Positions 1 through 64,000 of a stretch of 64,000 nucleotides of DNA are shown piece by piece. The notes under the pieces are model-generated. The model was not told where the DNA came from. It ran no database searches and was given only the letters and a program-made list of their open reading frames with translations. The stretch's first letter is position 1, and every line of letters starts with the position of its first letter. The stretch lies in assembly GCA_013416795.1 (NCBI GenBank), contig RQSC01000026.1, positions 512,330 to 576,329 on the forward strand. Direction: 5' to 3'. A program made the translations under genes and the position numbers. This stretch comes from Prasinococcaceae sp. CCMP 1430. Lineage: Eukaryota > Plantae > Prasinodermophyta.

Positions 1-943
1 CGCCGGCACCGCCGCTGCCGCTGCTGCTGCTGCTGCGGCCGCGCTGCGCCCCGCGCGCCACAAAAAGATGCGCGCGCGCCCGCCACGTCAGCGCGGGCAG
101 ACCTCGCGCTCGCAGCGTCGGTCGGGGCTCTCCTTGCTGCTGCTGGCGAGCGCCCCCATCAAATCGCAAGGACGCGGTCCAACGGCCCCGGGCCTCGCCA
201 CGCTTTTTAACATGTCCATGCCGCACGCGCAGCAAAACGCACTGTTTTTTCCATGCGTCGTTCATGAATGGTTTTTGACGGTTTGAGGGAGAGAGGGTCC
301 GGCCGGATGCATGCCGCCGAAGAAGCGCCCGCGACGACAATCCCAGGCGTCGCAGCGGGGGCTTTATGATGGGTGGTTGGCCGGCCGAAGCACGTTGGTT
401 GTTGGTGTCGGTGTGGGTGTGGTGACGTGATCACACACACACACTTGACTGCTGCTGTGATGGCCGGCCGGCGGCCGGCGCGCCGGCGGCGCCCGCGGCG
501 CNNNNNNNNNNNNNNNNNNNNNNNNNNNNNNNNNNNNNNNNNNNNNNNNNNNNNNNNNNNNNNNNNNNNNNNNNNNNNNNNNNNNNNNNNNNNNNNNNNN
601 NNNNNNNNNNNNNNNNNNNNNNNNNNNNNNNNNNNGGGGCCGCGCGCAGGAGAGAGAGGGGACGGCGGAGGGGGCCCGGGAGGGGGGGCGTGCGCCGCCG
701 CGCGGCGCAGAGCTCCTTGTCGGGTGGGGCTTGGGGAGGGGGGGTGCGGTGGGCGCGGCCGCGGCGCGGCCGCGGCGCTCCCGGCCGGCCCTCCCAGCGG
801 CTCGGGGGGCAACTGGCTAGCGGGGGTCAGCTGGGGTCAGTGGGGGTGTCGCTCCCGCTCCCACCCACCCACGTACCAACCCACCCTGCGCGCGCCCTCT
901 TGTCGTTCTGCGCCGCAGCCGCCTGCGCCCCTGGGAAACGGCC

Positions 944-1956
944 ATGGGGATGATGGGAGCGACGTTGGCCGCGAGGCCGGCGCGCGCGGCGCATGGCATG
1001 CCCCTTGCGCCGCGTGCGCGGCGCGGGCGAGCGCGAGAGCGGCGCGTTGCGGCAAGAGCGGACGAGGGCGGGCGCGATAGGGCAGCTGGCGGCGACCGGG
1101 CCGCTACGGGCGATGATGAGGGCGCCGCACTTATTGAGTGCGCCGATGAGCTGGGAGCCGGTGCCAGCACCACCGGCAGTGGCGACGCAGCATCCGAATC
1201 GGCCAGCAGCAACGACGAGCCCGTAGCCCTGCCGGCTGCCGGACCGGCTGCAGCGAAGGGCGGTGCACTGCGCGCGGCGTTCGCTACGGTGGTCTTGCTT
1301 GTGTGCGCTGGCGCATCGGCCGCCTACGCGGGCGTCCTCCCGACGCTCGACCATCTGCCCGGCTGGCGCGAGCTAGTCCCATTCCTCGAGAGCCAGCTGC
1401 ACAAGGAGCTGCAACAGCTGTACATGCCCGCGCTGTCCGCTGCAGCGCGCCTCGGGGCGCTCGTCGTCGTGCGCCTGGCCGCTGAGCCTGTGGCGCGCTT
1501 CCTCTACACGACCATCTTCGGATCTGGGGCCGACTCGCAGTGGGAGAACAGCTTCGAGCGCCGCCTCGTCGTGGCCGCCAAGGGCCCTGCGGAAGTCGTG
1601 CTGCTGGTGAGCGCGGTCTGCGCGCTGCTGGAGCACGTGGTCGGTCCGCTCCTCGCGCTGCCGCCGTCGAGCGTGCGGCTGCTCACCAACCGCGTGACGT
1701 CGCTCGCGCTGGTGCTCGCGCTGGGGCGCGTGCTCTTCGCATGGAAGGATCAGCGCCGCACCGAGGCCGAATGGCAGGCGGAGATCTCGGGCGAGGCCGA
1801 CCCCGCCATCGGCTCCGTCGACAAGCTTCTCTCGGCCCTCATCGTGGCCATCACTGCAGTGGTCTCGCTGCAGTCGCTGGGCTTCGACGTGAACTCGCTG
1901 CTCGCACTAGGCGGCATCGGCGGTCTCGTGCTCGGTCTGGCCGGTAGGGACACGTC
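944..1956 (+). CDS. MscS-family mechanosensitive channel (organelle-type), truncated after TM3
   Basis: Arg/Ala-rich N-terminal targeting-like peptide and several hydrophobic segments ending VDKLLSALIVAITAVVSLQSLGFDVNSLLALGGIGGLVLGLAGRDT (MscS TM2-TM3 pattern). Similarity ends at ~1956 and the cytoplasmic beta-domain is absent. Confidence 0.7.
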
Positions 1957-2544
1957 GGCGCCGCCGCCGTGCGCCGGGCGCGCGAGGAGCGCGCCGCGGC
2001 CAGCCGCGACCTCGCCCGCACCCTCAACGAGTTCGCGCGCATCACGGAGCTGGCCGAGCACTCCCTGCTCGAGAGGGCCGCGAGCTGCGGCAAGGAGTGG
2101 GCGCTCAGGCACGCCCTCGCGAGGCCCGCAGACGTGCACGCGCACGGCTTCGGCGGCTTCACTGCGCTGATGCACGCGGCGCGACGCGGCCACGCCGCCT
2201 GCGTCCGGCTGCTGCTCGAGGCGGGCGCCGACACGGAGAGGGTCGCGCACTACGGCGGCGGCACGGCGCTGATGTACGCGGCCTTCGAGGGCCACGCCGC
2301 CTGCGTGCGGCTGCTGCTCGAGGCGGGCGCCGACACCGAGAGGGTCGAGCGCGAAGGGGGCGCCACCGCGCTGATGTGCGCGGCCAAGCAGGGCCACGAC
2401 GCATGCGTCCGGCTGCTGCTGGAGGCGGGCGCCGACGCGAGGAGGGCCGACAGCGCCGGGAGGGACGCGCTGGCGCTCGCGAGGTTGGGGGGGCACGACG
2501 GGTGCGTGAGAGAGTTGGTTTTTGGGCTGTTTCTTTTTGGGTAA
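1951..2544 (+). CDS. Ankyrin-repeat protein, 5'-truncated
   Basis: Repeats of TALMxAAxxGHxACVRLLLEAGAD. Three near-identical 102-nt units start at 2164, 2266 and 2368. No in-frame ATG; in-frame stop at 1945. Confidence 0.75.
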   Translation, partial: HVGAAAVRRAREERAAASRDLARTLNEFARITELAEHSLLERAASCGKEWALRHALARPADVHAHGFGGFTALMHAARRGHAACVRLLLEAGADTERVAHYGGGTALMYAAFEGHAACVRLLLEAGADTERVEREGGATALMCAAKQGHDACVRLLLEAGADARRADSAGRDALALARLGGHDGCVRELVFGLFLFG

Positions 2545-2633
2545 GGAAAGCGGCGTCACCACGCTACGACGCACGGGTCTCGAGCGAGCGAGAGACTCTC
2601 TAGAGTAGACGACGAGAGCGGGCTGGCTGGGGC

Positions 2634-2862
2634 GGGCGCGCGTGCTGCGAGCGAGGGTCGAGCCGGCCTGGCTGGGGCGCGTGGTCGTCGCGCCGCCGCA
2701 AAGGGGTCGAGAGTCTCGCGCGCCCACCAGCGGCCGCAGCAGCGGCAGGGCCAGGCTGTCGGGCGCGCGTGCTGCGAGCGAACGTCGAGCCGGCCTGGCT
2801 GGGGCGCGTGGTCGTCGCGCCGCCGCGAAGGGGTCGAGCCTCCCGCGCGCCCACCAGCGCCC
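2634..2862. repeat. Imperfect direct duplication, period 127 nt
   Basis: GGGCGCGCGTGCTGCGAGCGA...GTCGAGCCGGCCTGGCTGGGGCGCGTGGTCGTCGCGCCGCCGC...GGGGTCGAG occurs at 2634 and 2761. Confidence 0.85.
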
Positions 2863-2875
2863 ACCACGCTCGTCG

Positions 2876-4651
2876 CTACGCGGGCGGCAGCGCCCCAGCA
2901 GCGCCCACCACGCCCACCACGCTCGCCGTGCGGCAGCGCCTCCCCCACCCCCCTGCCGCGCCTGCCGCGCTCGTCACGCCGCGTGCCGCGCCGTCGAAGC
3001 CCGCGAGCAGCCGCGCGAGCTCGGCGGCGAGCCCGCGCGCGTCGCCGAAGTGCACGCCGCGCACGCCGGCGGGCACGAGCTCCTCCACGCACGGGTAGTG
3101 CAGCGCGGCCACCGGCGCGCCCGCGCCCAGCATGTCGACCGCCTTCATGGGCAGGTCGATGCCCGACGAGCTGGCGTGCATGCTCACGCCCAGGTCGGCG
3201 CAGCCGAGCAGCAGCGGGTAGTCCGAGGCCTCCAGCCAGGCGGTCGCCACGCGGACGCCGCGCCCGAGCTCGTTGGAGGCGACCAGCCGCTTGGCCTCCG
3301 CCTCGAAGGCGCCGCGCATGGGGCCCTCGCCCGTGACGACGAGGAGGAGTCTGGGCAGTGCGATGTTTTTTGTCGTTGGTGGTGGTGTTCTTGCTGCTGC
3401 TGCATCTGGTTTGTCCCCCCCCTTCTGATGATGACGAGCACTGTCCTGCTGCTGCCGCTCGTACAGCCGCTCGTACAGCCGCGCGGCCTCGAGCAGCATG
3501 CCGAGGTCCTCGTCGGGCGTCCACGACGTGCTGCTCACCACGAGCGCCGGCCGCGAGGCGCGCCAGCGAGTCTTGGCGTCGCTCTCGTCCTCCTCGGTGG
3601 TGGGCGAGAGAAAGTCCTCCTCCCCCCCCCCCTCCTCGACGACGCTTCCCCCCAGGAGCTGCGGCGCGAGGCGCGCGAAGAGGGCGCGCGCCTCGCGGGG
3701 CGTGCTGCGCCGGAAGGCGGCCGCCGGGCGGTCGTAGAGCACCGCGCAGCGGCCGCCCCCCCCGCCGTCGCGGACGACGCCCGCGCGGCGCAGGTGCGCG
3801 GCCATCTCGCGCGTCACGCAGAGGTGCGCGTCGGCGAGCGCGCCGGCGGCGTGCTCGTACAGGCGGTAGGCGCGCGTGGCGGGGTGGCCGGCGGAGAGCC
3901 GCAGCGCCAGCAGTGTGTGGCCGAGGTTGTGCCAGTCGACCACGAGGGCCGCGCCGCGCAGGCGCGCGGCCAGCCAGCACGCCGTCATCGCGGGCGGGGC
4001 CGGGGGGGTCTGGAGCAGGATGAGGCGCGTGTGGTTTGTTTTCTGGGCGTCGGTGAGGAGGAGGGCGTGGAGGAGGGCGAAGAAGGAGCGGACGACGCGC
4101 GAGGGGAGGCGGAGGAGGTAGAGGAGGGCGCTTTGTTGTTCCGTTTTTTGGGGGGGGGTGTTGGGGAGGGGGATGAGGCGGAGGCGGGGGGAGTCGGCGT
4201 TGGCGTCGGTTGCGTCGCTGTTCTTGTCGGGGCGAACGAACGAGAGGAGCGCGGGGGCGGGCGGCCGGCCGCCGGCGTGCGAGATGACGTCCACGTCGAA
4301 GCCGGCCTGGGTGAGGAGGGAGAGGGCGTGGTACTGCATGCGCGGCGAGCGCCCGAAGTCGCCCAGGACGACGACGGTGGCCTTCTTTCTTTGTTTTTTG
4401 TTGCTGTTGGTGGTGGTGTTGCGGCGAGGGGGGGAGAGCAGGTAGAGCGCCGCGGCGACGAGGGCGACGAAGGTCGCGAGGGCCGCCGCGAGGGCGTAGT
4501 AGTGCTGCTGCTGCGGGCGCGCACGTCGTCGTTGTTGGGTGTTGTCGTCGGCGGCGGCGACGATGGGGGGGAAAGAGAGGGAGGAGCACAGGGCGAAGAG
4601 GAGGAGAGCTTTGGGGAGGAGGAGGGGAGGGGGTGGAGATTGTGTGACCAT
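2876..4651 (-). CDS. ALG1: Chitobiosyldiphosphodolichol beta-1,4-mannosyltransferase
   Basis: Motifs VVVLGDFGRSPRMQYHALSL, VDWHNLG, VSSTSWTPDED, ADLGVSMHASSSGIDLPMKAVDM; N-terminal signal anchor. Intronless; ATG chosen at 4651. Confidence 0.9.
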   Translation of the reverse strand: MVTQSPPPPLLLPKALLLFALCSSLSFPPIVAAADDNTQQRRRARPQQQHYYALAAALATFVALVAAALYLLSPPRRNTTTNSNKKQRKKATVVVLGDFGRSPRMQYHALSLLTQAGFDVDVISHAGGRPPAPALLSFVRPDKNSDATDANADSPRLRLIPLPNTPPQKTEQQSALLYLLRLPSRVVRSFFALLHALLLTDAQKTNHTRLILLQTPPAPPAMTACWLAARLRGAALVVDWHNLGHTLLALRLSAGHPATRAYRLYEHAAGALADAHLCVTREMAAHLRRAGVVRDGGGGGRCAVLYDRPAAAFRRSTPREARALFARLAPQLLGGSVVEEGGGEEDFLSPTTEEDESDAKTRWRASRPALVVSSTSWTPDEDLGMLLEAARLYERLYERQQQDSARHHQKGGDKPDAAAARTPPPTTKNIALPRLLLVVTGEGPMRGAFEAEAKRLVASNELGRGVRVATAWLEASDYPLLLGCADLGVSMHASSSGIDLPMKAVDMLGAGAPVAALHYPCVEELVPAGVRGVHFGDARGLAAELARLLAGFDGAARGVTSAAGAAGGWGRRCRTASVVGVVGAAGALPPA

Positions 4652-4937
4652 GGGGGAGCCCGTTTTGCGGGGACGGTCTTCGTGGCGGCGGGGATGGCGG
4701 TGGTGCCGTTGGGGGGGCAGGAGCGGCAGGGTGCGAGAGAAAGGGGGGGGGCTCGAGGCAGCTGCTGCGTAGCGTGCGTGGGGTTGTGGTTGAAAGGGGG
4801 GGTGGAGGTGGGCGCTCGGGGGCGCGCGCGCGCGGTGCGCGCGCTCTGGCGGGTGCGCGGGGGCGGGGGCGTTCTGCTGCGACGCGATCGGATGATGATG
4901 AGTGAGTGTTGGTTCGCGCGGCGGGGGCGGGCGGGGC

Positions 4938-4944
4938 AAAAAAA
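4938..4944 (-). terminator. RNA polymerase III oligo(T) terminator of the tRNA-Pro gene
   Basis: Seven consecutive T on the minus strand, 4 nt after the discriminator base. Confidence 0.75.
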
Positions 4945-4948
4945 TACG

Positions 4949-5127
4949 GGGGAGTTGGGGGAATCGAACCCCCGGCCTCTTCCACTTCAAAGGGAATTCC
5001 CTACTCTTCAGCGATTGCACAGGGCAATAGCCGAGGAAGAATCAGTTTGGGTTTGGGGAAAACCCCAAACGTACCACTAGACATCGTCAAAATCAAAGTC
5101 ATTGTAAACCCTGATTCGCAAACTCCC
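4949..5127 (-). tRNA. tRNA-Pro(AGG) interrupted by four introns (exons 5127-5119, 5082-5072, 5044-5034, 5003-4999, 4984-4949)
   Basis: Spliced sequence GGGAGTTTGGTCTAGTGGTATGATTCTTCCTTAGGGTGGAAGAGGCCGGGGGTTCGATTCCCCCAACTCCCC (72 nt). Perfect 7-bp acceptor, 5-bp anticodon and 5-bp T stems; U8, A14, G15-C48, G18G19, U33, G37, TTCGA and C73 all in place, with the typical eukaryotic tRNA-Pro D-arm GTCTAGTGGTATGAT. A T7 tract follows 4 nt downstream. Confidence 0.88.
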
Positions 5128-5368
5128 AATGGCACTATCCACTCTTCGGCGGCAGCCCCGAATGGCCAGCGGCGAAAATGTTGAGAATATCTGTCGCGTC
5201 AGCGCGCGCCCCGCTGACGCGATAGCCGCGGCCCCGCAGGGCCGGTCCTACGTTTACTCTGTTCCGTAAAAAAAAAACTACATCAAAAAGCACGGGAAAA
5301 GTTGGCCGTTTTCGGTCGTAGACCCTTTTCAAAATTTCGTTCGATTTGATTAGGAGTCCTTCGGGTTT

Positions 5369-5850
5369 ATGCATTGCTGCGCGCCCGCGGATTCGAATCG
5401 CGGCCGCGGCGACCCCCTCAGCCGCTTCGCGCGGCTCAGGGTCGGCTCGGACACCCCTCATGAGTTGCATCACGTCTCGAGAGAGATCGGCTTCCACCAG
5501 GTCCTCTGGCGGTCCCAGTTCTTCCGGCGCGAGACTCAGAGCGACGGCTTCGCATACGTGCTCAAGGTCTGGAGGACGTATCGCAACTTCAAGCATGTGG
5601 ACGCCCTGAGGCACCGCACGAATGTGCCCGACGATGAGCTGTTGGCCGCGCTCAAGTTGGCGGAGGAGGCGTGCGAGCAAGCCACACCGGAGGAGGTGCT
5701 CGAGCTCGGCCTGTTCGACGATCTGATGTTCCAAGCTCCCCAGGCCCCGCCCGCGCGAGTGCCCGTACCGGCAAATTCTTTCGCACCCGCGCCGTGCACC
5801 GCGAGGAGCCTTGTTCAATCCACGGAGACCCGCAGACTAGCATCGTTTAA
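5369..5850 (+). CDS. Hypothetical protein (ends unresolved)
   Basis: Core HELHHVSREIGFHQVLWRSQFFRR...LFDDLMF has GC3-biased, normal-complexity codons; no family recognised. Confidence 0.3.
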
Positions 5851-6644
5851 TCATTATCATTATGCAACTACACGCGCATTTTCCATATTTGAAATCTCAG
5901 CTCTATCAACCCCTTTGAAATCCATCCTCTTCCTCTTCCAGCCCGACGGCGGCGCACGCCACACCGCGCGCCGCGGGGGCGCGCACGCACGCAGCCCCCC
6001 CCCCCTTCCCCGGGACCGCCCGATGGCCCTCCAGCAGCAGCGCCCTCCCCCCCGCCCCACTCTCCCCACCTCCTTCCTCGCCGCGCCCGCTCCGACGACA
6101 ACCACCACGACCACCCTCCAATAACAGCACCCCACAACAACGAGCGAGCGAGATGCCCCACCATCCCCCGACGACCACCGCCACCGCCATCGCGACAGCA
6201 ACAACCGCAACCCCCCCCCTCCCCTCCCCCCCCCTGTCACGCCTCCTTCTCTCCTCACTCCACCACCACTCCTCCTCCTCCCGCGACCCCTCCCCCCCCG
6301 CGCTCCGCGTCCTCTCGCACCAGCAAAAGCCGCGTCATCCTCCACCCCCGCCATCAACGGCGCGACGTCGAGATTCGGAAGAAGACACCCCGCCGCCCTC
6401 GCCCTCGCACCCCCCCCACACCGCCCGCAACGACGACGCACCCACCACACCAACGACGACGACCCACTGCACGTACGCGCAGCTCGCCGCGCGCTTCGTC
6501 CGAGTCGCTCGCGGCGTCGCGTGCGGTGCGAAGGACCCCCTGCACCTGGCCATGTGATTGCCTGCCCGCCCCGGACGCGCGCGCGCTGCGCGGGCCTGTC
6601 CGTCCGCTGGCCTCGCCCGCGCCCAGCAGGTTGCGCCGCACCTT

Positions 6645-7165
6645 TTGCGCGCGACGCCGTCGCCGCTGCTCCAGCGACGACGCGGGCGACGCGAGCGCGG
6701 CGAGCGCGTGGAGCTCATCCGCACCCGTGTCCTCGAGGTCGTAGCTGGGCAGCGAGTTGGGCAGGCGCAGGTCCGCAACGTCCATGTCCGAGGGCGCGCG
6801 CACGCAAAGCACCTCGGAGCCATCGGAAGCGCGCAGCACGACCACGCCGCCGTCGGGCACATCGCTCGCCGCGCACACCACGGCGCGGTACGCGCGTTCC
6901 GCCGCAGAGCGCTTCTCCTGCGCACGCGCCGCGTCTGTGGCGGCATCAGCGGCGGCGGCGACGACCCCATCGACACCGGCATCGGCATCGGCGTCGGCAT
7001 CGGCATCGTCGCAGCCATCGCCATCGCTGCTGCCTTCGCCTCCTCCCCGGCCGCTCACCTCGACCGCGGCGGCGCGCAGCGCTCCGCCGCCGCCGTCGCC
7101 ATGGCCTCCGACCAAGAAGGCTGCGATGGAGAAGACGCTCGATTTTGAGGATCCGCCTGCGATCG
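6645..7165 (-). CDS. Uncharacterised coding exon (gene fragment)
   Basis: GC3-rich frame (AAERAYRAVVCAASDVPDGGVVVLRASDGSEVLCVRAPSDMDVADLRLPNSLPSYDLED...RAQK) ending at a GTGCGG donor-like site; upstream end abuts the NRPS-like fragment. Confidence 0.35.
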
Positions 7166-7169
7166 ATCG

Positions 7170-8797
7170 TGGGCGCTCTCCCTGCCCGCGCCCCCCCGCC
7201 TCGCCCCGCCGCCCGCGCTGCGCGTCGTGGCGCTCGGGGGCGAGCCCATGCGCCGCGGCGTGGTGGAGGCGTGGGCGCGCGCCGTCGAGCTGCGCAACGT
7301 GTACGGCGTCACGGAGGCGTGCGCGTACCAGACGTTTCACAGGATGCGCCCGGGCGAGGACCCCATGTGCATCGGCGCGCCGCTGCCGTGCTGCGCGGTC
7401 GACCTCGTGCCTGACGACAGCGGGGAGGAGGAGGGCGACGATCACCACGCGGCAGCGTCGATCGGCGTGCTGCGCGTGCGCGGCCCCACGGTCGCCTCCG
7501 GCTACCTGGGCGGCGAAAGAGGCGCCCTCACGGAAGCGTTCGCCACGGACGAGCGGAACGTCCGCAGCTTCCTGACCAACGACCTCGCCTACGAGCGCGC
7601 GCCCGACGAGCTGGTGTTCGTGGGCAGGCGCGACGGCCAGGTGAAGATCGCGGGCGCCCGGGTGGAGCTCGGGGAGGTCGAGGCGGCGCTGGGCACGTGC
7701 CCGCTCGTCGCGGGCGAGCGAGGCGTCGCGGCCGTCACGGTCCTCGCGCCCACGACGCACGGCTCTCCCGCCGCCGCCGACGACGACGCACAGCGAGCCC
7801 CCTCCAACCCAACCCAGCTCCTCGTCGGCCTGGTCGTCCCCCACCCCTCCGAAGAAATCCAGGCCCTGCCGTGGGACGCCGCGTGCGAGCGCGCCGCCAT
7901 CGGGGCCTGCGCCGTGCTGCTGCCCCAGCACGCCGTCCCCTCGCGCGTGCTCCCGATCGGCGACATCCCGCTCACCGCGTCGGGCAAGGTCGACAGGCGC
8001 GCGCTGGCGCGCTTCGCGCGCGCCGCGCTGGGGGCCGAGGCGGAGGCGCGGCGCGCGCGCGCCCTCGTCGTCGAGCAGGAGCAGGAGCCCCCACTCTCGC
8101 GCCTCGAGCGCGCGGTGGCGGGCGTGTGGGCGGCGGTGCTGGGCGCCGAGGTCGCCGACGTGCTCGCCGACTCGTCGTTCCTGGCGCTCGGCGGGAACAG
8201 CCTGGCGGCGCTGCGCGCCTCGCGGATGCTGCAGCGCGTCGTCGTCGCCCCGCGGTCCTCCGAGGCGGCAACCGTGGCCCTCGCCGCCGTCGAGCGCGGC
8301 ATCGACGCCGGCGAGGCGGCGGTGCTCGCCGCCGGCGCGAGGAGGGCGGCGAAAGAAAAGGCCGCGGCCTGGTCGTCCGAGGAGGAGGACGCCGCGTGCC
8401 TGTTCGGCCTGGACATGGGGGCGCTCGCGCCGTGCGAGCTCGTGCTCCGGCCCGTGCTCCGCGAGTACGCCGCCTTCCTCTCGGGCCGCGGCGTGACCGT
8501 CAGCGGCGACGCGGGCGCCCAGCAGCCCCACCGGCAGCACCCCCCCCTCGGGAACGCAACCGCCCCCGCCGACCAGACGACCCACTGCCCACAGACACCA
8601 CCACCACCACCACCACCACCACCAACACCAACGCTCGCCGACCGCCTCCTCATCCAGACCTGCGGCGAGGGCCGCGGCGCGGTGGCGCGCGCGCTCCTCG
8701 CGACCGGGGCCTCCTCCCCCGACGCGGCCCTTCCCGACGGCTTCGGCGCGCTGCACGCCGCCGCGGCGGCGGGCGCCACCGAGTGCGTGGGCGCGCT
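7170..8797 (+). CDS. NRPS-like protein fragment: C-terminal half of adenylation domain + carrier (PCP/T) domain + start of ankyrin repeats
   Basis: LRVVALGGE, NVYGVTE, GRRDGQVKIAGARVELGEVE and PLTASGKVDRRAL (A-domain motifs); FLALGGNSLAA (phosphopantetheine Ser motif); GFGALHAAAAAGATECV (ankyrin). Truncated at both ends. Confidence 0.8.
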
Positions 8798-9670
8798 TGC
8801 AGCGGCACAAACGCCCGTTCGCCATCGTCCTCAGTCTCCGTCTCCATGGCGAAGTCCGAAAAGTAGTCGCGAGAGCCGAAGAAGCGCGAGTCCACGAGCG
8901 AGCGAAGCAGGCCGCCTGGCAGAGCTGCGACCGTATGGCGGCGTTCCGCGCACATGGCCAGCAGTGCCACATCTGCGACGCTCGCACGTCGGCCGACGAC
9001 GCGCACGGCGGCGACGGCACAGCGTGCGGCCCGCACGAATCGTGCACGAGGTCGCAGGTCCTCCCTGCCCGCGGACGATGGAACCACGGTGGTGTCCATG
9101 CCCGAGAACGCGCTTGCGCTGCCAACCCTGCGGCTGCTGTGCCGCGCGGCGTTGAAACGTCCGAAGTTCTCACGCGCGACGGCCGGGAAGCTGTCCTTCG
9201 AAGGCACCGATCGCACTGCTATCCACGGGTGGCGCAGGCACTCGGCCGCCGTAGGGCGGCTCGCGTAGTCAACAGTGAGCATCGCCCTCACCAGCTGGCG
9301 CGCGGGCGCGCCCACGTGCGCCCACTCGCTCTCGACCCACTCGATCCTGCCGTGCACAATCTTGCGATAGACGGACATGTGCGCATCCGCCAAGCCTTGC
9401 GGATGGGTGCCGGCCGGGGGTGGATCGGGGGAGAATGGGAAGCTGCCGCAGAGCATGATAAAGAGCATCACCCCGAGGCTCCAGACGTCGCACCGCTCAT
9501 CGTACGGCTGCCCGAGCAGAATCTCAGGCGCGACATAGTTGGGCGAGCCGAGGCGCGTTGCGAAGCGCGCATCCATCCCGTTCTGCACGTCTCGCTTCTG
9601 CGCAAAGCCAAAGTCGATGAGCTTAACTTCGGCATCCTTGGCGCCGGTGGCGAATACGACGTTCTCGGGC
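8791..9670 (-). CDS. Ser/Thr protein kinase, CAMK/CDPK-like, C-terminal lobe exon (partial)
   Basis: PENVVF...VKLIDFGFA, GSPNYVAPEIL, DVWSLGVMLFIMLCGSFPF, RPTAAECLRHPW. Exon starts after a CAG acceptor; 3' end runs into the NRPS-like fragment without a stop. Confidence 0.85.
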
Positions 9671-9831
9671 TGGCGAGCGCACCGGACAGGGTCGTGGACG
9701 ATTTCGGCGCACGCAGGCCGCGCATGCGCTCGTTAGCGCTGCGAACAGAGAGCAAGTCGAGGCGTGCGGATAGGCGATGCGACCTGACCGTGCCGTCGCG
9801 CGCGCCCGTGCGCGCCCGCAAGCGCAATCNG

Positions 9832-10777
9832 TGCTGGAGCCCGGACGGCTCGCGCCTGGCTTCGGCGAGCTACGACACGACGGTGCGCGTGTGGGACGCG
9901 TCGACCGGCAAGGCGGTGCACGTGCTCGAGGGACACGAGGATTACGTGTACTCGGCGTGCTGGAGCCCGGACGGCTCGCGCCTGGCTTCGGCGAGCTACG
10001 ACACGACGGTGCGCGTGTGGGACGCGTCGACCGGCAAGGCGGTGCACGTGCTCGAGGGACACGAGGATTACGTGTACTCGGCGTGCTGGAGCCCGGACGG
10101 CTCGCGCCTGGCTTCGGCGAGCTACGACACGACGGTGCGCGTGTGGGACGCGTCGACCGGCAAGGCGGTGCGCGTGCTCGAGGGGCACGATCGTCAAGTG
10201 TGCTCAGTGTGCTGGAGCCCGGACGGCTCGTGCCTGGCGTCGGCAAGCTCGGACAACACGGTGCGCGTGTGGGACACGTCGACCGGCGAGGCAGTGCGCG
10301 TGCTCGAGGGACACAAGGCTTATGTGGTCTCGGCGTGCTGGAGCCCGGACGGCTCGCGCCTGGCGTCGGCGAGCGGAGACATGACGGTGCGCGTGTGGGA
10401 CGCGTCGACGGGCAAGGCGGTGCACGTGCTCGAGGGACACACGCATGCAGTGGCTTCGGTGTGCTGGAGCCCGGACGGCTCGCGCCTGGCGTCGGCGAGC
10501 TGCGACAACACGGTGCGCGTGTGGGACGCGTCGACGGGCAAGGCGGTGCGCGTGCTCGAGGGCCACAGTTATTACGTGGCCTGGGTGTGCTGGAGCCCGG
10601 ACGGCTCGCGCCTGGCGTCGGCGGGCTGGGACAAGACGGTGCGCGTATGGGACGCGTCGACCGGCGAGGCGGTGCACGTGCTCGAGGGCCACACGGATGT
10701 CGAGAGCTCAGTGTGCTGGAGCCCGGACGGCTCGCGCCTGGCGTCGACGAGCAACGACAACACGGTGCGCGTGTGGC
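9832..10777 (+). repeat. 126-nt coding tandem repeat x8
   Basis: Exact 126-nt periodicity; units 1 and 2 are identical at nucleotide level. Confidence 0.95.
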
Positions 10778-10881
10778 GATTCACTTTAGGACTACCTGGC
10801 ATATACACGCGCTTGCGCTCGCGCGAACTTCAGCGTCGATCCACTCGAGCCCACTGGAGCACTCAATCGGCACACGCATGA
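9832..10881 (+). CDS. WD40-repeat protein C-terminus with 8 highly conserved 42-aa repeats (5' end missing at N 9830)
   Basis: Units CWSPDGSRLASASxDxTVRVWDASTGKAVxVLEGHxxxVxSx start at 9832, 9958, 10084, 10210, 10336, 10462, 10588 and 10714. Confidence 0.9.
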   Translation, partial: CWSPDGSRLASASYDTTVRVWDASTGKAVHVLEGHEDYVYSACWSPDGSRLASASYDTTVRVWDASTGKAVHVLEGHEDYVYSACWSPDGSRLASASYDTTVRVWDASTGKAVRVLEGHDRQVCSVCWSPDGSCLASASSDNTVRVWDTSTGEAVRVLEGHKAYVVSACWSPDGSRLASASGDMTVRVWDASTGKAVHVLEGHTHAVASVCWSPDGSRLASASCDNTVRVWDASTGKAVRVLEGHSYYVAWVCWSPDGSRLASAGWDKTVRVWDASTGEAVHVLEGHTDVESSVCWSPDGSRLASTSNDNTVRVWRFTLGLPGIYTRLRSRELQRRSTRAHWSTQSAHA

Positions 10882-11021
10882 GCTTCGAGGCGAGAGCTCG
10901 CGCGTGGCAATGGCAGTAGCTGCGCTCTTCCTTAAGAAGTGTGTCACGTGGCCCTGGCTTCCTCGCCGGTCGCCAAGGTGATGCTGTGCACGGCGTCGCC
11001 CTGCTCGCTCGCAAAAATTAA

Positions 11022-11250
11022 TCAAGCCCCTGCTCTCGCTCGGTGCCACTCGAGCGTGGGCGCGGCGATGCCGAACGTGCCGGTGACGCACACCACGGCG
11101 CGGCCGCGACGGCTCGCGCGGCCCGCGAGCGCCAGCGCCGCGTCGAGGGCCTCGCCCACGGAGGAGGCGACCTCGGCGACGGGCGTGCCCCTCGCGCCTC
11201 CCTCCCCGCCGCCGCTCGCGAGGACGGCCCGCCACGCGGCCCCAGGGGAT
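11022..11250 (-). CDS. folC: Folylpolyglutamate/dihydrofolate synthase, C-terminal fragment
   Basis: VAEVASSVGEALDAALALAG...AVVCVTGTFGIAA fits the FolC C-terminal v..Al..a....vlvtGSlylv pattern; stop at 11022. Confidence 0.55.
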
Positions 11251-11282
11251 GAGGAGAACGGCTGTCGCAAGCGATGCGGTTN

Positions 11283-11469
11283 GTGTCCGCACGCGAGCTG
11301 CGACCTTGTGCTGACCGCCCTGAGCGCTCGCCGCGGCAGGTGGCTATGGGAGGACGAGCCCAACGGCTACGCCAGCCTCGTGCCGAGGGAGGACAGAGGC
11401 GGACGCGATTACGAGAACTCACACTGGCAGTGCATCGTGGCCGCAGAGTGGCCTGGCGTGGGGGCCTAG
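11283..11469 (+). CDS. 3' end of an unidentified coding sequence
   Basis: CDLVLTALSARRGRWLWEDEPNGYASLVPREDRGGRDYENSHWQCIVAAEWPGVGA* has coding-like codon usage and is followed by AT-richer UTR-like sequence. Confidence 0.35.
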
Positions 11470-11689
11470 GAATTCCTAATAAGTAATAACGCACTAATAA
11501 CGAGGCAAGTGCTCGCACGGCAGTCCCGGGCAAGCTCAAGGCTGCGCTTCCCGCACTACCTAGGAAGGTTCCGACCACATATCGCTCTAGCTCTAGCCCT
11601 CTACTAGACTAGCTAACTCTGGCTAGCTCTCTACTAGAGTAGTTCTACTCGCTGGATGGCGTGCGAGCCACCGCGCTCAAGCGGCGATA

Positions 11690-12336
11690 GCGGCCGCCCC
11701 CCGCCGCCGCGCCCCAGCTCGCCACCTCCGCCACGCGCACGAGCGGCGCGCCCGCCCTCGCGGCCTCGTCGGCGACGACCTCCATCACCTCGGGGTAGGG
11801 CTGCGGCGCCACCACGAGGGGCACGCCCGGGCGGGCGACGCCGGCCTTGGCGCGCGCGATGCTCTCGAGCGTGCCCCCGAGCGCGTCGGCGTGCTCGAGG
11901 TGGACGGGCGTGAGCACGGACGCGGCGAGCCCCGCGCCGTCCGGCGGGGCGACGTTGGTGGCGTCGCGCACGCCGCCGAGGCCCGCCTCGAGGATGGCCA
12001 CGTCCACCCGCTCGTCGGCGAAATGCCGCAGGGCGAGCGCCGTGAACGCCTCGAAGAAGCTCAGGGCGCCGCCCTCGGCCGCGGCGGCGGAGGCGACGGT
12101 GCCCCGGTGCCGCGCGCACAGCGCGTCGAGCTCGGCGGCGGACGCCGGCACGCCCCCGACGCGCACGCGCTCGCCGAAGTGGACGACGTGCGGCGACGAG
12201 TACTCGCCCGTCGCCACGCCCGCCGCGCGCAGCACGGCACCCAGCAGCGCCGCCGTCGAGCCCTTGCCCTTGGAGCCCACCACGTGCACCAGGCGCATCG
12301 CGCGCCGCGCCGCGCCGGCCGAGGCCGAGCTGCCGG
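11690..12336 (-). CDS. folC: Folylpolyglutamate/dihydrofolate synthase, N-terminal ATPase part
   Basis: VHVVGSKGKGST (P-loop), YSSPHVVHFGERVRVGG, SFFEAFTA, VDVAILEAGLGGVRDATNV, LGGTLESIARAKAG. 5' end lies in the N gap. Confidence 0.85.
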
Positions 12337-12581
12337 NNNNNNNNNNNNNNNNNNNNNNNNNNNNNNNNNNNNNNNNNNNNNNNNNNNNNNNNNNNNNNNN
12401 NNNNNNNNNNNNNNNNNNNNNNNNNNNNNNNNNNNNNNNNNNNNNNNNNNNNNNNNNNNNNNNNNNNNNNNNNNNNNNNNNNNNNNNNNNNNNNNNNNNN
12501 NNNNNNNNNNNNNNNNNNNNNNNNNNNNNNNNNNNNNNNNNNNNNNNNNNNNNNNNNNNNNNNNNNNNNNNGCGCAAGCAC

Positions 12582-14716
12582 ATGCCGCCCCGGGAGAAGA
12601 AGCGCGCGCCGTCCGCCGAGCCGGCGGGCGCGCCGCCGGCCAAGGAGGCGCGGCCGCCGGCAAAGCCTGCCCCTCCGACGACCGCTCCCGCTCCCGACGA
12701 CCACATCGATGGCGACGGGCAAGAGAAAGAAAACGCGGTGCCCGTGGTGCGCCTCGGGCGCACCGAGTGGGCCGACGGCCGCGCGTGCACGCACGAGGTG
12801 GCGCTCCCGCCCGAAACAACAACAACAACAACAGACGCCCCCCCATCCCCGTCCCCATCCCCATCCCCATCCCACCCTACCCACAAAAAACGCGCGACGT
12901 CGATGGCCAAGCGCTACCCCTTCCGACTCGACCCCTTCCAGCAGCAGTCGATCGCGTGCCTGGAGGACGGCGAGAGCGTGCTGGTGGCGGCGCACACGTC
13001 CGCGGGCAAGACCGTCGTCGCGGAGTACGCCGTCGCCATGGCGCTGCGCGACGGCCAGCGCGTCGTGTACACGTCGCCGCTCAAGGCGCTCTCCAACCAG
13101 AAGTTCAGGGAGCTGCAGGAGGAGTTCGGCGACGTGGGCCTGCTCACCGGCGACAACTCGATAAACCCCAACGCGAGCTGCCTGGTCATGACGACGGAGA
13201 TCCTGCGCTCGATGCTCTACCGCGGGTCGGAGGTCGTGTCCAGCTGCCGCTGGCTCATCATGGACGAGATCCACTACATGCGCGACAGGGAGCGCGGCGT
13301 CGTGTGGGAGGAGTCCATCGCGCTCGCGCCGCGCGGCGCACGCTTCGTCTTCCTCAGCGCGACCATCCCCAACGCCCCCGAGTTCGCGGGCTGGGTGGCG
13401 CGCCTGCACGCGCAGCCGTGCCACGTGGTGTACACCGACTACCGCCCGACGCCCCTCGAGCACTACCTCTTCCCGGCGGGGGGGGAGGGCATATACCTGG
13501 TGGTCGACCGGGGGCGCACCTTCCGCGAGGAGAACTTCGAGCGCGCCATCGCCGCGATGGAGGCCGCCTCGCGCGAGCGGGCCGAGAGGCGCGCGGTGGA
13601 GGCCGCGCTGGCGCGCGAGGGCGGCGGCGGCGGCGGCGGGCGCCCCTCCTCCAACAGCAAGGCCGTCGTCGCCCCCCAGAACAGGAAGGGCGGCCCCTCC
13701 TCCGACATCTACAAGCTCATCAAGATGGTCATGAGCAAGGGCTTCGACCCCGTGATCGTCTTCGCGTTCTCCAAGCGCGAGTGCGACAGCCTGTCGCAGC
13801 AGATGGCGGGCATGGACCTCTCCGAGGACGGCGAGAAGCCCATGGTCGACCAGATCGTCGAGAGCGCGCTGGCCTGCCTCGACCCGGCCGACCGCGCCCT
13901 CCCTCAGGTGGCCAACCTGGTCCCCATGCTCCGGCGCGGCATCGGCGTGCACCACAGCGGCCTGCTGCCGCTGCTCAAGGAGCTCGTCGAGGTGCTCTTC
14001 CAGGAGAACTTTCTGAAGTGCCTGTTCGCCACGGAGACGTTCTCCACCGGCCTCAACATGCCCGCCAAGACCGTCGTGTTCACCAACGCGCGCAAGTTCG
14101 ACGGCGAGGGCTTCCGGTGGATCTCGGGCAGCGAGTACATCCAGATGAGCGGGCGCGCGGGCCGCCGCGGCAAGGACGACCGCGGCGTGGTCATCCTGAT
14201 GATGGAGGACAAGATGCAGCCCGAGACCGCCAAGTCGATGGTCAAGGGAAAGCCCGACCCCCTGTACTCGTCCTTCCACGTGTCGTTCTCCATGCTCATC
14301 AACATGGCCAGGTCGGCGGGCGGCGTGGAGCCCGAGGAGCTCGTGTCGAAGACCTTCGCGCAGTACCAGGCCGAGCGCGCCATGCCCGAGCTGCTCGCAA
14401 AGGCCGAGCGGCTCGAGGCGGAGCGCGACGCGATTCAGGTGGACGGCGCCGACGAGAGCGCCGTGCGCGACTACCTGGACGCCGAGGCGCGGCTGGGGGC
14501 CGCGCGCGCGCAGGCGCGCGCCATCACGCACGCGCCGCAGCACGCGCTGCCCTACCTGCAGGGCGGGCGCCTCGTCAAGGTCGCCGCCGCCGCCGGCGGC
14601 GACGGGCGGGCCTGCTGGGGCGTGGTCATCAAGAGCACGCGCACGGGGGGCGCGAGCAGCAAGGCCGAAGGAAAGAAGGCGGCCTCGGGCGGCGACGGCG
14701 CCGAGGCGGACCCCGT

Positions 14717-14749
<33 letters not shown>

Positions 14750-15897
14750 GAGGGCTTTCGGCAGGGTCTGACCCCAAATGCGCCTCCGTCGTCTGGGGCT
14801 CCCTCCTCCTCCTCCGCCTTGCTCTCGAGTATCCCGAGGTGGCGGTGCTGGGCGTCCCGCTCACGCGCGTGGTGGCCATCTCCTCGCTGCGGGTGAAGCT
14901 GCCGCCCGAGGTGCGCACGCCCGAGGGCAGGGCGCGAGCGGGCTCGGTGCTGTGCGAGGTGCTCAGGCGCGTGGCGGCCAAGGGCGCCGACGCCCCGCGC
15001 TCCGGCGACGCGAGCACAAAAAGAGCGGCCGCCGAGCCAAAGCTCCTCGACTCGAGCCGCGACCTCGGCGTGGACGCGCCCATCGTGGGCGCGCTGCAGG
15101 GCAGGATCGCCAAGCTGGAGCGCAAGCTGCGCTCGCACGCGCTGCTGGGCGGCGCCGACGCGTCGGGCGGCCTCCCCGCGGCGGCGGCGGCGGCCGTCGA
15201 GGCCGTGCGCGCGCGCGAGCGGCTGAGCGCCGCGGCCGAGGAGGCGCGCACGGAGGCGGCGGTGGCGGGGGGGCTCATCTTCAAGGACGAGATGCGCGGG
15301 CGGCGCAGGGTGCTCAAGCGCCTCGGATACGTCAGCGGCGAGGACGTGGTGCAGCTGAAGGGCCACGTGGCCGCGGAGCTGGGCGCCGCCTCGGACGAGC
15401 TGGTCATGTGCGAGCTCATCTTCTCGGGCGCCCTGCAGGAGCTCTCGGGGCCCTGCCTGGCCGCCGCGGCGAGCGTGCTGTCCTCGCCCGACCGCAAGGC
15501 GGCCGCGAAGGACAACACGCAGCCGCGGAAGCGCCTGCGGGACGATCTGGAGCGGGTGTACGAGGCCGTGTGCACCGCGGCCAAGACGGTGGGCAAGGCC
15601 ATGGTCGAATGCCGCGCGGGTGTGCTCGACGCGGACGACTTCGTGCGCTCGTTGTCGTCCGAGGCGATGGAGGTGACGCACATGTGGGCGAGCGGCGCGT
15701 CGTTCCCCGAGGTGCTCAAGATCGCGGGCGGGTTCGAGGGCAACCTCGTGCGCGGCCTGCGGCGCACGGAGGACCTCATGCGGCAGGTGGCCACCGGTGC
15801 GCGCAGGGCCGGCGAGGACGCGCTCGCGGAGGCCATGGAGGACGCGCGCGAGCTCGTGCGCAGGGGGGTCGTGTTCGCGCCCTCGCTGTACCTGTAG
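12582..15897 (+). CDS. MTR4: DExH-box RNA helicase of the nuclear exosome (Ski2 family)
   Basis: YPFRLDPFQ, AHTSAGKT, YTSPLKALSNQK, MDEIHYMRDRERGVVWEE, FATETFSTGLNMPAKT, QMSGRAGRRG and C-terminal DSHCT region (FEGNLVR...VFAPSLYL). Frame changes near 14766-14829 (possible 64-nt intron). Confidence 0.92.
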
Positions 15898-15902
15898 CCG
15901 CA

Positions 15903-16303
15903 GCAGCCGCTGGCGCCAACGCGCAGTGGCGCAGCAGCGCGCCTCTAATAACTCGAGCCACTCTCGCTCGCTCGCTCGCTCGCTCGCTCGCTGCGCCCGC
16001 AGCCACAGCCGCCGGCGCCCACGCGCAGTGGCGCAGCAACGCGCCTCTCACGAAGAGAGCCGCTCAACAACGGTCAACGGTGCGCACGCACCGAGTAGTT
16101 GTTTCACACGAGCGCGCGCGCGAGGACGTCCGGGCGCGCGGCCGGCGCGAGCGGGCGCTTCCGCCGGTGGCGCGCGCGCTCTCGGGCGCTTCCGCCGGTG
16201 GCGCGCGCGCTCTACACCTCGTCGGGTGCCTGAAGGAGGCGTGCACGACGGCGGCGCCGCTCGGGCGCTTCCGCCGGTGGCGCGCGCGCTCTACACCTCG
16301 TCG
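15903..16303. repeat. Cluster of short direct repeats between convergent MTR4 and TIMELESS 3' ends
   Basis: GGCGCC(A/C)ACGCGCAGTGGCGCAGCA(G/A)CGCGCCTCT x2, (GCTC)n, CGGGCGCTTCCGCCGGTGGCGCGCGCGCTCT x3, and a second copy of the TIMELESS stop region CTACACCTCGTCG (16211 and 16291). Confidence 0.8.
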
Positions 16304-19300
16304 TCCGAGTCGTCCAGGACGGCGGCCGCGCGGCGGCGGCCGGCCGCGGCGGCCGGCGCGGGCTTGGACGGCACGTCGTCGACGAGCTCGTCCGCGAGCT
16401 CCTCGTCCGCATCCTCGAGGAGCTCCTCGTCCACATCCTCGAGGAGCTCCTCGTCCAAGTCCCTGACGGCGGAGATGCGTCTGCGCTTCGCGCCGTGCGA
16501 CGATAGCACGGCCACCGGCGCATCGTCCTCGTCCTCGACCTCCTCCTCCTCCTCCGAGTCGCCGTCAGTCGCCGCGTCGACCGGCGCGCGCTTCCGCTTG
16601 GGCGGCGACCACGCAATCGCCGGCGCGTCCTCCAGCCGCTCGGCCGCCACCTCGGCGACCGCGCCTTCCGCCGCGGCGACCGCAGCGGCGATGGCCTGCT
16701 GCCAGTCGGCGCCCTTGGACCAGGGCAGGACGAAGAATGGCCGCTGCGGTCCACCCGGCGGCGCAAAGCCCAGCGACGCGAGCAACTCCACCACGCCGGG
16801 GTGTTCCACGGCCTTCCACTCGTCCGAGGTCACCGGCGCGAGGGCGAGGTCTTCCGCGGCGCCCTCCTCCTCGGTCAGCTCAGTGGCCGCGTCGATGCGC
16901 GCGCGCACCATCGCCAGCGCGTCCGAGGCGCTCAGCCCGCTCCAGCGCTCGCCGTAGATCGCGAGCACGCGCGCCGCGGCGGCGGCTCCCTCGCAGTCCG
17001 GGAAGGCCGCCTCTGGCGCGGGTGCGTCGCCGTCGACCCCCTCAGAAGGCTCGTCGTCCTCCGACGACGCGTCGGCGAGAGCGGCGGCGCCCTCCCTGCG
17101 CTCCTGCGCGCGGTCCTTCCTCCGCTGCGCGGCCCTGCCCGTGCGCTCGCCCTTCTGTCGCAGCCCGAGCTGCACCAGGCGCTGCGACACCTGGTTGGGG
17201 TTGTACTCCGCGCTTGAGAGGTGCGCCTTGGGATGGACGGCGGCGGCATTGAGCTCGCTGGCCATCCGGCGCGTCGCGTGTGGCTGCGCCCTGAGCTCCT
17301 CCCAGAGCTCAGCGAGCTTCGCGTCACCCTCGGCGGTCCACAGGCGGCTCTTGGGCGCACGCGGCGCCCGCCGGCCCTCCTCGTCGCTGTCCCCAGCCAT
17401 GATCGCAGCGATGTCGTCACCATCGGCGAGGACACCGGCACCGCCGCCGACGTACTCGTCGACGTCGTCGTCTCCGAGCGCATCTCCGCCCTTGCGGCGC
17501 CCGCGGCGCCCCTTGCCACGCGGGCCGGGCCGCTCCTCGGGAAGCTGGTAGTCGTTGTCGATCAGATCCACCTCGTGGGGCGTCTTCCAGAAGAGCGTGT
17601 CTACCAGCAGCAGGTTGCCGAGGGGTCCCTTGAGCTTGCGCACGTAGTGGCGCGTCACCTGCGCAGCGAAGTGGCGCAGCTCCTGCTGGTCGCGGCGAGC
17701 CTTGGGGCCGCTGAGGTTCTTGTCGCTCAGGACGCGGTAGAAGAGGCCGAGCACGCTGAGCTGGAAGAGGTACGCCTCCAGGCCGCAGTCCTGCGACAGG
17801 CGCGAGAGCATCTTGACAGCCGCGTGGTTCAGGGCCGGGTCGTTCGTGGCGTAGCCCTCAAGCAAGAAGCAGTAGTTGGCGAACACGCGCACGTGCCCAA
17901 ACGCCGCCACCTCGTGCTTGAGATCCATTGCGACCTCGTGCTTTCGCACGATCATGCCCTTGCGCCCCGCACGCTTTCCTTTCGCCTTTTCCTCGGGCGT
18001 CGCCTCCGCAGCTCCCCCCTCGGCCTCAGCGCCGCCGGCGCCGTGCGCCCCCGGGCCCTCGGCGTGACCGCCGTCCGCGACCAAGTTGCCCCCCCCGGCC
18101 GCGTCCTGCAGCCCCGGACGAGCACCGTCTCCTTCAGCGCCGACGCCATCCGCGGCGGCAGTCTGGTCCGCGGGAGCCGGAGGGGCCCCGTCGCCCTCGC
18201 CCTCGACCGCCGGCTCACCAGCGGCGGCGGGTGTTTCGTCCGCGCGCGGCTCGATGGGCGCGCCCGCAGCGGGTGGCTCCGCTGCCGCCCCCTCAGAGGC
18301 GTCGGTCGCAGCGGGCTCACCGCCTTCTGCGGCGGGCCGCTCCTCAGCGTCGGCCCCCGGACCCGGCGCACTTGTCGCCGCGGGCGACGCCTCAGCCGCC
18401 TGTGGGGGGGAAGGGGCCGCGAGCTCGGCGCCCGTCTCGGGAGACGGCTCGTCCGCGGGACGCTCGCGTGCGGGCGCAGCCTCTGGGCTCGGGGACTTGC
18501 CAGTCGCCGCGATGCTGCGAGGCAGAGGGGAGGGTACCTTCTCCTCGAAGTCGAGGCCGAGGCCGTCGAACGGGAAGTTGACGTCTGCCAGCTCGTAGCC
18601 GTCGTCTTCCGCCAGGCTCAGCTTCAGGCTGGCATCATCGGGCCCGGGCTCGACCCAGTCTCCCAAGGTCGGCGGCAACGCGAGCTTGGCAATCTCCATG
18701 GGATCGGCGCCTGGCGACGCCTCATGCGGAGGGCTCGGCGGCGGCGACGGCGGGGGCGGACCCTCCGTGTCCTCAGGCCCGACGTCTGTCGCCCTCTCAT
18801 CGCCCTCCTCCGCAGGCTCGTGCTCCTCGGCGTCACCGTCGGCCTCCTCCGCAGGCTCGTGCTCCTCGGCAGCCATGGTGGCCCAGCCCGTGGGCTCGTC
18901 CTCCGCCGGCTGCGACGGCGCGGCTTGCGTCGGGTCGAACTCAATCTGCATGCCGTCACCGTCGCCCTCGTCGACGCGCGCCACGAAGGCGGCGCACTCC
19001 TCCTTGCAAATCTTCTTGAGGGTCTTGTCCTCCCCCTCCGGAAGGCCCAGGGCCTCGACCTCGCTCCTCACCGACTTGATGGAGACCTCCTGCACGGTCT
19101 CCTCTGTCACTGCAAAGAGGACGCGGCGCACGGCGATGCGGAGGGCGTACGTTTCGTCGCTGTCGGCAGCATCTCGAGCCCACAGGTGGTCAATCTCCTC
19201 CTGCAAGACACGGCGCACCTCGACGTCCGGAGCCTCCCTCTCACCCAGGCGCATGAAGGCGCCCTCCAGAACGCCACCCTCTTGAGCAGCCTCGATGCCC

Positions 19301-21225
19301 TCGCGTCCGACGCCCGGGACCCTCGAGAGCGCCCAGCGCGCCGCGAAGTGGATGGCAGCGGTGGTGGCCACCTGGGGTGGCTCCTCGCCTTCGCCGTCGC
19401 CAACAACGAAGTCCTCCGGGGCAACGACCGCGGCGGCTTTCGCCTTGTTGGGCACCCTCTGCCTCTTGGTCTTCAGGACGTACACGCTGCCGTGCTTCTG
19501 GGTCATGGCCTCGAGCATGCGCAGCGTCACGTGCGTGGCCTCGACCATGTCGACCATGAGCGAGCGCGGGTGCTTGTAGCGGTCGAACGTCCGCGTGCAG
19601 ACGCGCAGCGCCGGCAGCAGGCCGACGTCGGTGGCGTCATGGAAGAGCTTGAGCTGCAAGGTGTTGGCCACAAGCTTCTCGTCGTGGGAGCCGACCCGAG
19701 CAGTGGCGTCAAGCACGTGCAGCATCTGCTTGATCAGGCCCATGGCGGCCGACGCCGTGCGCAGGTCGCCCTCCTTGGTGCTGACAAACTCGGACATCTC
19801 GCCCTTCACCATGTCCGCGGGCAGCGATTCAAGCCACTTGCGGTTGGCCAGCTTGAACATCGACTCGTCAATCGTGGCGGACAGCGCGCCGAACGAGCGC
19901 CCGAGCGCGGGCAGCTTCCTGTGCGCCTCAACGCGCGCACGGCCGCGGGCCTCCTTGTCGAGGCCGGCCTCCTTGGCCTCGGCCGAGGCCTTGGAGACCT
20001 CCCCGACCCCGTGCTCGATCCACAGAAGCTGGTACTCGCAGAAGAAGCGAGCCACGCTCATGAGATGCCGGCCGTCGGACTCGAGGACCTCCCTCGAGCC
20101 AGCCGCGATGGCGCGCTTGGTGATGGCGATGATGTCGTTGTACGGGCCGCTCAGCATGTCGTCCGCCCACTGGCGGAGCTTGCGCAGCACCGACGCGTCG
20201 CGCGAGCCCTGTGCCGCCGCCTCCTTGTCGACGTGCGCGCTGGTTGCACGCATCGCCTTGATTGCCTTGCTGTGCACCGACGCGACCTTGGGCTTTGGCG
20301 CGTCGAGCAGCACACCCGCGTCGACCGCCGGCTTGGCGCTCCTCCACGGGTTGATGTGCTGCGCCTTGCCGTACTTGTCCTTGCGCTTGAGCGTGCCGCC
20401 GAAGCGGCTGTGGCGCGACTGCTCGACCCCGCGCGAGGCGGTGCGGAGGCGCTCCTTCTCGGCGCGCAGCGTCGCCGCGAGCGAGCTGCCGTGCTCGGCG
20501 GCCGCCTTGCCGGGGTCGGCGCGCTTCGAGCGCCTCCTCAGCCCCGCCTCAAACACGGCCTTGGCGCGCTGCCCCTTGAGGGCGTAGTGGATGATCTCGA
20601 GCAGCAGGAGCGAGCGGCTCTGGAACACCGGCATCGCCGCGATGGACAGGAGCAGCGACATCACGTTCTCGTCGAAGAGCACGGTGAGCAGCTCGTCCGC
20701 CAGGCGGCTCATGTGGTCGGCGCCGGCGGCGCGGTGGCTGTTCGCGTCAGGGTCCGCAATCGCCAGCAGGTTGCGCACGAGCGTCAGCACCAGCTCGATG
20801 ACGGCGACGTCGTTGTCCGTCTGGTGGCCCCTCTGGATGTTCATGAGCGGGTCCAGCACGAAGTCCACGATGGCGCTCAGCGTGCTCTGGTCCGCGTCGC
20901 GGTCGTCGAGGAAGGCCGCCTTGCACGCCTGCAGGTCGGCCGCGTGCACGCGGCGGCGCTCCACGACGTCGTCCAGCGGCAGCGTCAGGAAGACGGCCAC
21001 CTTGAGCGCCGCCAGCAGCATCTTGGGCTCGTGGCCGTGGAGCGTCATCAGCGGCACGATGTGCTTCTTGAGCACCTGCAGCTCGGCGCACAGCCTGTAC
21101 GTCGGGCGCCGCTGAGGGTCGTCGCGGCGCAGCATGCGCTGCACATCCTGCAGGCACTCGAGGGTGTCCTCCTCGAGGAGGTACTCGCCCGTGTCCCTGT
21201 CAAAGTGACCCAGGCCCTCGCACAC
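16291..21225 (-). CDS. TIM: TIMELESS/Tof1 replication-fork protection protein (start codon unresolved)
   Basis: N-terminal LG...Y...DTLECLQDVQRMLRRDD...R pattern, LKVAVFLTLP, IELVLTLVRNLLAIAD, NDPALNHAAVKML...FQLSVLGLF...LFWK and C-terminal WT...L...W Myb-like repeat; large acidic insertion. Confidence 0.85.
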   Translation of the reverse strand: MCEGLGHFDRDTGEYLLEEDTLECLQDVQRMLRRDDPQRRPTYRLCAELQVLKKHIVPLMTLHGHEPKMLLAALKVAVFLTLPLDDVVERRRVHAADLQACKAAFLDDRDADQSTLSAIVDFVLDPLMNIQRGHQTDNDVAVIELVLTLVRNLLAIADPDANSHRAAGADHMSRLADELLTVLFDENVMSLLLSIAAMPVFQSRSLLLLEIIHYALKGQRAKAVFEAGLRRRSKRADPGKAAAEHGSSLAATLRAEKERLRTASRGVEQSRHSRFGGTLKRKDKYGKAQHINPWRSAKPAVDAGVLLDAPKPKVASVHSKAIKAMRATSAHVDKEAAAQGSRDASVLRKLRQWADDMLSGPYNDIIAITKRAIAAGSREVLESDGRHLMSVARFFCEYQLLWIEHGVGEVSKASAEAKEAGLDKEARGRARVEAHRKLPALGRSFGALSATIDESMFKLANRKWLESLPADMVKGEMSEFVSTKEGDLRTASAAMGLIKQMLHVLDATARVGSHDEKLVANTLQLKLFHDATDVGLLPALRVCTRTFDRYKHPRSLMVDMVEATHVTLRMLEAMTQKHGSVYVLKTKRQRVPNKAKAAAVVAPEDFVVGDGEGEEPPQVATTAAIHFAARWALSRVPGVGREGIEAAQEGGVLEGAFMRLGEREAPDVEVRRVLQEEIDHLWARDAADSDETYALRIAVRRVLFAVTEETVQEVSIKSVRSEVEALGLPEGEDKTLKKICKEECAAFVARVDEGDGDGMQIEFDPTQAAPSQPAEDEPTGWATMAAEEHEPAEEADGDAEEHEPAEEGDERATDVGPEDTEGPPPPSPPPSPPHEASPGADPMEIAKLALPPTLGDWVEPGPDDASLKLSLAEDDGYELADVNFPFDGLGLDFEEKVPSPLPRSIAATGKSPSPEAAPARERPADEPSPETGAELAAPSPPQAAEASPAATSAPGPGADAEERPAAEGGEPAATDASEGAAAEPPAAGAPIEPRADETPAAAGEPAVEGEGDGAPPAPADQTAAADGVGAEGDGARPGLQDAAGGGNLVADGGHAEGPGAHGAGGAEAEGGAAEATPEEKAKGKRAGRKGMIVRKHEVAMDLKHEVAAFGHVRVFANYCFLLEGYATNDPALNHAAVKMLSRLSQDCGLEAYLFQLSVLGLFYRVLSDKNLSGPKARRDQQELRHFAAQVTRHYVRKLKGPLGNLLLVDTLFWKTPHEVDLIDNDYQLPEERPGPRGKGRRGRRKGGDALGDDDVDEYVGGGAGVLADGDDIAAIMAGDSDEEGRRAPRAPKSRLWTAEGDAKLAELWEELRAQPHATRRMASELNAAAVHPKAHLSSAEYNPNQVSQRLVQLGLRQKGERTGRAAQRRKDRAQERREGAAALADASSEDDEPSEGVDGDAPAPEAAFPDCEGAAAAARVLAIYGERWSGLSASDALAMVRARIDAATELTEEEGAAEDLALAPVTSDEWKAVEHPGVVELLASLGFAPPGGPQRPFFVLPWSKGADWQQAIAAAVAAAEGAVAEVAAERLEDAPAIAWSPPKRKRAPVDAATDGDSEEEEEVEDEDDAPVAVLSSHGAKRRRISAVRDLDEELLEDVDEELLEDADEELADELVDDVPSKPAPAAAAGRRRAAAVLDDSDDEV

Positions 21226-21896
21226 CGTCAGCAGGTCCTCCTCGCGCTCGTCGCCGTACTTGGGAATCGGCGCGGGCGCGCCCGCCCCGAAGCGGCATCA
21301 CCGCCGAGGATCTCCTCGCCGACGTGCCGCCGCCGCCGCAGCAGCCGCTGCCGCCGCGGCGCTGTGGCGCCCACCTCCCCTCCCGTCCTCCTCCCAGCAG
21401 GCGCTCGCGCCGACGGCGCCGCGCGCTCTGCACCGCGCGCCTCCGCCAACGCAAACCCTTTCCAACACTTCACGTCCAAGTACCTACTTCCCCGTGAATA
21501 AACCTCAAACATTCAGACCCCAAACACCTTGCGCCGCTTCGACCCATCCCCTTCCCCCCCCCGTCCCCCGCTCGACGATCGACGGAAACTGTTCATTCGC
21601 ACGCGCTCGTCCCTGCTTGTGCCTGCCCAGTCGCCATCTGTTTCGCCATCTGTCTGTCCGTACCGGGGTGTGACGCGGGGTGTGGGGCGAAAGCGCGCGC
21701 TTTCGCCCCACACACCCCCCGCGCGGACCAGGCTGCGGATCCGGGGCCCGCGGCGCACGCAACGGCTCGCGCGCTCGCTCCCTGGCCGGATGCCGCGTTT
21801 GGCCCCGCGCGCGTGCCCCCCCGCCCCCCGTCCGTCGACGGGGCGACGCGAAAAACGCGCGCGCGCGCGGGCGCGCGCCTTTTTCGATTTTCGGAT

Positions 21897-22294
21897 TTTC
21901 GCGCGCGCGCGCGCGCGCGCGCGCGCGCTGGCGCGTGCCGCTTTTCGCGCGCGCCAGCGTGTCGCCCGCCGGCACCCACCCACCATCCGACCCAGCCCAG
22001 CCCAGCCCAGCCGACCCACCGAGGGGTGCGTTGCCGCGTCAGTCAGTCTGGATCATTCGGAGGGTGCCTGCGCCTCCGCCGGCGCCGTTCGGCCCGCCAC
22101 ACCAATCAAACCATCGCCATGGCACAGGCGGCCTTTCGATCGGTCGATGCGATGCGATGCGACGCGACGCGAGCTCGAAATTGTCTCCCGTGGGTGAATA
22201 TGCCTCGGTATCGCGTGGCGCTCCTTTTTTTTTTTGGACGGGGCGGCGTCGAGGCATCGCTCGTTCCTCGTTCGAAGCCGGGCGATTTTCGCGC
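21897..22294. promoter_or_regulatory. TTTCGCGC (E2F-like) motifs abutting (GC)n tracts in the TIMELESS/CEP135 divergent intergenic region
   Basis: TTTCGCGC at 21897, 21943 and 22287; long alternating GC runs at ~21856-21928 and 22290-22316. Confidence 0.35.
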
Positions 22295-22385
22295 GCGCGC
22301 GCGCGCGCGCGCGCGCNNNNNNNNNNNNNNCGCGCCTGCTGCGAGGCGGGCCTTGAGGGGCGCGGCGAGAGCGCGCGCGGCCGCC

Positions 22386-25300
22386 ATGCAGTCCGGGGCG
22401 GACATGACGCGCCAGGCGGACATGCAGGAGCGCCTGCTGCGCGCGGGCGTGGACGTGGGGCACGCCGCCAAGGGCGGCGGCTGGTCGCCCCTCGCGTACG
22501 CGCTCGCCGACGGCGCCCTCGCGCTCGCCAAGGAGCTCGACGGCAAGCGCGGCGCGGCCGCGGCCGCGCAGGAGGAGCTCACCGCGCGGCGGTCCAACGT
22601 GGACGTGCTTCAGCGCGACCTCGAGCGACTGGTCAAGGAAAACAACGAGCTGCACGTGCAGCTCATCCGCGCGGGCGAGGACTCCGCGCGGCAGCTCAAG
22701 GAGAGCGCCGCCAAGCTCAAGTCGGCGACGGACGAGGCGCAGGCGCTGAGCTTCTGGCGCAGCACCGCGACAGAGAAGATCGGGGCGCTCGAAGCGGACA
22801 AGGCCAAGCTCGCGAAGAGGCTCGACGAGCTGCTCGAGAGCGGCGTGCAGCCCACGCGCGGCGATGAGGTGGGCGTCGCGGGGCAACGCAGCGCGGTCGA
22901 CGCCGTCGCGGCGGCGCTCGTGACGCCCGGTGGGGGCGCGTCCGTCGACGCGGCCAACCTGGTGGCGTCGGGGACCGTCCCCACCGTCGAGGCCTCGGGC
23001 GTGCTCGCGGCCGCCGCGCGCGCGGCTGCCGCGCGGCGAGCCGCCGTGTCGAGCGCCAGCGTCGACATCACGCGCATGGCTGAGCAGCGCCTGGCCACCG
23101 CGAACCGCGAGGTCGAGGGCCTGCAGGCCAAGCTCGCCGAGGCGCTGGCACAGATCGGCCAGCTGCAGGCGGGCCTGAAGCAGCGCGACGCCGAAATCGG
23201 CAGGCTCGGCGCCGAGGTCGCCGCCACGCGCGACCTCGAGAAGCTGGCGATCAAGGACAGCCAGGCAATGGTGACCCGATCCAACGCGGAGCTGGAGCGC
23301 CAGGTGGACCACCTGACCAAGCGCTTGCTCACCACCGAGGCGGCGCTCAAGGAGAAGCTGCTGCTGGAGGACGAGTGCAAGTCGCTGGAGAAGGATATGG
23401 CGCGGGCCAGGGCCGAGGTTGAAGCCGCCAAGCGCGACGCCAAGCTCTCCGAGGACGCGGCGTCCGCCGAGCGCGCCGCGTTCAGGGCGGAGTGCGCCCA
23501 GGCGGCGCAGGCTGCGAGGGACGCCGACACCGAGGTCAGCGCCAACCGCTCGCGCGTGGCGGAACTCGAGAGCAAGCTCGCGGACTCCGCCGCCGCAGTC
23601 GGCGAGCTGCGTCAGCGGCTGTCCGAGTCAATGCAGGAGGTGCTGCGCATCAAGCAGTCGGCGGGCGACCTCCCCACGGATCACCAGCTGTCGGCGGAGC
23701 TGGCGCTCGCCAAGGAGGCGACGACGGCTGCGCAGGACGAGACCGCCGCTGCACGGGCGGATGCTTCCAGTGCCCGCGCGCAGGCCCGCGCCGCCGCCGA
23801 CTCTGCGGCGAGCGAGGCGCGTGCCGCGGCCCTCGCCAAGAGGGAGTGCGAGGCTGCCACCTCGGCAGCAGGAGCGGCGCAGAAGCGCGTCGGCGAGCTC
23901 GAGCGCGCCAGGCGCGAGGCCGAGGAGGCCCTGGCGGCGGCCAAGGAGAGCGTGGCCAGCATGGAGCACCGCGTCGCCGCCGCGGAAGGAGCTGCCCAGC
24001 GTGCGGAGAGGATGCACCAGGCCGCCGAGAGCGCCGCGCTCGTGGCGCGCGAGGCGGCGGCCGAGACGGCGAAGGAGCTCGAAGAGACCGGCCGGAGCCG
24101 TGCCGAGGCCACGGCAGGCTTGCGCACCGCCGAGGCCGAGCTCGCGCGCCTCAAGGTGCGCGCGGACACCGCCCAGCGCGAGGCGCTCGAGGCGGAGGCG
24201 CGTGCCGCCGATGTTGAGCGCGAGCGCGCCGTGCTCGAGTCCGAGCTGGCCAAGGAGCGGTCGAGCGCCGACGCGGCGCGCCGCGAGCTTGCAGCGTCCG
24301 TGGAGGCAGAGACTGCCGCCAGGCGCGCGCTGCAGGAGGCACGCGAGCGTGGCGACGGCCTCGCAGCGGAGCGCGATGCGCTCGCTGCGCTCCGCGCCCG
24401 CCTGGAGAGCGCCGAGAGCGAGGCCGAGCAGCTGCGCGTGGAGGTTACCTCCGCCGCCGAAGCGAGAACGGCGCTCGAGCTCGAGCGCGATCGCCTCGTC
24501 CGCGACGGCGAGAACTCGCACCGCGAGCGCGCTTCCCTGGAGGCCGCGCTGGACTCCGCGCAGGCGGAGCGAGCGCGCCTCGCTGGCGCCGTGGCGGACT
24601 TTGAGGGCCAGATGGGCGCCATCCAGGCAAGCATTGTGGCGCTTGCAGGCGAGCGCGACACCGCGCAGTCTGCACAGGCTGCCGCCGAGGCGGCGCTTCG
24701 CGAGATCCGCGAGGCGGACGTGGAGCTCGCTGTGAGCCGCCGCGAGGTTGGCGCCGAGGTGGCCGCGGCCAAGCGCCAGATCTCGACGCTCGAGGCGCGC
24801 GCCAAGGCTGCCGAGTCTGCACTGGAGGGCACAGAGGGCCGCGCTCGGACCGCGCTCGCGGCCGCGGCCGCCGCGCGCGACGAGGCGGGCGAGGCGTCCC
24901 GCGAGCGCGCGCGCCTCGAACACGCCCTGTCGCTCTCGGCTGTCCAGGTCGAGGAGCTGCAGGCCTCCCTTGGTGACGTGCAGGGAGAGGCGATCAAGAT
25001 CAGCTCAAAGCTGAAGGATGCCGAGACCAAGCTGGGCGAGCAAGAGGCGGAGCTCGTCGCGCGCGAGGGCGAGATCGAGGCATTGAAATCGCTTGTGACG
25101 CAGCTCGATGGCACGCGCGAGGAGCTCGTAGGCCGCCTGAAGGGCGTGCTCGCGGACAAGACGAACGTGGCCACGCGCGCCTCCGACCTCGAGGTTTCCA
25201 AGCAGGCCACGGAAGATCGCCTCACGCGTGCCGACAACGAGGTGGCGCGCCTGCGGCAGGCGCTCGAGACGCTCGATCGCGAGCGCGACTCGATCCTTGC

Positions 25301-27014
25301 GGACGCGGACGTCCGTGCCGAGGCTGCCGCCGCCGACCGCTCGCGCGCCGACGTGGCCGCCGCTGAGGCGGAGGCGGCCCGGCGTGCGCTCGACGCGGCC
25401 GAGGCGCGTGTTGACGAGGCCGCCGCCGCCGCGCGCGCGGCTGAGGCCGAGCTTGAGCGCCTCCAACGCACCAACGAGGACCTCGTGGCCGAGCGCGAAA
25501 AGATGCTTGCCGAGTCACGCGCACAGGCGGAGGAGATCGCGGCCGCCGCTGGCGACCTGACCTCCATGACGCGGGAGCAGCAGGCAGTGAATTCCGACCT
25601 CGTGGCGATGCGCAACGCCAAGGAGGCCGCGGACGAGCGCGCCGCCAAGGCCGTGCGTGCGGCGCACGAGGCTGAGCAACTAGCCGAGGCGCGGCGGAAC
25701 GAGCATGCCGAGCTGCTCGAGGCGTACCGCACACTGGGCGACGAGAACCGCCGTTTGGCGCTCGCGCAGGCCGCGGCGGAGCGCGAGGCCGAGGAGGCGC
25801 GCTCCGCGGTGGTCAACAGCAAGGAGATGGCCTCGTCGGAGAGTGCGCGCGTGCGCACGCTCGAGGACGACAACAGGCGCTTGGCGATCGACGTCAGTGC
25901 CTACCAAAGGCAGGCAGACGGTCTCGCGCGCACGCTGGAGAGCCTCGAGGAGCAGCTCAAGGCCGCGAGCACAGAGCGCGCAGCGCTGCTGGAGCAGGCG
26001 CGCAATGCGCAGACGCTGGCTGCCGAAGCCGAGGCGCGCGCGTCGGGGCTGGCACGCGAGCTGGCAGCTCTCGAGGCGCGCGCTGGCGGCGCGCACGCCG
26101 ACGCCGACGCCGCGCGCGGCGAGGGGGCTGCTCTTGCGGCAAGCCTGGCGGCGGAGCGGCAACACGTGCGCGAGCTCGAGGCGCTCCTGCAGGAGACGCG
26201 GCGAGCGGTGCATGGAAAGGAGGCGGAGGTGACAACGGCCGAGGGGGCGACGCGCGCCGCAAAGGAGCGGGTGCGCGCGCTCGAGGACCAGGCGGGTGCG
26301 CTCACTAGGCAGCTCGCCAGCCTGCAGGAGCAGCGCGCAAGCCAGGAGCGCGAGCTCGTCGCGCTGCGCGCAGCCGCAGGCGTCGACGCCGCGCACCAGG
26401 CCGCCCAGACGACGGCCAAGGTAGGGGAGCTGGAAAAGGCGATCGCTGAGCGCGAGGCATCCCTCGAGGAGTCGCAGAAGGAAATCGAGCGGCTGCGCAA
26501 AGAGGCCGTCCTGTCTCCAGGGGCCGCAAGCGAGGAGGTGCTGGAGGAGGCTGCCGCCGCACGCGCGCGCATCACCAACCTGGAGGCTGAGGTCGCCGGT
26601 CTGAAAGAGGAGAACGAAAAAGCACTTGCACTCATGTCGAGCCTCGACGCAGAGCGTCAGGCGCTCCAGAGCGACAACGTGACCCTCAGCCGTGAGCTCA
26701 AGGAGCGCTCCGCGGCCGAGTCGACGCCGGAGTTGGACCAACTTCGCGCTGAGCTCGAGGAGGCGCGGCGAAGCAAGGCCGAGACTGAGGCGGACTTCCA
26801 CACGCTGATGGCGCGCGTGGAGGACTACAAGGACGGCAACGCTGACGGCTCCGAGGCGGAGCTGCGAGCACAGCTGGAGCAGCTGAAGGCGGAAAACGAC
26901 CGGTTGGGCGAGATGGTGGCCGACGCGGAGAGCACGTGCGCCGCCCTGCGAGAGGAGGCCGCCGCGCTGCGCGCCTCGCTCGAGGCCGAGGGCACCGGCG
27001 AGACCAGCAACTGA
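22386..27014 (+). CDS. CEP135: Long coiled-coil protein, CEP135/BLD10-like centriole cartwheel protein
   Basis: N-terminal DLERLVKENNELHVQLIR...ALSFWRS resembles the conserved CEP135/BLD10 block (recalled, not aligned), followed by ~1400 aa of heptad-rich coiled coil; intronless. Confidence 0.62.
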   Translation: MQSGADMTRQADMQERLLRAGVDVGHAAKGGGWSPLAYALADGALALAKELDGKRGAAAAAQEELTARRSNVDVLQRDLERLVKENNELHVQLIRAGEDSARQLKESAAKLKSATDEAQALSFWRSTATEKIGALEADKAKLAKRLDELLESGVQPTRGDEVGVAGQRSAVDAVAAALVTPGGGASVDAANLVASGTVPTVEASGVLAAAARAAAARRAAVSSASVDITRMAEQRLATANREVEGLQAKLAEALAQIGQLQAGLKQRDAEIGRLGAEVAATRDLEKLAIKDSQAMVTRSNAELERQVDHLTKRLLTTEAALKEKLLLEDECKSLEKDMARARAEVEAAKRDAKLSEDAASAERAAFRAECAQAAQAARDADTEVSANRSRVAELESKLADSAAAVGELRQRLSESMQEVLRIKQSAGDLPTDHQLSAELALAKEATTAAQDETAAARADASSARAQARAAADSAASEARAAALAKRECEAATSAAGAAQKRVGELERARREAEEALAAAKESVASMEHRVAAAEGAAQRAERMHQAAESAALVAREAAAETAKELEETGRSRAEATAGLRTAEAELARLKVRADTAQREALEAEARAADVERERAVLESELAKERSSADAARRELAASVEAETAARRALQEARERGDGLAAERDALAALRARLESAESEAEQLRVEVTSAAEARTALELERDRLVRDGENSHRERASLEAALDSAQAERARLAGAVADFEGQMGAIQASIVALAGERDTAQSAQAAAEAALREIREADVELAVSRREVGAEVAAAKRQISTLEARAKAAESALEGTEGRARTALAAAAAARDEAGEASRERARLEHALSLSAVQVEELQASLGDVQGEAIKISSKLKDAETKLGEQEAELVAREGEIEALKSLVTQLDGTREELVGRLKGVLADKTNVATRASDLEVSKQATEDRLTRADNEVARLRQALETLDRERDSILADADVRAEAAAADRSRADVAAAEAEAARRALDAAEARVDEAAAAARAAEAELERLQRTNEDLVAEREKMLAESRAQAEEIAAAAGDLTSMTREQQAVNSDLVAMRNAKEAADERAAKAVRAAHEAEQLAEARRNEHAELLEAYRTLGDENRRLALAQAAAEREAEEARSAVVNSKEMASSESARVRTLEDDNRRLAIDVSAYQRQADGLARTLESLEEQLKAASTERAALLEQARNAQTLAAEAEARASGLARELAALEARAGGAHADADAARGEGAALAASLAAERQHVRELEALLQETRRAVHGKEAEVTTAEGATRAAKERVRALEDQAGALTRQLASLQEQRASQERELVALRAAAGVDAAHQAAQTTAKVGELEKAIAEREASLEESQKEIERLRKEAVLSPGAASEEVLEEAAAARARITNLEAEVAGLKEENEKALALMSSLDAERQALQSDNVTLSRELKERSAAESTPELDQLRAELEEARRSKAETEADFHTLMARVEDYKDGNADGSEAELRAQLEQLKAENDRLGEMVADAESTCAALREEAAALRASLEAEGTGETSN

Positions 27015-27125
27015 GGTTGTTCTCCTGCAGCGCTGCCTCTCGCATAGTAGTCGCGCGTATTTGTGCCTCACTCATCGCAAATCACTGCAATCAATAACAT
27101 TGAGACGCCGATTCACAGGAAAGGC

Positions 27126-28733
27126 TCAGCTAGTCGGCACGAACGCGCGCACGAAGGGCTGCGAGGCGTGAGCACCGGGGTACGACACCTCATCGGGGCC
27201 GCCGGCGCACACGCGCGACGCGCGCGAGGCCATCCTCGCAGTGCGCGCATAGAGCGCGCGGTGCTCTTCGCTGCGCGCGTAGAAGGCGCTCGAGGGGGCG
27301 CGCGCCTCCGTCGAGAGCTTGCCCAGGAGCCGCAGCGCGGACGCCATGTAGTCGGCGTCTGCTGGCACGTAGAACGCGCACGCTCCGCCCCCTGGCGAGA
27401 AGTGCACATTCACGGTCCCAGCTGCACCCATCGCCAACGCATGAAGCTGCAGTTGCGGGACGTGGAGCGGGTTCACGTTTGCACGCGCATCCATCTCGCG
27501 GACAACCTCGAAATGGGGCATCCCGTGCGTCGAGCGTGTACGCCCAGAGCCATCGCGCGGCTCGAAAAAGGGCGAGCGCGATTTGACCTCGACTGCCAAA
27601 AGGACGACGTCATCGAGGGGCACGCCCAGAACGCTCGCGGCAACGGCGCGGTGCGACGCGGCCGCCTGCGCGCTCACTGGCCGTTTGGCGGCACCAAGTG
27701 CGAGCAGCATGGCCTCGGGCGGTGTGGGCGATGCGGTCGCGCGAGCGGTTGCGGCCGAGGCCGCCACAGCTGCCGCTGAGAAGGCCATCACGGCGTCCGG
27801 CGAGGCGCCCAGAGCGAGTTCGGCGTCCACCGTACGCTTGCCGAGCCTTTGCAGCACGTCCTCCTCCACCGGAAACATGCCGCACTCGAGTAGCACAGCC
27901 TGCGGGAACAGCGCCGCAGTCGCGTGCAGCGCAGCAGCCTCCTGGATGGAGCCTGCGGCCATGGCCACGCTGCGCGAGCCACCCCTCGCAGCTCGCAGTG
28001 ACATGCGCGCCATGTCAGGTGTCACTCCCCAATCCATGTCCACGTCCTTGGTGTTTAGGTTGTAGTCGAGTATGCGCACTGCCTCAGCAGCGGCGGCCTC
28101 GGCGTGGCAAAGCTGCGGCAAGTGCTCGGTGAGAGCGGCGCCCACATCCTTGAGGGTCTGGTGCGCACCAAGTATGCGTCCCCTGCTGACGATGCTCTTG
28201 GGCATACTCAACGCCTTGGGCGCGGGCGGTTCGAAGAATCCCAGCGCCGCAGCGAACGTCGACGTCGTCAGCCGACCGACGTGAAGCTCGCGCCACTGGA
28301 TTGTGTCTTGGCGTGTGACAGCGGCCTCGTGCAGCGCAGCGGCGCGTGATCCGTCCACCGGCGGTGGCAGCCCCACAAAGCGCTCACAAGAGCGAAGCAC
28401 GGCCATGCTTGGTGCGCGCCATCCCAGATTTGGCACGCGCACGCCGGCCATGCGAATCTGCTCGCTCTGGCACTGCGCTCGCGTGCCCTGCCCCTTCCGC
28501 CCACGCTGTTCTGGCTCCTCCCTCTCCTGACCCTCGCCCATTTGCTGCGGTGCCAGCCCCGCGGCTACCTGTGCTTCTGACTGCTTCGACTTGGCGCCGC
28601 CGGAACGCCTCCGCCGCCTCTTTGACCCCCTCCGCGCGCTCCGCGCTGGTGGCGGCCGCGCCGCGCCCGGTACCGCCGCACCCGGAGGTGGCTGCTGCGG
28701 CGGCGACTTGTCGGTGTCCATGGCCTCATGCAT
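27126..28733 (-). CDS. YqaJ-like (lambda-exonuclease / PD-(D/E)XK fold) domain protein
   Basis: WRELHVGRLTTSTFAAALG, LGASPDAV, LAVEVKSRSPF and VPQLQLH match YqaJ motifs in order. Confidence 0.65.
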   Translation of the reverse strand: MHEAMDTDKSPPQQPPPGAAVPGAARPPPARSARRGSKRRRRRSGGAKSKQSEAQVAAGLAPQQMGEGQEREEPEQRGRKGQGTRAQCQSEQIRMAGVRVPNLGWRAPSMAVLRSCERFVGLPPPVDGSRAAALHEAAVTRQDTIQWRELHVGRLTTSTFAAALGFFEPPAPKALSMPKSIVSRGRILGAHQTLKDVGAALTEHLPQLCHAEAAAAEAVRILDYNLNTKDVDMDWGVTPDMARMSLRAARGGSRSVAMAAGSIQEAAALHATAALFPQAVLLECGMFPVEEDVLQRLGKRTVDAELALGASPDAVMAFSAAAVAASAATARATASPTPPEAMLLALGAAKRPVSAQAAASHRAVAASVLGVPLDDVVLLAVEVKSRSPFFEPRDGSGRTRSTHGMPHFEVVREMDARANVNPLHVPQLQLHALAMGAAGTVNVHFSPGGGACAFYVPADADYMASALRLLGKLSTEARAPSSAFYARSEEHRALYARTARMASRASRVCAGGPDEVSYPGAHASQPFVRAFVPTS

Positions 28734-28746
28734 CGCTCTTGCGCCC

Positions 28747-29387
28747 TCAAACCGCGCCTTCGAGCGCGAGCGTGGTCGCCAACGCGAACGAGGCGAGCAC
28801 GCAACCGGCACCAATGAAGTCACCGAGGACAGGGCCGCTGTCCCTCTCTCCGGGAGGAAAATACTTGTCGGCGGCGACGCGCGGCGGGTCGAAGCCGCTG
28901 CCCGCGAGCGGAGTGGGATTGCAGCGGCCAAGGCGCCAGGCTGTGAGGAGCGTCCCACGCCTACGGTCGCGAGCGTCAGCTTTTGTGCACAAGGACCGCG
29001 CACGCCCACGCACGTGCTTCGCGCTGCGCTCCTGCGCGCGACGTACCAGACGCCGTACTGCGTGTAGCACTCGATGGAGTACTCGGAGCACGAAGGCACG
29101 TACCGACACGCGCGGGGAAGAAGTGGAGAGATCTCGCGACGGTAGAAGCCGAGTGCCGCAAGGGCGGCACGCGTCGGGACGGGTACGTCCCCGTCGCCGC
29201 CGTCGTCGCTGTCGACTTCGCCGCCACCGTTGCTATCGCCCTCGCCCTCGTCCCCGGAGGGTACAATGGCGTCTTCGTCTCCACTGGCGGCGTGGCGCAC
29301 GCCTCTCCCCGAGCGCGCGGTGGAGAGCAGCGCCGCCCGGAGGCGGCCGGCGGTGCACGCTCCACAGACGCACGCTCCACGCGGCAC
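28747..29387 (-). CDS. yidD: YidD-like membrane protein insertion efficiency factor, 2 exons (start unresolved)
   Basis: FYRREISPLLPRACRYVPSCSEYSIECYTQYG, then a GTACGT intron, then GTLLTAWRLGRCNP...GFDPP; C-terminal hydrophobic segment; TGA at 28747-28749. Confidence 0.85.
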
Positions 29388-29907
29388 CAGGCCCGCAGCC
29401 CGCGCGCGCAGCCGCGCGGGCCTCTCGCGCGCACGCCTCGGCGCACGCGTACAGCCTGGAGACCATCCTCATCGACTACTACATGGAGCGCTATTGCGGC
29501 CAGCATCAACCGCCCAGCGCGGGCCTGCGTCCCCGAGAGCGGCCGGCCGCCAGCGCCGGCGCCAGCTCGAGCGACCACGCAGCAACAGAGCGGTCGGAGG
29601 GAGCCGACTCGCTCGCCGCCGCGCGCTCGGCGCGCACGCACTGGCGCCCCCCCCGCCCCTGCCGCATGGCCCTATCATCTCATCTCGGTGCGCCGCCCAG
29701 CGCGGGAGCGACGCGAGGGCCCCACGTACGTACGTCGATGGGGTTTGGGGTTCGATTTGACTTTTGGGGGTTGGTCTCCGATTGGAAGGTTTCAGGGTCC
29801 AAACCTATCGCCTTGGCTTGGCGAGGAGGGAAGGGGTTAGCCACACGGCGCGCGTGGTGGTGGGGCGCTGGACCGCTGGCGCGGCCGACCCGCGGCCGTG
29901 GACGGTC

Positions 29908-31191
29908 ATGGGGGCTGGGGCGGGCGGCGCACGGCCGTGCGAGTACATAGGCGTGACGGCCGGCGGGCTGGAGCGCTTCCTCGCCGCCGAGGTCTCCGAG
30001 CGGGGCGGCCAGGTCGCGTGGGTGCGCCGCGGTGCGGTCGCCTTCTCGCTCGAGCGAGGGTGCGCGCGCCAGCTTCGCACAGCTGACAGGATTGTCGTCG
30101 CACTCACCGATCGAGACGCCGAGCCGCAGGCCGTCGGGCGGGACAAGGACGTCGCGCTGGAAACAACTGAGGAGACGGCACGGGCATGCACGCGAGCAAA
30201 TTGCAAAGCGGCGCTCGAGATAGTGCGCGCTTGGCGCTGCGCCGAGTGCAGTGGCGATGATGATGTCCCGGCGGATGCAGACGTTTCCTTCCGAGTGACA
30301 TGCAAGCGAACGGTCGCGACGCACATCGGAGGCGCGCAACAGCAAAAGCAGGCATTCTGCAGTGTAGACGCGGCCGGCGCCTTTGGTGCCGGCGTCGCGG
30401 AGGCGGCTGGATGGCGCGTCTCCCTGCGCGCGTGGCACATCGACGTGTTCCTGCTCATCGAGGACGATGCGCTCGCGTTTGCTGGCCTTGAGCTCTTGCG
30501 GACGACGACGCTGAAGGGCAGGGCGATGTCGGTGCCGCTGTATGCGCTGAGGCCGTGGCGTGCTTCCCTCGTGGAGACAGCGCTGAAGCCTAGTGTTGCG
30601 CGTGCGCTGCTCGCCGAGGCGCGCGTCACTGCCGGAGACATCGTGGTGGATCCCTGCGGCGGGGGAATGACTATCCCGCTTGAGGCGGCCGACGTGCAGG
30701 CGGGACCGTGCCAATACGCCTGCGTCGGCATTGGTGGGGACGTCGACGCCGACCCGCTCGTGTGCGCGATGGCGAACGCAGAAGCTGCTGGGCGTCATGC
30801 GCCGGCAGTCGGCGTGCTCAGGTGGGACGGTGGGGCGCTCCCGCTGCGCTCGGGGATTGCAGACGCCGTCGTGTCGGACCTGCCTTTTGGCAAGAGGTGC
30901 GGCAAGCCTGGGCAACGGGGTGGTCTGTATTCCCGGGTCGCGCGCGAGGCCGCGCGGCTGCTGCGTCCCGGCGGGAGGGCTGTCTTTCTATGCTGTGGAA
31001 AAAAATCTTTCGATGTGCTGGAGGCAGGCGGGCGTGGGTTTCTCAAGGCGCTGGCGAGAGAGCGAATCACCATGGAGCTCGAGGCCACCATGTGCGTGTT
31101 CGAGCGCGTCGGCGGCGCGTATGTCGGGCTAGCGGCTGAGGCGAGTTGCGCCGACGGGAGCAACACCAATGGTGCGGCGAGCAACGGATAA
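29908..31191 (+). CDS. THUMP-domain SAM-dependent RNA (N2-guanine) methyltransferase, THUMPD2/3-Trm14-like
   Basis: GLERFLAAEV, SFRVTCKR, TALKPSVARAL, IVVDPCGGGMTIPLEA, WDGGALPLR, DAVVSDLPFGKR. Confidence 0.8.
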   Translation: MGAGAGGARPCEYIGVTAGGLERFLAAEVSERGGQVAWVRRGAVAFSLERGCARQLRTADRIVVALTDRDAEPQAVGRDKDVALETTEETARACTRANCKAALEIVRAWRCAECSGDDDVPADADVSFRVTCKRTVATHIGGAQQQKQAFCSVDAAGAFGAGVAEAAGWRVSLRAWHIDVFLLIEDDALAFAGLELLRTTTLKGRAMSVPLYALRPWRASLVETALKPSVARALLAEARVTAGDIVVDPCGGGMTIPLEAADVQAGPCQYACVGIGGDVDADPLVCAMANAEAAGRHAPAVGVLRWDGGALPLRSGIADAVVSDLPFGKRCGKPGQRGGLYSRVAREAARLLRPGGRAVFLCCGKKSFDVLEAGGRGFLKALARERITMELEATMCVFERVGGAYVGLAAEASCADGSNTNGAASNG

Positions 31192-31266
31192 TAATACTTT
31201 TAGTTGACCATTAGGATTGCGGCCACGCCTGGACCACAGCGGCGGCTGCGCCGGCCACTGCAGCGA

Positions 31267-32677
31267 CTAGCTGAAGTGTCCGCTGTCTTTGAGTGCCGCG
31301 CTAATGTCGGCGTCGGTGACGCCGCCGACCGGCACGAAGGTCTCACCGGTGATGGACTCGTACAGCAGCACGTAGCGTCTGCTGAGCTCGGTAACGAGCT
31401 CGACGGGCGCTTCAGGGAGCGTCTCGTCGTTGTAAGGGTCGCAGTTGGCTGCAAACCACAGGCGGAGGAATTCTGCGGGCGCGAGAGCAGGTCAGCATGC
31501 CGCCCACGGCATGGGCGACTCGCATGGCAGCGTGCGACGAAGCCCTCACCGCCAGCCGGCGGCGCGCAGCGACGCGCACTCACCCTTGTCGATGTTTTCC
31601 GGCTCCTCCCCGGCCGCGTGGCGCTCTTCGTACGAGTGTGCTAGCCAGTACCTGCTCGAGTCGGGCGTGTGCACCTCGTCCACCACGCGGATAGTTCCGT
31701 CGGCGTCCTGTCACGAGGCGGCGGGTGCTATCTGTCAGCGTCGCCGTAGGCGAATGCGCAGGGCGAGCTCGCCGCCGCGCAGCCGCAGCGCTCACCTTTC
31801 CGAACTCGTACTTGGTATCCACCAGGAGGAAGCCCTTCGACGCCGCAACCTCCTGTCCGCGCTTGAAGAGCTCCTTCGCGAGCCGGGCCGTCTCCTCGGC
31901 ATCCTCACGGCTCATGAGGCCGCGCTCGATGACACCCTCGAGGCTGATGGGCTCGTCGTGGTCGGCGGCTTTCGTGGTGGGCGTAAGCACGGGCTCGCTC
32001 AGTTGGTCGTTCTTCCGAAGCCCATCGGGGAACGAGTTGCCGCAGTACTCGCGCTCGCCGTTGTTGTAGTGCGTCCACAGCGACGTCGAGGTCGACCCCG
32101 TGATGAAGCCGCGCATGACGAACTCGACCGGGAAGACCTCGCACTTCTTCATCACGGACACGTTGGGGTGTGGCGTCGAGAGCAGCGCGTTGGGCACAAT
32201 GTCCTGCGTCTGATCGAACCACCACCGCGCCACGCCGTTGAGCACCTGGCCCTTGAACGGGATGGACGCCAGGATACGGTCGAAGGCGCTCTGGCGGTCG
32301 GTCGTGACGATGGTGAACAGCCCGTCGTCGCCGGCGTAGTACGTGTCGCGGACCTTGCCCTCGGTGCGTGCACCGAAGCCCTCCAGATGCGTGGTTCCTA
32401 GGCAGTCACCCTCTTCCACCGCGCGCGACACATACGCCGGCGCGGGGCCCTCCACCTTGACGACGGGCGCGTCTGCCGCGGCCGCGCGCGCGGCCGCGCG
32501 GCGGGAGCCGCGGGGATGGAGAGCCGCGCCGCGCAGCGCCGCCCAGGCGGGGTGTGTCTGTGTCGCCCCCGCCTGCCGCACGCGGCGGCGTGCGAGGAGT
32601 GCGCGGCGCTTTTCGCCAGCCGCCGCATGCGGCGTCGCGTCGCACCACTCGACCGTAAAGTCAATACCACTTTGCAT
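31267..32677 (-). CDS. purC: SAICAR synthetase, plastid-targeted, 3 exons
   Basis: [54 protein letters not shown]|DADG...[14 protein letters not shown]|EFLRLWF; GT-AG introns with GCTGAC branch (e.g. 31796-31709). Confidence 0.92.
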
Positions 32678-32999
32678 TCTCCGTCGCGCATTTCGGAATT
32701 CAATTGCCGCAACCTTCGTTTTGTTCGTGTTTGTTTGGTTTGGGCGTGTTCCCGCGGGCGCCCGCCGGGGCTGGCTGAGGGCGGCGGCGGGGGCGGGCGC
32801 TGCGCTGTGCGCGGGCGTGCAGGAGAGCGCGCCTCTGTCGGCTTGTGCGTGCGTGCGTGTGTGCAGGCGGGCGCGCGAACGCGCTGTGCAGGTGGCTGTG
32901 TGGGGGGAAGGGCGCAGCCACAGAGCGCGCCGGGTGCAGCGCGGCGCGGCGTGAGGCGCGCGCGCGAAGGGAGTGGGCGAGCGCGCGGCCGGCGGGGCC

Positions 33000-33682
33000 A
33001 TGGCGGGGGCCGGCGGCAGCGGCGTCGACGGCGTCGACGAGTGGCCCCCCGCGCTGGGCGAGGCGCTCTCGCGCTCGCTGGCGTTCCAAGGGTACCCGCT
33101 GTCGCATCCGGTGAGCCACCCGGTGTGGGCGGACGAGAGCGCGTATCCGGGCGCGTGGGATGGCGCGCGCGCACGGGCCGACGGCTCGGTCGCCTCAACA
33201 GCGCGGCGGCTCACGACGCTCACACGCGATGACGTGGCGGCGCAGGCGACAATCGAGTACTACGCGCGCGTCGCGCAGGAGAGGTTCGGCGCGGCGATGG
33301 AGGCTGCGCAGACCGCGCGCGCTGCGGCGCTCGCGCGCGTCGAGGCTGCACCGCAGCAGCGCAGAGAAAGCCTAAAGAAGGGGGCGAACGCCGCGCGCAA
33401 GGCCGCCGCTGCTGCTGCCGCCAACGCTGCAGGCGGTGGCGTCGCCACAGACTCGTCTAAGGCAGGCGTGAAGGTGCGCGCGCTCGCGCGGGCTGATGCG
33501 CGCACGCCCCATAGTGAGCGTTGGTGCTCGTGAGCATACGCGCACTCAAACGCATGTATGCGTGCGCGCTCACACACACGCGCGCGTGCACACATACACA
33601 CACCCGCGCACACACGCAGAAGGCGGCTGCCTCGCCTGTTGACAAGGCCGCGAAGAAGGCTGCCAAGCCGAGGGTGGCAGGT

Positions 33683-33713
<31 letters not shown>

Positions 33714-34138
33714 TTCAGCAGCAGCAGCAGCTTCAGCAGCAGCTGCACGCGCAGCAGCTGCAGCAGCTGCAGCTGCAGCAGCAACTGCGTCAACAGCAGC
33801 TGCAGCAGCTGCAATTGCAGCGGCAGAGCATGCAACAGCAAATGCAGCCCGCCGCGTCCGGCCTGCCGCCCCAACCCGTGCTGCAGGCGATGCCGGTGTA
33901 CCGCGGCGCGGCCGCGCAGGCGCAGCAGGTGCAAGGGGCGCCGCCGCAGGCACATCCCGCTCACTACCACGTACAGGTCGCGGCTGCCGTGGCTGGCGGG
34001 CCGGCGCTGCACCAGGTGCCGCTCCAGCAGCAGCAGGTGCAGCCGTCGCACCAGCAGGTGGCGTTGCAGCAGCCGAAAGCCCCGCAGCAGGGCGCGCACC
34101 CCGCGCAGCAGCACCAAGCGCCAGGCACAGCGCAATAG
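33000..34138 (+). CDS. Glutamine-rich hypothetical protein, 2 exons (intron 33474-33619)
   Basis: GC3-rich exon 1, GTGCGC...CAG intron, exon 2 with a (CAG)n polyQ tract; no family recognised. Confidence 0.6.
33686..33842 (+). repeat. (CAG)n-rich coding microsatellite (polyQ)
   Basis: Runs of CAG interrupted by CTT/CTG/CAA in exon 2 of the Gln-rich gene. Confidence 0.9.
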
Positions 34139-34455
34139 CACACTACTAGTCTAGGCGAGCGAAATAATCACGGTCGGATGAGATCGAGTTTCGTTCGTGC
34201 GCATGCACGGCCGCTACATCGCCACCGCCGCACGAGGCGTCCCCGGGGCAACGGCTCCCACCTGCTCAAAGCGCGCGATCAGAACCGCACGCGCCTCGGC
34301 GAGCGCGTCGGCGCCCGCGCCAGCGGCGCCCCTTCATCGCCAGCTAGGGCCTGCTTTGCCACCGCGCTCCTCGAGCGCGTCGGCCCGAGGTCCTGCTCAG
34401 ACATGCGATCCAGTTTTACGCTGGTGCCCCCCGCGCAGCAGCGTGCCAAGCTAGA

Positions 34456-36480
34456 TCAGAAGACGAGGGGGCACAGCATGACCGAGCCGTTGGTGAAGGC
34501 CGCGGCGAGCGTGCGCCGGCTGGTGCGCGCGCCCGCGCGCTGCGAGTGGAGTGCGACGCGTGGCGCGGCATGGCGCTCGGCCTCGCTGCCGAGGGAGGAG
34601 GCGCGCGGGCCCTCCACGGCGCCCACCAGCGACAGCGAGAGCACGGGGTCCAGGCGCGACGACAGCAGCACGACGCGCCCACCGGCCGTTGCCACGGCAA
34701 GGCGCTCGCCCGTCGAGTCCCACGCAAGCGAGCGCACCGACGGGGGCGACGGCGCGCCATCGCCGTCCGCGGCGGGCATCGGTAGATCCACAGGCAGCAG
34801 CTGCGCGTCAAGCGACGGCGGTCCCAGCGTAAAATGCAGAGCTACCAGCGGAGCGGCCTGGGCGGCGCGTGAGGGCAGAGCGAGGTGGTGCATCGAATGA
34901 GCACATGAGGGGCGGGTGGGTGAGCAAGGGGTCAGCAGCAGGCTGGCTAGAGCACGGGTCGCACGCGCCCACGGCCGCGCCGACCGAGCGCGCACCTTCT
35001 CCAGTGCGAGCAGCAGCACATTCCCCTCCGGATTCCAGCACGCATCGTACACGTGGCCGTGCCCGCCCGCCCACGACATTGACTTCCAGCTGTCCGTATG
35101 CCACACCCTGAACCGCCCCCCGCTGCCATGCGAGGCGAAGAGGTAGTCGCCACCGGGCGACCACCGCAGCACGCCAACCTCGCCAGCGCGACGCCACAGC
35201 GGGGTCGGCACGCGAGCCGCCGCGTCCCACACAACCACGGACACCCCCCCGGAGCTGGCGCCGCTCCCGAGCCTCTGGCCATCGGGGCTCCACGCGAGCG
35301 AGCTCACTCCGCAGTGCCCACCGCACCGCATGAGCGTCATGGTCTCCGTGCCTGCGTCTGCGCCACCCTTCCTGCCGCCGCCACCAGCGCCGGCGCTGCT
35401 ACCGCGGGCGGCCCCCTTCCAACCCGCCTCTAGACCCTTCCAGAGGGCCACGCCCTCAGCGCATCCCACCGCCAACGTGCCCGGGTGCGACGGGCGCCAC
35501 GCGAGCGCACGAGCGTCCGTCTGGAGGGCGCTGGAGAGCACCGCCGGCGCGCGCAGGCCGAGCGCGGCGTTCGCGAGCGCCATGAGCGCATCCTCCAGCT
35601 GCGAAGCGACGTCGGCAGCAGCAGCCCCATCGTCGGCATGCTCATCGATAGCCCGCGCCCGAATGGCGGAGTCGATCGCCTTGGAGGCCGCCTCGACCTC
35701 CATGCTGCCCTCGACGGACACACCCGACAGCAGCGCTGCCGCCTCATGCATGTGATGGAGCAGCGCGTCGGCGCCCCCGCCGTCGGCAGCAGCACGTTCG
35801 CGCGCTTGAAGGAGCTGCGCGAGCGCGTGCGCAGCAATCCGCGCGGCAGCAGGCGACGGAGGCTCCATGTTCTCCAGATCGTACACGACCACCTCGCCCG
35901 ACGCGCGCGCCACTGCCAGCGCCAGCCGCTCGGGGTGCAGCGCGATGGGCGGGGGCTGTGGCCCGCGCGTGCCCTCGGCGGCGGCGGCACCGCCGCCTAT
36001 GAGGCCGCGCACGACGGAAGACGCCTTGTCCGTCCAACCAGCGATCACCTCAGCGAGAGCCTCGCGCGCCCGCTCAGCGGAGGCCTTGGACACCGTCGCC
36101 GCGCCCGAGCGGCGCAGGTAGCTGCGCGTCCCGTCGGCGGCAAGCCGCTCGGAGAAGCCGGCGGCGGCGCTGCCAGCACTCCCGCCGCGCGCCCCACCGC
36201 GGCTGGCCGCTTCGGCGCGCACTTCAGGGAGCACCGCCCCGCGCATCAGCATGTCCTCCACATCACGCTCGCACCCCGCTGCCACTAGCGTGCGGTGCAC
36301 CTCGCACAATGTCGGCCGCGTGTAGCCGCCGCCGCCGCGGCGCGGTCGGCGGCGGTAGCGCTTGCGCGCGGCGTCGCGCTCGCGGCGCCCTGCGCGCGGG
36401 CGGTTCTGGCCCGATCCTCCCTGTGCGTGCGTCGACACGGCGTCACCCCTCCTCCCACCCCAATCCCTCGCTCCCACCAC
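34456..36480 (-). CDS. AAAS: Aladin (AAAS)-like WD40 nucleoporin (intron 34995-34858; start uncertain)
   Basis: LAWRP...LAVGC..GVALW, GHCGVSSLAWSPDG, LRWSPGGDYLFA, FRVWHTDSWKSMSW, ACWNPEGNVLL, LAWDSTGERLAV. Confidence 0.75.
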   Translation of the reverse strand: MVGARDWGGRRGDAVSTHAQGGSGQNRPRAGRRERDAARKRYRRRPRRGGGGYTRPTLCEVHRTLVAAGCERDVEDMLMRGAVLPEVRAEAASRGGARGGSAGSAAAGFSERLAADGTRSYLRRSGAATVSKASAERAREALAEVIAGWTDKASSVVRGLIGGGAAAAEGTRGPQPPPIALHPERLALAVARASGEVVVYDLENMEPPSPAAARIAAHALAQLLQARERAAADGGGADALLHHMHEAAALLSGVSVEGSMEVEAASKAIDSAIRARAIDEHADDGAAAADVASQLEDALMALANAALGLRAPAVLSSALQTDARALAWRPSHPGTLAVGCAEGVALWKGLEAGWKGAARGSSAGAGGGGRKGGADAGTETMTLMRCGGHCGVSSLAWSPDGQRLGSGASSGGVSVVVWDAAARVPTPLWRRAGEVGVLRWSPGGDYLFASHGSGGRFRVWHTDSWKSMSWAGGHGHVYDACWNPEGNVLLLALEKVRARSARPWARATRALASLLLTPCSPTRPSCAHSMHHLALPSRAAQAAPLVALHFTLGPPSLDAQLLPVDLPMPAADGDGAPSPPSVRSLAWDSTGERLAVATAGGRVVLLSSRLDPVLSLSLVGAVEGPRASSLGSEAERHAAPRVALHSQRAGARTSRRTLAAAFTNGSVMLCPLVF

Positions 36481-36709
36481 CCGCCGCGCGCGCCTCTCCC
36501 GCCCTCCCGCGCGCGCCTGTGTGGCCTCCGCGAGCGCGCGCGCCGCGCGAGTACGAACTGAACGTCCCAGGGGAGGGGGGGGGGCGCGTCAAACGTGAAA
36601 CCGCGTTCCGAATACCAAGCCCAGGTCTAAGGGGTGCACGGACCTGGGTGGGAAACTACATTGATCCGTTAGACCAGCGAAGAGACCCGGGTTCTATTGC
36701 GAACGCCCC

Positions 36710-37524
36710 CTAGCAGATGCGCCGGAGCTCGACGACGAAGACGAGCGTGGCGTCGCCGGGGATCTCGGGAGGGGAGCCGCGCTTGCCGTACCCGAGCTTG
36801 GGCGGCACCGTCAGCCGCCGGCGCTCGCCCTCGCGCATGCCTGCGACGCCCTGGTCCCAGCCCTTGATCACCTCGCCTGCGCCAAGCGTGAACTTGAACG
36901 ACTTGGCCGCATCGAACTGCGAGCCGTCGGACGCGAGCGTGCCAACGTAGCTCATGTCGACCTCGTCGCCGCGCTCGGCCAGGGCGCCGCCCTCACGCCC
37001 TTCGCGCAGCGTCTCCACGCCCACGGATTCGCCCTCCTTGGGCTTGAGCACCACGCCCGGCAGTGCGAACTGGGCGGCCGCGAGGAGCGCAGCAGCAGTC
37101 AGCACACGTCGCACATTCGCGGCGGGCGCCCCATGAGCATTCGACTCACTCTCTGTGTCCCCCGCGCCTCCAGCTTTCCCTTCGCCACGCCCTGAGCGAG
37201 CGCCTTCTTGAACGCCGTCGCCTTCACCTCCCCGTATGCCTTATCGCAGAACTTCTTGATCGCCTGCCTCGAGGCGCCCGCGGGGTCGGCGAGCGCGTCG
37301 ATCGCGGCGATGACCTGGCAGCGCACGAGCGGGCGGGGAGGACGCGTCGGCACAGGCGCGTGCGATAATGTCAGCATTGCCCGTGTGCCGCTCGCAGCCC
37401 AGGCGCGTTCGCAGCACCTCGGACTTCTAGCGAGCTTGCGGCAGCGCGGCCGCGCGGAGCGGAGCGGCGTTGTACAGGTACACACCTTGTCGAGCACCGT
37501 CTTGGGCGCCTTAGGCGGCGGCAT
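36710..37524 (-). CDS. Linker-histone H1 (H15 winged helix) - FKBP peptidyl-prolyl isomerase fusion, 3 exons (37524-37486, 37314-37150, 37069-36710), 187 aa
   Basis: Spliced product [13 protein letters not shown]|[23 protein letters not shown]...[21 protein letters not shown]|FAL...[18 protein letters not shown]...[38 protein letters not shown]...[13 protein letters not shown]. Both introns are phase 0 GT-AG; intron 2 has a GCTGAC branch site. Confidence 0.82.
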
Positions 37525-37832
37525 GGCGGCGAGGCCCCGGCGCCAGTCGCGCGCCTGCGCGCAGGCGTGGGGCGCACGTCTCCAGCGCAACCCGCGTGCT
37601 GTGGCGCGCCCGCCGTGGGCGCACGCCGTGCGCAGGCCGCATGGCGCGGCCCGGCGTGACCGTGCGCGCGTAACGTAGCCGCCACTTCATGTCAATTCGC
37701 GTCAGACTCGCGCGGACTTGTACGATGTATGAACGACGGCTGCAGCGTGAGGACCAGCGACACCGACTGGATGACTTAGGGCGGGGCTCAGAGCGCGGCA
37801 GTTCTAGGAGCCTACCGTCGCGCGAGCGCATC

Positions 37833-39436
37833 CTAGGCGAGCAGCGCAGCCCCCGCGGCGGGGCCCGTGGCGAAGACGTACTCGTCGAGCCTCGCAGCGT
37901 CGGCGGTGCCCGCGGCGACGCGCGGCTTGTAGTAGGCGGCCTTGAGCGCTTCGATGAAGCCACCCACGTGCCCCGTCTCGACGAGCGACACGGTGCAGCC
38001 GCCCCAGCCGGCACCGGTGAGGCGCGCGCCAAGCGCGCCTGCGTCCTTGCACGCACGCACGAGCTCATCGAGGTCGGCGCAGCTGCAGTCGTAGTCACCC
38101 GCACAGCTCGCATGCGATTCGTCCATCAACTCGCCCAGCTTGGCGGCGACGTCCGCCGGCGCGCCGCCCGCGTCGCAGGCGGCCTTGAACGCGGAGACGC
38201 GTGCCGTCTCGGAGTACACATGGCGCGCGCGCTCCTGCAACCTGAATTCGGTCGCGTTGGCGAGGACATCCTGCGCTGCTGCGGACGCGTTGGCGAACAC
38301 CTCGGCGAGCGGCACCCCCACTGCCTTGGCGGCTTCCTCCGCGCTGTACGGCGTGGCCTTGAGTTTCTCCCCCACAGCATCGGTGGCGCCCGTCAGCCCG
38401 CCGTAGAAACGCTCCGCCTTCTTCAGCGTGTCGATTTCCGACGCGGCCGTCGACGGAGCCTCGCCAGCGGCAACGGCCAGCGCCGCTGCAGCGAGGCGGC
38501 ACTCCACCACGCGATAGTTGTACTGCGTGGCCGCGCTCACGGCCTTCTCCGACACGAAGAGCGAGTTGGCGATGACGAACGTGTACCCCTCCGGCAGCGC
38601 GACGCTCGTGGCGCGCACCGGGTTGAATTCGACGAGCTTGGCGCTGCCACGCTCGCCCAGCACGCTGATGGCCTGGTCCATGCCGCCGCTCATTGTGCCG
38701 ATGTGCTGCTCGCACTTCCGGGCGAGCTCGGCGAGCTCAGCGCGCGGAAAGTCGAGGCCGTGCGCGGCCATCACTGCGAGAGCGCTCGCAACAACAAACG
38801 CGCTGCTCGACGACACTCCGGCGCCCGCGGGCACGCGGCCGTGCACCGCGATGTCCAGCCCCGAGGGCCCGGGCACGTCGTACCCGGCCTCTGCAGCGTG
38901 TTCGAACACCCCCTTCGACGCGCGCGCGAGACACGAGCGCGTGGAACAGATTCGGCGGTTTCGGTCAGCGGCCTGATTACCATCGGCACGCCTGCGGCGC
39001 TCTCGGGGCCGCGCGCCAAGCGCGATCGCCCGATCGTCCGCACCTTGTACCCGCAAAGGAAGTAATTCGCCCACGAGTGCGCCGTGCGGTCAACCTCCTG
39101 TCGGGGGTCCGCCGGGAACTCGGCGTCGGCGTAGCGCTCGTCAACGTTGGCCAGGCGCAGCATGTCGCTCGTTGCGTTGGCACGCGCGAGCACGACAGTG
39201 TCCTGAGCGATGGCCATCGGGAGCACCGAATATCCCTCGTAGTCGATGTGCTCTCCAATGAGGTTCACACGCCCGGGGGCGCGCGCCACCACGATGGGCG
39301 CAGCGTCGCTGCCGCCTCCTCCGCCACCGTGCGCCCCCTCGAACCGAGCGCGCAGCGCCGCGAGCCGCGCGGCCGCCGCCGGCGCGTCATCGTACGCGTC
39401 CGCGAGGTCCACGAGGCGCGGCACGCGGTCCGCCAT
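37833..39436 (-). CDS. GALK: Galactokinase (GHMP family), intron 39043-38913
   Basis: RAPGRVNLIGEHIDYEGYSVLPMAI, WANYFLCGYK|G, VPAGAGVSSSSA, GGMDQ, YNYRVVECRLA, GARLTGAGWGGC. Confidence 0.93.
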
Positions 39437-40100
39437 CGTCCCGCCCCGCGCCTGCAGAGCGGGGCGCTGGGAGTGCGCGTGTGTGGGTGCGGCTGGCGCG
39501 AGGGGGCGCGAGGTGTGGCGCCGGCGTGGACGCGCGCGCATGCGAGCAGCAGCGCCGCAGCGCCCACGGCAGCGACGCGCACCCCGCTCCAAAGAGGGTT
39601 TCCGCCAACCCCAACACGCACGTCCAAACGCCTCACCACAGCGGTATCGTGACACGCCGCGACCGTTTCGGACGCGAACGTTTTGATGGGAGCAAACCCT
39701 AAATACCGCTTCCGCGGAAGAGCTTTGATCGCACGCCCCTCGAGGTCGCGCTGGGGCACGTGCGCCGTCAGCCCTGCGTTATCCGCGGGCAACGGACGGT
39801 GACGGTGTTGAATGTCGCACTGCGTTTTCTGTAAAGGACTGCGTTTTGCATTCCGATTGCCGCCCGAAAGTTCGGCGCGCGGGCACGAAATGCGGACCCA
39901 CACGCACGCACACCGCCGCGCGTGCGCGGCGAGCGGGGCGACCACAGCGGGCGCAGGCGGCGAGGCGGGCTCCGCCTCCCTTGCCCTCGCTCGAAGCCTC
40001 GAGGGGACGGCGGCCGGCCGATCGGATCGGCGCCCCCCTCTCCCCGTATCCTCCCCATCCTGGGCCCCGCGATGGCGTCGGTGGCGCGCGCGGGCGCGGC

Positions 40101-41398
40101 GGCTGCGCCGCCGCAGCCGGGACCGCTGACGCGCCGGCCCCGGCGCCGGCGCCCGCGGGTATCTCCGAGACGGACGCGATGATGAACGTCATCAAGGCCG
40201 TGCTTGGCGCGGGCGCGTTTGCGCTGCCGTGGGCGTTTGCCAGCGGCGGTATCGTGCTGGCGAGCACCACCGTCGTGTGCTCCATGCTGGTGTGCCAGTA
40301 CATGGTTTCGTTCCTCGTGCGCTCGCGCAACATGCTCCCAGCCGCCGACGCCGCCAAGGTCGATGCGTACACTGACCTGGCGGTGCAGACCATCGGCCCC
40401 AAGGGCGGCCTCGCGACCGAGCTGATGGTGCTGGTGTGCTGTTTTGGCATCGCGAGCGCGTACATGGTCTTCGTGGCCGACACACTCGCGACGCTCATCG
40501 TGCCGTCGGTCGTCGGCATTGGCCCGTACTCCACGCCGGAGGTGCTGCTCTACCAGCTGCCGCTCTTCGTCATGCTAGCTTGGATCAAGAAGGTGCGGGC
40601 GCGATCGCGATCTCACAAACCTTGCCCCCGTTCGCGTTGTCTCACCCCGCTGACCCAATGGCGCGCGCGCAGATGTCTGGCCTCAGCCTTATCTCCTTGC
40701 TGGGCAACGTGAGCGTGGTGACCGGCATGGGCTTCGTGACCTACTACGCCTCGACGCTGGGCTCGTCGCTCGCCCTGCTGCCGATGTGGAACCCAGCGAC
40801 CTTTCCCATGTGGTTCGGCTCGGTGGCGTTCCTCTTCTTCTGTCACTTCAACCTGCCCGGCGTCGAGTCGGCCATGACCGACAGGGCCAAGTTCTCGGCC
40901 GCATCCCTCAAGGGCTTCTCTTTCTGCGCGGTCCTCGCCATGGTCTTCGGCACCGTGGGAGCTGTGGCCTTCGGCCCGGGCGTGGCTTCCAACGTCATCA
41001 CCGATCTGCGGGGCACCGGCCTTGTGATCATCGTGAAGCTGCTGCTGTGCTTCAACCTCCTGGCGACCTTCCCGGTGGTGTGCCGCACAGCCTTCGTGAC
41101 CATCGAGAAGTTCGCCAAGCTTGGCGGCCTCACGCTGGGCACGTGGTCCTCCAACGCGGTGCGCACCGTGTACGTCATCGCAGCCGGCCTGACTGCCATC
41201 GCCATCCCGTCTTTCGGCAAGCTGCTCGGCGTCGTGGGCGGCTTCTGCTGCACCATGCTCACGTGCATGTTCCCGCCGATGATGCTGCTGGCCGCCTCCA
41301 AGCGGACGGGCAAGGAGCTCGACACCGTCACCAGGGTCGCGTGCTACGCCACCATGGCGCTCGCCGCCGCACTCGGCATTTTCTCTATCATCGCATAG
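40101..41398 (+). CDS. Amino acid transporter, AAAP/Aa_trans (SLC36/38-like); intron 40593-40672; start unresolved
   Basis: MNVIKAVLGAGAFALPWAFASGG, YTDLA, FGSVAFLFFCH...ESAM, FGTVGAVAFG...VIT.L, PSFGKLLGVVGG...FPP; about 11 hydrophobic segments. Confidence 0.85.
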
Positions 41399-41831
41399 GG
41401 GTGCCAACTCTCGTAGCCATCTCATGCGGATGCCCACTCTCTAGTTGCGCGCGAGGCCGGGCCCAGTGATTAGAGCGCGGGAATTGCTGCGCCTGGGTAA
41501 CACCGTCACGCAGTCAAAAAACACATTTACATGGTGTGCCGGTCAACTCGCTAGCAACCATCTCTGCGGCTGGTTCGCAAGCACCGGTGCGCGTGGGCGC
41601 CGGGGAGTGGTGGCGGTGGCGCTGTTGTGTGGGGGGCGGGGTGGGGTGGGGGGCTCCTACCCCCACTTCCTCTTCCTCCTCCCTCCCTCCCCTCCCTCCC
41701 CTCCCCCCACCCCATCCCGCCGCCCTCTTCTGGCTGGTGGTTGCCAGCAGCAAGCGTCGACTTCAAAGAATGGTCCGAGCGAGGCGCGGCCGCCTTGGGC
41801 GCCGCTGGACCTGCGCACACCAGGGCCGCTG

Positions 41832-44333
41832 CTACGCGGTCACGTCCGAGAGTTCGGCCACTAGCCTCTGGATCTCCTCGAGGGACTTCTCCGGCGTGTA
41901 GCACGGGTGCTGAGCGCCGTCGTTGGCACCGCACACCGTGATGCGCATGGCGCCGTCCTCGCCCGCGTCGACGAGCGCCGTGTCGCCCACCTCGAACTCA
42001 CCCAGGAGCAGAGCCTCGCACATCGGATCCTCGATCATCGACATGATGGCGCGGCGCATCGGCCGCGCGCCCATCGCTTGATCGTAGCCCTGGTTCAGGA
42101 GCGAGTCCATCGCGCGCTCCGTCACCCGCACGACGACGCCCTTGGCCGCCAGCCGCTGCCCGAGGTCGTTAAGCATGTACGTCGCGACCATGCGCACGTT
42201 GTCGCGCGTGAGCTTCTTGAACACCACCACCTCGTCGATGCGGTTGAGCAGCTCGGGTCTGAAGTACTCCTTGAGCGCATCCAGGACCATGCTGCGCATG
42301 CGCTTGAACACGCCGCCGTCCTCCTCCGTCTCATCGGGCACCTCGAAGCCGAGGCCGCCGGCCCCGTCCTTCATGATTGCCTGCGCGCCCACGTTGCTCG
42401 TCATGATGAGCAGCGTGTTCTTGAAGTCCACGACGCGGCCCGTGCTGTCCGTGAGGCGGCCGTCCTCGAAGACCTGCAGAAGGATGTTGAACACGTCCGG
42501 GTGCGCCTTCTCCACCTCATCAAGGAGCACCACGGTGTACGGGTTCCTCCGCACAGCCTCGGTCAGCGTGCCGCCGTCGCCGTAGCCAGCGTAGCCCGGC
42601 GGCGCGCCGATGAGCTTGGCCACGGTGTGGCGCTCCATGTACTCCGACATGTCGAGGCGCACCATGTGGTTGTCCGTGCCGAACATGTGGTTGCAGAGCG
42701 CCTTCGTGAGCTCAGTCTTGCCGACGCCGGTGGGCCCGGCGAAGAGGAAGACGCCCTGTGGCCTGTCCGGCGACGCGAGGCCGGTGCGCCCGCGGCGCAG
42801 GGAACGCGCCACGGCGTGCACGGCCTCCTCCTGGCCGATGACCCTGCCGGTGAGGTCGTCCTCGAGCGTCAGCAGGCGCGCGCCCTCGTCCTCGGTGAGC
42901 TGCTCGAGCGGGATCTTCGTCCAGGCGGCGGCGACGGCCTCGATCTCCGCGGCGCCCACCTGCGCGACGACCTCGTCGCCGAGCTTCTGGCTGCTGGCGG
43001 CGGCGGCCTCGCGGCGCTTGCACTCGGCGTTGAGCTCGCTCCACACCGCCGAGCTGTCCGTGAGGTCCGTCTGAGACTTGGCCACGGCGGCTTTCTTGGC
43101 GGCCTTCTTCTCCTTGAAGGCCTCGATGCGGGCGCGGCTGCCCGCCTCGTCCATGAGGTCGATCGCCTTGTCCGGCAGGAAGCGGTCGGGGATGTATCGC
43201 GAGGAGAGCTCAACGGCAGCCTTGAGCGCCTCGTCGTCGAACGAGACCTTGTGGTGCTCCTCGTAGTACTTGCGCAGGCCCTGGAGGATCTCCAGCGCCT
43301 CGTCCGGGCTCGGCTCGTTGACGAACACCGGCTGGAAGCGGCGCGCGAGCGCGGCGTCCTGCTCGATGTACTTGCGATGCTCGTCGAGCGTGGTGGCTCC
43401 CACGCACTGCATCTGGCCGCGCGAGAGCGCGGGCTTCATCATGTTGGAGATGTCCATGCCGCCCCCGCCGCCGCCGCCGCGGCCGATGGCGCCCGCGCCC
43501 ACGAGCGTGTGGATCTCGTCGATCATGAGGATGAGGTCGTCGTCGCCGACGACCTCCTCGAGCAGCTTGGTCACGCGGTTCTCAAGCTCGCCGCGCTCCT
43601 TGGCGCCCGCCATGAGCAGGCCCATGTCGAGCGAGACGATGCGCTTGTCGACAAGGAAGTCCGGGCACTTGCCCGAGACGATGCGCACGGCCAGGCCCGC
43701 GCCGATCGCCGTCTTGCCCACGCCGGGCTCGCCGAGCAGGATGGGGTTGTTCTTGCGGCGGCGCGCGAGGATCTCCACGCAGCGCGCGACCTCCTTGTCG
43801 CGGCCGATCACCGGGTCGATCTTGCCCTTGCGCGCGAGCTCCGTGAGGTCGGTGCCGAACTCCTCGAGCATGGACTCCTGTTCGCCCTTCTGGCCCGCCT
43901 TGCCCGCCTTGCCCGCGGCCTTCGCCGCCGACACGTTGGCGCCCTTGTCCGGGGGCGTGCCCTTCTCGGCGCTCAGCTCCGTCTGCAGCTGCGCCAGCGC
44001 CCCCTCGCGCAGCTTCATGGGGTCCTCGCCGAGCGCGCGGATCATGTCGCTCACGCCCTCGTCAACCTCGAGCAGCGCGAGCAGGATGTGCTCGGCGCTG
44101 ATGTACTGGTGGGAGAGGCGCTGGCTTTCCTTGACGGCCTCCTCGAAGGCGCGCTTGGCGCCGATCGAGAACGGCACCTCGCTCGTGGGGCGCATGCCCC
44201 CGCGCGGCGCCGAGCGCGCCTTCTTCACCTGCGCGACGGCCGCCGGCAGCTTGATCGTCGTGCCCAGGTACCCGCCCGAAGAGTCCTTGACGCCCTCGGC
44301 GATCAGCCCGAGGAGGAGCTGCGCCGTGCCGAC
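41832..44333 (-). CDS. Plastid Hsp100 ClpC/ClpD chaperone (ClpD-like); first exon not visible
   Basis: Clp N repeats ([19 protein letters not shown]), [82 protein letters not shown]. Confidence 0.92.
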
Positions 44334-45681
44334 CTGCGCGCGGCGGGGTCGCGGGGAGCGCGCGTCAGCCCCCGGTGCCGCGCGGGCGCGGCGCGCGCTC
44401 GGCGCTCATGCTCGGAAAAAAGGCGCGTCGATCACGCCCATCCTAGGTCTGTTCCTACGTGAATGGACACACAGTGAGATTTCTTCCGGATGGTCGTATC
44501 TTCTGGGTGATACGTACTGTGAATGGGGTAAGGTTCATANNNNNNNNNNNNNNNNNNNNNNNNNNNNNNNNNNNNNNNNNNNNNNNNNNNNNNNNNNNNN
44601 NNNNNNNNNNNNNNNNNNNNNNNNNNNNNNNNNNNNNNNNNNNNNNNNNNNNNNNNNNNNNNNNNNNNNNNNNNNNNNNNNNNNNNNNNNNNNNNNNNNN
44701 NNNNNNNNNNNNNNNNNNNNNNNNNNNNNNNNNNNNNNNNNNNNNNNNNNNNNNNNNNNNNNNNNNNNNNNNNNNNNNNNNNNNNNNNNNNNNNNNNNNN
44801 NNNNNNNNNNNNNNNNNNNNNNNNNNNNNNNNNNNNNNNNNNNNNNNNNNNNNNNNNNNNNNNNNNNNNNNNNNNNNNNNNNNNNNNNNNNNNNNNNNNN
44901 NNNNNNNNNNNNNNNNNNNNNNNNNNNNNNNNNNNNNNNNNNNNNNNNNNNNNNNNNNNNNNNNNNNNNNNNNNNNNNNNNNNNNNNNNNNNNNNNNNNN
45001 NNNNNNNNNNNNNNNNNNNNNNNNNNNNNNNNNNNNNNNNNNNNNNNNNNNNNNNNNNNNNNNNNNNGGCAGCGCGCACGTGCGGGCGCGCGCGCGCGCG
45101 CGCGCGCGAAAAGGCGGGAACCTTTTCGCCGCTTCGCCGCCGCGCGCGCGCGCGCACAGAGCGAGAGCAGCCACGAACCGACGCGCGCCAACAGCGACGG
45201 ACGGACGGACAACTGGGCGGAGGCCATTCCTATTCGTTCGTACACTACCAACCAACCAACCCACCAACCCACCAACTCACACCGCGGCTCGATCGATCGA
45301 TCGCTGGATCGATGCGCGCGACGTGACGCCACGCAGAGACCACGAGACGCGGAGACTACCCGGGGGAAGATCCACCAACCTGTGGCGCTGACAAAACAAC
45401 AAACCGCACCCTGTGAGCCACCAGCAAGCCAGACGTCAAGCAAGAGCACGCAATCAAGGCGTGGGACCGCGGCGTGCGTGCGATCGAGCGCGTTCAAAAT
45501 ATCGGTCCATCAAAATATCCCCACCACGTCACCGCACCGCGCCACGCTTTTTTCTTCGCGTTTCTTTCCGCTCGATTTTGGGACGGGAATTGGCGCGCCG
45601 CCGCCGCGGATAAAAACGCCCGCCGATCGAGCGGCTGCGCGCGCGCCACACACGCACGACCATAAATCCAATACGCTATGT

Positions 45682-46317
45682 ATGCACACCACGGTGAGCG
45701 GCGCGGGCGGCGAGCAGGCGACAGTGGACGCCGCCAAGAAGCGCGTCATGCGGCTCGCCGCGGGCACCGGCCGAGGGACGCGCGCCGCGCCGGAGCGCGC
45801 CGAGGAGATGCTGGAGGCGTTCGAGGCACTCGAGGGGCTGAACGCCACGCTTGCTCCCGCGGACGAGCCGGAGCTCCTGGACGGCTGGTGGGCGCTCCTC
45901 TACAACGCACCGGCGGACCCAGCGAGCGCGAGCGTGGCCAACACAACGGAGGGGCCCGTGTTGGGCAGGCTCCGACCGTTCTTCCAGTTGTTCGCGCGCT
46001 CCACCGGACAAAATCAGGAGATCGACTCGCGAGGGGGCACGGTCGCCAACGTGGCCGACTTTGAGCTTCTGGGCGGCGCGGTGAAGGGCTCGCTCAATCT
46101 GCGCGGCACGTGCGCACGCGCCAGCTCGACGAGGCTTGACGTGGAGTTCACGGACGCCGTCCTCACGCTCGGCGGGTGGAAGGGCACGCTGTCGCTCAGC
46201 GCAGTGCGCCCTCAGGGCTGGGTTGAGACCACGTTCCTCGACGGCGACCTGCGCCTGGGCAGGGGAGACAAGGGCAGCATCTTCGTCGCGTACAGAGGGG
46301 CCGAGCGGGACGGATGA
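45682..46317 (+). CDS. Plastid lipid-associated protein / fibrillin family (start uncertain)
   Basis: EALEGLN, LLDGWWALLY, Q.IDS....V.N, GWVETTFLDGDLRLGRGDKGSIFV. Confidence 0.82.
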   Translation: MHTTVSGAGGEQATVDAAKKRVMRLAAGTGRGTRAAPERAEEMLEAFEALEGLNATLAPADEPELLDGWWALLYNAPADPASASVANTTEGPVLGRLRPFFQLFARSTGQNQEIDSRGGTVANVADFELLGGAVKGSLNLRGTCARASSTRLDVEFTDAVLTLGGWKGTLSLSAVRPQGWVETTFLDGDLRLGRGDKGSIFVAYRGAERDG

Positions 46318-46396
46318 GCGAGGCGCGACGCTTCGACGCTCGCGCAGCAATGCGATCCGGCAATGCTCACACACACGTTAATAAGCTCACGCCGAA

Positions 46397-47602
46397 TTAC
46401 GGCGTGGCAGTTTCGCCTTGCGCGCCCGCGGGCAGCGGCGGCGGCGTGCCGGCGTACGCCTGCAATCGAGCCTCAAGCATGGCGCAGTGGCGCGACCACT
46501 CGCCGAGCATCTCGCGCACGCGCTCGTTCTCGGCCTGCGCCTCGACGGCCAGCTCCGCGGCGGCGGCCGCTTCGTCCTCGCGCTTCGCCGCCGCCTCCTT
46601 CGCCGCGCGCAGCTCACCCGCCAGAGCGTCGTGCTCGCCGCGAGTCTCCCCTAGTGCCGCCTCCGCGCGCGCGAGCCGACGCTCAACCTCGTCCAGCTCG
46701 GCCGCCGCCGCATCCCTGCCCCCCTCAGCGCCGGCGCCCTCCACCTGTGCCTGCAGAGCGAGCACGCGCTTGCACAGTGCGCGCTGGCTGTTCTGCAGGT
46801 AGTGGATGAGCTCAGCCTGCCGCTCGAAGGCCGCGCGGCCGAACGCCCCGCCACCGCCGTTCTCGCCGCCGCTCGCGGCGCCCACGGCCGCCTGCGGCTG
46901 CGAGATGGGCAGCAGCAGCGCCGACGCCCCGCCCGGCGCCGCGCCGCCCAGTCCCCTGAGCAGCTTCTCGGTCCCACCCAGCGATGCTGCGGCGTCTGGC
47001 GTACTCGAGGCGCGCGCGTGCCGCATCGCCGCCACGCCAATCGCCGCCATGAGGCCGAAGGCGACGCTCATCTCCGTGACCACCAGCAACTGCAGCGCCC
47101 GCACGCGCCCGAGGCCAATGCCGGCGAGCGCGTCTGGCCATAAGGCGAGCAGCGCAATTGCCGCGTCGGCGAACGCAGTGGTGAGCACGGGCGCCGACAG
47201 GAGCATCCTCGTCCGCCTGTAAAAGCGCACGTGCCCGCGCCGCCACTGCCTCCGCCACTTGAAGCGCAGGTAGCGCTCCAGCAAGCACGCCGCGGGGAGA
47301 GCCAGCAAGCTCAGCGCAGCCTTGGCGCGGAACTCGGCGTCGTCGGTGTCGAACTTGAACCCAGGCCAAAACAAGACCGCAAGGAGCGTAGCTATGGCGG
47401 CCGCCGTCGCAAGCAGTCCGACCCACGGCTGCAACGGCTCCTCAACACTGCTGTCGTCTGCGCCCGCGTCGCCGCGGAAGAACCCCCGGCCGTTCGCACT
47501 GCCGCCAAGCAGCGGCGCCTCCATGCCCTCCGCCGCCGACGGCCAGCCGCTGGAGCTCGCCGGCTCCTGCATCTCGGCCGGTGTAGCTGCTCGCCGCGGC
47601 AT
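46397..47602 (-). CDS. TMEM192 / plant FIP1-like membrane protein with C-terminal coiled coil
   Basis: Four TM-like segments, GHVRFYRRTR, QAELIHYLQNSQRAL...LQAQV, ENERVREMLGEWSRHCAMLEARL. Confidence 0.6.
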   Translation of the reverse strand: MPRRAATPAEMQEPASSSGWPSAAEGMEAPLLGGSANGRGFFRGDAGADDSSVEEPLQPWVGLLATAAAIATLLAVLFWPGFKFDTDDAEFRAKAALSLLALPAACLLERYLRFKWRRQWRRGHVRFYRRTRMLLSAPVLTTAFADAAIALLALWPDALAGIGLGRVRALQLLVVTEMSVAFGLMAAIGVAAMRHARASSTPDAAASLGGTEKLLRGLGGAAPGGASALLLPISQPQAAVGAASGGENGGGGAFGRAAFERQAELIHYLQNSQRALCKRVLALQAQVEGAGAEGGRDAAAAELDEVERRLARAEAALGETRGEHDALAGELRAAKEAAAKREDEAAAAAELAVEAQAENERVREMLGEWSRHCAMLEARLQAYAGTPPPLPAGAQGETATP

Positions 47603-47975
47603 GGTCAGAGCCCTCCGCCCCCACTTCCCCCGCCCACCACTTCCTCCCTCGCCTACAGTGCGCGCCGCTGCACGTGCGCACGGACGCTGCGCTACACGAC
47701 GGCGCCGCCCGCGCGCTGGGGCGCACGTGCGCGCCAGCCGCCTGGCGGGCGGGCGGGCGGGCGCGCGGGCAGGCGAACGCGAGCACGCACAGGCCCTCTC
47801 CGCCCCTCCCTGCACCGCACGCCCCGAGCGGCACGGCGCGGTTCCCCACCCGTCTGGCGTGCCCCCCCTCCCCCTTTCGCTGGACTCCAGCGCCGCTCCC
47901 CTCTCCACGTCGCCCGCGTTCGAAGCCGCTCGCTCGCTTCCCAGGAAGGAGGCCCTCGAAGTGTGCGCGGGATAA

Positions 47976-48010
47976 CCCTAGATGTAACCCCAACTATTTC
48001 TAACCCTAAC
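47976..48010 (+). promoter_or_regulatory. Cluster of telo-box-like AACCCTA motifs in a divergent intergenic region
   Basis: TAACCCTAG, TAACCCCA, CTAACCCTAAC. Similar clusters at 52545-52568 and 53337-53397 (opposite strand) and AAACCCTAAA at ~39694. Confidence 0.45.
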
Positions 48011-48122
48011 CATGAGTGAGCCCGACGTGCGGCGCTTGCGGATCGCGCGCCGCCGCGCGCGCGCCACTCGGCGCCGCCAGCTGCGAGCCAGCTGGGGGAA
48101 GGGGTGATGGGCGTGGTGGTGT

Positions 48123-49046
48123 GTGGCGTGCCTGCCGGCGCGCGGCAGGCCGTGCGGGGAGGTGCAGCGTGCGGAGGCGCGCGCCGGCTGCGTGCCCGCG
48201 GAGGAGGAGGGGGAGGCGCATGTGAGGCGCCGCGGCACGCTGGCCGCGCTCGTGGCGGGGGCAGCCGCAATGGGGGCGGGGCGACCTCGCGCGGCGAGCG
48301 CGGCTCCCGCTCCCGGCGCTACGAACTCGGTCGCGCTCGTCACCGACGGCGGCCGCGAGGCGTTCGGCAGCGCGAGCGAGGCCCTCGCCGCGGCGCCGGA
48401 CGGTGCTATCATCGAGCTGGGCCCAGGGACCTTCAGCGAGCGGCTCGTCATTGAGAAGCCAATCACCGTCCGTGGGGCGCCGGGTGAGGCGACGACGCTC
48501 GAGTGGACGACCAAGACCCCATATGAATCTGTCATCGATGTGGGCTGTGGTGGCGTACGCCTCGAGGGGCTCCAGCTGCGCCACGCGTCCAAGTCTGTCG
48601 CGCAGAACTACGGAGTCTTCGTTCGCGAGGCGGCGGAGCTCGTGATGGTCGACTGCGCCGTCACCTCATCAACCGGCAGTGGCATAGGCGTGGAGGGGGG
48701 CGCGGCGCGGCTTGAGGGCTGCACACTGAGTGGTTGCAAGGCGCACGGCGCTGCGCTGTACGGCGACCTCCTGGGCAGCGCGAGGGACGTGGCGCTAGTC
48801 AATTGCGTGCTCGAGGGGAATGGCGGGGATGGGTTGCTCGCCAGGCAGGGTGCGAGGGCGACGCTCCAGCGCTGTGAGCTCAGCCGCAACCGCGGCGCAG
48901 GCGCCGCCGCCGTCGACGCGCGCCTTGCGCTCGAGGGCTGCAGCGCGACAGCGAACCGGGTTGGGGTCCGCCTCGAGGGCCTCCGTGCCAGGCTCGATGA
49001 CAGGGGTGCCAACGACTTGGGCGAGATCGTCACCAAACAAGCGTGA
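48123..49046 (+). CDS. Right-handed beta-helix (pectin lyase-like/NosD-like) protein with RR + hydrophobic segment (possible thylakoid Tat signal)
   Basis: SASEALAAAPDGAIIELGPGTFSERLVIEKPITVRG and repeated GI.V...L..C.L..C/N..GA/GL coils; RRRGTLAALVAGAAA. A 5' micro-exon at 48012-48026 is possible. Confidence 0.7.
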   Translation: MACLPARGRPCGEVQRAEARAGCVPAEEEGEAHVRRRGTLAALVAGAAAMGAGRPRAASAAPAPGATNSVALVTDGGREAFGSASEALAAAPDGAIIELGPGTFSERLVIEKPITVRGAPGEATTLEWTTKTPYESVIDVGCGGVRLEGLQLRHASKSVAQNYGVFVREAAELVMVDCAVTSSTGSGIGVEGGAARLEGCTLSGCKAHGAALYGDLLGSARDVALVNCVLEGNGGDGLLARQGARATLQRCELSRNRGAGAAAVDARLALEGCSATANRVGVRLEGLRARLDDRGANDLGEIVTKQA

Positions 49047-49287
49047 CGTCGTCGGTGTCGTAAGCTCATGTCTAATACGGGGCCACAGGCAACAGCGTGG
49101 AGCGCAAAGGGAGGAAGGGGGAGGGGGGGGAGGGAGGAGAAGGGTCCACGGCCCTCATCCGCGCGCGCGCCCGTGCCGCTGCCAGCGCTGGCAAAATCCG
49201 ATATGCTTACACTCGACAGCGGCTCGTCCACACGCCCCGAGGCGAGGCCTCGGCGCGTGCTCAGCACGCGCTCCGGCGTCCTCTCCA

Positions 49288-50844
49288 TCAGGCGGAGTTC
49301 ACGTCGCGAAAGAACTGCAGGGTCTCCTCGAGCGCGCCCACAAAGGTGTCCACCTCCTCGGGCGTGTTGTATATGTACAAGCTGGCCCGCGCGCTCGCGT
49401 TGATGCCCAGCTCGCGGTGCAGCGGCTGCGTGCAGTGGTGCCCCGAGCGCACGGCCACGCTGGCCGTCTGGTCCAGAATGGTCGAGATGTCCGTCGCGTG
49501 CGCCACGTCCGACGTGAAGGAGGCTAGCGCCGCTCTGCCCCCGGGGACATCGGGCGTGGGGCCCAGCACGGTGACGCCCTCCACCGCCGACACCCTGTCG
49601 TACAGGTACCGCCCCAGCGCGACCTCGTACTCGTGCACCTTCTCCATGCCGATCTCCGACAAGTAATCGCACGCCGCGCCCAGCGCGATGGCCTCGCAAA
49701 TAGCTGGCGTGCCCGCCTCGAAGCGCAGCGGCGGCTCGGCGTACGTCGAGTGGCTGAGGTAGACGTCCTGAATCATCTCGCCGCCGCCCATGAAGGGAGA
49801 CATGGTCTCGAGCACGTCCATCCTGCCCCACAGGAAGCCGATGCCCGTCGGGCCACACATCTTGTGCCCGCTGGCGACGATCCAGTCTGCGCCGAGGGCC
49901 TGCACGTCCACTGGCATGTGGGGCACGCTCTGGCACGCATCGAGCAGCACCTTCGCACCCACCCCGCGCGCTGCCGCAATGACGCTCTCCACCGGGTTGA
50001 CGCACCCGAGCGTGTTGGACACGTGGGCCATGGAGACGAGCTTGGTGCGCTCGTTGATCATGCCCAGCATGGCGGCCTCGTCGAGCATGCCCGTCGCGGC
50101 GTCCAGCGGCGCGTGGCGCAGCACACAGCCCGTGCGCTCCGCGACGAGCTGCCACGGCACGAGGTTGGAGTGGTGCTCCATCACCGTCAGCACCACCTCG
50201 TCCCCCTCTTCAAGGTTGTCCAGCCCCCACGCGTACGCGACGAGGTTGATGGCCTCGCTTGCGTTGCGAGTCCACACAATCTCCCGCTCGGATGTCGCGT
50301 TCACAAAAGTCGCCACCTTGCCGCGTGCGGCCTCGTACTCGTCCGTCGCTCGCGCCGCGAGGGCGTGCACGCCGCGGTGCACGTTGGAGTTGTACTCAGC
50401 GTAGTAGCGCTGCGCGGCGAAGCAGTCGTGGGGTGCAGGGCGCGGTGGGGCGGGCCGGGTGCGGGGGGCGGCGAGGGCACGTCAGCGCGTTGCGCGCGCG
50501 CATTTGCGGGCGTCGCCGCGCGCGCTTCTTGCCGGTGCGCTCACCTCCATGACGTCCATCACCTGCCGCGGCTTCTGCGACGTCGCTGCGGAGTCAAGGT
50601 ACACGACCTCCTGCTGCGGCGCGCTGATGAGTGGGAAGTCGGCGCGAAGCTTGGCGCCCAGGGAGAGGTCGCCATACTTGGCCAGCGCCTCTGCCGAGGG
50701 TGGGGACGAAGCCGCGACCGCCGCGGCCGCGGCCGAGGTGGTCAATGCGCGCTTCCGCGCGATGTGGGCCACCGCGCAACGACGCTTCTCGCGGCTGCGC
50801 GTGCTGCCTCCCCACGGGCGCGCCCACTGGGAGCCGCTGTACAT
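49288..50844 (-). CDS. sufS: SufS-type (group II) cysteine desulfurase, plastid cpNifS; intron ~50544-50410
   Basis: [20 protein letters not shown]|[78 protein letters not shown]. Only upstream in-frame ATG is at 50844. Confidence 0.92.
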
Positions 50845-51644
50845 GGGTGCCTTCGAGGCCCATCGCGACGTCTGGGCGTTCCAGCAGCGCCACCGCGCCG
50901 CCCTGCAGGAGGCAGGCCTCACGCGCGCTGACGTGGGCGAAATCGCGTCCAAAATCGGCCAGCTGTACTACAACTTCTACCTGCGCACGAGCGAGACGAA
51001 GTTCCTGCTCGAGTCGCTGACGTTCTACGAGGCCATCCGATCGAGGGGGTACTTGGACTCGCCGCCGGGCTCGAGCGTGGACATCAAGCTCGCGTCGAAG
51101 CAGCTGCGCTTCTACGCGCGCTTCGTGGTCGTCTGCCTGCTACTCAATCGCCACGAGCACGTTCAAGAGCTGCTCGGCGAGCTCGAAGGGCTCGCGGACG
51201 GCTTGCCCGAGGGTGCCGATGCGTCCGAGTGGTCCATGGTGGTGGAGGAGATCCGCAAATTCATGTGGGCGGACGACAAGCACTCGCTGCCGCGCACGTC
51301 CGCGCCTCGCGGCCTGCGCGCCACACCGGGCGTGCACGGCACCTTCGGCGAGGCCGGCGGCTTCCGCGTGCGATCGGCGATCCTCGTGTCGTACTCGGAC
51401 CAGCAGGTCAAGTTCTCCACTCTCACGCTCGACATGTACCGCATGCTGCAGGCGCTGGAGTGGGAGTGCGAGGGGAGCCCAGACGGGGAAGGCGGCGCGT
51501 GGCAGACGAAGGATGCGGCCAACGGCTCGGCGGCGCCACTGACGCCCGCGCCCGCCGCCCGCGGCGCGGTCGCGCAGCAGATGGCCACCCCACTGCCCGG
51601 AGAGGAGGACGCCGGCGCCGGCGGCGCGGGCGGCGCGGCCGACG
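50627..51644 (+). CDS. SCAI: SCAI-family protein, runs into N gap
   Basis: FRAM...F..LR.LP..G, VWAFQQRHR..L...GL.R..VGEIASKIGQLYYNFYLRTSE.KFL.ES..FYEAI..RGY, KQLRFYARFVVVCLLLNR, VKFSTLTLDMYRMLQALEWE. Confidence 0.85.
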
Positions 51645-52621
51645 NNNNNNNNNNNNNNNNNNNNNNNNNNNNNNNNNNNNNNNNNNNNNNNNNNNNNNNN
51701 NNNNNNNNNNNNNNNNNNNNNNNNNNNNNNNNNNNNNNNNNNNNNNNNNNNNNNNNNNNNNNNNNNNNNNNNNNNNNNNNNNNNNNNNNNNNNNNNNNNN
51801 NNNNNNNNNNNNNNNNNNNNNNNNNNNNNNNNNNNNNNNNNNNNNNNNNNNNNNNNNNNNNNNNNNNNNNNNNNNNNNNNNNNNNNNNNNNNNNNNNNNN
51901 NNNNNNNNNNNNNNNNNNNNNNNNNNNNNNNNNNNNNNNNNNNNNNNNNNNNNNNNNNNNNNNNNNNNNNNNNNNNNNNNNNNNNNNNNNNNNNNNNNNN
52001 NNNNNNNNNNNNNNNNNNNNNNNNNNNNNNNNNNNNNNNNNNNNNNNNNNNNNNNNNNNNNNNNNNNNNNNNNNNNNNNNNNNNNNNNNNNNNNNNNNNN
52101 NNNNNNNNNNNNNNNNNNNNNNNNNNNNNNNNNNNNNNNNNNNNNNNNNNNNNNNNNNNNNNNNNNNNNNNNNNNNNNNNNNNNNNNNNNNNNNNNNNNN
52201 NNNNNNNNNNNNNNNNNNNNNNNNNNNNNNNNNNNNNNNNNNNNNNNNNNNNNNNNNNNNNNNNNNNNNNNNNNNNNNNNNNNNNNNNNNNNNNNNNNNN
52301 NNNNNNNNNNNNNNNNNNNNNNNNNNNNNNNNNNNNNNNNNNNNNNNNNNNNNNNNNNNNNNNNNNNNNNNNNNNNNNNNNNNNNNNNNNNNNNNNNNNN
52401 NNNNNNNNNNNNNNNNNNNNNNNNNNNNNNNNNNNNNNNNNNNNNNNNNNNNNNNNNNNNNNNNNNCGGCGCGCGCCGCGGCTGACCGCGGGCGGGCACG
52501 CGAGCGGGCGACGCGGTCGCCGCGTCGATTTAGGTTCGAATATATTAGGGTGAAGAAGTGTGTAGGGTTTAAAATTTCTCATTGCATGTGCCTTATCAAC
52601 GGTGTACGACGTCGTCTTCAA

Positions 52622-52849
52622 TCAATCGGGTCTGTTTGTTTGTCGCGACTGTACGATGCTTTCGAGGAGTGCGCCAGGCGTGCGGCGCCACACCGCGCGC
52701 GCGGCGCGGCGCCAGTGTGCCGCCCCGTCCCACCTCACCGCCTGCCGAGCACACGCTGTAGGGAAGAGCAGGCCCGCGCTGCGCGTTGACTGGCCGCCGC
52801 CAAGTGCAGCGGCGGGGTCGTTGCGGGCAAAAGCGGCGAGCCATACTGC
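52622..52849 (-). CDS. Possible last exon of a small unidentified gene
   Basis: Exon after CCCCTTACGCAG reading VWLAAFARNDPAAALGGG...WRRAARAVWRRTPGALLESIVQSRQTNRPD*, followed by AT-richer UTR-like sequence. Confidence 0.25.
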   Translation of the reverse strand, partial: AVWLAAFARNDPAAALGGGQSTRSAGLLFPTACARQAVRWDGAAHWRRAARAVWRRTPGALLESIVQSRQTNRPD

Positions 52850-53418
52850 GTAAGGGGGGCAAGATGCGCGCGGCAACGGAGTGTGCGCTGCAAACACTCT
52901 GTATCGCGCGCCAAGTGCAAACAACGCTGTCAACGTGTGCGCAGCAACGTGTGCGCAGGCGTGCCACTCGTAGCCCGTGGCCCGTGCTGCGTGCGGCGGC
53001 GATACAAGGATGGTTTGCCGACCTCGAGAATTAGCAGTACGATGCAGCATGTTTGCGGGCACAGTACCCGGCACACGCACGCCGCGGTGTCGGTGACGGC
53101 GGCTTGCGGGCGCGTGTCGGCCACACCGTGCGCAACAAGCGCGTGCTGCTTGGACCGCCGCCCCCGCCAGCCCCCGCCCCGTAACGATGGGCCGTGCAGC
53201 CCCTCGCCCGGCACGCGCGCGCTGTGGCGCGCAGAAGCGCCGGCCCACACACCCCATCCAAGATCCCACGCACGCGGCGAGAACACGTGCACACAAGCAC
53301 GGACAGAGTGGTGACTGCGTGCCGCACACGGCAGTTAGGGGTAGGGTTGAGCTCTGCAGGGGTGGCAGTTTTGGTTTAGGATTGAGGTATTAGGGTTTAA
53401 TGTTTTGTTGTTTTTCTG

Positions 53419-54097
53419 CTACAGCTCCTGCTTGGCCGCTTGCTCCTTCGCCTTCTTCTCCGCTTTCTCCTTGCTCGCTCTGGCCTTGGCCTCCTTGGCC
53501 TTGGCAGCAGCAACCTCGGGGTCCTCGTAGAAGATCGCCCGGCCGCAGTGCTCCCCGGCATCGCACGGCCCGAGGCACTGACACTCGCCCGTCGAGGCCT
53601 GCGAGAGCATGTATATGTGGTCGAGGCTCTCCACCGTCCAGCCCGACCTCTTCAGGTTGCTGACCTTGCAGCTCAGGCCTTCGCATGCCCCGCCTGGCGT
53701 GTGCAGGACGCACTTGCACTGCGAGCCTTCTGCGCTGCCGCCCGCCGCCGCGACGGAGGTTCCCTCGTGCAAACTGTCGGCGCGCGGCCGCAGCGTGTGT
53801 GGGGAGGGGGTGGGGGTGGGGGGAGAAGAGGGGAGGGCCGTCAGTCGCTGCAGGGCACACCGCAGGATTCGATGCCGCGCGCCGGCGCACGCACCCGTTG
53901 AACCACACCGTGCATTTTTGCTCCGAGCACGCGCTGCTGCTGCCCGCGCCCGTGCCCACCCCTGTCCCCGCTCCTGTCCCGGCATCGGCAGCGGCCGTGC
54001 CGGCGAGGCCCGCGGACGCGACCGCCACCGCCACTATCGCCGCCGCGATCGCGCCTGTCGAAGCAACAGCCACCCCCCGCGCGCGCCCGCGCGTCAT
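53419..54097 (-). CDS. Small secreted Cys-rich protein with Lys/Ala/Glu-rich tail, 2 exons (intron 53894-53774), 185 aa
   Basis: Hydrophobic signal-like N-terminus; CSEQKCTVWFNG|LHEG...CKCVLH...CEGLSCK...GWTVESLDHIY...CQCLGPC..GEHCG; phase-2 GT-AG intron joins the frames correctly. Confidence 0.65.
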
Positions 54098-54803
54098 CGC
54101 CGCGCCCCCGCGCGAGCGCGTCCAAGGCGCACTCGCGCGAGGCCAGGCCAGCTGATTATTCCCCTTCCCCCCTTCCCCTCCCCCTCCCAAGCCTCCCCTC
54201 CTCGCCCGTCCCCCCTCGCGCCCGATCGGCGCGCGAGCGGTGTGTGGCGCGGCGACCGCACCTGTCTGCTGCGCGGGTCGGCAGACGGAGCTTCGCCACG
54301 CATCATCTCAATCAATCCCTGTTCCCCCCCCCCCTCGATCGACACACACACGCCCCGCCGCGACCCCTCGGGGTCGATCGTCGCCTCCGAACCCGTCATC
54401 GGATCCAAAACTCCGCGCGCCGCCGCCGCCGCCCCCGCCGGCCGGGGCCGGGGCCGGCGGCNNNNNNNNNNNNNNNNNNNNNNNNNNNNNNNNNNNNNNN
54501 NNNNNNNNNNNNNNNNNNNNNNNNNNNNNNNNNNNNNNNNNNNNNNNNNNNNNNNNNNNNNNNNNNNNNNNNNNNNNNNNNNNNNNNNNNNNNNNNNNNN
54601 NNNNNNNNNNNNNNNNNNNNNNNNNNNNNNNNNNNNNNNNNNNNNNNNNNNNNNNNNNNNNNNNNNNNNNNNNNNNNNNNNNNNNNNNNNNNNNNNNNNN
54701 NNNNNNNNNNNNNNNNNNNNNNNNNNNNNNNNNNNNNNNNNNNNNNNNNNNNNNNNNNNNNNNNNNNNNNNNNNNNNNNNNNNNNNNNNNNNNNNNNNNN
54801 NNN

Positions 54804-56180
54804 CGGGCGCGCACGGCGGCGATGGCCGCGACGGCGCCCGCGGCGGACGAGGCCGCCGGCGCGCGCTACGCGCTGCCGTCGTACCGGCTGTCGGAGCTGA
54901 GCGAGGAGGAGGTCGCCAAGCTGCTGCAGCGCCCGCGCATCGACTTCACCTCCATCTTCGGCCGCGTGCAGCCCATCGTCGACGACGTGGGCGCGCGCGG
55001 CGACGCGGCCGTGGCGGACTACACGTCCAAGTTCGACGGCGTCGACCTCGACGCGGTGTGCGTCCCCGTGTCGTCGCTGCCCGAGCCCGAGCTCGAGCCC
55101 ACCATCAAAGCCGCCTTCGACGTGGCCTTCAGCAACATCAAGGCCTTCCACGAGGCGCAGAAGACCGAGATGCCCACCGTCGAGACCATGCCGGGCGTGC
55201 GCTGCGGCCGCGTGAGCCGCGCGATCGACCGCGTCGGCCTGTACGTGCCCGGCGGCACGGCGGTGCTGCCCTCGACCGCGCTCATGCTCGCGGTGCCGGC
55301 GATGATTGCGGGCTGCGAGACCGTCGTGCTGGCCACGCCCCCGCGCAAGGACGGCACCGTCTGCCCTGAGGTGGTGTACTGCGCGAAGAAAGCCGGCGTG
55401 ACGCACGTGCTCAAGGCCGGCGGCGCGCAGGCGGTCGCCGCGATGTCGTGGGGCACGGAGACGTGCCCCAAGGTGGACAAGGTGTTCGGCCCGGGGAACC
55501 AGTACGTCACGGCCGCCAAGATGATTCTGCAGAACTCGGAGGCCACCATCTCCATCGACATGCCTGCGGGCCCCAGCGAGGTGCTCGTCATCGCCGACGG
55601 CGAGGCCGACCTCAGCTTCGTCGCCGCCGACCTGCTCTCGCAGGCCGAGCACGGACCGGACTCGCAGGTGGTGCTGTGTGCGGTGGGCATGGACGTGGGG
55701 GCGCTTGAGGCTGAGGTCGCCCGCCAGGCCGATGCGCTGCCGCGCGCAGACATCACCGCCAAGGCGCTCGGCCACTCGTACGTGGTCGAGTGCGACACGA
55801 TGGAGGATGCCGTCGCCTTCTCCAACCGCTACGCGCCGGAGCACCTCATCGTCAACGTGGTGGACGCGGACAAGTACACCGACTCGTTCACAAACGCGGG
55901 CAGCATCTTCGTCGGGCAGTGGACGCCCGAGAGCGTGGGCGACTACGCGAGCGGCACCAACCACGTGTTGCCCACGTACGGGTACGCGCGCATGTACGGC
56001 GGCGTCTCGCTCGACGCGTTCGTCAAGAAGATCACGGTGCAGAGCCTGTCCGCGGAGGGCATTGTCAACCTTGGGCCGCACGTTGAGGCGATGGCTGCTG
56101 TGGAGGGTCTGGATGCACACAAGAACGCGGTGACGCTGCGCTTGGCCAAGGCGCGGGAGGAGGTCGCCAGCGAGCAATAG
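54804..56180 (+). CDS. hisD: Histidinol dehydrogenase (5' end in N gap)
   Basis: [92 protein letters not shown]. Confidence 0.95.
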
Positions 56181-56384
56181 CGAGGTCGCCTGCAAGCAAC
56201 GGTTTTGTACACCCAGTAAACTTTTGATAGCCTAGCATGGCAGCGTTCTTGACACCTCTCGCTGTACACTCGAGGCTGCGCGCGCGCGGCAGCGAGCACC
56301 GCACACGTGTCTCGCTCAACCCACGTCGCTGCAGTGGATGAGTGTGTGATTCTGGTGTGTTTCTTACAAAATCTCCGCGACGTG

Positions 56385-58061
56385 TCAGTAGTTCGAGTGA
56401 ATCGCGTGACGGGCCTTCCCGTGCCCCAGCATGGGTGCCTCCACGTCTTCCGTTTCCCCGTCGTCTTCCAGCACGAAGGTGTTATCCGCCATACCGCTTG
56501 CCACATGCGACGTCACCGCATCGCCACCCGCAGAGCCCGCACTCTTGCTGAGCTCGCCGCGCTCGTATCTTTCGAGCTTCCAACGCGAGAAGCACGCCAC
56601 GCCAAAAATGACCACCACCAATCCCAGGACGTTCACGGGCGTGAGCTCGTCGCCGTACACGCCCATCGACACCATTATGGTGAAGACCTGCGGGACGAGT
56701 GGAAACATGCACGTGGCAGAACATGAGTGGGGACGTCAGGATGCGCTCGGGCTCTCGGCCAGACCATGCCAGCGCGCCTGTGCGCGCTGGGCCGCGCGAC
56801 CGCACGCACCTCTTTGCACACGCCCGCGACGGTGACGGTCACCGCCGACGTGTCGCATACCAGCTTGAACTCGGCCGAGGTCATGATGAAAGCGAGCACG
56901 GCTCCCACACCAACGAGCAGCAGTGTCTCCACGAAGTTGCTCATGCTCGAAGTGTACCAGCTGCCCCCGAAAGCCGACCAGGGTCGCTCGATCACGATGC
57001 TCGCAACGAGGACCGTGACCGCCATCACTGGCATGAGCATCACCAGCGAAGCCAGAGGCGTCGTGATACCCAGGTCCTGCCTCGCCACCATCTTCTGCAT
57101 GAGCACCCATCGCGCGCCGCTCATCGCGCTCGCACTCATGACCAGCACGAAGCCGCCTGGACGGCGATTTTGCGGGCGCGTGCACGAGGTCAGCACGGGC
57201 GCAACGGGCGCGAGCCATCCCACGCCGCGAGCGCATCGCCTGGGCAGCGCGCACGCAGCGCGGGGGTGCGCGCGCGCGGCAGCGCATCGCACCGAGGTGG
57301 AACTGCGTCTCGCCGGCGACTGTCAGCACCACGCCCAGGCAGATCGTCGCGATGATGCCGGCAAGCGCCCAGTTTGGCTTCTCAACGCGCGCGAGAAAGG
57401 CGAAGAGCAGCAGAAACGCCGGCGAGGAGCTCTTGCACATCGTATAGAAGCTCACGGTGATGTACACGAGCGCAAGGTTCGAGGCGCCGATGTCTATGCC
57501 GGTGCACACGCCCGTCGGCGCCACGCCGGACAGGAACTCCTCCCAGCCCAGCTCGCGATGCGGGCGCTGGCCGGCGCACGCGGTCAGGCGCAGCACACCG
57601 GCGGCCAAGAGATACTGGTACAGAAACTGCAGCGCCGTCATCAGCAGCGGAGCGGGGAACGCGCCTCGATGCGAGCCGACCAACCCGCGGTTGAAGATGC
57701 TCAGCGCCGCGCTGCACGCAAACCACACGGCCGCGACGAGCACGTTCCTCGAGACGGTGAACGCCAGTGCCTTTCGCGATCTGCCACCGCCCTGCGCGAA
57801 TGCCGCCTTCGAACCCCCGAAATCTGCCCCTCCATGCCGCCCGAGCGCCCTGCGCGCCACGCGCTGCCTGCGCCAGCGCTGCAGCCTGAGCGCTACCGCT
57901 CGCAGCCGCGAGAAGCGCTTGCGAGCGACGAAGCGCCGCGCGAAGCGCTGCAGCGTCACGGCGGCCTCGCGCTCGCGCGCGGCGGCCGCCGCGGCGGCAT
58001 CGTTGCTCGCGTGTGGCGACAGCGACGATTCCTGCGGCGGCTGGCCGTCTGCGACGGCCAT
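56385..58061 (-). CDS. SLC35C2-like / triose-phosphate-transporter-family membrane transporter with N-terminal IQ-like motifs, 3 exons
   Basis: LSIFNRGL...FPAPLLMTALQF, VAPTGVCTGIDIGASNLAL.YITVSFYTMCKSSSP.F.LLFAFL..VEK, SGARWVLMQ, AFIMTSAEF.LV..TSAVTVTVAGVCKE, VFTI...GDELTPVN.LG. Confidence 0.85.
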
Positions 58062-59452
58062 GGCCACTGTGGCACGGACAAGTGAGTGTGCGCGACCACG
58101 CTGCCAAGCCGACACCACATACGCCCCGGCAGCAGCAACCGAGCGCGAGACATGAGAGAAGATGCGATAACGCAGGGTCCACTCTTTCAAAAATGATAAT
58201 CAATGAGTATCAAAATTCTGCGGACTGTTGAGGTTTTGTGTCGCAACCATAAATCGCGCCCACGTCAAATCCAGTCGGTGGAGGGCCACCCCGCTTGCTT
58301 GGCGCACACACCAACCCGTCCGGTCTTGTAGCACCAGGCGCGCGTGCGAGTTCGTTTGCTCCCGCGCCCAGCACGCGTGCGCGCCCATCGCCGCCCAAAG
58401 CGGCTCATGCAGAGCCCAGGGAGCGCAGGGAGGCGCCAACGTGCCAAAACAACGGCGCAAGGACCTTTCACCCAGCTGGCACGGACAATTGTCGGGCTCG
58501 CGCGCTTCAGGATCGCGGACCAGTGCAGAGCGCCGTGGAGCATTCGGCGCGCATGCGGTGAGCCAGCGAAGGCGAGCAGCGGACAGTTCGAGGAACTTGG
58601 GGAGCCGTCCGCCCATCGCACGCCCACTTCCCGCACGTCCAGTACCCGCAAGCCCTACGTCTCATACAAGGAGACGCGGCTGGCACTCACAGCGAGTGTA
58701 CATCGAGCATAGACATTATCACAAGCGCAGCAGCGTGCGGCGCGTCGCCTTTACTCCCAAGCGATACATTCCCTTCACGGCGAGAAGAACAGTGGCGGGC
58801 CTCGGGCCGTGTCAGCTCACTATTCACATGAGCTAGGCCAGCCAAGCGCGGCACACAGGACACGCCGCGTCCGTTGCGTCTGCTGACAGCACAACCGGTG
58901 CGCCATCGGACCGCGCGCGAGCAGGCTACCCACAACCGCGCTGTGGCAATCGCGCTCAGGCAGCGTCGGCCGCCAGGCACCCGCCCGTCGACGCGTTGTA
59001 GCATCGCCTACGCGCCGAGGACGTTGCTGCGTCCGCTCCGCGCGCCATCCCGCGCTGACTGAAGGTCGACAAAGTAGTGACGCGCTCAGTCATGCAAACT
59101 CGCGCGGCGGAGCCTCTTCCAGACTCTGTCCTCGGCGCCCCTCGCATGTCCGCCGCAGCGCCTCGCCAGAGCATCGGCACTGCTCTACGATTTTCGTTTT
59201 TTTTTTTTTTTGCGCACGTTCGCGCGCGCGCGTCGAGACCCGCGCGGGCGCCTCTCCCCGCGCGCGCAGCCCAGCCCACTCCCCACCACGCGCGCGCGCC
59301 CTGCAGTACTCAACCCTCCGTCCTGAGTCACGCCCATCCACTCATCGGCGTGCGCGCGCGGCGTGCGCGGCGCGCGGCGCGCCAGTCGCACCTTGAGGTC
59401 CGTGTCGGCGCGCGCGCGCGCGATGCCCTAGTGTTGCGCCCCACCCGAAAAA

Positions 59453-59833
59453 TTAATCGCCCTTCCTGCGGAACGAGCAGCCCTCAGTAAGGCGCGCGCG
59501 GCCGCCGGTCGGCTGGCACAGCACCGCGTTGCAGCTGCCGCAGAGCACCACGGTCTGCGAGTGCGAGAACACCGTGGTACTGCAGGTGTCGCGCGGCGCG
59601 GGCGTGTCAGCGCAGCCCTCCCGCGCGCGGCGCTCGGCGCCAAAAAAAAAAAAAAGGACAGCCGCCGGCTCTCTCGCGGCGCCGCGCGCCGCGACGCACA
59701 TGTTGAAGCAGCCCTGGCACTTGACGTCCATGAAGAACGAGTTGGGCGACTGCACGAGGCGCTTGAGCTTGTGCTTCGACTTCTCGAGCTCGGCGGGCGG
59801 GTTGAGCAGGTCGATGTCCGACTGGAGCGGCAT
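59453..59833 (-). CDS. RPS27: 40S ribosomal protein S27 (intron 59699-59581)
   Basis: [45 protein letters not shown]|[41 protein letters not shown]. Confidence 0.97.
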
Positions 59834-60608
59834 GGTGTCTGCAGGGAGGCGGGGCGGTGCGCGCGCTGTGGCGCGGCCCCGAGCGCGCGCGCCTGTCCGA
59901 GCGCATGCGCTTTGATGTAGCCGCCGCGCAGCAGCCGCCCGCGCGCGCGATCGCGCCGGCCAGCGGCAATGCGTTCTGATACCGCCCGCCGGCTGACCTC
60001 GCTTTCGCATGCGCTCCCGCGGGGGCGGCACAGCACATACGCGCGCATGCGAGAGCGCGCGCGCACGCGCATGCGTTCCATTGAATCCGCTTTCGCCATC
60101 AAACGTAATGGCGGGCACGGGGGGTGGGGGCGGGGAGTTTTTCGGCGCGGCGTTCCGCGGATTCGCACCGAGGACGCGCGCGGCAAACGCACAAAAACGG
60201 TGCATCCGCGGGTGCAGAGCGTTGGCGGAGGCGACGGAGACGCACCGACGAAATAGGCATCCGCGGGAACGAGGATACGCGCAGCGATCTGTTTTTTTTT
60301 TTTCCTTGTCCAGCTGGGCGCTCGCCGCGGGACCCGGCAAATGAAAGGGTCCCGGGTGACATGCAATTGAGTTCAAAAGGCGCGCGCGTATAATTGGGGT
60401 TTTCCTCGGCGCGCGGCGACCGCTGAACACAAATTCAGATCAAAATCGAGATGATCGAGGGTGCAGCGGGGGATGGAGGTTTGGGTTTGAGCGGTCAACT
60501 GCAACTGGCGTCGGCGTCGGGCGCGGCCGTGCGGCGGCCAGCGGGCGCAGCGTGACAGAGAGCGCGCCGCCGACGCGCGCCCCTCGCCCCTCCAGCAGGC
60601 GGCGAGCG

Positions 60609-62247
60609 ATGTTCTGCGCGATATCGGGCGCGGCGCCCGAGGACGCGGTGATCAGCACCAAGAGCGGCCACCTCTTCGAGCGCCGCCTCGTGGAGAAGTA
60701 CATCGCGGTGCGCAGCGCGCGGCGCCGCGCGGGCGGGCGCGCCCGGCGCACGGTGGCAACCCTAACGAACAGCACTGCGTGCGCCCCATGTCTGCGCGCG
60801 CGCGCTCGCGCGCGCGCCGCGGGCGACGTGCCCTGGTATCTGACGCCCGCACGCGCGTGCGTCGACCGTGCAGGAGCACGGCAAGTGCCCGGTGACACAG
60901 CAGGAGCTCACTGCGGATGATCTCCTGGCGGTGAAGACGAACCGCGCCGTCGCGCCGCGCCCGGCGGCGGCGGCGTCTTTCCCGGGGCTGCTGCGCTGCC
61001 TCGCGAGCGAATGGGATGGGATAATGGTGGAGGCCTACGAGCTGCGCCAGCAGCTCGATACGGCGAGGCAAGAGCTGAGCCACGCGCTGTACCAGCACGA
61101 CGCCGCGTGCCGCGTCATCGCACGCCTGACCAAGGAGCGCGACGAGGCACGCGCGGCCGCCGCGAGCAGCTCCGTGGCGGTCAAGCGCGCCGCCGAGGAG
61201 GACGGCGCGCCCGCAGCGAAGCGCGCAAAGACCGGTGGGCGCCTTGAGGCGCTCATGGCGGCCATCCAGGCCAAGGCCGCCGAGCTGCAGGGATGGCGCA
61301 AGAAGCGCGAGCTGCCGGAGGGCACGCCAGCTGCTGACGCATTTGCTGGGTACGATGCGGAGAAGTCCAAACCGCTGCACAAGACGACAACACCGGGCGT
61401 GCGCTGCCTCGACTGCGGCGCCAGCGCCGAGGGCGCGCAGCTGTCGCTGTCGGGCGGTGAGGACGGCCAGGCTGTGCTGCTAGACGTGGGGGCAGGCAAG
61501 ATCGCGGGGACCCTCAAGGGGCACAAGGGGGCGGTGACGGCCGCGAGATTAGTTGGTGGGGGGGATCAGGTGCTGACGGGCGGTGCGGACGGCACCGTGC
61601 GGCTGTGGAGTGCAAAGGGTGGGAAATGGGCGCAGGTGGCCTCCGCCGACGCGCACGAGGGCGGCGTGACTGCGATCAGCGTGCACCCGACGGGCGAGGC
61701 GTTCCTGACTGCAGGTGCAGATGGCACGTGGGCTCTTTTCGACCTGGCGTCGATGGAAGAGCAGCTGAGGGCGAAGTGCAGCGCGGTCGTCACCTCTGCG
61801 GTGTTCCATCCCGATGGCCTGCTTGTCCTGGCGGGCTGTGCCGACGGCAAGCTGCGCATGGTCGACCTCAAGTCGCAGGGGGAGGCGGCCGCGATCGACG
61901 CGCACGGCGGCGCAGTGGTGTGTGTGTCGGCGAGCGAAAACGGGTACCACGTGGCGACAGCGGGGCCGGAGGGCGTCAGGGTGTGGGACCTGCGCAAGCT
62001 GAAGCAACTCGCGTCGCTGGACGTGGGCGGCGCGGGCTCGAGCGTGGCCTTCGACCCTTCAGGCCTCTTCCTGGCTGCCGCGGGAGCCGGCGCGCTCAAG
62101 GTATTCGGCGCCAAGCAAAAGTGGGCGACGCTCAAGGAGTGGGCCGCCGAGGGCGGCGTGTCGGCATGCGCCTTCGGCCCGGCTGCTTCCTTCGTGGCGT
62201 CGGGCTCGGCCGGCGAGCGGCACGTGCGCACGCGCTCGGCCGCATAG
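60609..62247 (+). CDS. PRP19: Pre-mRNA processing factor 19 (U-box + coiled coil + WD40), intron ~60708-60871
   Basis: MFCAISGAAPEDAVISTKSGHLFERRLVEKYI|EHGKCPVT, EWDGIMVEAYELRQQLDTARQELSHALYQHDAACRVIARL, WD40 repeats. Confidence 0.95.
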
Positions 62248-62725
62248 GCGCTTGTAGCGCGCTGCTGCGCCAGGTAACCACCGGCAAGTGTGACAGCGTG
62301 ACACCCACCCACCCCTGCGTTGCGCGCCCTGCGGGTGCGGTATCGACTTGCGCGCCTTTCTGCCGGCGTGGTGTCTTGGTCTCGACGTGCGCCGCCGTCG
62401 CGTCTGAAATTCGAGTCGGGCCGGAGAACCTGCGGATTAGATTTCAAACGGGAATCGGCGCGCAATGCCGCGGCGCGATTGCGGCAGAAAGCATCACCAT
62501 ATATCGGCCCGTGCGCACGCGCGGGTCGGCATTTTTACGCTCCGTCGAATCTACTGTGCGCGCGCGCGCGCGCGCGCGAGCGCAGGAGACATGCGCAGGC
62601 GCCACACTGCGCCCGTGCCGGGGTGGCGTGCGGACAGCGCGCGAGGCTTGCAGGCGGGATTCGGGTGCGAGAGTGCGCCGCACGCCGTCTCGCTCGAGCC
62701 CGGGGGCCCGAGCGGCGTGCGCGCC

Positions 62726-63901
62726 ATGGGCGGCGGCGGCGAGGCGGAGATCCCGCAGGACCCGCTGCTGGTGCTGCGGAGCAAGATCTCCCTCGCGGCG
62801 CTGTGCGGTGACGCGGCCCGGGCCCGGGCGCTCGCGGCGGAGATCACGGCAGAGTGCGAGGCAGGGGCGCGGGCGGGGGTGTACGAACGTGCGACGCGTG
62901 AGCTCGGGCTGGACGCCGATGCGGCGCTCATCGCGCGCATGCGTGCTGCCAATACCGCCAAGCTCGCAGAGATGGACGCGAAGATTGCCGACGCTGAGGA
63001 GAACCTGGGCGACTCCGAGGTGCGCGAGGCGCTGCTCGCCAAGGCGGAGTACCTTCTGGGCGTAAATGGTGGTGGCGAGGAGGCCGAGAAGGCGCTCAAG
63101 GCGTGCGCGGATAAAACGGTGGCTGTGGGCCACAAGATCGATATGGAGCTGTCTTGCATCCGCGCAGCGTACTTCGCACTCGACATAGAGGGTGCCAAGG
63201 AGCACATCGAGCTGGCGAAGAAGTTGTTCGCCGAGGGTGGCGGCGACTGGGAGCGCAAGAACCGCCTGAAGGTGTATGAGGGTCTCTTCCTGCTCATGGC
63301 CAGGAAATTCGACAAGTCCGCGGACCTCTTGCTGGACTCAATAGCCACCTTCACATCCACAGAGCTGCTCCCGTACGAGACGTTCGTCTCGTATACGATC
63401 ATCACCGCCATCTTCACCCTTGAGCGCATGCGTCTCAAGAAGAAGGTCGTCGACGCCCCCGAGGTGCTCGCTGTGAGCTCCAAGATCCCCAATGTGGCGC
63501 AGATGCTCAACGCGTTCTACGAGTGCAGGTATTGCGACTTCATGGTGGCGTTCGCGGCGGTCATTGACGAGGTCAAGCTCGACCCTTACCTCAGCAGGCA
63601 CAGCAGGTACTTCGTGCGAGAGGCGCGCGTGGCTGTGTATTCGCAGTACCTCGCCAGCTACCAGAGCGTGACCGTGACTTCGATGGCGAGCGCATTCGGC
63701 GTGTCGACCGAGTTCCTGGACGGCGAGCTGAGCAGCTTCATTGCGGCTGGGCGCCTGTCGGCGAAGATAGACAAGGTCGCGGGCATTATCACGACTAGTC
63801 GCGCGGACATCAAGACGGGCAACTTCAACAAGGTGATCAAGGAGGGCGACGCGCTACTCAATGACGTCGCGAAGCTGAGGGCCATGACCAGCGCGGACTG
63901 A
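62726..63901 (+). CDS. RPN7: 26S proteasome lid subunit RPN7/PSMD6
   Basis: DAEENLGDSEVREALLAKAEY, GGDWERKNRLKVYEG, DSIATFTSTEL, YVREARV..YSQYLASY.SVT...MA.AFGVS..F.D.EL, KIDKVAG. Confidence 0.95.
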   Translation: MGGGGEAEIPQDPLLVLRSKISLAALCGDAARARALAAEITAECEAGARAGVYERATRELGLDADAALIARMRAANTAKLAEMDAKIADAEENLGDSEVREALLAKAEYLLGVNGGGEEAEKALKACADKTVAVGHKIDMELSCIRAAYFALDIEGAKEHIELAKKLFAEGGGDWERKNRLKVYEGLFLLMARKFDKSADLLLDSIATFTSTELLPYETFVSYTIITAIFTLERMRLKKKVVDAPEVLAVSSKIPNVAQMLNAFYECRYCDFMVAFAAVIDEVKLDPYLSRHSRYFVREARVAVYSQYLASYQSVTVTSMASAFGVSTEFLDGELSSFIAAGRLSAKIDKVAGIITTSRADIKTGNFNKVIKEGDALLNDVAKLRAMTSAD

Positions 63902-63912
63902 CCGCTGGTCAC

Positions 63913-63917
63913 TGTAA
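63913..63917 (+). promoter_or_regulatory. TGTAA green-algal polyadenylation signal candidate
   Basis: TGTAA 11 nt after the RPN7 stop; UGUAA is the established chlorophyte poly(A) signal. Confidence 0.5.
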
Positions 63918-64000
63918 ATACTGTGATCCTGTCTGGTGGTGGTAGTCTTACGTAGTGTACAACGATGCAGTCGTTCCTACCCCTTGCTGCTGGGCTCCCC

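Follow-up and report, generated by a model that had tools for sequence, protein, structure and literature searches.

Here we show that a tRNA-Pro(AGG) gene, lying in what the neighbouring proteins indicate to be nuclear DNA of the marine green alga Prasinoderma coloniale, is split by four introns into five exons, one intron above the published maximum that we found for any tRNA gene. Because its exons are unchanged and its introns variable in wild relatives, the gene is very probably in use; we put the probability that it is a working nuclear tRNA-Pro(AGG) gene of P. coloniale, with transcription and splicing as predicted below, at roughly 80%. Judged by its sequence, it is distinguished by its lineage, by the number of its introns, by two anticodon-loop introns placed around a 5-nt exon that carries the anticodon, and by a first splicing motif that appears to be assisted by the 5' leader.

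Splicing of eukaryotic tRNAs is usually described as bound to position 37/38 by a ruler mechanism, with Cyanidioschyzon merolae as the main nuclear exception. Prasinodermophyta, to which P. coloniale belongs, is the deepest-branching phylum of the green lineage. An earlier reading of this DNA, made without database searches (the sequence-only reading), had named a maximum of three introns per tRNA gene, and the literature gives the same figure for Thermoproteales (PMC4033280), C. merolae (PMC3728597) and the nucleomorph of G. theta (PMC4090602); for Chondrus crispus the highest number is two (bioRxiv 10.1101/2021.12.21.473619). According to one review, tRNA genes with ectopic introns are almost absent from green algae (PMC3978253). 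Full-text literature searches returned no tRNA gene with four introns, Prasinoderma does not appear in a 2026 review that covers the tRNA genes of photosynthetic organisms, and the P. coloniale genome paper does not discuss nuclear tRNA genes.

Results

A colinear tRNA-Pro(AGG) gene in five exons

The window, by which we mean the whole stretch of 64,000 nt that was analysed, was read on the minus strand from 4850 to 5250. It contains at 4949-5127 (-) a tRNA-Pro(AGG) gene of 179 nt, colinear and not permuted, with four introns and five exons (Table 1). Excision of 36, 27, 30 and 14 nt at sites 9/10, 21/22, 32/33 and 37/38 leaves a 72-nt sequence that ARAGORN calls tRNA-Pro(agg); the four intron positions and the 72-nt product proposed earlier thus came out exactly on re-cutting, and the T7 terminator said to follow the gene is there as seven T at 4944-4938. 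Pairing of the spliced sequence is complete in the acceptor (7/7), anticodon (5/5) and T (5/5) stems. Its sole non-standard pair, U13/U22 in the D stem, occurs also in uninterrupted reference tRNA-Pro genes, with which G37, C73 and G1:C72 likewise agree.

The type 2 Pol III features of the gene are a perfect box B, an A-box core (AGTGG) intact in exon 2 and a conserved T7 run. The A box is interrupted by intron 1, which sets its first two bases apart from the core, and the A-to-B distance is ~100 nt. A scan for bacterial promoters and terminators was set aside as irrelevant for a Pol III gene.

Table 1. Features of the split tRNA-Pro(AGG) gene, in window coordinates
Feature	Coordinates	Strand	Evidence
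Whole tRNA-Pro(AGG) gene, tRNA positions 1-73	4949..5127	-	ARAGORN on the spliced product; T-arm and acceptor scan
5' leader, positions -1 to -8	5128..5135	-	Minimum-energy fold and RNAalifold consensus; invariant in three haplotypes
Exon 1, positions 1-9, 9 nt	5119..5127	-	7/7 pairing with 66-72; invariant in three haplotypes
Intron 1, 36 nt, site 9/10	5083..5118	-	Hairpin and BHB register; seven variable sites
Exon 2, positions 10-21, 11 nt, 5' part of D arm including A-box core	5072..5082	-	Identical to uninterrupted reference tRNA-Pro genes; invariant
Intron 2, 27 nt, site 21/22	5045..5071	-	Perfect 8-bp hairpin and BHB register
Exon 3, positions 22-32, 11 nt	5034..5044	-	ARAGORN; identical to reference tRNA-Pro genes; invariant in haplotypes
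Intron 3, 30 nt, site 32/33	5004..5033	-	4/4 central helix CUUC:GAAG and inner hairpin of 3+5 bp
Exon 4, 5-nt micro-exon U33-A34-G35-G36-G37 with anticodon	4999..5003	-	ARAGORN; reference alignment; invariant
Intron 4, 14 nt, canonical 37/38	4985..4998	-	Missing at exactly these borders in the L006-type haplotype
Exon 5, positions 38-73, 36 nt, box B at 4960-4970	4949..4984	-	Only GGTTCRANTCC match in the window
T7 run, Pol III terminator, 4 nt past the discriminator base	4938..4944	-	Present in all haplotypes

Comparison with uninterrupted tRNA-Pro genes

References for the exon junctions came from a metagenome scan with the variable loop and T arm. Its matches were mostly prokaryotic tRNAs and included marine contigs with uninterrupted eukaryote-type tRNA-Pro(AGG/CGG/UGG) genes (a marine tRNA cluster); the scan returned reference tRNAs only and no Prasinoderma-like ortholog, and a scan of JGI metagenomes with exon 5 gave 0 matches. 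The spliced sequence aligns with the reference genes without gaps, at 57/72 identical positions for Pro(AGG) and 59/72 for Pro(CGG). Compared with both of these genes, positions 8-27 are identical, spanning junctions 9/10 and 21/22, and so is the anticodon loop except for base 34, spanning 32/33 and 37/38; the differences are in stems. Identity across all four junctions means that the excisions restore a standard tRNA-Pro exactly.

The marine contigs of the tRNA cluster (L023:1-7107, also L031, L044 and L046; 47-48% G+C) consist almost wholly of tRNA genes, with a full set of 46 uninterrupted eukaryote-type genes found by ARAGORN in ~7 kb. The two ends of L023 carry a direct repeat of 141 bp (1-141 = 6967-7107), and L031 and L044 match L023 in rotated form at 95-99.8% identity, which implies that the molecule is circular or that 6966-bp units are arrayed in tandem.

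Bulge-helix-bulge geometry of the ectopic introns

Under the rule for archaeal or eukaryotic bulge-helix-bulge (BHB) motifs, the two exon bases before the 5' splice site form the 5' bulge together with the intron base that follows them. In the central helix, exon bases -6 to -3 are paired with their counterparts at -6 to -3 of the intron, and the 3' bulge consists of the two terminal intron bases plus the base with which the following exon opens. Introns 1-3 all lie in this register, each with an unpaired first base, a hairpin, pairing at -6 to -3 and a 2-nt tail; the common layout that had been described for the three non-canonical introns is therefore present in all of them and is the one that the BHB rule demands.

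Intron 1 has an 11-bp hairpin (earlier counted as 10 bp), a 5' bulge U-G-c, a 3' bulge a-u-G and a central helix of 3/4 pairs with exon positions 5-7 and an A/G mismatch. The perfect 8-bp hairpin of intron 2 is capped by a UUUU loop and accompanied by a 5' bulge U-A-c and a 3/4 central helix with D-loop positions 16-19; the 3/4 helices of introns 1 and 2 and the perfect hairpin of the latter were reproduced on recomputation as they had been reported. In intron 3 the central helix is complete (4/4, CUUC:GAAG) and borrows the 5' strand of the anticodon stem, the bulges are C-U-c and a-g-U, the inner hairpin has 3+5 bp and the outer helix only 2 bp. Both hairpin and central helix were attained by shuffled sequences at frequencies of 4e-5 for intron 1, 3e-5 for intron 2 and 2e-3 for intron 3, and the corresponding shuffle p for a BHB layout in intron 4 was 0.03.

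Each of introns 1-3 agrees with a relaxed BHB (hBH or HBh'), which calls for a 3-nt bulge with the splice site next to a central helix of ~4 bp and for at least one flanking helix. The strict form (hBHBh') requires 3-nt bulges on both sides of a 4-bp central helix and a flanking helix of more than 2 bp at either end; set against it, intron 1 has flanking helices of 11 and 11 bp with a central helix of 3 bp, and intron 3 has a central helix of 4 bp with an outer helix of 2 bp. The RNAalifold consensus moreover favours registers in which the 3' bulges of introns 1 and 3 are paired, and the 3' halves of the motifs are, as modelled, relaxed and not strict. For intron 3, which had been called a strict BHB, the CTTC:GAAG helix and the bulges stand, and the label is too strong, given its 2-bp outer helix and the consensus pairing of its 3' bulge. 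Introns 1-4 show no resemblance to one another and have no other copies in the window, so there is no sign there of a mobile intron family.

Folding of the precursor and a proposed order of splicing

An 11-bp outer helix of the first BHB is present both in the minimum-energy fold computed for the primary transcript and in the RNAalifold consensus of three haplotypes: leader bases -1 to -7 and G1-G3 are paired with U11-A21 of exon 2, and leader base -8 with the first base of intron 2. Among 8-mers of the window, a fraction of 3.6e-4 would be able to form the leader part of this helix, and leader bases -16 to -1 are invariant in the three haplotypes described below. Closure of the first BHB by the leader is a feature that the sequence-only reading did not contain, and we infer its role from the folds; if the leader in the transcript were shorter than 8 nt, the outer helix would be predicted to shrink to ~6 bp.

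The leader helix and the central helix of intron 2 use the same exon 2 bases, which makes the first and second BHB motifs mutually exclusive. Forcing BHBs 1-3 together costs +17.6 kcal/mol. Forced one at a time, the motifs of introns 1-4 lie +1.7, +3.2, +4.9 and +8.7 kcal/mol above the minimum-energy fold, that of intron 3 (+4.9 kcal/mol) being in competition with the anticodon stem, and the cost of the intron 2 motif after removal of intron 1 is +0.3 kcal/mol. Intron 4 lacks an inner helix, as is usual in eukaryotes. Its helix has 3/4 pairs in the primary transcript and becomes 4/4, including the anticodon-intron pair U32:A(-3), only once intron 3 is gone; located at 37/38, short and with a 32:-3 pair, it has the features of a canonical eukaryotic intron. 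Because of the energies needed to force each BHB, the folding model suggests that the introns are removed in the order 1, 2, 3, 4. In C. merolae, BHB introns are removed according to the stability of their motifs, the more stable first and the 37/38 intron last (PMC3728597), an order with which the one suggested here agrees.

The maturation pathway that we propose would begin with a precursor of ~185-200 nt, transcribed by Pol III with box B and the A-box core of exon 2 as internal signals and the T7 run as terminator. Removal of the four introns would fall to the tRNA splicing endonuclease together with a ligase. Introns 1-3 would offer the endonuclease local BHB-like signals that are independent of the mature domain, with the motif of intron 1 closed by the long outer helix between leader plus G1-G3 and exon 2, and intron 4 would be handled as an ordinary 37/38 intron whose anticodon-intron pair arises after intron 3 excision. 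CCA addition and probably A34-to-I editing would then yield a product reading CCC and CCU.

Invariant exons and variable introns in ocean haplotypes

Relatives of the locus were reached through its neighbouring proteins in independent ocean-metagenome assemblies; an exact look-up of the P. coloniale ALG1-like protein matched no recorded contig. The locus recurs, flanked by the same genes, on nine independent contigs that represent two further haplotypes: a TARA scaffold (L002:630-810) with ~96% identity over the region, and a second type (L006:899-1064) with ~88% identity, which is identical on seven contigs from seven assemblies (L006/L011, L012-L017). Contigs L007-L010 were left out because their upstream DNA is too short to reach the tRNA.

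The mature 72-nt sequence is the same in all three haplotypes. Variable sites number 0/72 in exons vs 15/107 in introns, the latter with three indel events in addition (Fisher p = 4.6e-4, a comparison behind which stand few independent substitutions, the haplotypes being closely related). Decayed exons and substitutions at a neutral rate, as expected of a pseudogene, are thus not what is found, all stems being intact and none of the 72 exon bases changed. Within intron helices, substitutions keep the pair in 7/8 cases. Helix changes among the seven variable sites of intron 1 preserve pairing in 4/4 cases (pair 12:19 is U.G, C-G or U-A across the three haplotypes), a G-C pair of intron 2 is G.U and still paired in the L006 type, and in intron 3 pairing is preserved in 2/3, with one pair broken in L002. 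The central helices are invariant, and the other intron changes fall in bulges, loops or a single mismatched position.

Intron 4, which measures 16 nt in L002, is absent from the L006 type exactly at 37/38, where TAGGG is directly followed by TGGAAG; this precise absence is a natural confirmation of the intron borders. The L006-type lineage, with an ALG1-like protein that is 96% identical, accordingly has the three ectopic introns only and no 37/38 intron. The intron complement is therefore changing among close relatives, and the haplotype sequences indicate that tRNA introns are being gained or lost within Prasinoderma.

No tRNA was detected by either scan, near ALG1 or elsewhere, on contigs L003 and L004 of a more distant relative (58% ALG1 identity), and none was found on L001, a TARA scaffold with a 99%-identical MscS-like gene, which was set aside. 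L001 matches the window only at window positions 636-1952 (98.7%), after which similarity ends (L001:1366-6898), and it contains a 100-N gap; it is either a chimera that arose in scaffolding or a genuine rearrangement that distinguishes strains. Contig L051:1-1641 (68% G+C) carries a T arm and 3' acceptor strand partly identical to those of the tRNA-Pro, with no recognisable 5' half and with a hairpin after the acceptor strand. ARAGORN finds no gene on it; it could be the end of something like a tmRNA, what is left of an integration site, or a further hidden gene.

Standard tRNA finders overlook the gene

It had been predicted that standard tRNA finders would miss such a gene, and both tools applied to the genomic sequence did. 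ARAGORN reported no match in the window and, run in intron mode on the precursor, again none; it missed the orthologous gene on the related contigs too. Rfam at gathering thresholds did not find the genomic gene, and at E up to 10 its sole match within the gene was the 18-nt T arm. A generic scan for a T arm with a complementary acceptor strand within 330 nt returned 5127-4950 as its only match in the window and, on ~70 kb of related contigs, the orthologous genes only, with zero false positives in ~260 kb counted over both strands. Annotation of tRNA genes in the P. coloniale genome with standard tools, and probably in genomes of its relatives, would be badly incomplete.

Stop codons being rare at such G+C, an ALG1-like open frame (2876-5020, -) continues upstream of its likely start, the ATG at 4651, and runs through the tRNA gene; ORF-based annotation could swallow the tRNA-Pro gene within this frame.

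Genomic context and demand for the product

The window has a G+C content of 68%. Its ORF at 944-2170 is 100% identical to EukProt PRCOL_00003228, and the ALG1-like glycosyltransferase (beta-mannosyltransferase) encoded downstream of the tRNA at 4651-2876 (-) falls in a 90% cluster with PRCOL_00002569; on this sequence evidence we assign the window to the nuclear DNA of P. coloniale. A further ORF at 7227-9155 (+) encodes the end of an AMP-binding domain, an AMP-binding_C domain and a phosphopantetheine-binding domain, the arrangement of an NRPS-like adenylation-carrier protein.

In the established pattern of eukaryotic decoding, A34 of a tRNA-Pro is converted to I34 by editing, and the tRNA then decodes CCU and CCC. 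Proline codons in two genes of the window are CCC 35, CCG 27, CCA 7 and CCT 4; with CCC the commonest (35/73), tRNA-Pro(AGG) is likely to be in heavy demand, which fits the strict conservation of its exons.

Discussion

The architecture of the gene and the BHB-type layout of its ectopic introns, both proposed by the sequence-only reading, are borne out by exact coordinates, shuffle statistics and haplotypes with invariant exons. Its sequence places it among the BHB-mediated disrupted tRNA genes. The term "archaeal-style" that had been used for its splicing holds as far as the BHB layout goes; since eukaryotic precedents exist, "C. merolae-style" is the better label.

Several other accounts of the locus have to be weighed against that of a working gene with BHB introns. 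Short exons (5-11 nt) leave latitude in the choice of junctions, and one might therefore suppose that tRNA-like pieces lie together by chance, or that the locus is mis-assembled or comes from a contaminant. This supposition is effectively refuted: exons 2 and 3 are identical to those of reference tRNA-Pro genes, the generic scan gave no false positives in ~260 kb (both strands counted), the locus recurs with its flanking genes on nine independent metagenome contigs, and the neighbouring proteins are P. coloniale proteins. It is also improbable, though less so, that we are dealing with a decaying or retired gene (a pseudogene), or with a tRNA-derived element retained for another role, for instance as a chromatin boundary or as a promoter element of the neighbouring ALG1-like gene, from which no mature tRNA is made. 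The interrupted A box would fit this account, and four inserts in one small gene are unprecedented; against it stand 72 exon bases without a change where the 107 intron bases have 15 variable sites plus 3 indel events, the integrity of every stem, an intact and conserved box B and terminator, and helix-preserving intron substitutions, which point to selection on RNA structure and not on DNA.

A slightly better chance, still a small one, belongs to a functional gene whose inserts are not recognised as BHB motifs; the cuts would be defined by some other feature, such as the hairpins alone, a lineage-specific nuclease or a guide, and the BHB-like pairings would be incidental. The weak 3' halves of the motifs speak for this reading, as do thermodynamic and consensus folds, in which the 3' bulges of introns 1 and 3 are drawn into pairing, and many ectopic introns of the G. 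theta nucleomorph form no defined BHB (PMC3978253). All three introns, however, lie in one exact register that shuffled sequences rarely attain, their central-helix strands stay constant next to intron bases that vary, and eukaryotic endonucleases are reported to cleave BHB substrates without dependence on the mature domain (PMC4090602). We therefore favour a working tRNA-Pro(AGG) gene with ectopic introns of BHB type.

The closest known system is that of C. merolae (PMC3728597), which shares with the Prasinoderma gene a nuclear location, several short ectopic introns (in the D stem or loop and elsewhere) next to one at 37/38, strict or relaxed BHBs at the junctions and genes missed by standard finders. 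The two differ in the number of introns (a maximum of three there, four here), and an ectopic anticodon-loop intron is not reported from C. merolae, whereas here the 5-nt exon with the anticodon lies between introns at 32/33 and 37/38. Further differences are the lineage, which is the green Prasinodermophyta, and the closing of the first motif by a leader:exon helix. Splicing is shown experimentally in C. merolae, and ordered removal with the 37/38 intron last, as it occurs there, is suggested here by computed folds.

Thermoproteales, as covered in the review PMC4033280 of the work of Sugahara et al. (2007, 2008), likewise have several BHB introns at many positions, including relaxed hBH and HBh' forms. 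According to the same review they are archaeal, their introns are cut by an (alpha-beta)2 EndA, and a gene has three introns at most; similar introns are common to different tRNA genes, consistent with transposition, whereas the four introns described here are unrelated and single-copy in the window. The G. theta nucleomorph and Chondrus crispus (PMC4090602; 10.1101/2021.12.21.473619) have D- and T-loop introns beside the canonical one, validated there by RT-PCR. Their ancestry is red-algal, with up to three introns in G. theta and two in Chondrus, where they occupy the fixed sites 20/21 and 58/59; many G. theta introns lack a defined BHB. The prasinophytes Ostreococcus and Micromonas (Maruyama et al. 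2010, as summarised in PMC3978253) are, like P. coloniale, green picoalgae, with tRNA genes that need BHB-type processing, as is predicted for the gene described here; the genes summarised there are circularly permuted with the junction at 37/38, in contrast to the colinear gene with three ectopic introns found here.

The gene described here extends ectopic tRNA introns to the green lineage and raises the known maximum per gene from three to four. Its wild haplotypes, one of which lacks an intron, are a natural system for the study of tRNA intron gain or loss, and also suit the study of how one enzyme handles competing RNA folds. More tentatively, and with somewhat less than even confidence, we propose that P. 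coloniale has heavily fragmented tRNA genes genome-wide, with up to four introns each, that mature by ordered refolding in which each excision creates the next substrate. In the gene at hand, the leader:exon 2 helix would build the first BHB, excision of intron 1 would free exon 2 for the second, and excision of the 32/33 intron would create the anticodon-intron pair required for the canonical cut. If this is true, no other colinear tRNA genes so far described would be as fragmented; taken together with the red algae, BHB-mode splicing at any position would be either ancestral in Archaeplastida or repeatedly evolved, and live gain or loss of tRNA introns would be visible among ocean populations.
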